A stretch of 64,000 nt of DNA from Squalus acanthias (taxonomy: Eukaryota), in NCBI GenBank assembly GCA_030390025.1, contig CM059429.1, positions 30,628,001 through 30,692,000 of the forward strand. The letters are read 5' to 3'. The notes under the pieces were generated by a model. The model saw only the letters and a list, made by a program, of their open reading frames with translations, did not search any database and was not told where the DNA came from. Of the stretch, positions 1-64,000 are shown piece after piece. The position numbers and the translations under genes were made by a program. How positions within the stretch are numbered: position 1 is the stretch's first letter; every line of letters starts with the position of its first letter.

Positions 1-169
1 TATGTTGTTTTTATGTAATGGCTGATTAAATGGTGTACTGGCATAGTAAGTTTGTAGTCCTAGCACTCTGCCAGAGAGTAGGAAGATGTGCAGTTCTCCA
101 CGCAATGAGATCTTAAGCTCTGTATGGGAGAGAATGTTGAACTCCCCTGACAGCTCTGAGTAAATGCGT

Positions 170-445
170 CATGTGGTTTGGTGCTGAACTATGTGGACCA
201 ACTAATTCTTGGATTCCCTGCGCTGGGCCTGTGCTGAGTTGCTCTCAGCCATTATTGGCAGTAAGGGTGCTAAAGTTGGCTTCAACATCCCTGCGATGGA
301 AAGGAGGGTAAAAATGAGCCAGATTTGCACTCTTGATCACTGTCCATTGAAGCCTTCTGAAAGTTCAAATGTGTAGACATCGAGTGAGAACAGGGTATGA
401 TGCACACCATGGTTGAAGACCGTGCAGAGACTCACTGTTTAGGTT
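170..445 (+). mobile_element. Old tRNA-derived SINE-like repeat, degenerate copy (unnamed family, many copies in window)
   Basis: Shares blocks (ctgtgctgagtt..ctcag; aaaatgagccag; ctcactgtttagg) with copies at ~11505, 37490, 39200, 41065, 59455 and reverse copies at ~490, 16730, 36045, 47845. Boundaries approximate. Confidence 0.55.
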
Positions 446-2138
446 TGTGTCTGTGTCTGTGTATACATACACAGATGGTGGAGTGCAGTTTTCTACTTTT
501 TCCTCCCCTTGCTCCTGAAGATACCAACCCATGGTGGGTTATGGTTTCATAAGTGGTTGGCCCACCCTTCAACATTCCTCACTCCAGCTCAGCATAAACA
601 GGTGGTCGGCTACTCGGCACCTGAACTGCACACCAAAGTTGGGCAGTAGAAAAATATATTGGGATGGGGGGGTTTATTTACATTATTGTTGTAGAATTTA
701 ATTGCTTTTTTTATTAAATGCCAGCTAAAGCACAATATTTTATCAGTTTATAAAACATTGTTGTTAGATAAAATCCCCCAAATTGAAGGTTCTGTCTAAC
801 AGGAACGTGTAGCGACCCGTGAGTGTAGGAAGAATGTCAGGGTAAGTTAGCACTCAGTGACTCTACTTTAATTTGTCAGCATTATCAAACTGTTAATGCC
901 AGCGGAGCTATTATCTGACATCTGCTGTGATGTGCCTATCTGCCAAATCTCATTCCTTTCCCTTGTTCTGAATTCTCATTACAGCATTAATTAAGTAGGA
1001 GCCAGGCGGACTGATTTCAACATTATAGTAACTGCAGTTCCCTTAAACAGACATCCTGCTGGGAGATTAAAGACAAGCTCAATATCTTTTGAATCTAACA
1101 TTAAAATAGCTTTAAGTAGGATTGGTCTTTGCCCTACATTTTTTTTTTTACTTTACTCAATTGTTACAGAAATTCTGGGGAGAACAGTAGGGTTACCCCT
1201 AGTGATTACTTCTGTTGCTAAACTGTTCTTCAGAATTGTCAATGGTGGTCCTCAGATGTCAATGGCACAATCAACTGCTCAAATAAGTGAACACGCCATC
1301 CATTTCACTGGCTACGCTTGGAACTTGGTCTGTTCTAAAATGATTCAGTTAGCATGCTTTTAATTACTGAACTCAGCATGTCCTGTTACAGCTCTTGCTC
1401 AGGCCTCGCTGATCTGCCAGCACATTCTTTTTTCAATTTCCCCTTGAAGTTATTAAATTCCTGTTGCTTTGAAGTAATGGATTCCCACTAGAATTTTTTT
1501 AATCGAATCACAAAATTTAATGGTGGAGGATGCTGTTTGAAAAGTCAAGGGTTTTTTTCTTGTTAATTTCCAATTCCATTCAGATCTAACCATGTGAATA
1601 AGATTTAAGATATACATTTCTAAATTTAGTAATTTTGATTTCAAATTGGGAGATTAAAAGAAATAGAAATGGAAGTGGCAAAAATATAAAATGACTATGA
1701 ATAATAATGTTACAAATCTCAACTTTTTAAGATGTTATTTTTGTGGTGAGTTATGCCAGTCTGCAATCTTACTTGTAAAATAAGCAGTTGACCCTGTTAG
1801 AAAAATATCGCTCTCCCCCACACCCAGGATGAAAATTGCTGGCTAATAGTGATCTTGATAGCCAATGGCCAGACATGACAGCACATTTCTGGTGTCCTTT
1901 TGTCTATCCCTGGAAGGGTCTGTGTGTATATTATGAGACCTATTGCTAGCACCTCTTGGTCAACAACACAGTTACGGATAAGCTGCCTTTTTCTGAAACA
2001 TTCCAGTAGATATATTTGTAATAATTGCAGTCCTTGTGTTTCACAACATTGGACAAAGAAAAAAAAAAGAAACTGTGTAATCACTGACATTTGGAAGCTG
2101 AGTAGGAAAGTTTTTTTTAAACTATAATTTGAGTCGTA

Positions 2139-2469
2139 AGGGTACACGTTCTTTTTTTACTGTTTGGGTGTTGAGCATCGCCTGGATGGAGCCAAAAGAA
2201 AAATCTGGCAGGGTGGTTCACGCGCCCCTGAAAGAACCCGCCAGATTTTTCTTTCATAAATTTCACTCCTGAAAGGTTGGCTCTAATTTTTAGACTATGC
2301 CCCCTAGTCCTAGACTCCCCAACCAGCGTATTTTCCTTTCGTTAATTTCAATGGAAGGAAAATCAGGCAGGTTCTGTTACTGGTGTGCCAACTTTCCTGC
2401 CAGGTTTTGCTTTCTGAGCTCCAACCAGGCGATGCTTAATGCCCACACGGCAAATAGAAAATCTACCCC
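2139..2469. mobile_element. Palindromic MITE (PIF/Harbinger-like ends) with a short CR1 fragment in the middle
   Basis: Long imperfect inverted arms (gggtgttgagcatcgcctggatggagc..aaaatctggcagg versus cctgccaggttttg..gctccaaccaggcgatgcttaatgccc); right end gaaaatctacccc; CR1-like reverse piece at ~2262-2330. Confidence 0.6.
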
Positions 2470-3219
2470 ATAGACTTTCATGACCATTATCTCCAGTGCC
2501 TATTATTGTTGTAGGGGGTGGTGTTTTGTGTCAGCTTCACCTCTGGCTTCTGAGCGGTTCGAATCGCTCCCACTCCCTTGGTTCTAGACCTTGGACTTAT
2601 TTGGGGGTTGTGACAAAAGGTGCAGCAGACAACTGAGTTTGATGAAAGAACTTCAATCTTTATTAAAAAGGTAAAACACAAATAACAACACTCTTAATAC
2701 TCTAAAGGTGGGGAACACTTCGGTACAAGCGAGGGAAATGACAGTAGAACAATACTTCACCCCTCCCAACCCCACTTTACTAGCTAAGTTAGGCTTTGAA
2801 GGACCAGGGATAATGCTCACCGATCCGTTGACAGTTGGGCTAAATCGCGGTTTTGGGGTTCGCTGTTTATGGCGGTTAGTGTCTGCCGTACCCCGTACAC
2901 GGTAGAGGACTTCACCTGCGTATCTGGTCAGTCTTCGCGAGTCCGCTAATGCGGTAGGATGTCGTTTTGGATTTATCTGGTGAGTACCCAATTTCTTTGG
3001 TTTAGCAGTAGGGTTTAGAGTCTTTGAGAAAATCTTACCCAGGGGTAAGTCAGGAGTAGATTGTAGAGTGGAAACTTTGCGGTTCTTCGGGTTTTCTTCC
3101 CTTGAGTTGGTCTTTGTTGGTCGCGGTGGCCTGCTATTACCCGGTCAGTTGGGGGTAATATGCGGTTGTTGGTTTCTTGAGGCCTTTGGTTTCCGCGATG
3201 GTTTTAGGCCTTGTCTAGT

Positions 3220-3311
3220 GTGTCGGTCGACCTCGTGGAGGTGTCGGTCGACCTCGTGGAGGTGTCGGTCGACCTCGTGGAGCCGTCGGTCGACCTCGTG
3301 GAGCCGTCGGT
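3220..3311. repeat. 21-bp tandem repeat (gtgtcggtcgacctcgtggag) x4.4 inside the LTR
   Basis: Read directly; last units begin cc instead of gt; no spacers. Confidence 0.95.
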
Positions 3312-3519
3312 GACTTGTTGCTCCGGGTGACTGTGTTGGGACCGTTGTTGGAGGTCCGTCGAGGTGGTATCTTCACGAGCTGGACTCAGGTGTGTCTGAG
3401 TGGTGAGCGATGCCGACTCGCTTCCAGCTCGGCTTGCGTCGGTGATGTTGCTCCTTGTCTCCACACTCGACTGTGTGTGTGATGCTGATGACCCGCTTGT
3501 CTTCACTCTCGAACTGCTT

Positions 3520-3745
3520 AACGGGCCTTCAATTATACTAAATTGAAGTGGCCTTATCTGCCCGCCAAATCTGCTCAGTTCTTTGTCTGATTTTGGCGGG
3601 CTCGTTAACGGTAACTACTTTACTAGCGTGTTAACTGGTTTTTAACAGGCCTTCAATCTCACCCATTGAACATGGCCTTATCTGCGTGCCAAATCTGCTT
3701 GGTTCTTTGTCTGATTTTGGCGGGCTAGTTACCAGTAACTGTTCT
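3520..3745. repeat. ~125-bp tandem duplication in the LTR U3-like region
   Basis: ggccttcaat..ggccttatctgc..gccaaatctgct..gattttggcgggct occurs at ~3523 and ~3648. Confidence 0.85.
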
Positions 3746-4232
3746 ATAAGTGTCAAATGGCTTTTGGGATGGCTTGCATCCTGTCGATCTCCTCAGTTGA
3801 TCACTGGTGATTGATTTCGTGTTTGGTTTTCTAGGCTGGACTCGGTCTTTCTATAGAATGGGCCTGAGTGGGTTTTATTATGCATGTTTCTGTTGGGCCC
3901 TGTAGTCGGTTTTGATGGGGCCTGTATTTGGGTGGGACTGTCTTCTCCCTGGGTCTATTGTTCAAATGTTAATGTCTGCTGGGGCTTGAGTGGGGTCATC
4001 CCGGTTCCTCAGACAGTGCAATTAACTGCAATAGCCAAACTGCTTTTACAGAGGTCGAGCCCAGCCTCCTTGTCCCTTTACAGGCCCAGACATGTTTTTA
4101 AAATGCCAAAACTTGGTTTTTGGTCTCAAATTCCTTAGGTTAGACCCAAATGCATTTTTATCACTCTGAGGTAGTTCCAAAGTCCTTTTTTCTTAGGTTT
4201 TGGGGATCTGCAAATTTTGGAGACCTTACATT

Positions 4233-6222
4233 ATAAAAACAGAAAATGCTGGAAATACTCAGCCGGTCAGGCAGCATCTGTGGAGAGAGAAACAGTTAAC
4301 GTTTCAGGTCGATGACCCTTTGTCAGAACTGGAAAAAGTTAGAGATGTAACAGGTTTAAGCAAGGGCAGAGGCAGGGAAATGGGGGAGAGGAGGAAAGAA
4401 CAAAAGGGAAATCTGTGATTAAATGAGAAAATGGATGATGGTGCAAGGCAAAAGGAGGTGGTAATGGGACAAGTAAAGAAACAAAAGATGGGTCTAGAGG
4501 AACTGTAAATGGCAAAGCAGAACCATTACCAGCACCTGCTGTCCGAAAACATAGGAGCAGTGGTTATGATCTGAAATTGTTGAACTCGGTGTTGAGTGCG
4601 GAAGGCTGTAAAGTGCCTAATCGAAAGATGAGGTGCTGTTCCTCGAGCTTCCGTTGAGCTTCATTAGAACAGTGTAAGAGGTCGCGGTCAGTGTGGGAGT
4701 GGAACGGAGAATTAAAAAGGCAAGCAATCCGGAAGCTCGGGGTCACGCTTGCGGACTGAACAGAGGTGTTCAGCAAAATGATCACCCATTCTGTGTTTGG
4801 TTTCCCCAATGTAGAGGAGACCGCATTGAGAGCCGCAAATTCAGTATACGAAATTGAAAGAAGTACAAGTAAATCGCTGTTTCACCTGGAAGGAGTGTTT
4901 GGGGCCCTGGATGGTGGGAAGGGAGGAGGTAAAGGGGCAGGTGTTGCATCTCCTGCGCTTACATGGGAAGGTACCGTGGGAAGGGAAGTGGGTGTTGGGG
5001 GTGATAGAGGAGTGGACCAGGGTATCGCGGAGGGAACGTCCCTTTGGAATGCTGAAAGGGGTGGGGAAGATGCGTTTGGTGGTGGCATTGCGCTGGAAGT
5101 ATCGAAAATGTCGGAGGATGATCCGTTTAATGTGGAGGCTGGAAGGTGAGGACAAGGGACGCACCCTATTATGGTTATGCGAGGGAGGGGAAGGGGTGAA
5201 GCAGAAGTGTGGGAAATTGGACGGACACGGAGGAGGGCCCAGTCAACCACAATGGAGGGAAATCCTCAGTTGAGGAAAAAGGAAGACCTATTGGGAGCAC
5301 TGGTGTGGAAGGTGGCATCGTCAGAACAGATGCAATTGAGAAACTGGAATAGAGTCCTTACAGGAAGCAGGGTGGGAGGAAGTGTAATCACGGTAGCTGA
5401 GAGAGTCAGTGGGCTTATGATAGATATTGGTTGACAGCCTGTCCCCAGAAATGGAGACGGAGAAGTTGAAGGGAAGGGAAGAGTCAGAGATGGACCACGT
5501 GAAGGCGTGAGAGGGGTGTAAATTGGAAGCAAAGTTGATGAAATTTTCAAGTTTGAGGCAAGAGCGAGAAGTGGCACCGATACAGTCATCAGTGTACAGA
5601 AAAAGAGGTGAGGGAGGGGACCTGTGTAGGACTGGAACAAAAAATGTTCCACGTATCCCACGAGAAAGGCAGGCATAGCTAAGACCCATGCAGGTTCCCG
5701 TAGCAACACTTTTTTTATTTGGAGGAAGTGCGTGGCGTCAAAGGAGAAGTTGTTCAAAGTAAGAAGTTCAGCCAGGCGGAGGAGGGTGGTGGTGGATGGG
5801 GACCGGTTGGGCATCCGTTCAAGGAAGAAGAGGAGGGCCTGCAGGCCGTACTAGTGCGGGGTGGAGGTGTAGAGGGACTAGACGCCCATGGTGAAAAGGA
5901 GACGGTTAGGACCAGGAAATTTGAAACTGTTAAAGTGGTAGAATGCGTCGGAAGAGTTGCGTATGTCGATGGAAAGAGACTGGACAAGTTGTGATAGGAA
6001 GAGATAAGTTCCTTGAGGCAAGAACAGACTGAAACGATGGGTCTACCAAGACCGTCCTGTTTGTGGATCTTGGGAAGGAGGTAGAAGCGGGCTGTGCGTG
6101 ATTGGGGGACTGAGGTTGGAGGGAATATCTCCAGAGGATCAGTGATGGTCTGGGAAATGATGGCTTGATGTTTCGGTGGCGGAGTCATTGTCCAGGGGGA
6201 GGTAGGAGGAGGTGTTAGAGAG
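4233..6222 (-). mobile_element. Penelope-like retroelement (Neptune type), 5'-truncated and frameshifted; RT + GIY-YIG endonuclease + pLTR
   Basis: Minus-strand ORF pieces FYLLPKIHK..GRPIVS, LTLNNFSF, MGLSYACL, YTDDCI, IYHKPTDS..HP, the Cys linker CKRRRCNTC, LYIGETK and KLEEQHLIFRLGTLQP..NTEF. Confidence 0.92.
4293..4331 (-). ncRNA. Minimal type I hammerhead ribozyme motif of the PLE, with a core mutation
   Basis: Reverse complement cagtt CTGACAA ag ggtc atc gacc t GAAA cgtt aactg; CUGANGA is changed to CUGACAA, consistent with CpG decay. Confidence 0.7.
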
Positions 6223-6508
6223 TTCTAAATATATGTAACTTCTGAAATAGCAGTAAGAAAACTACTGAGGATACAGATCAAACCAAAAAAATAATGCTGT
6301 TCCTTCTAGTGTGGTCAATTTATATTCAAGGAAGTGTTTGTATGTATATACAAAACCAGTACCCAACATGGCTTCCTGCTAGATAACCTAAGACCATGTG
6401 AAATTTAAGCAATGTTAATGAGTAAACACTGAATTCAGTTTTTGTAGATTTTTGTCACTGTTTTCTTCAGTTAGATCTTTCTGTGTTTGACCTTTACTCT
6501 TTTCACAG

Positions 6509-6602
6509 CCACGAAGAGTATTTCTCGGGTCGGCCATATGGAGCACTGGATTCTGGTTTCAACAGTGTTGACAGTGGAGATAAGAGGTGGTCAGGGAATG
6601 AG
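6509..6602 (+). CDS. LRCH3: LRCH3 internal exon (HEEYFSGRPYGALDSGFNSVDSGDKRWSGNE)
   Basis: tttcacag acceptor, gtacat donor; matches recalled LRCH3 motif RPYGALDSGFNSVDSGDKRWSGNE. Confidence 0.95.
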
Positions 6603-7359
6603 GTACATGACGCGATGCCTTTTTAAAACAATACTTGGAGCAGATATAACCAGTGTTTAAGAACTCTGTTTCAATATCCATTACAAGTAACAGGAGCAAA
6701 AAAAAAATTACTTCTATATCTTTAAATCTATACACTGACCTCAATGAAAATTAGCACTGAGAACTCCCTCATTGTTCCTGATCAATACATTTCTTCCTGT
6801 GCTTGCTGCAGTGGGATAGTGGCTTGTCAGTTGGCTCCTCCTGGCACTTAATGGTTCAATTACAGTAGTCCCTCATGTTGCTTGATGCTTGCTGCACTGT
6901 CAATTTTGGAAGCCTATGGTCAAACTGTTAATACCAGTCAATCTTTTATATCACCAGGCTTGCTGGTTCTTGGCTAGCCAGTCCTTATACTACACTTTTT
7001 TTAAACATTCTTTGTTTCCCCCACTGAGTAATTGCCTATTTACTAATGTATCTCTTTCAATTATTAATACTGTAAGACAATATCCATTTAAATCTGAATT
7101 TACAGTCATGCATCAGTGTCTGAGTAGTAATAGTGACAAATGCTGTCCAATTGTGCAGCCTCTGTATATTGCTACCCCATGTATGATACAACCCACATGA
7201 TACTTAGAAAGGTAGGCATATCTTAACATAACTGTTTTTGTTGAAAAATTGTTCTATTTGTTTGTTGCTTTACAGTATCCCTTGTGTAAGGTCCATTACT
7301 GCGGTATTAATTAGGATATGTTATATGTGTAAAATAAAGCCTTGCCTTTCTTATTGCAG

Positions 7360-7480
7360 CCCACAGATGAGTTTTCTGACCTCCCACAGCGAATGGCTGA
7401 AATTGCAAAGGAGCAGCGGCAGCGACGAGAGAGTCAGCATCACGAACATAGAGCTGTACCACCCGTGACAAATGGCACAG
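7360..7480 (+). CDS. LRCH3: LRCH3 exon (PTDEFSDLPQRMAEIAKEQRQRRESQHHEHRAVPPVTNGT)
   Basis: ttgcag/gtaaat; phase 0 to 1; homologous to human PTDEFSDLPLRVAEITKEQR. Confidence 0.95.
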
Positions 7481-8562
7481 GTAAATAAATCCAGAGTGAG
7501 ACAGACACAACCTCAGTAATTGAATAAGTGCGGTCATGATAGATGACACACCCAGTGAAAATGAAGAAACATTCTGTGATTGTTAGCATTTCTTTCTTTT
7601 ATAACTTGGCATACGTGCTACATATCAGCCATAGAATGGAGGTTTATTCAGCCTGCAAACAGATTGTAGAGGATACTACCATGAGACATGAGAATATCTA
7701 ATAAATCTTAAAATTTGCATGGCAAGTAGTTTTACAGAAAATTGAATATTCATTTTCTTAGGCTGCTGTTGGTGTGACTTCAGATATTTTAAGTGGTTGA
7801 ACAAGCTTTGTTCTCTTGCATGTTTTTCAGATACTTTTCATTCTAAGGTCTGCCACAGTTTTTTTTTTAAACCAGAAACTTGCCCCGTTAAACCAACTTC
7901 CTTCACTTTGAATAACCCATACACATATACAAATACTGTTGTTCAGTTTATGTATAATATTCTTTTATTCTCCAGGTAACAGAATTCTGATTCTGCTGTG
8001 ACCCCTGAATATTATGCAAAAGGTTCAATCAGGAAGTTAAACTATGCATCCGGATATTGTTTCAATTCGTAGTGTATCTTATTTTCAGATTGTTTGGTAG
8101 AGTCTTGGCAATTGTGTAACTAGCAGGGGGTAGAGGGAGAGCAGATTTGCATACTTATAATCCATGCTATGGAATGATACAGTTCAGTTCCAAACCCAAG
8201 ATTCCCCATTTGCTGAGGTCTTGATTCCCGCCAGGACCAGCAGGTCAGACTTCCTTTGAGACAGAAGTTGGTAGGGCTCTTAACTTTCATTTGCACTCCC
8301 TGTTTGCTCATTATATGAGCATTAGTGAGGCATGGGAACAAGTCATTGCCCACTAACTAGATTGAAGATGAATGGGCAGCATGGGAGGCCAAATTTGAGA
8401 AAAAGAAATTAGGACTACCACCACCCCCCCCCCCCCAAACATACTTTGGTTTTAATCCACAACAAATTTGTTATAATGAAAGACATAATTCTTTGGTGAA
8501 ATACAATAATTATTCCAATAAATGCATTCTAAATATCGCAATTCAATCTACCCTATAATGAA

Positions 8563-9780
8563 TCATAGAAGTCTACAGCACCAAACGAGGCCATTCAGCC
8601 CATCATGTTTCTGCCAGCTTTTGCTAGAACAATCCAGAACTAATCCCACTGCCCTGCTGTCTCCCCAGAGCCTTGTGACTTTTTTTGTTTCAAACATTTA
8701 TCCAGTTTTCCCTTAAATCGTGCAGTTGGTCTCTGCATCAACCACTCCCAGCAGCAAAGCATTCCGTGCTCCAATAACCGTTTGTGTAAAGAAATTTCTC
8801 CTAATCTCTCTCTTCACTCTTTAAGTGGTAACGTTAAATTGATGACCCACCACCCACCCCGTCACTGACTCCCCAACCAGAGGCAGTAGTCTTTTCAAAT
8901 TCACTCTATAAAACCTTTAATACTTTTTTTTTAAAAACCTCTTTTAAATCTCTTCTGCTCCAATGGAAATAGTTAATGTACCTCAAGCCTCTCCTCATAA
9001 CTATAATTTCTCAAAACCACAGTCCCCACTGATTTATAGTGGGCGCATTTGAGCGCGCGCAGTCTACCCGCTATACACAATGTCGAGTATAACGGTTATT
9101 GTGTACCAAACCAAGTTGCTCTCACTGGGGTTGCGGTATTTATCTCTCAGTTGCCCTCACTGGAACTGTTTACCTCAGCCAATTTCCCAGGATAATCTCT
9201 GAAAGTGGCTCCTTCTTGAAGTGTTTCTTTCCAAGGAGATACACTAAACAGTGAGTTTCGGCCCAAGCTGGGAGGGAGAGCTTGCGGCTCCGACTCGGGC
9301 GCTGACTCCAGGCAAACTGGGCAGGCCAGTGACAGGTAGAAAGATCCCTTGGAGAGCGAGAACCTGCCAACTCCCAAAAACTCTGACTCCGACTCCAGGC
9401 AAACCGGGCAGGTCAGTGACAGGTAAAAATTCTGCCTGAAATAAACGGAGCACTAAAGACACTATAACCGGCAACTGTCAAATTGACATTAATGCAAATA
9501 GTTAATGGTTTTCGCTTTTTGGCCGATGTAAGTGACTGCCCTTTTTAAACGTGGATGTTTTAAGTGGGACTGTATAGCTTCACCTCCCTGGGATCATCCT
9601 GGTGAATCTTCAGTGTATGCTGTCAATGGCTTTAATGCCTTTTCTACAAGATGGTTCCCAAAACTGCACATGTGGCTCGAACTGTGGCTTAACCATTGTT
9701 TTGTATAAATGCATCATTACGTCTGTGCTCTTGTAGTCTATGTCCCTATTTATAAAACCCTAAATTCTACTGACCTTTTC
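8563..9780 (-). mobile_element. Degenerate CR1 LINE 3' part, interrupted by a MITE at 9020-9572
   Basis: Reverse CR1 tail (catagaa..ggccattcagccc), aaagaaatttctcct, ctggtgaatctt; sequence resumes after the insertion. Confidence 0.7.
9020..9572. mobile_element. Non-autonomous Tigger/pogo-like DNA transposon (MITE)
   Basis: Ends cagtccccact...agtgggactg followed by TA; internal ~87-bp duplication (gactccaggcaaa..gggcagg..agtgacaggta); splits a CR1. Confidence 0.7.
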
Positions 9781-9923
9781 AATGCCGCAAATAGTTTCAG
9801 TAATTTGCTATGAAAGAATTATAGAAAAGCGAAGACTAAAATAGTAGTCACAGTGGATGTTTTGTGAGGTAAATAATTTGCAAACAGTAGCAGGTTGAAA
9901 TTATTTTTATATCTTTATTCCAG

Positions 9924-10066
9924 TTGAACATGACCTAGAGCAGATTGATTACATTGATAGCTGTGCAGAAGAGGAGGAGGAAATGCGATTGTCAAAGCGT
10001 CCTGACTCCACCAGCCTCAGCTCACAATTCATAGCATATATTGAACGACGGCGTATTAACTATGAG
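9924..10066 (+). CDS. LRCH3: LRCH3 exon (VEHDLEQIDYIDSCAEEEEEMRLSKRPDSTSLSSQFIAYIERRRINYE)
   Basis: ttccag/gtaact; phase 1 to 0; homologous to human VEHDLDQIDYIDSC..LSSQFMAYIEQRR. Confidence 0.95.
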
Positions 10067-10512
10067 GTAACTCTTACAGCCATGAGTTCTTGACTAAAAA
10101 CTATGAGAATATTTGCATGTAAAGGCTATATGGTTAAGAGTAGTAGTTTACTGGAGCAATGTATATTTATAGATATTTTAATTTACTGGTTAGACTTTGC
10201 ACCATCTTTGTTAATAGAATAACCTCTTGTGCAGGATATTATTTTGTTGCTGTTTTCTTGTGTGAATGAGATTTATGGCCAAAGATAAATATTTGGATGA
10301 TTGTTTGTGCATGCAATACAGTGTACAGATGTGTAAAAAACCATCATAAACCATTCTTTATATATTTCATTGCTGGCTAATAAATTTTGATCACTACAAC
10401 ATATTCCATTTCACAATACTGGTTCATAATTATAGTTCCACAGTGTTTTATAGGGCAGGATTGTAACTGATAAATCTAATGTTGAAGGGTTTTTCTTTTC
10501 CTCCTTTTGAAG

Positions 10513-10589
10513 GCCCCCCCAGCGAAATCAAAGCTCATCGGCGATCCACAAAGAACTGAGAATGGGAGGGGCTGGCTACAACAGAACAG
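10513..10589 (+). CDS. LRCH3: LRCH3 exon (APPAKSKLIGDPQRTENGRGWLQQNR)
   Basis: Pyrimidine tract + gaag acceptor, gtattg donor; phase 0 to 2; similar to human ..QKTEDMRRYLHQNR. Confidence 0.85.
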
Positions 10590-10711
10590 GTATTGCCTTC
10601 AACTTCATTTGGAGCAAATTTACATGAAAGAATGAAGACTGGTTCTATATTTGAAATTACAAATGTATTTCAAATCCAGAGCATCCTGAAAATAATTTTA
10701 CTGGATATATA

Positions 10712-11246
10712 GGGCTCGATTTTGTTATTGGGGCGGGCTGGGGTCGTGTCATCCACTTTTCGTGTTAGCCACCCGACTCCAATTGGATGTGGGAGAATTA
10801 TTCGATTTTCCCATAATTGGGCAATTGAGTTCCAGCATGTGGGAACCCATGACCCAATTAGTGTTTTCAGTCTGAAAGTCGCCTCTGATGATGTCATCAT
10901 TGCTGCTGCATTGAAGGTCTGCAAAGACTGGGAAGCTTTTGGCCTTTCCTGTGAGAGGGAGGAGGAGGATATTGATGATGATTGATGATGGAGGAGGAGG
11001 AGGAGATGATGGAGATGGAGGAGGACGACGATGAGGAGGACGAGGACGACGACGTGTTAAAATCAGAAAGGCCTCTCAGAATGGGATTATAGAGGCAATT
11101 AAGTGGTTGTTAACATTTGGAAAAATTGCTCGGAGGCGGGGTCGGGCCCACCCGCCATTTTTTGCAATTTTAACACCCCACCCACCCGCCATTATTTTCA
11201 ATTTTAACATCTCACCCGCCTCCTCGGGCCTGGCAAAATCGAGCCC
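10712..11246. mobile_element. Harbinger-like MITE with an internal (GAG/GAT/GAC)n simple repeat
   Basis: Perfect 13-bp TIR gggctcgattttg / caaaatcgagccc; repeated cccgcc motifs; triplet tract at ~10955-11053. Confidence 0.8.
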
Positions 11247-11504
11247 AAAATCTCTGTTGCTGCAACACATTAGGGCTTATAATTGTAGTGGAAGTAAAAC
11301 ATTTTTAAAATACTTGAAGATTTGATAGTACCTCAAAATATTCCAAATATGGAAGTACAGTATCAAGGTGCATTTTTGATTGTGTAGTAGTTATTTAATA
11401 ACTATTACTGGGATGTGACATTCTTTAATTTATTGTACAGTAATTATTGTCTGTTACATATGAATACTGTTTGAGTGAAAGGCACTTTGTAGAGAGGTTA
11501 TGTT

Positions 11505-11885
11505 CTCCAGTGGTACAGTGGGTAAACACACTGCTTAGTGGTTATAATAAGACACAGGCCTCAATGGGCTCTTGTTTGATCGCTAGTTTGTGCTAATTTA
11601 GCTGATCTCAGTTAGGGTGTTCAACTTAACCTCAGTGACCTGAACTGGGAGAGAGGAAAACTAAGCCAGGGTTCCTGCTCCTTTTCCAGTAATTTCTTCT
11701 GGAAAGTGCGCCAGTGCGCACATCAAGTTGACAGGTCTAAGATTCCCCCAACCATCGTCAAATAGTCTACTGACACTCTCTAACTAGGCTCATGCATGAA
11801 GATGTTATTTTGGAACGGTACTGAAGTCTGCTGGCATTCATACACCTGTATTCCAGTATGAATTTACACCTTCAGGGGAGGAGAA
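11505..11885 (+). mobile_element. Old tRNA-derived SINE-like repeat
   Basis: A-box-like tggtacagtgg head, tagctgatctcag core, cttcaggggaggag end, shared with other copies. Confidence 0.6.
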
Positions 11886-11984
11886 ACAACAGGAAATTCA
11901 GGGAACATCGATTCAACAAAAACAATTTCTTGTGTGCATTCTTCATTTAAAAAGTGAACCAGAAATAATAGGGAGATAGAACTA

Positions 11985-12470
11985 ATCCAGGGAGCTATAG
12001 ATTTGTTGGCTTAACATCAGTGGTAGGAAAGATACTAGAATCCTTGCTAAAAGATCAGATAACAAAACACCTAGAGACGGAGAATATAATTTATAAAAAA
12101 CATGGATTTCTAAAAGGAAGGTCATGTTTAACCAACCTCATTGAATTCTTTGAAGTAACAGAAAGAGTAGACAGGGGCAATGCAGTGGGTGTGGTATACA
12201 TGTTCTTTCAGGCCTTTGATGAGGTTCCACGTAAGAGATTTATGACAAAGGTCAAGGCGTATGCAGTCAGGAGGCAGAATGGATTGAAAGATAGCTACAA
12301 AACAGAGGATAGGAGTTTCTCTGACTGGCAGAAAGTGAGAAGGTGTTCCGCAGGGGTTGTGCTGGGACCACTGTTCACCATATACACAAATAATTTGGAC
12401 TCAAAAATTGGAGGTATGTGTCAAAATTTGCGTATTATACCAAATTGGGGGTACAGCTAATAATGTGGAG
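11985..12470 (+). mobile_element. Degenerate CR1 ORF2 (RT) fragment
   Basis: VGKILESLLKD..HGFLKGRSCLTNLIEFF..AFDEVP..VLGPLF. Confidence 0.85.
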
Positions 12471-13493
12471 CGCTGCACACTCTCTCCCTCGCTCTCGCTC
12501 GTTTGTTCACTGATGTGCTTTACTGCCTACGCTCCCCATGGACCTCCACCTGTTACATTAACTTCATGCTCTCCTGTTCCTTTTCCCCTTCTTACTCTAT
12601 GCCTTTCCCTCCTCTTCTCCCCTCCCCTCGCTATATCTGTCTTCTCTTATCTTACCCATTCCCCTTTGTACCCTTGGTATTACTCTTCCTCCTCCCCCGT
12701 TGTCACCAGTCCTGTTCTTCATTCAGCTTCCAACAGTCACCCTCCCCCTCTCCTCGTCAGACAGAGTGCACTCTTGCTCACCTTTATCTGAGTTCAGGGG
12801 AAGGGGGAAAACGAGGAAACAGGGACACAGCTGCCACTGGCTTTGGAGCCTACTGGCTGTTATGGGGTCATCGTGGGAGGCTTGTGCCATCATGTCTTCC
12901 AGCTGCCCCTGTAGGCCCTTTGGTCCAGGAGGATTCTGATGCAGCCCCACCACAAGGTGCCTTTGCTGAAGTGAGAAGTCCGGACACCCCATTCCCATCT
13001 CGTTTACGTTCTTATACTGAACCTATACCTACTCCAGGCACAGGCCTATTGTCTTCAGGTTAGGGAGACACATTGCACCAGTTCTCTGCTCCAAGAATGT
13101 TCCCCAGGTGCAGTAAAGAGGCAAATCTCCCTTCCTTTGTCTGCGCTTCCGCCCCCCCCCCCCCAATCTGCATCTTGCCCTTCCTTTTGCTACAGTCCTC
13201 CCAGGTAATTGGCTGCAATTTGCCGCTGTTCACTTTTTTTTTTAAAGTGCCCATAGAGGTTATGCTATATTCGCTGAGTAATTTTTACTTTAGCAGATAT
13301 ACCATGAGAAAGGAAACAACTGTTTTCCTGTCGGCAAAGTGCAGGACCTTCGGAAGATGAAGGCACTGGTGTTTGTACTATACACGCTTTTAAGTGAAAG
13401 CCAGTAAACCAGTGAAACTTATCTACAGAAATAACAACAGAAAACGCTGGAAAAACTCAGCAGGCGAGGCAGCATCCGTGGAGAGAGAAACAG

Positions 13494-13531
13494 AGTTAAC
13501 GTTTCAGGTCGAAGACCTTTCATCAGAACTG
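13494..13531 (-). ncRNA. Minimal hammerhead ribozyme, intact core
   Basis: Mirror copy of 14422-14459. Confidence 0.8.
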
Positions 13532-14421
13532 GAGACAGCAGGAAATCAAATAGATTTAAAGCAAGGATAAAGCTGGGAAAAGGGGGAGGGGATAAAAGAA
13601 CAAAAGGAGAGATTAAGAGATATCAAGGCAAGAGGTGGTGTTAATGTGACAGGTTAAGGCTGAAAGAAGTGTGAAATGCACTGGCAGAATGAAGGACAGC
13701 TGCCAGCTTCTAGGAGGAAAAAAAAAGGGGGGGGGGGGGCAAATAAAAGGGTGGATGAGAAAATAAAATATAAATGTGATAGGGGCTGAGGTTATGATCT
13801 AAAATTGTTGAACTCGATGTTGAGTCCAGAGGGCTGTAGGGTGCCTAAACGAAAGATGAGGTGCTGTTCCTCGAGCTTACGCTGAGCTTCCGTGGAACAG
13901 TGTAATAGGCTGAGGACGGTGAGGTCAGAGTGGGAGTGGAGCGGAGAATTAAAGTGACAGGCGACCGGGAGCTCGCGAGCTCCCGGTCGCCTGTCACTTT
14001 AATTCTCCGCTCCACTCCCACTCTGACCTCACCGTCCTCAGCCTATTACACTGTTCCACGGAAGCTCAGCGTAAGCTCGAGGAACAGCACCTCATCTTTC
14101 GTTTAGGCACCCTACAGCCCTCTGGACTCAACATCGAGTTCAACAATTTTAGATCATAACCTCAGCCCCTATCACATTTATATTTTATTTTCTCATCCAC
14201 CCTTTTATTTGCCCCCCCCCCCCCCCTTTTTTTTTCCTCCTAGAAGCTGGCAGCTGTCCTTCATTCTGCCAGTGCATTTCACACTTCTTTCAGCCTTAAC
14301 CTGTCACATTAACACCACCTCTTGCCTTGATATCTCTTAATCTCTCCTTTTGTTCTTTTATCCCCTCCCCCTTTTCCCAGCTTTATCCTTGCTTTAAATC
14401 TATTTGATTTCCTGCTGTCTC

Positions 14422-14459
14422 CAGTTCTGATGAAAGGTCTTCGACCTGAAACGTTAACT
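14422..14459 (+). ncRNA. Minimal type I hammerhead ribozyme, intact core
   Basis: cagtt CTGATGA a aggtc ttc gacct GAAA cgtt aact: stem I agtt/aact, stem II aggtc/gacct and palindromic ACGT at stem III, as described for PLE hammerheads. Confidence 0.82.
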
Positions 14460-15315
14460 CTGTTTCTCTCTCCACGGATGCTGCCTCGCCTGCTGAGTTT
14501 TTCCAGCGTTTTCTGTTGTTATTTCGGATTTCCAGCATCTGCAGTATTTTGCTATCAAACTTATCTACAACCTTGGGAGCAGCTCAGCATGGAGGTAGGC
14601 AGCCAAGGAGGCAGGTAGCACAGGCGAGGACAGGAAGCCGCTGCTTTTCATCCACTCTTCATTATCGATTGGTTCCTCTGCTATGCTGCTGGCTGCTGCT
14701 CGCATCTTACTAAACTGGTTTTACCTGTTTGAATTCCCTGGGCTTCAGGCTATGTTCTTGCAGTCCTAATTGAGGATTTAGACCAAGACAAAAAAAGTAA
14801 GCAGCTGCCAGCAATGTGGGAGAGGACTGCAAATTTGGATTTTTAGTTGCAGATTCACAAAAATGTCCCACCTGTGGACAACATATGGTACAACAAGCAA
14901 ATAGAAAATATGCACTGTAGAGTATGGAGGAATACATACCTCATTGAGGCGTAATATTGTATGTCTATTATCATTTAATTCCCATTTTTAGTTTGATCCT
15001 AATATTGCTGGTTATATTAGTTGTGGATTAATCTATTAGATTGTGGTTTATTTGTGTGTAATTTCTGGCACTAGATGTTATAAGATCATTTATATAGTTC
15101 ACTAACACCATAAAGTGGCAGAATTGGAATTTTGCAGCAGTGAAATGAACCCCCACTGAATTGAATGTTCTGATGTAGCTGGGCCCTAGACCAATTGAAG
15201 TGTACTAGATGTTTAACCTCTAATTATTTGGCCTTTAACATTCATGAAATTAATGACGGATCACACAGCTGGCCATGCATCATGCGTATACACAATAACA
15301 ATTTTAACTTTTCAG

Positions 15316-15396
15316 AAATGAGGCCATTGGCTCCAAGAGACCTGAAACTTTGCAACTGTGGCATGATGGTGAGCGACAGCAGGCATTAAAGGAACG
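15316..15396 (+). CDS. LRCH3: LRCH3 cassette exon, 81 nt, phase 2-2 (NEAIGSKRPETLQLWHDGERQQALKER)
   Basis: ttttcag acceptor, cg|gtgagt donor; open in the frame set by the preceding exon; resembles recalled LRCH4 RRPDTLQLWQERERRQQ. Confidence 0.8.
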
Positions 15397-15445
15397 GTGA
15401 GTTCAGATTTTAAAAGAAATGATTGTTTTAAAAGGATTGTTTTAA

Positions 15446-16651
15446 CCAGTAGATGTGGTGTATTTGGACTTTCAAAAGGCTTTCGATAAGGTCCCGCATA
15501 AGAGATTAGCGTGTAAAGTTAAGGCACATGGGATTGGGGGCAAGGTATTGACTTGGATAGAGAACTGGTTGGCGGACAGAAAGCAGAGAGTAGGAATTAA
15601 TGGGTCTTTTTCCGAGTGGCAGGCAGTGACTAGTGGGGTACCGCAGGGATCGGTCCTTGGACCCCAGCTATTCACAATATACATTAATGATCTAGATAAG
15701 GGAACTAAATGTAATATCTCCAAGTTTGCAGATGACACAAAGCTGGGTGGGCGTGTGTGCTGTGAGGAGGATACCGAGAAACTCCAGTATGATTTGGACA
15801 GGTTGGGTGAGTGGGCAGAAGCGTGGCAGATGCAATATAACGTGGATAAATGCGAGGTTATCCACTTTGGTGTCAAAAACAGAAAGGCAGACTATTATCT
15901 GAATGGCAGTAGATTGGGAGAAGGGGAAATGCAACGAGACCTGGGTGTCCTTGTGCACCAGTCGCTGAAGGTAAGCATGCAGGTGCAGCAGGCGGTGAAG
16001 AAGGCAAATGGTATGTTGGCCTTCATAGCGAGAGGATTCGAGTACAGGAGCAAGGAGGTCTTGCTGCAGTTGTTCAGGGTTCTTGGTGAGACCACACCTT
16101 GAGTACTGTGTACAGTTTTGGTCGCCTTATCTGAGGAAGGATGTTCTTGCCATGGAAGGAGTTCAGCGAAGATTCACAAGGCTGATGCCTGGGATGGCAG
16201 GAATGACATATGAGGAGAGATTGGGTCGATTGGGCTTATAATCGCTGGAGTACAGAAGAATGAGAGGGGATCTCATCGAAACATATAAAATTCTGACAGG
16301 TCTGGACAAACTAGATGCAGGAAGAATGTTCCCGATGGTCGGAGAGTCCAGAACCAGGGGTCATAATCTAAGGATAAGGGGTAAGACATTTAGGACAGAA
16401 ATGAGGAAGAATTTCTTCACCCAGAGAGTGGCGAACCTGTGGAATTCTCTACCACAGAAGGTAGTTGAGGCCAAGTCATTAAATATATTCAAGAATGAGT
16501 TAGATATATTTCTTAAAGGGATCAAGGGATATGGGGAGAAGGCAGGGACAGGGTACTGAATTTGGATGATCAGCCATGATCTCATCGAATGGCGGAGCAG
16601 GCTCGAGGGGCCGAATGGCCTACTCCTGCTCCTATCTTCTATGTTTCTATG
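15446..16651 (+). mobile_element. Young 5'-truncated CR1 LINE (RT C-terminus + 3' tail)
   Basis: VYLDFQKAFDKVPH..GVPQGSVLGP..KFADDTKL..LWNSLPQ; one frameshift near 16085 and one stop; tail (ttctatgt)n. Confidence 0.95.
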
Positions 16652-16729
16652 AAAGCACAGTTTAATTATGGATTTGTCAGATATCTTGCATGAACCTACA
16701 GACATCATGTTGAGCAGAATTTATTTGAG

Positions 16730-17065
16730 TTTTTCTCCTCTCCTGAAGGTAAGCGTGTGGGGTAGAGTTTCACTGGTGCCAGCAGCCTCCAGTACTTTGC
16801 CCATGTGCTTCTGGGTAGCGATTGTTAGCACCCTACCTTATCTGAAGTCCACATGTGTAACACGTCTAACACAGTATAATTTCCCTCGGGATCAATGGAT
16901 AGCATTCAGGACTTGAGAGCCATGAATTTTTTTCTCTGGCCACAGCACCTCTTTCCTTTTATTCCCTCCTTCTCCCCACACCCCCACTATAGTGCTAAAA
17001 CCACTGTAGCACCTGTACTGCTGCCTCAGCTAACTCAACACAGATCAAGGTTTGAACTTGGGATT
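16730..17065 (-). mobile_element. Old tRNA-derived SINE-like repeat, reverse copy
   Basis: ctcctctcctgaagg..cagctaactcaacacagatcaagg is the reverse complement of the family end and core. Confidence 0.55.
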
Positions 17066-18259
17066 TGAAGGTATATATACCCACCAATTCATCCTGTCCT
17101 CTCTTTCCCCCTCCCCCACACCCAAAAGAACAGCATTTTATTTATGTAAAGTGAAATCCTTCCATGTGAACAAATAAAATGGTTAGCCAGCATGAAATGA
17201 AATTGAGAAGCTCTTTTTCCTTCAGATTTCTGATTCTGAATTTGGATTTGTTTTGTCCAAACTGGTGAGAGGAGTGTGGTTGCTTTTCAGACCATTTCAG
17301 TGTTTCAAATTGGTGTTAAATAGTAGGGTTACATCAGTTGTTGACAGTTTTTCAGTTAGGCCTTAATACCCAAGTTAGCCCTGTTAACCAACTCGATGCT
17401 TTGAAATAAATCTGACGATTTGCCTAAAAAAAAACAGCAATCTGAACGGAGGGATTCCTGAATATGTTGGACTGCTTTCAGGGATTTAGTGAGAAACTTT
17501 AAATTAGACACAACACTTGAAAATTTAGGTGAAAAATCATCTGTCCAAGATTTCTTCTCATTTCCATATTTTATACTTATTAATTATCTATTCTCTACCT
17601 CCAATTCTTTTACTTTCTCTGAAACACAAAATTCCAAATAATAGACAGTCTGAGGAGAGTTCAGCTGTGCAAAGTCTGCCTGAGAATACCAGCATCCTGT
17701 TACCATTGGAAGCACTGCTGGTAATGCTGCTTCACACTAGATCTCTCCAGGAGAATTCCAATGAATAGCTGTTCTGCAGAAACTGGCAAGACATTTCCTC
17801 AACAGGAAGTGGGAAAATGCTACCTTCGAGGGCGATTGGTGTGGAGAATCTCTAATTGGAGACACTGGATTATAACTCATCCATGTCAACTAGATAACCT
17901 TTGCTTTGCAAAGCAATGTTATAGATATTTGATCGCTATTTATTTGGGGAAAAAACAGCAGTTCCATATTGGCATGGACTAGCATAATCCAGTAATTCCT
18001 AAGAGCCCCTTTAGTCCTAAAAAGATGTAACAACCTAAATTGTCTGTAGCCTATAATTTAATGTGAGTTTTAAATGTCAATATTGATGTAATCTTAACAT
18101 ATTTTACTCTGTTTATCATTTGATAAATATAAGTTTTCCCATTATTGTTGAAGATTCTAAACTTAGACCTGCTCATTTAGCATTTACTTTTTACTGAACA
18201 CCTCTGATTATAAATACAAGTTGTTGTTGTTATTGATTAAATTTCTTTTTCTCTTCCAG

Positions 18260-18314
18260 TGGATTTTCAGATGCTGGCTTGATCTCTCAAACTCCATCTA
18301 GTGGCCAATATGTG
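18260..18314 (+). CDS. LRCH3: LRCH3 exon (GFSDAGLISQTPSSGQYV)
   Basis: Strong ctcttccag acceptor, gtaatt donor; phase 2 to 0 is needed to join the flanking exons; weak sequence homology. Confidence 0.75.
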
Positions 18315-18482
18315 GTAATTATGCAGTTGATTACATTAAAGTGCCTTCTGTTAAATCATCTGTGTCATCCCACCAGTTATTTGGGCAGTTTTTGTAATAT
18401 CTGAACTGCTGCATTATTGAAGTGCGTGGGGAATTGCAATTAAAATGTTGAAGTTGGTCTGGAAGGACCCAGATGCAATGAT

Positions 18483-18925
18483 GGCAACACGGTGGCATAG
18501 TGGTTAGCACTGGTGCCTCACAGCGCCAGAGACCCGGGTTCGAATCTGACCTCGGGTGACTGTCTGTGTGGAGTTTGCACATTCTCCCCGTGTCTGCGTG
18601 GGTTTCCTCCGGGTGCTCCGGTTTCCTCCCACAGTCCAAAAATGTGTGGGTTAGGTTGATTTGGCTATGATAAATTGACCCTTAGTGTTAGGGGTGATTA
18701 AATATGTGGGGTTATGGGGATAGGATGGGATATGTTAGGGGGAATTAAATACGTGGGGTTACGGGGGTAGGGTGGGATATGTGTACTGTGGGGATTAAAG
18801 CAGGGACAGGGTACTGGATTTGGATGATCAGCCATGATCGTATTGAATGGCGGAGCAGGCTCGACGGGCCGAATGGCCTACTCCTGCTCCTAGATTCTAT
18901 GTTTCTATGTTTCTATGTTTCTATG
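18483..18925 (+). mobile_element. HE1-like V-SINE with a CR1-derived 3' tail
   Basis: tRNA head (ggtggcatagtggttagcact, gggttcgaatc), V-domain (gtgtggagtttgcacattctccccgtgtctgcgtgggtttcctcc), tail nearly identical to the CR1 end at 16540-16651. Confidence 0.92.
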
Positions 18926-19620
18926 ATTTACAGCTGTAATGAAGCTAGATTAAAATGTCAAGATAGAGTTCAATAAAAGAATTGTGCAGCCCAGGTTATC
19001 TTAGTGTACCATAGATATAGAGAAATTGATATATTTTATATCTGTTCTATCAATGAAGAGTACTTGAAACCGAGGCAGTTTCTTAAATTTAATTGTTCAA
19101 TTCTGTGTCTCTTCCCAATTTTATTTTTGTTTTTCCCCTTGTCACAACTAACACACTGCACTGCAGAGTAGTAGAAGTTGGGTTAATGCCTATGATTTTC
19201 CCAATACAGGATAATCAGGTGAACCAGTTCACTTAAATAAAAGAGAATTCAGGCTGTGATACTTGCTCATCTTCCCCCAGTTGGTTACAGAGTGGGACTG
19301 GCAGACATCAGAGCAGGTTGTGTTGCGGGCATTGCAATCCAGGGAGCCAATGAAGAAGGACAAAGATAACTTATTTAAATCATTAAAAAGACATCTTTGA
19401 AAATAGAATTGCGTTGCATGGATCTTCAACTGTTAAATCTTACGGACATTCAGAATTCATCATTGCTGACCTTTTCCTTTCGTAGATTAGGCATAATGGG
19501 TATACTTAAAATACAGTTTTACATTACAGCAACTGGAACCTAATGTTGTAAAAGGAATTTTTCATTTGAAAATCAATGGTTGGTGAACAGGTTAAATGAT
19601 TTGAATGCTGTACTTGTCAG

Positions 19621-19782
19621 ACTTCGAATGTGGGGTGCTCGGAGTTGGAGTTGCAGAGGCGACGTGAGCAACTACTGGTGGAACGGACCAGAAGAGAGGC
19701 ACAACTCGCAGCCCAACAATATGAAGAGGAGAGAATCCGAACAAAACAAATTCAGAAAGAAGCTGTCCTTGACTTTGTGAGA
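19621..19782 (+). CDS. LRCH3: LRCH3 coiled-coil exon (..ELELQRRREQLLVERTRREAQLAAQQYEEERIRTKQIQKEAVLDFVR)
   Basis: tgtcag/gtaagc; 162 nt, phase 0-0; near-identical to recalled human ERTRREAQLAALQYEEEKIRTKQIQRDAVLDFVK. Confidence 0.95.
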
Positions 19783-21390
19783 GTAAGCACACATATTTTA
19801 AAGATCTAATAACGATGCAGTTGTAATTTTCCAGGTACAGTCCAGAATGTACCAACTTTGTTAGTTTACTGAAGAAATGGTCTGTGGGAGCTCTACTTCG
19901 TTTCCCCTCCCTATTTTAGGTCTCCCACTCTCCAAACTTTTACCAACCTAAATAGCTAACAAAATTGCAGAGCAGGCTCAATTGCCAGCCCTTGTTTCTG
20001 CGTTCCTCGGGGATAGTCAAGAAACTTGCTCCAGACTTCTGCTGATACTATTCTGTAACCACTCATTAGGAGCTCTGTGACTCCCCAGCCTGTGCTCAGC
20101 ATCCCCTAACAGTCTAGCTGAACTCAAATGAATCAAAAGTGGTATCAGTCCATGGGAAGACTGTTCTTTTTAAAATGTTAATGTCTTTCCTCCCCTGCAC
20201 CCAGTCGTTTCTAAGTGGGGAGGGGGATTATGTCACCATATATTGCCCCAGTGACTTTAAAAACTCTCCTCATATTTAAAGCCTCATCTGCCTTAAGGCA
20301 CTTGAAAATTAGTATATTCTGAGCTATCAGTGTATTTCAATTACAGCTCTTTCAGAAGTAATCCATCACCGTACAAACTTAAAATGAAGTCAATAATTAC
20401 CACAAAATTTGTTCTGTTTTTTTTCTCCTCTCTTGTCCTCTAGATTCCTTTTAAAAAGGTAGTGTCCTCCAGTCCAAATGGAAATGGCAGTCCTTCATGT
20501 ATTAATCTAGACAGGTGATTTTGGCAGCGATTTGTACATGGGGGCAATGGGAGAATCACAGTCCTCTCCTTGTTCCGATGTCTATGCACGTATGCACACT
20601 GGATACTAATCTGGAGTAGGAGCTCTGGTCTATTGCTCCTTCCTAGTCCAGGAATGTCGAGTCCAAATGTAGCGTCGCTGCTGTCACCCATGTTACATAT
20701 CAGGCATCTAATCTGGGGATCTACCTGGTCTGTATGGCTCCATTATATGCTGGCTTTACCAACGGTGCAATCAGTAAAGTTAGACTTTCAACTTTATCGT
20801 GCCTTTCCCATCAGATGAGTTTGTTTCAAAAATCACATTTTTGGGAACTTCTTTGAATGATTGCAAATGTAACCCCTAACATTATGTTCAATTTGATCAA
20901 TACCAAAGAGAATTCTCAAACGTTAATACTAACATAAAATGTTCATTTAAAATATATAAATTAGGCCCTTTTAATTAACACTGGTGTTTATATGCTTGGG
21001 TGTATATTGTGACTAATATTAACCCTTGGAACATCATGGATTTGTTGTCTGGGTGCAGTTGGGCTACATGAGCCCAAGATAACTCATCCTGCAGCAGCAC
21101 TTTCACATTTGATGCTTTAAAATATGTCGGATGTTTCAGGACCACTTTTCAAACAATCAGCACCATTTTCTCATGGGTCACGCGGTTTTAAGATGTGAGT
21201 AAAAGATGGAAGCATTACTGCTTAGCAAAGTTGCAAGTTACTTGTGTGCTGGTAAGTATTCTATCTGAGTTGGCAGGTGTAAAAGTACAAACTCATTAAT
21301 CAAATGTACAACTTATGGAGCTGCCACTTTAATGTCATTTATAGGAATGGTGGTTAAGATGATAGTGTTTGTGCTTTTATCTCCCTGCAG

Positions 21391-21447
21391 CAAAAGAGTG
21401 GCCAGAGCCCTCAGAAACAGAGTCCCTCAGACAGCGATCACAGTGAT
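21391..21447 (+). CDS. LRCH3: LRCH3 exon (QKSGQSPQKQSPSDSDHSD)
   Basis: ccctgcag/gtaagt; homologous to human QKASQSPQKQ. Confidence 0.9.
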
Positions 21448-23985
21448 GTAAGTCCTTGTGCAGGTTTAGCTGGATGTTAGAGAATAGAGTGAATGGTGAG
21501 AGATCTGTCTGACTTTTTTTAAAGGGACAGTGATGTTAGTGTTACATAACCTTTCAGTTCACACTTCAAGGACAGTATCACCCTAATTGCTTGTAAAGGA
21601 AAAACATCACATACCAGAATATGTGATCTTTGCGTCTAACTGAGTCATCCCTATACACCTGTCACCTTTCACTCCTTTGGAGTACTTCATTTGTACTGAT
21701 CATATTCCAGACATGCTTCGATATCGAGTTATTTAGAACAAAATTACCATTTAAGAAATTAATTTGGAGGATTTTGTAATATTTATAGGTTTTCTGGAGT
21801 AGATTTGTACATATATATTCTATAGTAACTGCTCTTCCATATCACAATGACAGGTTTGTAAAGGATGTGGATTTTCCTCTTCTGTATTGACGGATCAATG
21901 CCTTTTGTTTTGCTGTATCGCTTTCTGCAGTGAACAGTAATTTTTTTTAATGTATTTTATGAATATCCTTGTAAACATCATTTTTTATTTATAGAATTGT
22001 ACAAGGAGAGCAACATTTCCAAATTCAGAACTCAAAATAATTGTCTGATTGTTGTGAGCACTAAGATAGAGTGGATGTTTCAAACTAGTCTTCCTGTGCA
22101 AAGCTGGAAGACTACTGTTCCCTCACCCCACCCCTCCCCAATCTCTGACTCTTAATTGATTTGTAACTTGTAAAAACTTTATCTTTTTAACACAGTTTTG
22201 CAGCAGTTTTCCCCCCCATTTTTGCTGGCATTGTGCACTTGTTTGGAGACAAGAACATAACCAGTTTAATCATCAGGTTTCATTTTTTTTTGTTTCTCAC
22301 TGTTTTGTCTAGCCCCAATTAGAACGCAAAGTTTAACCGGAGGTGGATTGAGTCCAGACAAATCCTCGATTGGCACTTAAAGTAACACTATTTTGGTGGA
22401 CTTAAATCTACATACACAGACTTACTATAACTTAAATTTCATTAATTTTTAAACAAATGTGCTGTACTATCAGGAACACATTTGCATATGTGTATATACT
22501 TTTCCTTTCAGAGGTGGTGAGAATAGGAGGAGTACCTTTCTGTTCAAACTACTTCCCCATTTGTCTGAAAACCAATGAATGGGTTGCTTCAGGCAGTGAG
22601 TGGAGCTACTCTGAGATGTTCACTGTGCCTCCTGTAATTTACCTCCCAGAGTGGCCTTAGGCAACAGGACCCAAAAGAGTAGGTCACCCAACAACAACAT
22701 TTTGACAAGTAATCTTTTTATCAGAAATGGGGCAGTCCTTTTAAATAGAAAATACATTCCTTGCTCTTAAAAGACTACTTGGTTTCAATCAAAAGACACT
22801 AGATTTCTTTCACAAACGGATATGCTGATTTGATTTTTGATATTGAAGTTTCCGTAATTACTTAAATGGATCAATTAAGCACTATGAGCTTTAAAAAAAT
22901 TTGGATATTCTATAAACCAGTTTAACTATTCAACTTTGAGTTGATTATTAGCATTTCCTTGTTGCTACTTGCAAATTAAAATTAACCTTTTAATGAAAAG
23001 ATTTCTGTTGATTTAACCACAATTTTGAAATGGTAATCATTCTCAATTTTATTCATTCACAGTCTAATGTAGGCTGAAGATGAGCCAGCATGTAATATTC
23101 AAAGTAGCTTTTATGTAATTTCCGACCTTCATTTTTTTGTAGCTTGCCCTATTTAACATAACATATTGTTGGACATTATTGCAGTTATTTGATCGAAAAC
23201 AAATTCCTTTACTTTAGTAAGCTCATAGCACTTGGCAGACTACATGAATTTACAATAAATATATACGTAGATTAATATTGTGTATATATTTAATGAAATT
23301 CCTGTTTTTCTGGGGGTTTTTTTAATCCCTTTTTTATGATTAAGTAGCTGAGCTGTGCTTGACACCCAGCTCTACAGCTTCGTTGAGACAGTAAAATGAG
23401 GTTCCAGTATACTGTACCGCTTCCCTGTTCCCCAGTTCCACATTTAAAGCAAGCAGTGCACAAACATTTTCGGTTGATGGTCAGACAATTTTACAGTTTG
23501 AATTTTAAGTTAAAGATTTAAACGTTAGAATTACTAAGTAACATTTTAAAAGCAATTCACCATGATAATTCAGAACCACTGAATCTTCAAAAGACTGAAA
23601 TTAGGCAGTGCTAAACTTCCCAATTCTTTTTTACATACATGCTGTAGCATATGCAGTTTGATTAAATGTGCTGTTTACCCAGATCCTGAAAACAGTTACA
23701 ACAACTGACAGTACATGAGTAACAGTTTGTCTGAACTATGATGAACCAAGTCATGCTAATGTAAAATGTAAAGCGAGATGCATAGTCTGGTTTCCTGCAA
23801 TTGATTGAATTCCAGAATCATTAAGTATATGTTAATTGTTTGCACCCATACAGAATTTGCATTATTTTGGTTTGGTTTAACTTTGTTCAGATGATTAGTT
23901 TGCTTGTCCCTACATGTGACTGTTGAGAATATTTGTTGTGTTTTGTTATGATTATTCATTTCTCTCCCCGTTCCCCTCCCCCCAG

Positions 23986-24045
23986 CTCCCCAAACATTTC
24001 CCTATCAGACGGTCCCAGCACACAGATGATAGCGCCTTGTTAGTG
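23986..24045 (+). CDS. LRCH3: LRCH3 exon (LPKHFPIRRSQHTDDSALLV)
   Basis: cccccag/gtaagc; phase 0-0; homologous to human FPSRRSQHTDDSAL. Confidence 0.92.
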
Positions 24046-24485
24046 GTAAGCGTGTGTCTGCATGGATTGGCCTGTATTTTAATAGAAGTTTAGATCATAG
24101 AAATGGCATGATGTGTAATCTTATCAATTTACCAATCATTAGCTAAAGCTTTACTCAATAGCACAACCCACATAAAAATGGAAGGATTCCTTGTACTCCA
24201 TCACTGGAGAATATCCTTATGACACTTGTGGAAGCAGAATTTTCTTCTACAGTGACTGGAAACACATTTGTGTCAAGTCTTTGCTAAACAACATCCTATA
24301 ATAATAACTTAAAGGCAAGCAAGCAAAGGGGGGAAAAAAAAGCTCTGTTTTATCTTGCATCTGGATTTGTCATAAAAATAGCAGAGAGACAAATCAGTCT
24401 CTTGAATGGAAGAGATATAGTGGTACTGTTATTTTATTAGATCACTTTTTAAACACTATACCATAAACAAAATAAAGAACACAAT

Positions 24486-24700
24486 GGGTGGGAAATTGAG
24501 TGAAGCAGTAGACACTGTTTTTTCAACTCTTGTATTTGAGTTTTGAATCCAGTCTAAACTGATGAGATGAACATCTCCTCACTCAACTGCCTGTAATATG
24601 TCTACCTGAAATGAATTTGGGCAGCCTCATTCAATTTCTTGTGGGTGTAGGTCCACCGAACAAAAGGCCTCCAATTGGCAGTCTTGCTAGCGAATAACTT
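24486..24700 (+). mobile_element. Degenerate LF-SINE-like element
   Basis: ttgaatccag..tgaaatgaatttgg..ttcttgtgg..gtccac..aattggca resembles the recalled LF-SINE consensus and the copy at 40455-40660. Confidence 0.45.
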
Positions 24701-27700
24701 AAGTGGAATAATTCATACTGGTTATTCGGCACATTAATGGGAGGAGCAGCTGGGCCCTTAATTAACATCTAATATATCTTGCCTGGAAACACTTGATGTT
24801 GGCACTGAGTAATAATTGTTCCCTTCCCCACTTCTGCCATTTCTCATCCTGTTGAAGGTAAAATTAACTTAAACAATTGATACTAAAGATGCTGCATAAT
24901 AATATATTAAAAATGGAATGAGATCAGTGACTTTAGATTCACTGTTTTAACACCTATGCTTTCTTCAGCAAAGTAATTGATATGTTGTACTGTTTCGCTG
25001 ATCTTTCACTGAGTGGATGTGCTGGAGGTCTAATTTGGAACCCTTAACAAATTGCTTTATCATAGCTCTGTGTGACAGTGTTTTACAAATCTTTGGAAGC
25101 CAAATCTGACGCCTGACATCTTGGACCGATCCATGAAATGAGTGGGTTGAATATCTCAAATGAAACCACATTACTAGTCAGCTGGGGAAAATTCTAAGTT
25201 GAACTCTTGATTTGTGGCCACCACACTTTGTGCGTAGTATAATCAAGAGCGCCAAAACAAAAAGGAAGGAGTACTGTACTGTTCAGTTTACCCTGCACTG
25301 ATGACCTCCATTAGGTGAACACAGAGTAGAAATGGCAACAAGGACATAAAGTGTAGGACAAGAAAAGACTTTGATCCATCAACCCTGCTCATTTCATGGA
25401 CTGTGTATAATCTACCCATCGTGGACTTGAACCCTCCCACTTAATCTCTTGGCAAACCCATGTAATCACCTAAGAGATAGCTGTGCATAAGAATTCCCTA
25501 ATCATAAAAGGAAATCCAACAAAACAGCAAAATATTCGTCCAACCCCAGACCTCCATTATTCTTCTGCCCTGCACAGACAACAAATTCCCTTCCCCAGCA
25601 GCATCGGAATCCACATATTTCATTGGTGATTTGATCATGTCAGTCAGTACCATTCCTGTAACCTCCAATCCTGTTTCCAACCAGATACTTACACAACACA
25701 GAATCGAATGCCTTTGCTAGGAGTCTTTTACTAGTTTGTGGGAGTGGGGGAAGGTTTTTTTCTATTCCCATCTCTTAGTAAAAGAGTTGGTGACATAATA
25801 TAACCCTGCTGGTTGAAAGATAATTTAAGACGGGGCCTTTAAAGAAAAGGGAATAAAGCCTTCAAGTGCAAGCCTTTTTGAGATCACTAAATTGATTATG
25901 CCTATATGCAAGTGCTTAAATGAACAAAACGGGTGGAGAGAAGGAGAAAGTGCAAACTTTGTAAATTCAAAAACTTCCCAAGCAATTCTTGTTCAGCTTG
26001 AAGTTGGGAAAGACAGCTGTGGTTTGTGCTATTCACATTAGCTTTACCTAGTAGTGATTTATTCACGGTTACCTGATTCTGACTTGAATCTGTAGTTAGT
26101 AACACTGTGCTGATCTTGCCCGGACAACAGTGAGGCATGGAATTATGTTGCGTTGCATGTACTCCACACCTGCCAATATTCTATCTGCAGTAATAACCAA
26201 TGGGCTACTCGTTGGTGCAGTGGAGCACACAGAAATCATTGGAATGCATGCTTACACACTGCAATATATATATAAAATATATATATATATCAAAGCTTTT
26301 AGATTACCCACGCATCAGAATGTTTTGTGGTCAAGTTATTTTACGCGACAACTGTACGAAGACCAGCGTGAGCTGAAATCTGCTAGTTCTGCCTTCACTG
26401 GTCTGTTGTTGCAACGAAAGCATTTCCATAATGTGTGTCTGAACCATTGATTATAGTTTTTAAACTGGATTTTTGACTTTTCTACTTTTCACCTTCAATT
26501 TTATTTTTTTCTAGTTTTAAACTCATCTTGACATGACATATCTGTAAATTTTATTTACTTGATCTAAATTCTTTTACGGTTTATTAAAATTAAATAATTT
26601 CTGTTTATTACATCCTGTTTTTATTTTCTGACCTCTTTAAATCTTTCTTTGCCATATATTTATTTCATCATTTGTTGACTTCAACTTTTTTCAAAAGGGA
26701 TATTTGTTTTTGTTTTGAGGTGTGTTAGCTTTAATTCTTCACTGGTCTGTTACTTTCACGGAGATATCTCAAGTTTATCTGTGTTTCATTTATTTTGCTT
26801 TCTGTTTGGCTGCTACAGTATTTGCAGCTACTAAACAAATTAATCACAGTAATATCAAGATTCCTATGACCAGAGGAATATTGAAATGGACAATAAAAGC
26901 TGTCATTTTTAAGCATGGTACTTTTGTTATAGGTAGTTCTTCATTTGCCACTGGGCCACCTAGAGGCAGAAACTGAGTACTGCAGCACAATATAAGGCCT
27001 GGCCACCGTCCATTGATTTTTTAAAAAATGACTAGTCCAACCTTTTAGCAGATCTCAGACCAGTGGAATTTTTTTAACTTGATGGGATTCACAAGTTGTT
27101 AGGATACTGTATTTATCCTTACGGCAGGGACATTTTTAGCTGACTAAAATAGTGAAAATAGTTTTACACAAACAAATAAATTGCATGCTGTAAAAGCATT
27201 TTCTTTTTCATAGCCAGATAGATGAATCATTCTTTTCCATGTAAAACCCAATAAAAGCTGTCATGCCATATTTTTCCTCAGCCTGGGTTATTTAAGAGTT
27301 TTTAAGATATGTGGCAGTTAATGGCTGAGGCTGGCTTGCTTGCATTTCAAAGTGTGCTACGTTATAGTTGCGCAATAATAAATGCAAGGTTGACTGCTTA
27401 TTTTAGTACACGGGATTGTTCTAATATAAGGCAGATCTATGTGCTAAATACAGAATCTTGTGTGCTGAAAACTTGATAAATACACACCTTTATGTTTATT
27501 ATTGCCATTAGATTGCAGGTATGTTCAGTTTTTCTGGTGTATTGCTGTCAATGATTATATTGATAATGCAGCAGCTGGCCCAGTGCAGAACAATGAAATA
27601 CTATGAAGCCACATTGGTGCTGAACCTGGTGGATTTTACTGTGATTCGCAGCAAATCAGTAAACCACCTTTAGGGACTTCCTGTAATCTAATGAAAAGTA

Positions 27701-28904
27701 TTTTCTGTTGAACTGTTTACTAGAATGCTGATTTTTTTTTTTTCAAGTGTTAACTTCAGTGTTCATTTTCCTGCCTGGCAGAACCTCACTTCCATAGCTC
27801 TAATTTTGATAAACTAATGATCTACACACCATGTACAAATTTCGGATGAAGTACTAATATCTAATACTAATACACTGCTTCTTGAATTCAAAAATTATAT
27901 GCAACAGAAGCCGTGGTAAAAATCATTGGATCTCTTAATTTCTGCCAATCTGGGGGTAATTAAGCAAGCCAGTGGAAAAGCTTTATCATAATATTGTAGC
28001 CTTTTTTATTTCTGAGTAGAAGCTGCTGAAGTAATTACATAATTCTTTCCTTTGTAACATCTAGTGACACATTAAATGATGTAACATAAGAGAGCTATTG
28101 GCTCATATCAAAACGATACTCTTGGAGTACTGTTGTGACAACATAAATCAATAGTCATTGATTGTTATGCACAACTTAACTGTACATATATTCGGACAGA
28201 CTGAGTCCATTTTACAGGTGTGATGTATGGGGTTTTCTGGAGCTTTTTAATAAAATTGGTATTTTGGTACTTTGCTGGTAGATTCTGAAAATCAACAATA
28301 ATGATTGGGTAATCTGTTGATTTGAATGCCAAGGTTGCTATTTTGGACTGTGTATAGTATGCTCATGCATGCAGACATAGAAAACTAACAAAGCTGACCA
28401 ACAGGTTCACAAAAAGTGACAGCCCCAGAAAAGCTGAGAACTGAAAAACATTCCTGAATATATGCGTTATGACACATGAAGCTAAGGGATGCAGTAAGAC
28501 ATGTGCTGATCATCAGTTAAGCTGCAGGTGCACCCACCATTTAATCACTTTTATCGTAGTGGAAAATTCCTGAAGTACATAAAAGCACAGTTTGCAGCAA
28601 TGGTGAATATTGAAATTATTGAGGGAGAATGTGAATGCTGAAGGCATGAGATTTATTTTCTATGAGATCTGGGGGGCATGCCACTCCCAGAGGTTTTGAT
28701 TTTTGACACTATCTTGTGCATTTTCCAACATTTTGGAGCCTATCATAATTCTGATTTTTTTTTAAGCCGAAACTAGTTTCTCCTGGAAAAATTTAGAGAT
28801 ATTTTATGTATGAAAAAAGTAGTTGTACAGATTTCAATGCAACTTTACAGATGACGCTAAAATAAATGGGTTAATGCGCTCCTGTTAAAATAATGTCAAA
28901 TAAT

Positions 28905-29370
28905 AGCTTACATTTGTATAGAACCTTTAACATAGAACAATGCCTTAAAGCGCTTCACAGAGGTGTAATCAAAAAAATGGATGCTGCGCCAAAGTAGGAG
29001 GTATTAGCAGGGATGCCAAAGAGATGGGTTTTAAGGAGGGCCTTAAAGGAAGACAGGGTGGTGGAGGGATTTAGAAGGGAATTCCAGAGCTTGGGACTGA
29101 TGCAGCTGAAAGCATGACCTCCAATGGTGGGGCGAAGGGTGAGTTGATGCACAAGAGTTCAGTGTCCGAAGAATGGAGAGTTTGAAAGGGGAGTTGTCGG
29201 GCTGGAGGAGGTTACAGAGATAGGGAGGAGATGAGCCCTGAAGGCATTTAAACACGAGGATGAGAATTTTAGTTTTGACGTGTTGGGAAACCAATAGCCA
29301 TTGTACTCAGTGAGGGCAGGGGTGATGGGTGAGTGGGACTTGGTGCGGGATAGGATTGGGACAGCACAGT
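28905..29370 (-). mobile_element. L2-clade LINE 3' fragment
   Basis: KILILVFKCLQGSSPPYLCNLL..GGHAFSCISPKLWNSL..SFKALLKTHLF plus a 3' tail. Confidence 0.8.
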
Positions 29371-31492
29371 TTTTAACAATGCATTAAACATTCACCCATT
29401 ATTATTGCCAACAGTAATTTCTGGCCTATGTTGTTCTTTTGAATCTGTCAAAGTTTACTTAGTTGTACCAAAAATAAAATATTACGCATTACAATCATTT
29501 TTTAAAATAAAGTGTGCAAAAATATGATTTTCAGGAATAGGCATGGGGAGCTGAATTTTGTGCCCTCAGACACACTTGTTTGCTTCCAGTCTGGAAGTTG
29601 CCAATCTATTATACCCTAATTGATTATTAATATCACCCCTCATGTTTCCCCATAGATGTTGACCGCTTTAAAATAGGTATTGTGGGCGGTCTTCCTGGTT
29701 ACTTTAAACAAATTGAATGCACCTAAGTTACATGACATAACAGGGCACTGTGACTCGCATACATAGAAACCAGTCGTCTGCACCCCACGTCACAGCAGTA
29801 CATTGCAGTAAAATCCTAAATCTAGGAATCTCATTGTTAATTTCTTAAATTAAGTAAAGCATCACCACATCTACTCCACTCTATTTCCAAATCCTGGTAA
29901 TTCCACCAGATTGGTGACGGGAATACTCAGTAAAGCTAATTACTGCATACACATTAGGGAACGTCCTATTTATTTCAAAAAAGTGGTTGCTACTAGTCTT
30001 GAAGAAAGTAAACTTTCATATAAGACAGCAAGCAGGAAACACCAGAAAGTTCCTTTGAGGAAAATTGTAATATTTTAATAGCTTCATTTTAGCATTTACA
30101 ACAACTTTGGTGACAAACGCTAAATAAAAACACCTGTAACTGTGACGCTCAAAAGCCATCGGTTCATCTCAAAACATTTCCGACGCAAGTGTGTACACAA
30201 CCAACAATGGGGGAAAAAATAGTTCTGGCCACCTCCAATTCTACCCTGCGACTCCTGTTGTGCCTTCTGACTGACCTGATTAGCTCATGTTGACAATCTC
30301 CAATGCCAGTGGATAAAAGCTGATTTCTCTTGTGAAATACTGACAAACTGACTGTCCGGCTCGAAAAGCTGACCGTTGGCACGTATGCATGTGACTGAGG
30401 CAAAATTATGAATGTTTGCTGCAGTTACTGTGATCTTTGACATCTGTGAACTGTAATCAGGAGTGGAATGAAAGTTTTTTCTTTAGTGAAGGGAACATTG
30501 TCTGGATAGATACTTTATGCCACTACTGCTTACATGTACATCACTTTTTTTCTTGATGGCCAAATTTTCTACTTGATAAGAGAACGTTAGATAAATTTAT
30601 CCAAAAATTGTTACGTGGTGACTTACTAAAGGACTTAAGGAACTGCCACAATGGCACACTGAAAATTCTACATATGTAAAATGTCTTGATTATTTTTACT
30701 TGTTACTGTAAATTTTGTTTCAGCAGAGCACATATTCCTTACTTCCAGTGTTTTGATTTATCAGAGTTTTCCTAGGGGTCAGATGGCTATCGTATTGCAC
30801 TTGTCAGAACCTTGCTTTGATCAATACGTAGTATATCCAGCATTCATTATAAGGCTGCCCTTTGGAGTATAGTCCCAGATATAAGGTTACAGGATCCGCG
30901 TTTTAGTTCGTTATCATGTTATGTTTTGTAGTATGCGATATGCACTGTAGCACAAGCTGTATAATAAAAAGTTTAACTCAAAAGAGCAATTTTTTTCCAA
31001 AATTTCTGATCCTGTTTGATACTAATTTGAGAAAAGTTAGTAAAATCCATAAAGAAAAGTTTGTTGAGTCTAGAGTAAAATGCAGTTGAATTTCTGTCTA
31101 AACTATTGCTGACTCAAAAATCAACTATATTATGAAATAATTTCAAACCATTATTTCCAGAGCTGTAATAAAAGCTTCTGATACTGGTTCACCAACATCA
31201 GCCAGCTTTGGTAGATTTAAAAAAAATTATTTTCATTTCCTTAAGATCTAGGAATTGAGTTAACTTTTTAAGTTTATTTTGATGCAGATCTATAACAGCC
31301 GGTTATTATCCATTTGTGTCATTTTCTGTGGTAAAACTAAAACTACCACAGAGCAAGTTTTGTAAGGAAAAAGTCATTGAAATAAGGCAGAATACTGTAG
31401 GCATCTTTCCCCAAGACTGTCCCTCGCTAATTATGTGCAGGCTGTTGGACTCTCTTGCCTAAAGCTTTCTCCTCTGCTTCTTTCTGTAACAG

Positions 31493-31573
31493 AATGGCTT
31501 TGAACCGCACTTCTTCTTTGAGGTTGACAGTAACACCGATACCATTAAACGGAGGCCTGGCTCACACAGCAAG
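31493..31573 (+). CDS. LRCH3: Probable LRCH3 cassette exon, 81 nt, phase 0-0 (NGFEPHFFFEVDSNTDTIKRRPGSHSK)
   Basis: Long pyrimidine tract + aacag, aag|gtgact donor; frame-preserving with no stop; homology not recognised. Confidence 0.6.
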
Positions 31574-32786
31574 GTGACTGAGCAGCTTGTGTGGAGTTTG
31601 TGGCTTTGTATAGATTCTTGTATTTTTACATTCTATGCATGAAATGGTGGCTGGCTGTGGTTCCTTTCACCAGACCAGACTTGACAGTTTAAAAAAAAAA
31701 AGACACTCAGAATAGAATTAGGTTTGTGCTGTTATTTTCACATTTTATATGGAGTCAATAATGTTTTGTCTGCCATGTTTTGTTATTAATGAGCCATTTG
31801 AGAGAGGTACAAATCAGGAAAGGTTAAAATGATTACAAAGCTCCCAACATTTAAAATAAACATTAAGCCAAACTATCTAGTGTATTTACACAGATTTTGG
31901 TGATCTAATATTTTAGGCAATGCAGTGGGCTGGTGAAAGGTTCTACCCAATCTGCATGTGGAGACTAACTTTTGAATTGCAAGACTATCTTCATCCTTTT
32001 TAATTCTATTTTACCCAAACCACTTGATCTTTTTTAAATTAAAAAAAAAAAATGGGACCAGATCGTACATAATGCAGAACTGGAAATTATAAATCCTTTG
32101 AGGATTGCATTAGTATTTTTGCACCATGTCCAAAGATTCTACGTTCTTACAAATTCCCGACCTGTGCAGCCAGTAAAACGTCAGATATGCCCTGGATCAG
32201 AATTTTAATTTTCCCACACGTTACAATGTTTTATATTGTGTTCGTTTACTGTAATACAGAATTCTTAATGTTTTATTTAAAAAAAAAAGATTTCCAGTAA
32301 ATTAAAGGATATTTTTAAAAATGAGATTTTATTTTCATACCCTAATGTAAATACAGTTTATTTAAATGGTGTTTGTTTTGAAATGCAGTCTGCTTATGCC
32401 ACTAGTGCAGCAATGCAACTTCTACAAAGTATGCTGCTGTAATGTGTGTAAACTGGGATATAGAAACAGAAGAATTTTTAGGCCTTAATTTTATCGTAGA
32501 TTAATCCTGTTTACCCATCTCCTCACCAGACAATACAATTTGCATGCATTAGCTATGAGAAATTTTATTATAAAATATTGAACCAAAGTACAAGTCTTTC
32601 CTTGCACTATATATCCTGATTGTATTCTGTATACAGTAATTAATTGGAGTGCCTCTTAAATGATCTTTCATTCTTATGTAGACAATTATTTCATCCCAGA
32701 TACTGAAAGCTATTCTTTCACCTGTCTCTTATCCTCTCTCCCTCTATCTCTATCGCTAACGTAGAAAAACTCTTCATGCTGACTAG

Positions 32787-32798
32787 GAGACCCTAACG
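32787..32798 (+). CDS. LRCH3: Candidate LRCH3 12-nt microexon (ETLT)
   Basis: UC-rich tract, then catgctgactag|gagaccctaacg|gtacgt; frame-preserving. Confidence 0.4.
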
Positions 32799-35111
32799 GT
32801 ACGTGCCGCTCATATTAAAAAAAAAAGCTAGAAAATGTAGACATTCCCTGGCCCAGGACATGTTTTAATCTGAGTGTGAAACAAGCTCGTGTGAGAAAAG
32901 GGAAATCGGAGCTCTGCATTTATGCTTAATTATGTGAAATATAAGGCCTGTGCAACCAAATTAGTAATTGATATTGCCAGATTTGAGCTGTAGAAAACTT
33001 CTGCAATAATCAAACACACACAAAACCTGTTGTATTACAGTCAAATCTTGATGGATACAAAATCTAAAGTGAAAAATTTGGATCACTTATTTAGTAAGAA
33101 AAGGCACAGCAACCACTCTTCAATTCCAAAGTAAATTGTGCACTGACAAATTTCTTGTAACATTTTGAACACGGACCCCTTACCCTCACTACCACCAAAA
33201 AAAACTTGGCTTATTTGGGTCGTAAAATTTACACAGGAGAGTTTCAAAGATAACCACAGTTCTCCTAAATGAATTTGAGCAGACTCATTGTGGAGGTCAT
33301 TCACAAAGAAAGCTTGCATTTGATTTCAGGGGAGTGTAAATGATGGAAAACTGAGCATCCTTGTCCCGGTATGGATTCAGTCTGCAGTGAAATGCAGCCT
33401 TACAACTTTGGTGTTAGCATCTGGACTTTGGTAATAGAAAACTCAAAGTATGATATGTTAAAGTGTGCCTGTTTCCTTCTCTGGTCACAACAGACCTTCT
33501 TATGTTCTCACCAAACACATTTGTTTAGCTACCGACCAGTACTGCTGAATAGTTATAAATACATGTATGTTTTTTTAAAAAAACTTAACTGCTGACATTG
33601 CATGTTGTATAAAATGGACTTGAACATACTTCAGCAGAAGAGTTAGAAATTTTCTCAAAAAAGCATTGTTTGTGTTTTTGTGACTGAATCCATACCGGGA
33701 CAAGGATGTTCAGTTTTCCGTCATTTACACTCCCCTCAAGAACAAACTTACATTCTTGGAATTGGAGGTTAAAAGTTATCCTTGGAAAAGGCCAAATTCT
33801 TGGGTCTGATGAGCCAGTACTGATGCATGCTGACCTATCACATTTGTATTGTATATGGGGCACATCAATCTGCTAACTAACAATGTCCTTGTCGGTCTCT
33901 CTGCCACTTGGGTTCACCTGCCTCAGCTCAGAAAATAAGTGTTCAGTTCTGACCCACTAGCTGGAATATCTTGCTGCAGCTCTGGTTGACAAAAGTGTGC
34001 CTAATTGGTGGCAGAAAAAAACTGTCATAGTCAATTCCCCACAGTGCAAGTGTTGCATCCAGTAATTAGTCATCAAGTTGCATTGTTGGTTATTAACTAA
34101 GCAGCTCCTCATAGTTTTGGGTTGATGACTCATTCCGGTGGGGAGGGGGAGGGTGGGCGGGAGGAGAGAGAAAAGGATCAGGGATAAAAATCTGGAAGAA
34201 AGAAGACTTTGTAAATTTAGACTTTCCTAAGTTGTGTAGCCTATGAATATTAACACTGATAACGTCATGAAACCAGAAAGGATGTTAAATCCAAAAATAA
34301 TTGTTTCACTTCTGCCACTTCGATTATAATACAGCCTTGACACAAATAATCAAAGTTGTTTTTGTTATTTTTATTAAGAAACCCTATGTGAGGGGCCAAA
34401 GCTGCACAACCAAGGTTGAAGAAAGAGAAAGGGGCATGAATGGAAAATAAAAGCGATTGATGCCATAGTTGGATTTCAAAAATCTAGATTATAGGAGGAA
34501 GGAGACAACGCTAGAGCTAAAGGGTTCCACACTTTGAGGTCAAAAGAATGAGTTGGAGAAGATGTGATGAGTCTTGATTTCAACATACTGATCGCAGTCC
34601 CCTTGTAATAAAGTACTGAGCACGATTGAAGCACCTGCCATCCAGCCTGACTCGGGTCTGGGTGCATGAGCTTGTTTTCTGATGAAAGATAGTTCTGAAA
34701 TTAACAATATTCTAAGAATGCAGAATGTCAGTACCTTGCTGTACTTCATCCAATTCTAGCACGACTACAGTAGGGTTGTGATTTAGGTGAAAATTATCTG
34801 ATGTACATGCCTATTTTGTGTATGTCTGCTCATGCCTTGAATTTAGGAAAACGTGCTATTCCATTCATTTCTCCATTTGAGATAGAACATCAGCATACAA
34901 TAATGTGGGAGAAGCTTTTTCTGTTCAGTGTAAAAAAAATCATAAACAAGTTCGTGATATACCTATTTACGATTGTGGTGTAAATCATCCAAAAATGCAG
35001 TTCCTTAACCTTCCCTTCCTGCTACAGGCTTTTGAAGCCAAAGTTTGCTGTTGTCTGAGCATAGCTTCTTGATTTATTTCATCTTCTCTCCTGCTTCTTT
35101 CAACTTTGTAG

Positions 35112-35123
35112 ATGTCTTATGCA
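35112..35123 (+). CDS. LRCH3: Candidate LRCH3 12-nt microexon (MSYA)
   Basis: cttctctcctgcttctttcaactttgtag|atgtcttatgca|gtaagt; consensus intronic donor; phase 0-0. Confidence 0.55.
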
Positions 35124-36996
35124 GTAAGTCTTGACCCTTCACCTCAGCTTCTCAGTAAAAGGTCCATTGTCATTTTACTGCTGATTAGTGTTATATCTAT
35201 GTATTTCTTAGATAAATATTCACAATTCCATTATTTGTAGAATGGCCACCCTATTTAAATGCTAGTTAAACAAGCTCTGAAGATGGGAATAAGCCTTGTT
35301 GATCCAAAAAGATCATCTATGAAGACATCTTCACTTGGTCCAAAGAAGTAATTTCCAAAGAAGATAATACAGAACGTCACCTGACCTTTATCCTCCCACT
35401 GAGAGACTGCTGGATCAGAGCCCTGTTTCAGAGCCTTGTAGAGACCTTCAAGGACATTTCATCCATCGCTGCTGCCTATCAAACTCTGTCTTAACATAGG
35501 CTTTTTTTCCTGTTTCCTTTGCTAATCTTTTTTTCACCAATCACCATCAGATACATAAGAATTCCTTCTTTGACCCTGCCTTATGCCAATGCCTTCAGAC
35601 CTATCTGGGTATCTTCATTTCATTCTCACAACAAAGTGGCCATTGCAAGATCCATATGATTGTTTACCGTGGACCTTAATAGTGTAAAAAAAATCTACTT
35701 TTCAAAGATACATTAAGTAGATTTATTAAAAATAATTAATGTTATAAACTAAACTAGAAAATATTATCCATTCAATAAAATAAAGAAGTCTGCATTTGGG
35801 AGTTAACTAAGTGAGATTCCACTCGAGACTTAAGTAAGCATATGTATTATGTGGGAGGGTATTTATTGAGCCATACAAGCCAAAAGGTCCTTGGTCTTTG
35901 CTGTTAATCAATCTCAGTTGGAGAAGCATTTAGGGATGCCAGAATCTCTTCACTTTTGGGCAGTGGGGGATGCCTGGGTAAAAAATGGTGCCTTTGGAGC
36001 TTACCACAGAATGGGTTAGTGCTTTCAGATGCATTTTTTTGAAGGTGCCAACTTGCAGTGTGGTTCTGTAGGCACTGGTAGCCCTTTCATACATCAACCA
36101 AGTGCCCGTTTTTTGGGTGTGAGCCTATACAGTGATTGTCATCAGACTGTTTAACTGGAGGGTACCTTATCAGAGGCCTAATCTGCCCTCATCCACCAGC
36201 CATGTGTACCTATTTCCCAGCTGGAGTCACTGGATAGCACTTGCAAGTGGGAGGAACCCTGGCTGACCCATTTCTCCCTCCTGTCCAGGTTGCTCAACAC
36301 CGATGGGATCAAACCTGAGATCTGTCTGGCATGGATGGCTTACTACTGGCCCACTGGGGGCATTTGCTTAAAAGGATTATGATGTACAATAGTATAAGTA
36401 GATTTTTCTATATAGAATAATTTCAACTCTCAGTGTTCTTTCAGTGTCTTACAAAGAGTACAGTCTATTTGCAAGTAAAATCTGTTGTGTGATGCCTTGT
36501 GTAATGAAACTAGTAGAACTGAGTCAATTACAAACCAATTAGATTCGATTTGACTTTGTCAGTTCATATTTAGAGATTAGATTTGATTTTGGAATTAAAT
36601 GGGATGAAATAAGCCTCCTTATTCAGGTCCCCTCCAGACTGACTGCCCTGTATAGCTACAGTTGTGTTACCAGTAACCTGCACAGGGAAAATGCACACCT
36701 AAGTTTTCCTAACTTGAATTAACCATTTTATTTAACTGGATCAAAAATTGTTACAAAGTGAATTGATTTAGATCCCCTGTTTACAGTTTAATCCGATACT
36801 TTTGTCTGAAGGAATGAAAAAAGTGTTAATGTGCTTTGGCATTGAAGAGGAAGCAAGATGCATTGCAGAAAGGCTGTCTGCTATTCTGAAGCAAGCTGAG
36901 TTTAATACAGCGAGAGCTTGCTCCACACTCCTTATTTCTAATCCCTCAGAGCAGTTTATCTGCTACTGTAAAAGTTCTTGATCTTCTTTCTCATAG

Positions 36997-37057
36997 AGTG
37001 AAGAAAGACCACCTGTGTCACCGAGTGCCTCTATTACCCAATCATCTGTCCATATAG
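36997..37057 (+). CDS. LRCH3: LRCH3 exon (SEERPPVSPSASITQSSVHI)
   Basis: ttctcatag/gtaaga; phase 0 to 1; similar to human SDDRP. Confidence 0.88.
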
Positions 37058-37487
37058 GTAAGAGAAAACTAATTGTAAAAACCTTTGTACTGTCACTCGG
37101 TCTATATATGTAACATGTTTGTGTATTTTGTGTTTTCTCCATTTGATGGCAAGCGAAGCATTTATTTTTCCTTGTTTAGTGCTAGTATTAAGCAATATTG
37201 CTTTGTGTTAAAGGTAAATCTTGATACAAAGAACAAAATTCAGCTATGTGATTAAATTTTGCAGTATTATCTATCAAGTTAGTTAACAAAAATATGATAT
37301 AGAGTGTCTTATAAAATGTGCAGTGAGTCTGATATGGCACGTGTTGTTCATAAAGCTCTGAACCCCCTCCAATAACCTGTTCGAATACCTCTGCCTTTGC
37401 AAATCCCATAACACCTAGTTAAACTCCTCCAGATAGAAAGTAGGGAGACTGGCGATGCATTGATGTGAGTAAGTCTACCGATTTTAC

Positions 37488-37835
37488 CTGATGGCTCGTG
37501 GTAAATGGAACTGGGTGTGTGGTACTGACAAACAGAGTTCCATCCTTGATCTGTGTTGAGTTAGCTGATCTCAGTGGGGCCTATGTTGCTGTACTACAAT
37601 TTGTCTCAATATCATTTGGCTTAAAGGAGAGACAAATCAGTCCTGCTCTTGGTAAGTATCCGGCATTCCCTGCTGGTGATGTTGGGGTCACGCTCAACTG
37701 TTATCACCCCTCCCCAGTTAAATAGCCTGCACATCTCGCTGTCTTGGCTCACGGATGAAAAAGAGCTACTTGGTGATTTAATGGAGGCCTATTGGTGCCA
37801 GCAAAAGTAACTGGCTTCAGGACAGGAGAGGAAAA
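37488..37835 (+). mobile_element. Old tRNA-derived SINE-like repeat
   Basis: cctgatggctcgtggtaaatg..gagttagctgatctcag..ttaaatagcctgc..cttcaggacaggagagg. Confidence 0.6.
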
Positions 37836-38335
37836 AATTATACTACTTTTGAGTCTGGATCCCAAATAACTGCAGGCTTTACAAAACCTTGGTATACATC
37901 ACCTATTCCACAAAACAATACCCTGTTATATACTGAAGCCTCCTTATGTAAATAAAAAGAATAAAACTTACAAATGCTGGAAATACAAAATAAAAATAAA
38001 AAGTGCTCGAAATACACAACAGGTTTGTCAGCATCCAGATAACATTTTGGATACAGAAAGAAATGAGTATTAGCTGTGAAACCTAAACTATGTGCTCACC
38101 ATTAAAAACTTGTCATCACTTTTAAACCAACCCATCCCTAATGCACCAAACCATTTATCACCTACCTTAATATTGCAGTGTTACTGTATTATGCTAGTTT
38201 GATATTTACCCATTTTAATATTTGTTTTCTCATTTCTATCTCTATTTCTTGCTTCTACTGATTGTTGATTAAACTCTATTTCTGAATCTTATCATCAAAT
38301 TCTGCTCATTCTTACACTCTTGTCTCTGGCTGCAG

Positions 38336-38452
38336 TCCAGCCTGCCCCTCCTTATCCTAGTTCTTCTCCCCACTCTTACAAACAGCCCACACACGCTTAT
38401 CGGCCTGAGAACTTCCTCTTGAGAGCAGCCATGAGAGATGAGATGAAGAAAG
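38336..38452 (+). CDS. LRCH3: LRCH3 exon, phase 1-1 (VQPAPPYPSSSPHSYKQPTHAYRPENFLLRAAMRDEMKK)
   Basis: ctgcag/gtaggt; homologous to human QRPESFLFRAGVRAETNK. Confidence 0.9.
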
Positions 38453-38894
38453 GTAGGTTGGACATGAAAGTGAATTTTACATAACCCAAGTGTGCCATAA
38501 TAACCAGGGGTTTATCAGCAGTGGTTTGTCACTTAACTGTTTGTTTCTGTACAGGTGTGTAATATTTTAGATTATATTACCAGCAGGTAACATGCAACAT
38601 ATGCATTAACAAGAGATGATGCTCAAAACAGGCATTTCGTAAAAATGAGGGGAAGATAGAGAGAAACAGTGTTAAAAAGAAAATGGTATGATATAAATCA
38701 AGTGCAAACTTGGATCAGGTGTTGAATGAATAGTCACTTCTGGTAGCCACTTGAACTTGAAGCAATAATGGATTTTGAATCCAGCGGTCGCAGTTGGTTT
38801 CATGCTTTGTCGCTCCAAGAGTCTATCCATATGCAAACAATAAGCACTCGATGCTTAGTCGGGCTTCAAAATGTCTTTCTCTTACATTAATATG

Positions 38895-39127
38895 TAGACG
38901 CCATTGGCAGGCATGCCTTGAGCTGCGTAGGCCTCAAGTTCTGAAATTTCCTCCATAAACCACTCCATCTCCCTCTCCTCCTTTCAAGATCCTTCTTAAA
39001 ACCCATCTCTTACACCAAGCTTTTGGTCATGGCTGCTAATATCTCCTTCATTGGCTCTGTGAACATTTTTTTGAACATAGACGTTTTTCTACATTAAAGG
39101 CACTATAGAAATGCAAGTTGTTGTTGC
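38895..39127 (+). mobile_element. L2-clade LINE 3' end fragment
   Basis: Same family as 28905-29370 in the opposite orientation; tail aaaggcactatagaaatgcaagttgttgttg. Confidence 0.7.
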
Positions 39128-39818
39128 AGTATGACATTGGCACCATCAAGTTGCCTTTTAAAAATGTAAATTCGTCCATCTTGATAGCTCAGAATTAAAG
39201 TTTGTGAATCATATAGACCAAGAGGGTTCTGGGTCTGATCCCCAGTCTGTAGCTGATCTCAGTGAGGGCAGCAGTAGGAGTGGTACATCTGGCCCCTATG
39301 CCCCAGGTTGGAGAAGGGGAAAATAGTCTCACGTCCTGCTTCTGATTATTATTTGTGATCCCTGCTAGAAATGCATATGTATGGATTCCTGATTTTTTAA
39401 AAAGTATCAAGACAGATGACCCACCTGCACTCAATCCAGGCTTCCACATGAATAATGATTCCTTGGGTGACGTATAGGTGGGGACCTGGCAACCGTAGAA
39501 CTGTACTGCATTAAACGAGTAAGTGCCTTGAAGAGAAAAAAGTATCAGCCAAGTTATACATTTATTCCCTTTGTTCAGGACAGAACTTTCTTTTCTAATT
39601 GACCCTTAATTTCTTGGTTTGATGCCTTGAATAGAGTTGCTCTCAACAAAAAAGCTACAATGTATCTTAAGGCCAGAAATTATTCAGTCCCATTGAATCT
39701 TAAAGAGCAAGTTTGAACCAAAAAAAAAGTACATGAAAGGACAAATGATACTGATGTAAAGCAGGAATGTTCCTGTGGTAATCTGTTCTTACGCATAATT
39801 GACCTTCTGTCTCTCTAG

Positions 39819-39937
39819 ATGGGACTTCTTCTGCCTCCTCCTCTGTTACCCCTAGCCAGGACTCTGGAGACCCCTTGATATTGCAGAACCAAAAGCAATA
39901 TGAAGATGAACAGAGAGTGGTGCAGCAGCTACGGAAG
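39819..39937 (+). CDS. LRCH3: LRCH3 exon (DGTSSASSSVTPSQDSGDPLILQNQKQYEDEQRVVQQLRK)
   Basis: ctctctag/gtaatc; phase 1 to 0; ends QLRK as in LRCH proteins before the CH domain. Confidence 0.93.
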
Positions 39938-40454
39938 GTAATCAGTTGTACATTTGCTCACCAGAACAGAAGCATCATTGCACAAACCTGCAGTAAATAC
40001 AATCCATGGAGAATGTATTAATGTGCTAATTGTAGAATGATTCCAATTGGTATTTATTTACCAGGAAATATGTTCATCTTGTCTTGTTCATTTATTTTCT
40101 TGTCGTCCGTTCCTTCTCTTTCCCCCCTCCCCCCTCCCCCCACCAAAATAAAATTGGAGCCTTACGTTGTGCGTAGCTAGCTGATCAGAAATGCACCCAG
40201 CATTAGAGCTCTCACTATTTCTGTTATTGCACTAAGGCTAGCTTTATCACAGAAGTCTGGACATTTTGTTTTAATAATTAGCACTTTTACATCCCTACCC
40301 CATTACCACAATTTTATCCCACAGGGACTTCCATGCAAGCAGTTTTTTTTAATTCTTCCCTTCCTCTTCATGCCACCCAATCCATTCCACTCTGGCTCAG
40401 AAGAGCACGCCTAATGCAACAATGGGAATTTTTCCATTTCCAACATCAACCATT

Positions 40455-40660
40455 TTGAGTGAAATTGCCAACTAGCTGCCAATCAGTGCCACTTTAGGCT
40501 GGCTTTATGCTGTGGTCACGTATCCACTAGGAACTGGCCCAAACTCATTAACATAGGATTCTTACACTGTGACAGCAGACTAAAATTACTTTATCCCATC
40601 AACCCGTGTTGGATTCAAGCACAGGTTCCAGAACTGAAAGGTCAGTGCATCACCCAACCC
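40455..40660 (-). mobile_element. LF-SINE-like element
   Basis: Reverse complement cctttca..ttgaatcca..cctatgttaatgagtttgggccagttcctagtgga..ggcactgattggca matches recalled LF-SINE blocks. Confidence 0.55.
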
Positions 40661-40715
40661 TCCCCTCCACTTAATGATCAAATAGTTGTACGTTTCTTTC
40701 TGGTTTCTTTCTCAG

Positions 40716-40853
40716 AACATTGAAACACGGTTAAAAGTTTCTCTCCCGAGTGATCTTGGTACAGCACTTACAGATGGTGTTGTCCTCTGTCATCTGGCTA
40801 ATCACGTGAGACCACGGTCGGTGCCCAGTATACATGTCCCGTCTCCAGCAGTG
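40716..40853 (+). CDS. LRCH3: LRCH3 CH-domain exon (NIETRLKVSLPSDLGTALTDGVVLCHLANHVRPRSVPSIHVPSPAV)
   Basis: ttctcag/gtgagt; canonical LRCH calponin-homology sequence. Confidence 0.98.
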
Positions 40854-42027
40854 GTGAGTATTCTGAAGTCTGATGCTATCAAAACAATGACATTAGTGAC
40901 AAATATATCAAGCTTTTCTGTTAGAGTAAGGAAGTGGGCAATAGTTGCAAACAGACAATGGCGTAACTAGGAAAAATTTAGCCATAATTAAGCTGGTGTG
41001 CTCATATAACCCAATTCTTGCATGTTCTTCAGTTCTTTTATTTTTATAAATTAAATCTTGGCTCCCCTGATGACCCAATAGGTAAATGCACTTTATGGTA
41101 AACCAGAAAGATCAGGAACATGCAAAGATTGCCTGGTCTGTGCTGAATTAAGTTAGCCAGGCATGAATAGAACAGAGGGAGCTCTACAGTTGACCTCAGC
41201 TTTTGTGGGCTACGTGACTCCTGCTGGAGAGAGAGAGAGTGTATCTGCGTTGTGTGCAGACTGGATAGGAATAGGCTCAGTTATGTGATCAAATAACCAG
41301 CTGACACTCTTGCTTGGGCTCACATGGGCACTTAGGTAATGTGCTGGAGGGGTTGCTGGTGCTTGTGGAACAGTGCGTGCATGTTCAACAGGGGAGAAAA
41401 AAGTAAATGAATTTCTAGAAAATGCACATAGTAACTTCACTGTAGCCAATGAATCTTCTCTTGTTTTAAGCACTGTTGTGTTTGTTGAGATTAATACATC
41501 AGATGTGCTGATTTTAGCACTAGGCTATCAGTGGCATCACACTAGTATCTTTCAGTAATTTTAATAAAATTAAAAAGAGTTTAACAGTGCTTGTTTTTTC
41601 ACACTCCAACTTTCTTCCCTTTCCTCCTCTGCTGATGACATTGACATGCTCACTGAGGTGCATTTTCAAGGGCCCCCTTTGGTGTGTTGTTGCTGTTTTA
41701 ACAATACCTGTTTTCAAGAATCTCCAGTGAAAAGTGCAATCAGATCTTTTTATAATTAATAATGCATAATGGGATTTCAGCTGGAAGGTCCAAAAGTTGA
41801 GCTAGTATCTCAAACCTTGGTGAGATCAGCTCATGATGAGAATTGCTTTGCTGTTTCCCATGCGTTTATAATTACAAGGATTGATTTGAATTTCAGGATT
41901 TGTTCTCTATGAATGTTTCCAGCTTTTTATTTCCCCCTCCTCATCCTTTATCAAACCCTCTCCTGCCCTCACTACCACGTACTGTTCACTGACTGAGTTT
42001 GCTTGCTTGTTCCACTTCTGGTTGCAG

Positions 42028-42105
42028 CCCAAACTGACAATGGCAAAATGCAGACGAAATGTGGAGAACTTCCTAGAGGCTTGTAAGAGAATTGGTGTAC
42101 CACAG
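42028..42105 (+). CDS. LRCH3: LRCH3 CH-domain exon (PKLTMAKCRRNVENFLEACKRIGVPQ)
   Basis: ttgcag/gtatgt; canonical LRCH sequence. Confidence 0.98.
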
Positions 42106-45100
42106 GTATGTACCCTTCTATATTACAATGGGTTATTTCAGGTCTATATCATTAAAAATCTTGTATCTGTGCTATTGCATGATTGATTTTACCATTGTAG
42201 TGAACCTCTAACATTGCTGATTTGGCCCATGCTAAATACATGACACCATGGACCAATCAGATCTTTGGAAGAAGATTTAAAACCTATGTACATCATTGTG
42301 ATAGTTCCTCACTCCTCTCTCCTGTTGATTCCCCAACCCAAGCATTTTACTCACTCTGCCCGTCCTGTACCCCTGCTTACTGCTCAAGCCCTACTCCCCT
42401 CACTCCCAGGACTACCTCCAAATGCTGCAGCTCCACTCTCTTCCTTCCACTGATTCCCATCCTAAGTGCTCCAGTTCCCACCTCCATCTCTGATTCTTCC
42501 CATCCACTGAAATGTGCAGTTCCAATTCCAGTGCCTGTTCCCAATATTGCAGCTGACTGCCTCTGCCCTGAAAATTGCCCCTCCCCCACTATGACCAGCT
42601 CCCCTATCATACAGTCTCCAGCTCCCAAATTCTCCCTCCGTGACACTGACTGTGAGCAACACTGCGGGAGATCTCATAGTTACTGTTATTTCTGCTTTGT
42701 TTTAGAGTTAATGTTGAATCTTAATTAAGTTACTATGGCCAGGGCTACTGATTTAAGTGAGTAAATTAACCAAATTCAGTTACAGAAAGGATTCTAGGAT
42801 TTTTTTTGTGTGTTTTGGGGGTTGTGTTGTGCGATTGAATCTATTTACTGTACCATTAGAACATTGGTTTATAGAGACTGAATGTTGAATTCTGTTTTTA
42901 ATTACATGGTTTTCTAGAATTTTGGGATTGAATTTTGCAACTCCAACCATTATTTCATGAAAAACATAAACCTGAGGCATTTAACTATATCGTAACAAGT
43001 CTTTGTTTTAAAAAAAAATTAGCCAAGCAATTGCTAAGCTGCGCTGCTGAATTCTGGAACTGGTGTTGGTATGCACTGTGGATGCTTTACATTTAGAATA
43101 CAAATTTACTGATAACTACAATTTTGTCTTTATAGGTCTGCTTCTTTTGACAGGTCTTTTATTACAATATTTAATTTGTCTATTAAACTACTCAGCAGCT
43201 GTGAATTTGTGATCTAAAGTTGTATTTTTAAGTCTTCTGAGGATTTCCTCACTTCAGCAATATTCTGTGTTTTCAGTGGCCTAGGTCTCCTATCAAGTTT
43301 GAATTTTATGTTCTGGGGCATGGAGGGGTGGGGGTTGGTTAAATGAGTGTTTTAAGGCAGGTGACCTGATGAATCTTTTGGCTGCATTTATACCTGCATG
43401 TGCTGAAAAAACTTTCAATTCTCTAACAAGTTATAACTTAACATACTTTGACTGTATTTAGACCAGATCATCATGTTTCTGCTTTCTGTAACCTTTTTCA
43501 CACTGTGTTGGGGCATGACAGCATATTGAACATACTGTTCTCTCAAATGAGAAATTTCACACAAATCCTACCTGCTTCAGCTGAGCGGATCGAGCAGTTC
43601 AGGCCAAGAACAACTACAGTAGTGTAATGCAGGCCAGCCTGTGTACAGCAGCACTTCCTGTAATTGTCACTGTTACTTCCTGTAACACTTTCCCTGTCCC
43701 ACTTTTTTGATCGTACTCCTATTGGAGTAAAACAGCATATCTTCTGACTCAACGTGAGCAATGCCATGGGAGATCTCCAGCAATTGATTATTATCTGTGA
43801 ATACATATTGTGTATCAAATAACCTGCAAACCACAGAAATTAACCTTGTACCCTAATACCCATCGTGTAATGCTGTAATCCTCAACTCCATATGGTACTG
43901 AACTTTAAAATCTCCTCTGCCAGTGTGCATCACAATTGGCTAACAGCCGTGCAGTCATTATGTAAATGCACTTATCATAAACAACATATTGTAATCTACC
44001 TCAAAGGATTCGAAGGATGTTCACGAAGCACTGGTCTTGTGGTTTATGATTTCAAATCAATCTTTTCTGTCCCAGCAGCATATCCCATTCCTTCACGCTT
44101 TTGTTAAATATGTATTGATCTGGTCTAAATTCCTGTTTTATGTTAGCATAAACTATAAAAGACAGTATCCATCCTTATAATAGTTTATCACCAATGCCAT
44201 TGTTTATTTGAAATAATATGCTACGTTCCTAAGATTCACCAGAGTCTTAAATTGTTTGGCAGTGATTCTTATTGAGTCTAGCGCAAGGATGTGCTGTAAA
44301 AATTAAAATCATAATAGTGGTTGTAAATTTAAAATATTTAGCATTTAAACATTGAACAGCAAAGTTTTAAGTGGATCACAAAAGCTGGGAAACGAGTGAA
44401 TATTTTTCATATTTACAACGAGAGGGTGTAAGGTAAAAATGTTGTTTCCCCCATTTAGCTTCCTCTGTATCGTGCACTGTTCCCTGTCACAGGAAAGGAG
44501 GGTGACTTCCTTGCGGGCCTGTACATATTCTGCTTTGCAGCTAGCTGCTATCAGGTGTCCAAGTTGCTATCTCTCTGAATTCCTCTCCTTGGAATCTACT
44601 TGTTGCTGTTTTTCTTTCTTCTTCTTGTACTTACTTAGTGGGAAATCAAATGCAGAAGTGCTATCAGAACAGTTTTCATATGCAAAGGTTGCATCTAGCA
44701 GCTGTAACTTTTGTTGATTCTGTGAAAATTATAACATTAGAACTTCAAACCATTTTTTAAAAATCTAAATAAGACGACCTTTCTATAGACATGATGTTCG
44801 ATATAACCCAGGAACTACTTTGTGGGACAAGACAAACAACTTAAGAATTACAGAATTACTGCATTCATCTTTTACCCTAGCCCTAATTAAATTCTTCCTT
44901 CCCACCTTAAGGCCTCTATCTTCCAAACAATTTTTCCAGAGAGGAATTCAGGAGTTTCCATTCATTACTTTTAACAATTGTTACAATCACTATTTGTGCA
45001 GTAGTCAGTGCTGACATGTGTTGCTCCACAACGCAGCCTGGCTGACGACTAAAAATGTCCCAGCAGTGGCAAGTGGACACCCATGATGCAGTGATGATTG

Positions 45101-45576
45101 GAAATTGAATTCAGTGGTGTAACTACCACAGTAACTGGCCTATCCTAGTGTTCAAACTCTAATTTGGATGTAAGAATATAGTTAAAATGAGCAACAGCAA
45201 CCCGTTTCAACTTCTACAGCACAGAAGTTCATCTGTGTAAAAAGAATTTCAGTTAAACTGCCTTGGTAAATTGAAACAAATGATCTAATAGATTTTCAAA
45301 AGTTAAATCAACAAATCACTGTTTGACTCTTAGGAAATCTCCCACAACAAGGAGGGAAAGATGAGAGTAGCTGGTAATCAGAAACTGTATTTAAAATTAA
45401 TGCTCCCTTTAAACTGGATACTGACTTTTTGAAGTTAATTGTGCACCCTGTGTTTATTGCGCATGAGTCTGAAACGGGACAAAGATAAAAGTAATTCTAA
45501 GCAAGTGTTGCATGCTGATTTTCTCGACTAATTTTTCTCTATCGTTTCTCTCCTGCACTCACTGAAACATTGGAAG

Positions 45577-45783
45577 GATGACCTTTGCTCTTCATCTGAT
45601 GTGCTCCAAGCCAACCTCCTCAGCACTCAAAAGACGGTTGACATGCTACTGACTTTGGGAGCGAGCATAACCAGTCCTGTTCTCGCCCCTCTCTCTGGTG
45701 GCCAGCTTGCAGGCTTTGCTCTCTTTTACATCAATGTGATGCTTCTGCTTTTTGCTCTGTACCATTGGGTCACTGTGTTCTAA
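45577..45783 (+). CDS. LRCH3: LRCH3 alternative terminal exon A, C-terminal transmembrane anchor (DDLCSSSDVLQ..LAGFALFYINVMLLLFALYHWVTVF*)
   Basis: Phase 0 after ggaag; homologous to recalled human DNLCSPSDILQ..QLLGFVAFYCTVML; ~20-residue hydrophobic tail. Confidence 0.9.
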   Translation, partial: DDLCSSSDVLQANLLSTQKTVDMLLTLGASITSPVLAPLSGGQLAGFALFYINVMLLLFALYHWVTVF

Positions 45784-47844
45784 TTAGAAGAGAAAGTATG
45801 TGTAAGGGGAAGGAGAGAGAGAGAGACTGTGCAAAGGGCTCTGTACTATTGGCCTTAGTTGAAAAAATTCCATCGAAAATGTTTCCAAGTACAGTCATAA
45901 GAGATTATTTTTAATAGAGATCTATGCTCAGACTCCTAATATTTTGGAACAGAAGCCATTCACAGTGCCTTTCATACCATTTCTCTTGACATTTAACAGA
46001 TTTTGAAGTCAAGACTCCACTTTTTTTTGCTCATATTCAGTCCACTCGCAGACCCACTGTTTGACTGAAAAGTTCATGCATTCTTGGCTGACATTATAAG
46101 CTGTTCTTCGTAAAAAGCTCTTTAAATGATTGTCATACCATCAGAATCATTTTGTTACTATCTTGTTAATCAGATTAAAATATTCCCAAAATAACAAGGC
46201 TGGTATTTACACTTTTGTTGGGGCTAGTTCTAAGGATAGGACCTGTTGTCTGTTGGAAGATGGATCAAGCTGTTACTATTAACATTAGTGAGACTTTCAT
46301 CCTCCTTCTTCCTGGACTGTATCTGAGGTGGAAAGGCAGTGCATTAAAATACTGTACCTTCAAAAACAATTCCTTTGTGTTTGGTCTACCAAACACTGGT
46401 CTCTTTTGATTATGTTTAACAGCCTGTGATTGAATCCATTATATTAATATCAAGTTGTGAATCCTGTCCTTTCCGGTGTGGTTGAGTGGCTAGTGTAGAA
46501 GTTGGTGGTTGCAGAGGTATTGATTATCTTCATGTACTGTGAATCTATTCTGCACTTGTGAATGTGAAAAATTAAGTATACAATACATGTTGTGCCCCTG
46601 CCTTCACTGCATTATTACTACTGCATATATATTACTGTTAAACTACAACTGCTGGATAATTCAATTAAAAGCCATGGCAAGGATGGATAGTTTCAGCAGC
46701 AATAAGATAATATTGTTTTGTTTATTTTAGAGAACAGAATTGATTTTTTAAAAATCTGTGTTTAATTTTTGTATATGTCAAGTGTAACCACCATCTATCT
46801 GTCTTTGGTCCTGCCCCCATAGTTAATGTTTCACCACCTTTGAAAACTTATTAGCAAAAGCAGACTGTTGTGAACCAATTTCCGCCTGTTCTTGGGAAGT
46901 AAATGATATCCATATCATTCAACTTAACGTTGTACAATAGAGAACATAATCAAAATTAATGGAGTAAAGATTGTCTCACGTGGGAACAGGCAAAGCCTTC
47001 TGCTACAGAACTCTTGTGTCTTGTAAATGACAGAACTTGCTCACTTTTCTCAGGGACAGGTACCTTACCTATCCAAATACATCATTGATACCATCATTTT
47101 ATTGACATTTTTGATATCTTCTGATTTAAGCAGAAAAAAATTACCTCCCTGATACAAAGTTGAACACCCTCCTTTTTCCTTTGCATTGATACATTAAAGT
47201 TGAAGATATTTGATAATATCATAAATCTTGAAAAGAAAAACTTGCTTTTTATATAGCGCCTTGTCACGCTTGATGTATAAACCAAATATTACTGCATCTT
47301 TAACTGTCAAGCACAACTTTTTTGTGTGAGTAGATGAATTGCATAATCGACTTCCAACTAATTTTGTTCATTCATTCATTTATGCTCATTTAACAGGTTA
47401 TTTTCTTGCAGCAGTAAAGAAGGTATATGTTTTGCTAAATAAGCCTTCAAATGTTCACATGCAGTATTCAGAGCAGTGGACATTGCGCTAGAGTTAGTGG
47501 CCACTAGCATCTGAAAGTAATTGTATGGTGGCCAAAAATAAAGTTACAATATGAAAATAAATATTCCATCCATATTTATTTCTCTCATCCAAATCTATTT
47601 TCTGCACTTCTAAATCACAGCAAGTGTTACCCTTGCTCTGTACCAAAGATGAAACCCGTCTGTAACTTTTTGCTAAAAAGCATGCATAAGAAATACTGCC
47701 ATTGTGGTTTGTGCACCGCAATGTCCAATGATGTGAGGCAGTAATTATGAGAACTGAGTAAATGCCAAAAGGGACGCAAGCCATTTTAATATATAAATGC
47801 TTTTTCCTCCTTTTCTCCAAATTTTTCCCTTTATATCCCCACCC

Positions 47845-48225
47845 CTGCTGTAGCTCATGCTGGGGTACGGTTCCATTGGCAGCGCCCACCCTCTAGTGCC
47901 ATGCCCAGATGGTTATTATTCCAGTGTGATCCTGGACAGTGAGTGTCAGCAGGATATTCAAACATCGCAGCTTGAACCAAGTCATTTTTGCACCCACTGT
48001 CCACATGCATCCATTTCCAGCAGGATAGAAATCAGGAGTGGGAATGTTGGGCTGATTTATTTTTCATTCTTAGCCCAATCTCTGAGACCAATTTTAGCAA
48101 CTCTATTGCTGTTTGACTGAGATTGGCTAATTCACTTCTAACAAGAGCTTAAACCTGGGACCTTCCTGGTCTGTACAACTCGGGACCACACCAGACAGTC
48201 TATTTACCCACTCAACCAGCAAAGG
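47845..48225 (-). mobile_element. Old tRNA-derived SINE-like repeat, reverse copy
   Basis: gactgagattggctaattcac..cctgggaccttcctggtctgt..tttacccact is the reverse of the family head and core. Confidence 0.6.
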
Positions 48226-49663
48226 GCTCTTGTCAAATGTAGGTTTTAATAGTAAGTTCACACTATAGCCCCAGTAAAATCCTGTAACTTTGAAGAAACA
48301 GCAGACAATATTCTGTAAATAAAAGTATCAACTTTCTGCAGAATTGAAAAATATTTAACATTCAACTGATTCTGAGGTGTAGCCGGGGCTCACTGAAGTG
48401 CATCAGTATGAGGATTAACTCAAGATTACTGTTGGTTTTATGTAATATGGCAGGTGGGAATCTATAAACTGTTTAAATGACAGTTTTTAAAAATAAAGCT
48501 TTTTAATTTATGAAAGCACTGTCTACTGAAAAAACATAGGAGTTTATATATAGAAATTTCCTGACCGAAACATTTGCTTTCCAGTGAATGTTCCAATTCA
48601 GATGGGTTTTTCATTTAACAGTGAGAAGATCACTCCTGATAAAATATAAAACCAATTCATTTCTTTGTCGTGGTAAATTATAGATTCCTACTACATGTTC
48701 TTTGTCAATTTTTTTCTGAGGATTTTATTTTTCTAATTATTTATTGATTTTATTACATTACTGTACAGTATTTGTATAAAACCAAGATTGCTAGAAGTGA
48801 TTTAACCATGCAGTAGTTTTTACATATTTTAACAGAGTCCATTATTTTTCTTAACTGATGAGGAAAGGCATAAGTAATAAATTTGCAACTTGTCTCACGA
48901 TGGATAACCTTGACAGCCTGGATCACTACTTGGTATTTTAGTCCAGGTCCTACTTGTTCTTGCTATTCAAAGTTCTTTCTGTGTAATGCATTCTGAAGAT
49001 AAGTCTGCAATGAATTAACATATCAATAATTGAGATTCTATTTGCTGCCTTTTATTCATTTTAAATAGGAATTTTACACACACCACTATAGCACTACATT
49101 TAACATCTTGCAAGTGGGGAATAGAGTTTTCTAATTTTTTTAATCAAATCTAACCCAACATCTTTTAAAAACTTTTATCTTCCCTCACACACATACAGCA
49201 AGTGTACAGCAGTACTTTTTATTTCCATTGAAGTTGGGAATATAAATAGGCATCCAAAAATCACCTAGCCTAGAGCAAAATACAGTTTTATTGCTTTTTT
49301 GCACTTCCATCATCTGTCAGTCACATTGTGGGCACAGGTGCATGGAGGTCTGCGTTAGGGGGTGAGGTTTAAAGTTTTGTTGGTGGGATTGGTTAGGGAT
49401 AGACTCCTGAAGTTACCATTGGCAACTGCACCCCTGCCCCCTCCCACTTTGTTGCTGCTCATCTGCTTTCCTCAATTCATTTGTATGCAAGCAGTTAGTG
49501 TTCACAAGTTAATTTTGATGTCTTATATTGTCATTTCGTTTTTCAGGTCTTCCATTTTTTAAGTTTGGTTTTATCTTTTCACATGTATGTCATTTGTTAA
49601 TTTTGTTTTTCTCCCCTCTCTTCTTTTATTCCCCTCCCTTTCTCTTTTTTTCATTTTGTTTAG

Positions 49664-49771
49664 GATCGATTGTGCCTGCCCCTTCACATTCTAGAAGAGA
49701 AAGGACTGGCACAGGTAGCCGTGACTATAGAAACTCTGCTTGAGCTCGCCCCTACCAAACAGCACCATTAA
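49664..49771 (+). CDS. LRCH3: LRCH3 alternative terminal exon B, soluble (DRLCLPLHILEEKGLAQVAVTIETLLELAPTKQHH*)
   Basis: Very long pyrimidine tract + tttag; homologous to recalled human EQLCLPLHILEEKGLSQVAVTVQALLELAP. Confidence 0.95.
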   Translation, partial: DRLCLPLHILEEKGLAQVAVTIETLLELAPTKQHH

Positions 49772-52700
49772 TCAACTGTCTAGAGACTGCAAGTGATGGG
49801 CACCTCACCCAAGAAACACTGTAACAGCACAATAGAATATGCTCCAAGTTGGTCTCCATGGTGATCATATTTATCACTCTCTTTAGCATCTGCATGATGA
49901 CTTTCTGACTTGTCAGTTCTATCAGCCAGTTGCTAAACATGACTTTTTTGATCCCTCTATTCTGTTACTTTTCCAAAAAGGCAGCACTCCATTTGTTTTC
50001 CAACTTGGGTACCATGATCCGAATAGTTTTCATAGTAGCAATTAAAATGGTGATACATTGCACAGAGTAGACTTACTAATGGGCCTAGGAACTAGATCAA
50101 GAAATCTCCCTTCATGACTCTAATTTAGTGAGTAGCTCGACTATGCATTGGATTTCTAATTTGACATAGTTCAATGTTTGCCTGGTGGCCAGTAAGATAT
50201 AATTTAGCTTGAATAGTCAGTACAATCTGAGACGTAAATAGGAATAAGAAATTCACAAAGTTACACATAATACTCAGTATAATTTTACTTTGATTCCCAG
50301 ACATAAATAGGAGTAAGAAATTCACAAACAGCAGCAGAATCTCCCAAGGTGTGAGAAAAATATTCTTTTAACGTTGCCTATTCTCTGTCTGGTAGGAAAT
50401 ACTATGAGAAGTTGCACAAGTACATGAAAATCTAGTCAGCAGCTTTTTTTTGTATAGGAATGGTATATTTCACCAGTAGCTGAACCCCCACTGAATACTG
50501 TAAAGGTTCTTATAAGGGAATGTTACATGGTGTTTCTAGAAGATCCTTTCTGGAAATTATGCACTGACTGTACTCTTAAATGGATCAGTACTGTATGAAT
50601 TGTTCCAGGTTTGGTTACAGGGTTTCCTTTGTCCTGGCTATATATTTTTAAGCACTATTACATAGGTTTTCCTTTCTGTTGGCTTCATGTATGCATTTTT
50701 TTCATCTATCTAAATGGTTTAATTGTGCTTCTAGAATTTACATATTTGTTAGATTATGTTCATGCAGTATACATATGTATCTATTTATTCATAGCACACA
50801 AGTATGATAATACAACCACTAAATAACCCCTGGTTGCTCAGCTGTACTTGAGTAATGTAGTGAATAGCACTTTATCATGAAGTAGCATTGATAATGCTGT
50901 CAGTCAACCTTATGGCATCAGAAAGAAATGTAACTGTCTGTAGTGTAGGCTTTCTACATGAATTATAGTACCTTCCACTACATTCTTAATTTATGTGTCT
51001 ACATTTTTATGAATAGTATAAACTGAATACAGTGAGAAATAGTGGGATACAGAGTTCATGTCAGTTTTAAATGAGCACTTATCCATCCTTTTATGACTTA
51101 ATTAGTTGTGGGTTATGACTTGAAAGGTGTCCTTGTGGAATAAATTGTGTACCCACTGTTCTCATGGTGTAATCTCTATTTTAAACTTAAATGTACACTT
51201 GTAATAATTGTAAACCTAAAATGTTCAAACTTGCATATGATTGAATTATTCTTGTAATCCACCTTTAAACAATTTGGATGCTAGCACCAAACTTTTGTTG
51301 TGATCTTTGCCAAAGTGATTTATTTTAACATTTCAATGTGTTTTTCTTTACTTTAAGCTTGGGATAGTTTTTAAGTGCAGCCTAGGTAGCCAGCAGAAGG
51401 GAATTCTGTTTTTTTTATTTATGACTTGAACAGATGGAGTTTTGCCTGCACTTTCCTTTTTCTATGTAAATACATTCCATGTGTTCTAGTTTTTATGTAA
51501 AACAGTTCACATTCCTCTTCGAGTACAGCTTTGTTTCAAATTAATTTGTGTTTTTATTTTGTGTTATGCTGTATATGTTTTTTATGATTTTGTTACCAAA
51601 TGTTGATCACCTTGTTACTTGTGTTTTCATTTTTGTCATTTCAAGTCTACTAACCAATATCTGATTGATTGGTAGAAACCCGTTGACCTTTTAAAAAGTT
51701 ACTTTGATCTGAGGTGGAAATGGTCAGGACCAGGTTAAAATCTTTCACATTGACTTTGAAGTGAACTGAGCTGTACAAGCCCACTTCAGTTACAGTAGTT
51801 TTCACCAGCCATGTTTCTCCTCTTCAAAACCCGCTGAGCAGAAAAGTGCCTCATTCTTGTTCACATACTATCTGGAACAACTTGAATTATGCCTTACTGG
51901 GACAGTAGCCGTTTGTTTGTGGGCCTGATTCCAACTCAGAAACACAAACTTTAAAGCCAGACTCAGTGAGGTTATATCATAATTTCCAGATGTTTCTTTT
52001 TATTTGGTAGGGCGGGCAGGGGTAAGTAACAGAGTGAGGAGTAGAGTGACTTTTAGAATGAATCTTCGATTAGTAGTCCATCGTAGGAAAGCATTATTTG
52101 GGCTCTATTCCCTGATTATGTTACAGTGAGGTGGGAGGCGGGGGGGGGGGGGGGGGGTAATTTTTGATGAGCAAATAGAATTTTGCCTGCCACATTTCAA
52201 AAGGAGCAGTTGGAGAGCAGGACTGAAGCAGCAAAGTTGCAGCTGCTGACCGTTACTTGTAGTACCCTCAACTAAGTGACCATTAGCAAGTAGATCAAAC
52301 TGATCTGTTTTCATGTGATTTATAACTGGCATTTTCAAAATATACTCTCTTTCTGCTTTTGTTATACTTTTATTGTCTTTTGCTAAGAGAGCTGCTTTCA
52401 ACACTATTTTTGGAAATGGGCTGTAGTTTTAAACCCTGATCTGGCAAGTTTGGTGCTGTTTGTAATTGTGCTAAATTAGAGACCTGAATAACAGTAACAG
52501 GAAAATAAAAGGTGACAAATTACAACTCAAAATATAGGAGCAGCGGCCGAGTGGAGTTTGCTGCACTCATCAAGCCTGGCAGCTGTATGCAATGTACCAA
52601 CAACGACTTAAGACCAGAATTCGCACCCTCTCAGTTCCAAGTAAAGCTCATCCTAAACTCAGATAGTGAATGGTACAAGATAGAATCTTGAGTTTGGGGA

Positions 52701-54185
52701 GCTCATTTTATCATTCTTTTGGTCAAATTAAGTTGTAGGAACTGTTGATAGTACTAGTTTAATGAGGCATTTGTTTAATTTAACTTTACCATTCCCATAC
52801 AGACGGTAACTTAAAAATCTCTTCTACGAAATGGACAAGTTTTCAGAAAACTAGTGTAGAAAATCATGTCTTGATCATCACTCATTTGAGCAAAACAAGT
52901 AAAATCATATATGGGCTCAGATCTTGTCCCAACATTGTGATCTTATCTATTTGTTATTCTGTATTCACATACAAACATGTCACTACATTAAAAACACATT
53001 CACGAAATGGTGATAATTTCACAAAAGAAGTTACTAGTAAGATTTTTTTGAAAATAAAGCTGTGGCAAATCGCTTACTAAACAGTGCTGTATCCAGATTA
53101 ATGGGTTTCAGGTCATCCTCGATGCTGCATTATAGTTGAATGGATCAGATGAGAATTTCTTGAGGGACTCTTCAGTTGTATTCTAGTTTCTAAGTAAATC
53201 TACTGTATCCTGTTGCTCGTGTCTACCCAAGAAACACACACACACACTGAGTACTTTAAACATTTGAAGATGTTCTGATGTGCTTTTGCTGTGTATTGGT
53301 ATATTTTCCACTGTTTCCAACCTCTAATTTGAAAATTGCATCCTGTAAAAATACAGTTTTCCAAATCTCCAAAATCTTTCTTGTAGGCCACTACTAGAAA
53401 TAATTGGGAAATGTTAAGTGCCTAATTAACTTCTATTCAGCAGGAAAATTCATGTTTAGTCAACGAGAATTCACATTGACCTTTTGAAAATTGGTTTGGT
53501 TCGGTTCAGGTTTGGAACCACTTTTGATACCAGGTTGGAAGTCTGTTCATACAATCTTTGAAGTGAACTGAGATGCATCAGGTTAAGTTGACTTACTTTA
53601 CTGCTGTCAACCTTTTGAGCTGAAACAGATTGAAACTGACTCATGTGGAAACAAAGTAATTTACGAGGAAGATAACTACTTCCGTAGCTACTTGGAACCA
53701 GTACTTAAAAGTCTGTGGTAAACATGCATGGGCAACTGTGTGTTAAGTATAATTTTTGTTTGTCTTTCATTTGTACACTGTTGTAAATACATTTGGTATT
53801 GTAGCTGCTCTCAGTATGGTCATTTGTACACCGTATTGGATGTTATATGTGCACCATTTTCTCCTTTAAGAATTATATAAATATTATAGTTCCTTTGCAG
53901 TGAGCAATTAGACCTGTTTCATATGTGTATGTTTTTACAGCTGGAGAGAGACTGGATATGTATTCTTGTGTTAAAACTGTTTTCTATGGTAGACTTGTAC
54001 TGAAAACTTGGAGGCCTTGGCTTTGATTTATATTGTGTAGATATTTGTCATGTAAAAAGAAAAGGCATGTTTGTCAACTCCAGCTTTGCTCTAACTGTCT
54101 CCTTTGTACATATGTATAACATACAGCATATGTTTGTTTATGAGGCTTTTGTGATGAATAAACACTGTACATTGGAATTGGCCTG
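49772..54185 (+). other. LRCH3: Probable long LRCH3 3'UTR (~4.4 kb)
   Basis: No recognisable transposons; U-rich; many UGUA motifs; Pumilio-type UGUAHAUA at 51465, 53782 and 54105; ends at a good poly(A) signal. Confidence 0.65.
54157..54162 (+). terminator. Distal LRCH3 polyadenylation signal
   Basis: AATAAA with upstream UGUA motifs and a downstream GU/U-rich element (tgttgtgcgtgtttt ~54190). Confidence 0.7.
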
Positions 54186-54593
54186 AAGATGTTGTGCGTG
54201 TTTTACTGGGGTTTTTTCTCCTTCAGACAGTATCCTAGTCCTTGCCTCATTACAAACTATTAAATGCATATCCGCTTGTTTTTGGAAATGTAAAATGCTT
54301 GCAAATGTAAGGACACTATTTACTGTACTGTATTGGAAAAATCATATAACACTCTGGCCCTGATTTAGCTGCGAACTACAGGAAACTCTCGTTTAAACGG
54401 CACCTAAATATCCGGAATTCTCTATTAACCGGCAAAATTCATACTCCGAAAACTCCTCTCCAATAACCGGCAATGTTGCTGAGTCCGAGTCTCCCGCGAA
54501 CGCCGAGTTAGTGGGGGTAGTTCTCCAAAGTGCCTCTACTCGGCTTCCCGGCGCTGTGGGAAGTCCGATCACCGCAATAACAGGAGTCTGATT

Positions 54594-54740
54594 CTCCCGC
54601 GCTGCTGGTAGTCTCTTCTGATCTGCCATTTTACTGTGTGACTCCCATGCTGCTGGTAGTCTCTTCTGATCCACCATTTTACTGTGTGTCTCCCGCGCTG
54701 CTTGTAGTCTCTTCCAAGCCACCATTTTTCTGTGTTTCTC
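54594..54740 (+). repeat. 48-bp tandem repeat x3 in the transposon 5' region
   Basis: ctcccgcgctgctggtagtctcttctgatctgccattttactgtgtga and two variants. Confidence 0.9.
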
Positions 54741-54778
54741 TCCATCTTTATCGGGAATTATCTCCCCCATCTTGCATT

Positions 54779-56521
54779 ATGGAATTCCCAAAAGCTAGTC
54801 CAAGCAAAAGGAAGAGAGTGGTAACTTTAAAACAGAAAATCGTGATATGCCAATGACTAGAAAGGGGAGATAAGCGTATCAACATTATGAATGAATTCAA
54901 AATCGGTTCGTCAACAATCTACGACATCAAATCGCAGAAGGATAAGCTGCTCAAGTTTTATTCAAGCTCGGAGACATGTAAGAGTGTAGAGAAATGGCGT
55001 ACGCTTCGTAAGCCTAAGCTTGAAGAGCTGGATACTGTGCTTTATGAATGGTTTTCTCTTAAGCGTTCAGAGGGTGTTCCACTTTCTGGACCCATGCTAA
55101 TCGCGAAAGCGAAGGATTTCTACGAAAGGATGGCGCTCACTGACAAGTGTGCTTTCTCCGAGGGATGGCTAACGTGCTTCAAGTTACGGCACGGGATACG
55201 ACGACTCGATATTTCCGGGGAGAAGAAATCAGCTGATCACGACGCCGCAGAAGAATACTGCGATTATTTCAATCGGATTGTGCAGCAACATGATTTGTCG
55301 CCAGCACAGATATATAATGCCGATGAAACTGGTTTGTTTTGGAGGTTTTTGCCAGAATCAACGCTTGCTGGGGCTAGTGAGGCTAATGCTTCAGGTTACA
55401 AGAAAAATAAAGATCGTGCTAACGTGCAAACGCTGCTGGATCACACCAGGTTAAACTTCTTGTTATTGGGAAGTATAAAAATCCCCGTGCATTAAAAAAT
55501 GTGAGGCACTTACCTGTTGAGTACAAAGATCAAAAAAATGCTTGGATGGATAAGGAAATCTTCTCCGATTGGTTCCATCATATTTTAGTTCCATCTGTGA
55601 GGGAACATTTCCGTAAAATAGGGAAACCTGAAGATAGCAAATGCATTTTATTACTTGATAATTGTAGAGCCCATCCGCATGAATCCGAGTTGGTTTCGGG
55701 AAATATTTTCACCATTTATTTGCCACCAAATGTAACTTCTCTCGTACAACCCATGGACCAGGGTGTTATCCAAAATCTGAAGTGTCATTACAAGAAAGAC
55801 TTCCTACGTAAACTGATAAACCAAGATGACAATATTCACGCATTTCAGAAGGAATACAGTATTAAAGATGCCATCTATAATGTTGCATGTTCCTGGAACT
55901 TGGTGAAAGGTCACACTCTGAGGCAAGCCTGGCGCAAATTGTGGCCTTCTGTAATGTTTGCTGAAGTTTCTTCAGAGGAGGAATTTCATGGGTTCAATGT
56001 TCGTCCCAAGAAGAGTACAATAATGGAAATGGCTGGCATGGTGAAAAATGTAGGCCCAGCAAACCCTCTACGTCACCTCAGTGAAAGTGATATCAAGCAG
56101 TGGGTTGCTGCAGATAGAGAAGTTGCTGTTGTGCATATGCTAAGTGATGATGAAATAATTGAGAGTGTTTTGAATCCAAAGAAAGAAAAGGAAAGTGAGA
56201 TGGAAAGTGAAGAGGATGAGATTTCTGAAGAGAACAAAGATTTCTTGGGCTAAAGCTGCAGAAGGATTTTCTTCAATCCTCCAATTTGCTGAAAGGCAGC
56301 CTTGCTACTCTGCCCAAGAAGTTATGCAACTCCATATTCTGCATTCCACGTTTGTACAGAAAAGGCAAGAGTCCACTAAGCAAGCCGACATCCGCAACAT
56401 GTTTAAGAAAGCTTCCAAAAGAGTCGAAGCAGCGGAAGTGCCTGAAGAATCTGTGGAAGTGCATGATCCTGATGACCCAGCTGGCATGGATATTCCTGAT
56501 GAACCAGTTGACTTGGAATAA
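54779..56521 (+). pseudogene. Disrupted pogo/Tigger transposase (CENP-B-type HTH + DDE_1; JRK/TIGD2-like)
   Basis: [33 protein letters not shown], and the triad YNADETG / LLLDNC / QPMDQG. Lesions: TGA at 54854 and frameshifts near 55415 and 56230. Confidence 0.92.
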
Positions 56522-57190
56522 GTGTACAGTCAACTACAGTACTGTATACAGTCGTTTATAAGTTTTGTTTTACTGTTAAGTAATTAAAGAGTTATGGATT
56601 ACCCTCAACTGGCAGCACTGTACTTAATCAAGCATCTTCCACCATCCATTTAACACAACATTCTGTAGGTGAGTACCCAATTACTGTATACTGCACATTT
56701 CTTGATTTTTAAAATTTTTGTTTGTTAAAAATAGCGTCGGTAGATAACCCTCCATCATCTGGAATTTTTATTCAACCGGCACCACCCCGGTCCCGTCTGT
56801 GCCGGATACCAAAGAGTTTCCTGTAGTTGGATAGAATTAATATTTTCTCCCAGCGGCTTTATTGGAGTCCAGAATTGGCTTTTGTAATTTACTTCCTATT
56901 GAACATCAATCTGTAACTTAAAACTGCAGATGCAGACAATGAAAAACCTTTAAGAGTTGACTCCTTAAAATATGATTATTAATTTAAATAAAAATGAAAA
57001 GGTACAAACATTGATCAACTATTCGCTATAAAATGTTGAATTTGGTTTTGAAAAGAGCAGAGGTAAGGATGGTCAGTACAATTCTGCTGTGCTGTGTCTC
57101 CTTGGAAACAAATTTTAGAAACCGCTAATTCTAAATAAGACTTTTGAGAAGATTTTTTAAATGCATTTGTGTGACCTTTACGACCTCACA

Positions 57191-57450
57191 CAGTGGTTCT
57201 CAAACCCCTTGGGGTCCGTAGAGTCTTTCCATGGGGCCTGCGAAATAATGTGAAAGTGCTTACTGAGCACTTCTATTGAATAGAAACGCAGCACGTGTGT
57301 ATTGTAAACATTCCTTGCAGGTGCAGAGCATGCAGACTGAAGCTATAAACCCCATCGGTAAGCTCATTACAATGGGTGAAAGGTTATTGACCAATGGATC
57401 CATCCGTCATAAGACAGTGTCAATGGAAATTCGATTCCCGACACTCCTTA
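57191..57450. mobile_element. Possible hAT/Charlie-like remnant
   Basis: Begins cagtggttctcaaac, a typical hAT TIR; no clear right end. Confidence 0.35.
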
Positions 57451-57456
57451 ATTGCT

Positions 57457-57636
57457 ACAACAAAAACATTGCAAACACTCAGCAGGTCGAGGTGCATCTG
57501 CGGAAGAACAAGCAAGCTGCTTCGGGTATAGGCCCTTACTCAACCAGTTTATACTCTCCACAGATGCTGCCTGACACATCAAGTGTTTTGATGTTTCTAA
57601 TTTCAGATTTCCAGCATCTACAGTATTTTGCTTTTT
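57457..57636. mobile_element. Old fold-back PLE-tail element
   Basis: Left arm aacactcagcaggtc..gcatctgcgga; right arm tccacagatgctgcctgac..atttccagcatctacagtattttgct. Confidence 0.65.
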
Positions 57637-57749
57637 GTTTACTTTATTTGCTGCACCAGACAGGATTTGCTTTTGAGTTCCTTTTACCATCTGGTCTCGT
57701 TGATGGTGTGTGAATAAATTACTTTATACTATTCACACTTGATAATGAA

Positions 57750-57944
57750 CCAGTTCCTTCCCCCAGCCTCCCACTTGCTTTTTTATCTGTTTCATTTCCT
57801 GCTTTTTTCTCAGTTCTGACGAAGGGTCTTCAACCTGAAACGTTAACTCTGTTTCTCTCTCCACGGATGTTGCCTGGCCTGCTGAGTTTTTCCAGCGTTT
57901 TCTGTTGTTATTTCAGTTTTCCAGCATCCGCAGTATTTTGCTAT
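57750..57944 (+). mobile_element. PLE pLTR/3' tail fragment
   Basis: Highly similar to 14380-14556. Confidence 0.88.
57811..57848 (+). ncRNA. Minimal hammerhead ribozyme, intact core
   Basis: cagtt CTGACGA a gggt cttca acct GAAA cgtt aact. Confidence 0.75.
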
Positions 57945-59837
57945 TGTATCAGTTATAATGCAGGTTTAGAATCCAACAAGTGCCCAGTCTGCAGCTTCTA
58001 TCTTAAAAACCTTATGTAAGAAGTGGACTTCCTGCCCACGAACCTTGTTCTTAAGATTTTTGATGAACATTGTAAATTGCTATGTCAACATTTTTCATTC
58101 AATTTTGTTATGGCAATTGTCAAGATGTAGTTGCAGGCTCTTGCCAGTGGGTGGCTCTGTGGCCTGAGTTTCTGAAGCGTCTCTCTCCACTCTATCGCCA
58201 TCTTGTGTAAATGTAAAATAAAACTTCAACGCTGCAGGCAACTTACTGATGATGAAAACTTGTGTATGAGAATTGATTGAAAACTAATAGGTGACCCTAC
58301 AGCAGCCACTAAAGCAAAATGGGGTAATGATGCATATTAAACCATGTTAACTGTCTATAGAATTGCTGACCATGGGTTGGCTGAAATTCCAACTTGCCTG
58401 CCATTAGGTGAGTTTTTTTTTACAGATCTAAAGAGGAAAAACCTAGGAGCGTTACATGGAGGAGCACGGAGAGCAGCACAAAGATCGCCAGGTAGACCCG
58501 CAGTTACCAAGACTGGTGGTGGGCCTATTTAGATGGGAGGGTTTGTGATTACTAATCCATGTGAAAAGGAGTCCTTCAACCAAAGAAAGTATGAGAACCA
58601 CTGACCTACCATACTGCTCCAGGGAGGAAAGTGACATTCTGTTGTGTCCTCTATACACTTATCCAACATAATATGTATTTGAGGGAAAGAAACTGATCAA
58701 ATGCATCCAGTTGTGCCCATCTGGATAAAGACAAGTTTTCCTTACAAGTGCCATTGCAAAATCTGTATTTGACTAAAACATCTTCACAGGTTTGTTTCAT
58801 TTTTTTTTTACCTCTCAGTTTCTGCTATTACAGATGTTTATGTCCTTTTCATTATCCCTGATTTTCCTCCTTCCCATTGATAGTCTGACAGACATGCATC
58901 TTTATACAGACCTTTTAACCTGGAAGAATGGGCTGATGAACAGGACTTTTTAACGAAGCTCAATTATGATCGTTTCTACCTTATTTTGAAAATGAGATGA
59001 GGTGTTTTATAAATAACTGACGGTGATGAAATTACATGTAAACCCTGAACACTATCCATGCTGTGGACCACCTTAATCTGACAACGTAGATTCAAAAGAT
59101 TTCAATACACAACTTGAATTTTTGTCTCTGTTGATTTGATTGAATAGTTTTTGATTTATATAATGAATTGATAACTCCATTTTCACACATCAGCTTATTG
59201 ATTAAATTGTAGCTGGGAATATCTAAACTGTAACTTAAGTAGCCAGTCAATGTTAATGGTTTGGTTGCACTTGATCCATTTTTGAAAGGAACGGAGAGTC
59301 TGATGGAAGTCCCTGCTGAAATTCTAATTTATCTTATTTCTAACCTGTATAGATATCAAATAGTTAAGTGATTCAATTTTGGCTTCCTTGACTGTTCTTA
59401 ACCAGACCAATCCTGCCATACAGAAATAGACTTTGGGAGTGAAATTCCATCTGATAATAATTGTAGTTAGAATGTCCGAGTGAGTGACCTCTGCTGGAAA
59501 GTACATGTGCAGTCAGTGCGTGAGAACAGAATTGGACTCGGTTGCCACTATCATGGGCTGCTGACAGTCACTGGGCTCATACATTAAAGTGGTCACTTAG
59601 GCAAAGTACCAGAAGGCAGCTGCCAGTTGGGGAAACTACCCCAGGAACAGCCAGCATCTTCAGGAGAGGAAGAAAATTGTGGGGTGGGGGTCGGGGAGAG
59701 GGATTAAAATGCTATGAAACAAGTCAAACTACCAGCATTAAGACACTAAAAAGTATATTTTGTTACTTTGCCAGGGTAAAGAATGTAATAGTTTAACATT
59801 TATTATGATTAGAACTTGATTTTTTTTTAATTGCAAC

Positions 59838-59843
59838 TTTATT
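59838..59843 (-). terminator. Probable IQCG polyadenylation signal
   Basis: AATAAA on the - strand ~130 nt after the stop codon; a second one near 59799. Confidence 0.6.
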
Positions 59844-59971
59844 CAGTCAATACAACTTAACTCCGTAAAATTGGCTTTTTCAATTGGTCTGTATTGTCCA
59901 GTAATAACCTTCCATTTTGACACACAAGAAATCATTTGATTGATGCTGAAAATGTGTAGAAAGAAATAGCT

Positions 59972-60115
59972 TCATTTCTTCTTATCGGCCTCCTTCCCTT
60001 TCCCTTTCCCTTTTCCTTTTCCCTTTCCTTTGCCTTCTCCGCCTCCTTTCTTTTTCATGTACTTGTAGATTCCAATTCCTCTGCGAACCATGACTCCTCG
60101 CCACCATGATTGGAG
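59972..60115 (-). CDS. IQCG: IQCG/DRC9 last coding exon (LQSWWRGVMVRRGIGIYKYMKKKGGGE(GK)7EADKKK*)
   Basis: Minus-strand acceptor ctttttcctcttacag; IQ motif LQxWWRGxMxRR and a Gly/Lys-rich tail as recalled for human IQCG; IQCG neighbours LRCH3 tail-to-tail in human. Not shown in the ORF track in this frame. Confidence 0.9.
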   Translation of the reverse strand, partial: LQSWWRGVMVRRGIGIYKYMKKKGGGEGKGKGKGKGKGKGKEADKKK

Positions 60116-61689
60116 CTGTAAGAGGAAAAAGATAAAGTGTCTCATACAAAGGAAAATCTAGGGATTTCTGTAGCAGTGTCAGATCGCAGTATAGATTTAA
60201 AAACAAGGTACTTGACTCTGATTTCTTCCCCACTAATAATTGTACACCAGGAACCCAAAACTTTCTTGATACATTACTGATCATTGTACCCTATAACTGG
60301 AGGCTCATAGGAATGCTTCAATGATCTATACTTTTTATCTATCAAAGACAAAATGCAACAAATACACATACAAATTACATATTTCCATAAAGTAATACTA
60401 AAGATCATAGCTTTGTGTATGTAAATGCCCAATATTGTCCAACTACAAACCTATAGTACTGTGTGGTGGATCAATTAAAATATATCAACTTGATTGAACT
60501 TTTTTTCAGTACAGACATATGTTCTGAAAATGTACTAACGTGTGGTCTATTGATGTGAGTTACCATTTCCAAGACTGATTAGGAGCACTGCTAAAGGATT
60601 TCTCAATTCTTGGCCTAATGCTATCATCATCCCATTAACTATTCAGTGGGGAGCTAAGTCAACACTTGTGTAAACTTAACCAGAACGATACTATTTAAAT
60701 AATCCCAAAATTGAGGATCCCATCTATAGCAATTTATATTTTAAAAAGTCGTCATGTTCCAACTACTGAAAACTAATCAAGAATAGCAGAGCCTATTTTC
60801 AATAGCAAATATTTGACAAAAGTTAAACGCAGCAATTAAACTTCTAGGAAAAGCTAGGTGGTTCACTGTGCCTATGGTGTCACTTTGTGCTCCATTGTAC
60901 TCTATGCTTAATAGGCTTTGCATATGCACACACCAGATCACAAAACATGCTGGAAGATGTACTTTACCTAGCTAATAGTTTTCATTTCAACAATTTTGGC
61001 TTTCCTTTATATGTTGTCTTATGCTCCTTTTATGAGCAATTTCACTCTTCCCTATTAATATCGTCCTGAGTCAGATGCTCTAGGGCAGGGTTTCTGGCTA
61101 TATGCTAAGGAGCTCAGGAAGTCCCATCCTCCAGGTGGCAAATTAAGTAGGCATTATTTATTCAGGAAACTGAGGTTTAGAAGTATTTTGTGCCTGTTTT
61201 CAGGTAAGAATGGTAATGTCAGATTGCCAGAGATGTCTTCTACAAAGTGCTGCTGTTGCAGGTCAGTGTTAAATTGTTATGGAGAAAGTGTATTGTTTAG
61301 GTTCCCTATACCTATACCTTGATAGAATGGCCTTAAAAAAGTAGTCTAAAATTTGTACATGCTCGGAACCTCTGTGGGCTGAACAATGTCAGCCAATGTA
61401 AACTGGTAGTGTCCCAGACTGTCGTACTTTTTAAAATTATTGGCCTACTTTTGTAAGAAAAAGTTACCATGTTCCACCTACAAACTTTCTGTTTCCCACA
61501 TCAGCCATCCATGACCTTTCAAAGTCAGCTGGTCAACTAATGCTGAATTAGGGGACGTTTTTACTGTGAACACATGACCACTAGGAACTGGATTTACGGT
61601 GCTCAACCTCTGCAACAGTTATCCTGCAGCCACTCGAGTGCAGTTTGTGGGCAATTGTGCCATGGTCTGGGCCTATACCTGCTAGGGAC

Positions 61690-64000
61690 TGGATTAAGAC
61701 TTTCCTGGTTGTCTAGCAGGCAGAACTTATCATCTTGGAAAAACTTTTCTTTTAGCTCCACTTCCTCCAGATAAGAGTCGCTATGGAAACCCACATGGGT
61801 CCCAGCTGTACCTGTCTTTCTGTAGGATATGTTGAGCACTTTTTTCCCCCTCTTATTCCAGTCCCCTCTTTGATCGTTTCCCATTACATTAATGACCACG
61901 TCAGTGCTGCTTCCCTTGCCTTTACTTGGTCCATATCTGACTCTTCCCTTCCCTTCCCTTCCCTTCCTGGACTTCTCGGTCTCTATCTCTGAGGATAGGT
62001 GACTACTGACATATACTACAATAGCAAAATACTGCAGATGCTGGAAATCTGAAATAACAACAGAAAATGCTGGAAACACTCAGCAGGCCAGGCAGCATCC
62101 GTGGAGAGAGAAACAGAGTTAATATTTCATGTCTGTGACCCTTTGACTCTCTCTCTCTCCACGGATGCTGCCTGGCCTGCTGAGTGTTTCCAGCATTTTC
62201 TGTTATTTTATACTACAAGGCTCACTGACTCCCACAACTACCTGGATTATACTTCCCATTACCTTCTCCCAAATTCTCCATCGCATCTGCTCTGATGATG
62301 CCACCTTCTAAAATTATCTTTTTCCTCAGCCAAGGATTCCCCTGATAGAACTGAGTCTGATCCATTTCCCATGATTTTCCCCTTACTCTTTCTTCCCCCT
62401 CTAAGAACTGTGATAGGGTCCCCTTTGTCCTCATCTTCAACCATGCCAGCCTCCACATTCAGCAGATGATCTTCCACCATTTCCAATGTGATCCCACCAC
62501 CAAACACATGTTCCCCTCCCCTCCACTCTCAGCTTCCCTCCATGATGCCCTGGTTCACTCTTCCATTACCCCTATCACCTGCTTTCCTTCTCCTGACATC
62601 TTCTCATGCAAGTGCAGGAGATGCAACATCTGCTCATTCACCTCCTCTTTCACCGATGTCCAAAGCCCCAAACACTCCTGGGTAGACAGTAATTGTACTT
62701 CCTCCAACCTAATGTACTGTATTTGCTGCTCATAGTGCAGCCCCCTTTAAATTAAGACCAAACGCAGATTAGGTGACCGCTTTGTCAAACATATCCATTC
62801 TGTCTGCAAGTTCAACCCCAAGTTCCATGGCACTTGCCACTTTAATTCCCCATCCCGCTCCCACTCTGACTTCTGTCTTTTACCCTTCTATACTACATAG
62901 AATTACAGAGAATGTACAGCACAGAAACAGGCCATTTGGCACAACAGGTCTATGCCAGTGTTTATGCTCCACATAAACCACCTCCCACCCCTCTTCATCT
63001 AACCCTATAACCTATTCTTTTCTTCCTCATGTGTTTATCTAGCTTCCCCTTAAACGCATCTATGCTATTCGCCTCAACTACTCCTTGTGGTAGCGAGTTC
63101 CACATTCTAACCACTCTGGGTAAAGAAGTTTCTCTTGAATTCCCTATTGAATTTATTAGTGACTATCTTATATTTATGCTGTTCCAATTGAGCTCAATTC
63201 AAGTTCAAGGAACAGCACTTTATCTTTCTATTAGACAAATTGCAGCCCTCTGGCCTTACTATTGACTTTAATAACTTGAGACCATAACTTTAGCTCCCAC
63301 TTTCTCTTTGGCAGGAAGCACTGGCAATGTGGATGGGTCTACAGCCATTCTGGCGAGTGATCTGCACTATTCATGTTACATAGATATACAGCAGAGAAAC
63401 GGGCCATTTGGCCAAATGGGTCTATGTCAGTGTTTATGCTCCACACGAGCCTCCTCCTACCTTACTTCATCTCACCCTATCAACACGTCCTTTTATTAAT
63501 TTCTCCCTCATCTACTTATTTATCTATCAGGCCACCTCTCAGAGGTCTTTAAAATTATGAAATGGTTCAATAGGGTAGACGTAGAGAAGATGTTTCCACT
63601 TATGGGGAGTCCAAAACTAGGGACCATAAATATAAGATAGATGTTGACCTGTCTTTTTCTTCACCCAGGCTCCTGAGCCACTGGAGCCTGCTTTACTTTG
63701 CCAGTTTTTCATGCTGGTATTTCTACCCATCTTATCCTCCACCTCCTGAACTATTAACACATTCTCCCCATCTCATAAATATCTTTCATTTCTCTCATTA
63801 TGCCTCATTGTCTTGTGCTAATAGCACCTGCATTTAACCATCTCCTGTTTTTCACTAAAGCACTTTAGAGGACATTCTATTTCTTGTATGTGTGTGTATT
63901 ATTCCACCCCTTCCCTTTGTTCTGTTCCTTTGTAAATGCTGTTCATCTATAATAACCTCCAGTTCTGATTATAAGTCTACACCTAAAACATCAACTTGTC
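61690..64000 (+). mobile_element. Old degenerate Neptune-type PLE, interrupted by a fold-back element (62021-62208) and CR1 fragments (~62895-63180, ~63375-63640)
   Basis: METHMGPSCTCLSVGYVEH, FTWSISDSSLPF, TDSHNYLDYTS, CKCRRCNIC, ggaacagcactttatcttt; degenerate hammerhead near 63960-63996. Confidence 0.8.
62021..62208. mobile_element. Small young fold-back PLE-tail element with TSD
   Basis: ~55-bp perfect inverted arms (cagaaaatgctggaaacactcagcaggccaggcagcatccgtggagagaga); TSD tatactaca(a) at 62012 and 62209; splits the host PLE TDIYYK motif. Confidence 0.88.

Follow-up and report, generated by a model that had tools for sequence, protein, structure and literature searches.

Inverted copies are a described feature of Penelope-like elements. 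In Pen2a_Av of Adineta vaga, an adjacent inverted copy, a 31-bp tail on one side, a TSD around the unit, and palindromes at the inverted junction have been reported (PMC3846280). The layout is drawn in Fig. 2 of PMC8557442, which calls the inverted-copy arrangement typical. The formation of the inverted insertions and of the one-sided tail is called open in both PMC8557442 and PMC11167929. The latter describes in vitro work on Poseidon PAc of Anolis carolinensis, in which the Penelope protein both cleaved and extended each of the two strands. It initiates at two sites on the RNA, one at either border of the tail, and a dimer is predicted for it. Minimal hammerheads of metazoan Penelope-like elements combine a CUGAUGA/GAAA core with a 4-bp helix I, an unpaired base before helix II, and a palindromic helix III region, and opposite-strand pairs 100–700 bp apart were noted (PMC4209133). 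These minimal hammerheads are thought to need dimerization or protein help (PMC4209133, PMC11167929).

We analyzed a 64-kb window (the whole stretch of 64,000 nucleotides) of the Squalus acanthias genome that contains a palindromic insertion in the LRCH3 gene. The window palindrome is an already described layout of an abundant family. This layout, with a one-sided tail of 30–40 nt, an adjacent inverted truncated copy, and a TSD, is present in the window copy. Compared with Pen2a_Av and the layout of PMC8557442, it shares the adjacent inverted 5′-truncated copy, the TSD around the unit, the 31-nt tail on one side, and the palindrome at the inverted junction. However, both arms of the shark unit are truncated at the same base, which makes the unit in its entirety a single zero-loop palindrome of 548 bp. 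It also lacks the complete ORF and the direct pLTR of those systems. The family resembles PAc in its two 3′ end sites, which are located 31 nt apart and bound the tail; in both, genomic copies use either site and the hammerhead lies upstream of them (PMC11167929). It differs from PAc in its CX4CxxC linker, which is of the Neptune/Nematis type.

Structure, junctions and age of the insertion

The unit and the following exon contain these features (positions in the window).

13415..13427, plus strand: left TSD, 13 bp, or 14 bp if G13428 is counted as target; the empty site reads one copy and then G
13428..13975, minus strand: tail-less arm, a Penelope-like element 3′ end that stops at the inner of the two 3′ end sites of the family
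13494..13530, minus strand: left-arm minimal hammerhead motif (motif scan), which mirrors the right-arm motif and is antisense in the LRCH3 pre-mRNA
13792..13974, minus strand: last 60 codons and stop of the element ORF in the left arm, mirror of 13977–14159
13967..13984, no strand: zero-loop head-to-head junction of GGGAGCTCG and CGAGCTCCC, unique in the assembly and without microhomology to the parent
13976..14525, plus strand: tailed arm, which like the left arm is mosaic, with subfamily A over about 190 nt at the 5′ end and subfamily B over the 3′ part
13977..14159, plus strand: final 60 codons plus stop of the RT/GIY-YIG ORF, with the amino acids of the C-terminus of the 643-aa frame in parent copy L102
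14423..14459, plus strand: right-arm minimal hammerhead motif (motif scan), with a predicted cut between 14455 and 14456
14526..14556, plus strand: one-sided tail of 31 nt, of the type described in PMC3846280, PMC8557442 and PMC11167929
14557..14569, plus strand: right TSD, which reaches 14570 in the haplotype of run X1
15316..15396, plus strand: the following exon of LRCH3, which has 81 nt, preserves the frame, and is missing from one annotated catshark isoform

Alignment of the arms as reverse complements (13428–13975, 548 nt; 13976–14525, 550 nt) gave 548/548 identities. The single difference between them is a 2-nt gap in a G13/C15 run, and they meet between 13975 and 13976 with a zero loop. 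The tail is present on the right arm only. The 64-kb window contains the 13-mer AAACTTATCTACA at 13415 and 14557 and nowhere else, and the hammerhead core motifs were found at 14427 (plus) and 13526 (minus). The original prediction, which was made from the letters of this DNA, had described arms of 548 and 550 bp that differ in a homopolymer only and meet without a loop, a 31-nt tail on one side, and a hammerhead on each strand, and all of these are present. Its 13-bp TSD proved to be a true TSD but not of the final length. The base after the 13-mer is G at the empty site, and position 14570 is also G in X1; therefore, the TSD probably has 14 bp. It was probably 14 bp originally, which is the mode of the family, with a later G-to-A change in the assembled haplotype.

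The left junction was crossed by contigs of run X1 from sample S1 (13176–13450) and run X2 from sample S2 (13000–13450), and the right junction by contigs of the same two runs (X1, 14533–14978; X2, 14533–15000). The contigs of each run carry 3 substitutions relative to the assembly in about 700–900 flanking bases (about 0.4%); one of the two S. acanthias samples compared may be the assembled individual. Run X4, from the same sample as X2, gave one contig that enters the element at the junction. No empty allele was seen in X4, the sole conspecific run placed on the junction alone. Among the contigs listed for the conspecific runs, none spans the center, and the exact zero loop therefore rests on the assembly. 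A fold-back artifact, against which the original prediction had proposed a check with spanning reads, is contradicted at the outer junctions by the contigs of two samples, whereas the center depends on the assembled sequence.

We consider it very unlikely that the ends are real but that an error of the assembly or consensus produced the exact zero loop, with a short spacer lost at GGGAGCTCGCGAGCTCCC. Palindromes are hard to sequence, which would favor such an error, as would the lack of a center-spanning contig among those listed. However, the same assembly holds many neighboring units with spacers of 1–60 nt, zero-loop centers recur in it at natural palindromes, and the two arms differ in their homopolymer.

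The empty site was found in contigs of three related species (organisms C, D, and E; runs X7, X8, and X10), which match the window up to 13428 and then continue into the right flank. In the X7 and X8 contigs, 27/30 letters equal 14571–14600. The 13-mer, which the original prediction had considered might already be doubled at orthologous empty sites, is present there as one copy in all three relatives; therefore, the TSD was made by the insertion. The window copy has neither private substitutions nor a rare allele relative to other copies. The lack of a rare allele suggests that it is young, and 19/90 other long copies are equally free of rare alleles. From these comparisons, a single young insertion is likely. 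The single insertion proposed earlier agrees with this. The description "very recent" fits the absence of private substitutions but is weakened by the presence of the insertion on haplotypes about 0.4% apart in two samples and by the failure to see an empty allele in X4.

The host gene is LRCH3 on the plus strand, and an upstream exon matches shark LRCH3 proteins. P0001 was mapped exon by exon with identities of 81–100%, which confirmed the predicted intronic location and placed the host intron at about 10590 to 15315. A PDB sequence search with the CH-domain exon gave no match. The exon at 15316–15396 begins 760 nt past the tail, in agreement with the predicted distance of about 760 nt to a cassette exon. 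Of two annotated catshark sister isoforms, P0011 includes this exon, and P0012 lacks exactly this one. LINE-like fragments, which we take to be of the CR1 type, flank the insertion at about 12200 and at 15430–15800 of the window; they are 70% alike over 54 nt.

Parent family and its hammerhead motif

The 5′-truncated parent copy L102 has a 643-aa stop-to-stop frame. Pfam gave matches to RVT_1 (E 1.6e-4) and GIY-YIG (E 7e-4), both below the curated Pfam cut-offs, and a single ORF carrying RT along with a GIY-YIG endonuclease at its C-terminal end was thus found in L102. The window arm encodes the last 60 amino acids of this frame unchanged, and it gave no Pfam match when searched alone. L102 has a CCHH motif (VYCIRCSRCGLLYIG, then EH and CH), and CCHH with two cysteines between GIY and YIG is a feature of endonuclease-bearing Penelope-like elements (PMC8557442). 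Its linker between RT and endonuclease, CKRRRCNTC, reads CX4CxxC; a CX2-5CxxC linker at this place is common to Neptune and Nematis (PMC8557442). By the sequence features listed in that paper, the family belongs to the Neptune/Nematis type of endonuclease-bearing Penelope-like elements. The frame, linker, and CCHH cysteines of L102 also uphold the earlier reading of the arms as a Penelope 3′ end. A tandem arrangement was seen in 0/81 classed copies, a set without a full-length element bearing a 5′ pLTR. The stop-codon 15-mer has 8,268 genomic occurrences versus 86 for the reversed control. The family is very abundant, with about 8,000 copies that reach the stop codon.

The hammerhead motif was searched with a descriptor taken from PMC4209133. 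The right-arm motif consists of a 4-bp helix I, CUGAUGA, one unpaired base, a 5-bp helix II, and GAAAC-GUU. It has the core boxes, the short helices I and II, the unpaired base, and the palindromic helix III of the metazoan minimal hammerheads, and lacks the G10.1-C11.1 pair: in contrast to the conserved G-C, helix II begins with A-U and has 5 bp. In addition, the shark unit has one motif per strand at a distance of 900 nt, and the sense motif lies inside a predicted duplex. A 14-nt insert, a 5-bp helix II, and 4/4 helix I pairs were found in 148/185 distinct motifs of the fetched loci. An Rfam search (gathering score over the window and E-value over 14300–14600) returned no hammerhead family and one chance sRNA match. 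Judged by its sequence, the motif of the 3′ region is a minimal hammerhead like those reported in PMC4209133.

Two further family members are present in the window: a minus-strand copy at 4233–5185, which is older and about 82% identical, and, at 57756–57944, a 3′ fragment that has a tail and a variant hammerhead reading CUGACGA. The region 55071–56194 contains open frames like transposase pieces, presumably of the pogo/Tigger type.

Head-to-head units across the genome

Head-to-head junctions were counted by four pattern searches, each of which covered a 70-nt segment. The searches gave 20, 59, 12, and 21 matches, or 112 in all (controls 0, 0, 0, and 2), of which 103 were listed and examined. 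Six 34-nt matches from the fourth segment coincide with an inverted repeat that the parent has naturally; they showed no complete unit and were counted as doubtful. The rarity implied by the original prediction therefore does not hold, because a layout with 112 junctions in four 70-nt segments is a routine product of the family. Among the first 82 junction loci, 50 were two-ended and 43 were complete, TSD-flanked units. The complete units have a TSD of 13–15 bp in 37/43 cases, and their tail-less end falls inside a 7-nt window in 41/43.

An exact zero loop was found in 11/103 examined junctions (11/82 of the first loci and 0/21 of the further ones). A comparison by arm length, made to see whether zero loops are purged from long arms, gave zero loops in 9/50 short-arm and 2/32 long-arm loci (Fisher p 0.19), to which the fourth segment adds 0/21. 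Some natural palindromes in the 3′ UTR carry a zero-loop center more than once: AT three times (L067, L075, and L098), GGCC twice (L083 and L095), and AGCT twice (L047 and L089). These recurring centers belong to different subfamilies and have different TSDs, and are thus independent. A genome-wide search for palindromes with the center of the window copy had been suggested earlier; the 18-mer of this center has 1 occurrence in the 3.7-Gb assembly. MITE-like amplification of a palindromic unit was considered and rejected, because the center is unique in the assembly and the recurring centers elsewhere differ in subfamily, end positions, and TSD.

Units of similar or greater length were also found. 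L209 has arms of about 650 nt with 0/620 substitutions, a 1-nt loop, and a 16-bp TSD, and L163 has 0/705 substitutions and a 7-nt loop. L045 has a zero loop and one mismatch near the center. A 2.5-kb near-palindrome (L200, G000:C1:145506000-145510500) is 97.5% identical with an asymmetry of about 17 nt, and L231 (G000:C1:23185500-23191700) has 2,361-nt arms that are 100% identical around a 666-nt spacer. Reading by eye, we found at least six minus/plus pairs within 5 kb among the first 100 stop-codon 15-mer matches listed. All six have inverted arms of 211–2,361 nt with 96.7–100% identity. By rough extrapolation, about 500 such inverted units may be present genome-wide. This vertebrate germ line carries many near-perfect palindromes of 0.5–2.5 kb, for long enough that arms diverge. 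The single locus is an ordinary young Penelope-like insertion, useful as one clean example within a large set of natural units.

The abundance of the long pairs also bears on LRCH3. As had been predicted, the modeled fold of the LRCH3 pre-mRNA pairs the arms as one duplex, with 548 bp in place of about 550 bp and −1127 kcal/mol for the region. Within this predicted duplex, the one hammerhead that the unit has on the sense strand would be buried. It is highly improbable that the palindrome was kept because its 548-bp intronic duplex tunes the splicing, editing, or small-RNA output of LRCH3, and the ADAR or Dicer substrate suggested in the original prediction likewise found no support. The computed stability of the duplex, the frame-preserving next exon that is skipped in one catshark isoform, and the presence of the insertion in both conspecific samples would fit such a role. 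However, the insertion is absent in three relatives, and its end is located about 750 nt from the 3′ splice site. Moreover, about 500 similar long pairs are estimated genome-wide, so that some of them fall in introns by chance. We therefore treated the hammerheads and the predicted pre-mRNA duplex as passengers.

The window holds a second, short head-to-head unit at 62012–62218, with its tailed arm on the minus strand, an asymmetric center, and a TSD of about 10 bp (TATACTACAA). Older Penelope fragments adjoin it at about 62400–63300.

Formation of the head-to-head unit

In the twin priming of L1, which is said to have been put forward by Ostertag and Kazazian in 2001, both target ends reportedly prime cDNA on one RNA, and joining by microhomology leaves a 5′ inversion within a TSD. 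We propose a similar route for the shark family, in which the head-to-head unit is made by two cDNAs that are primed from both DNA ends and then joined. We assign this reading a probability of about 0.6. The endonuclease would cut both strands about 14 bp apart. Each 3′-OH would prime its own cDNA, one from the tail end and the other from a site 31 nt further in, and the two cDNAs would share a source, probably a single RNA. They would stop at their own 5′ truncation points and join through their 3′ ends, and each joined cDNA would be the template for the second strand of the other. Unequal stops would leave a spacer from the longer arm, and equal stops, usually at a natural palindrome of 2–6 nt, would leave a zero loop. 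In the window copy, both cDNAs would have stopped at the same base and been joined blunt. The second primer of L1 lands far inside, and the two parts therefore barely overlap; the shark arms would each begin no more than 31 nt from the 3′ end and therefore duplicate each other. All of these reaction steps are our reading of the observed anatomy, TSD, empty site, and family-wide pattern.

Three observations on the family favor two-ended priming. First, TSD-flanked solo copies are of both end types (18 tail-less and 13 tailed), which suggests that the two end sites are independent priming sites. An adjacent inverted arm accompanies 27 of the 81 copies whose 5′ end is visible, and a tailed arm is paired with a tail-less one in 24/27; these solo and pair shares are not unbiased, because the copies were chosen by similarity. 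The remaining three pairs have no TSD in view, and at least one of them has a tailed partner just outside the locus. Second, the tail-less arm is the longer one in 23/34 clean asymmetric units (19/26, and 4/8 from the fourth segment), as called automatically after exclusion of units with more than 3 unexplained junction bases, no TSD, or less than 4 nt asymmetry. The excess fell to this value with the fourth segment. Copying of the tailed cDNA cannot give longer tail-less arms, because a copy cannot exceed its template. Third, exact symmetry was found in 11/82 junctions, versus 1.4% expected for independent uniform stops. The symmetric centers lie on a palindrome of the parent of at least 2 nt in 11/12 cases and of at least 4 nt in 6/12. 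Such palindromic centers fit the annealing of two like 3′ ends, because a zero-nt loop cannot fold within one strand.

The end types, the asymmetry and symmetry data, and the activities reported in PMC11167929 together lead us to favor twin priming. The in vitro support comes from a Poseidon-clade element, and its description, as available, does not include palindromic products (PMC11167929). A more specific version, which we hold at slightly better than even odds, is that a dimer primes a cDNA from each strand at a cut with a 14-bp stagger, that the two cDNAs begin at different ones of the two start sites bounding the tail, and that they complete each other's second strand. If two-ended target priming is true, it would account for the inverted copy, the one-sided tail, and the zero-loop palindromes in one step. 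The fixed pairing of end types, the spacers from either arm, and the palindromic microhomology seen in the census make a specific model that can be tested in the existing in vitro system, and the hundreds of units in this shark genome could serve as test cases. Searches of openly accessible full texts returned no twin-priming account for Penelope-like elements.

According to the original prediction, one cDNA snapped back at a self-complementary GAGCTC. GAGCTC is indeed present, and other palindromes of the family center on AGCT, GGCC, CCGG, or GGGCCC. However, a snap-back at this site predicts the center GAG/CTC, and the observed center is CTCG/CGAG with both GAGCTC copies intact, which snap-back could give only if untemplated bases were added ad hoc. 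The parent has CCC upstream in 67/70 matching copies, and its commonest sequence at the center, GGGGACCC followed by CGAGCTCCC, has no microhomology to the observed center. An intramolecular fold also needs a loop, and snap-back cannot give longer tail-less arms in 23/34 units. We regard this route as scarcely credible.

For the palindromes at inverted junctions of rotifer Penelope elements, self-priming on an antisense RNA template was proposed (PMC3846280). This published reading might extend to the shark, where antisense RNA of many copies could arise from read-through of the LRCH3 kind. By itself, however, it does not predict that one end is tailed and the other tail-less within a 14-bp TSD, or that spacers come from either arm, and it appears improbable as the route to these units.

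The window copy is less straightforward for twin priming than the family as a whole. It is the only one of 12 symmetric centers without microhomology. Both of its arms carry 7/7 markers of subfamily A in the 5′ part and 12/12 of subfamily B in the 3′ part, a mosaic that occurs in 0/114 other long copies; no sibling above 97% identity was found among the best 40 of 2,271 candidates. Twin priming of this copy needs an unseen mosaic source RNA, whereas copying of one arm from the other explains the shared mosaic directly. When 24 pairs were compared as a test for two different RNA templates, in no case did the two arms clearly differ in subfamily; 17 pairs have 0 diagnostic differences and 7 have 1–4.

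Therefore, for the window copy, the second arm may have been copied from the first cDNA, by fold-back or by an end-to-end jump onto DNA, or the arms may have been equalized by later gene conversion, with the tail-less end set by endonuclease cleavage or by a stop at the inner site. We consider this unlikely, though it carries real weight. It would explain the mosaic common to both arms and the center without microhomology. It also fits the 0 inter-arm substitutions at a flank difference of about 0.4%, for which we estimate that about 2 would be expected and that the chance of 0 is about 0.13. An origin of the tail from endonuclease-mediated resolution has been suggested (PMC8557442). As a general route, however, arm copying conflicts with the longer tail-less arms in 23/34 units and with the existence of solo tail-less copies with TSDs, both of which agree with priming from two ends. 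Conversion is not general either, because older pairs diverge arm to arm; L161, for example, has 24/726 differences, mostly private changes.
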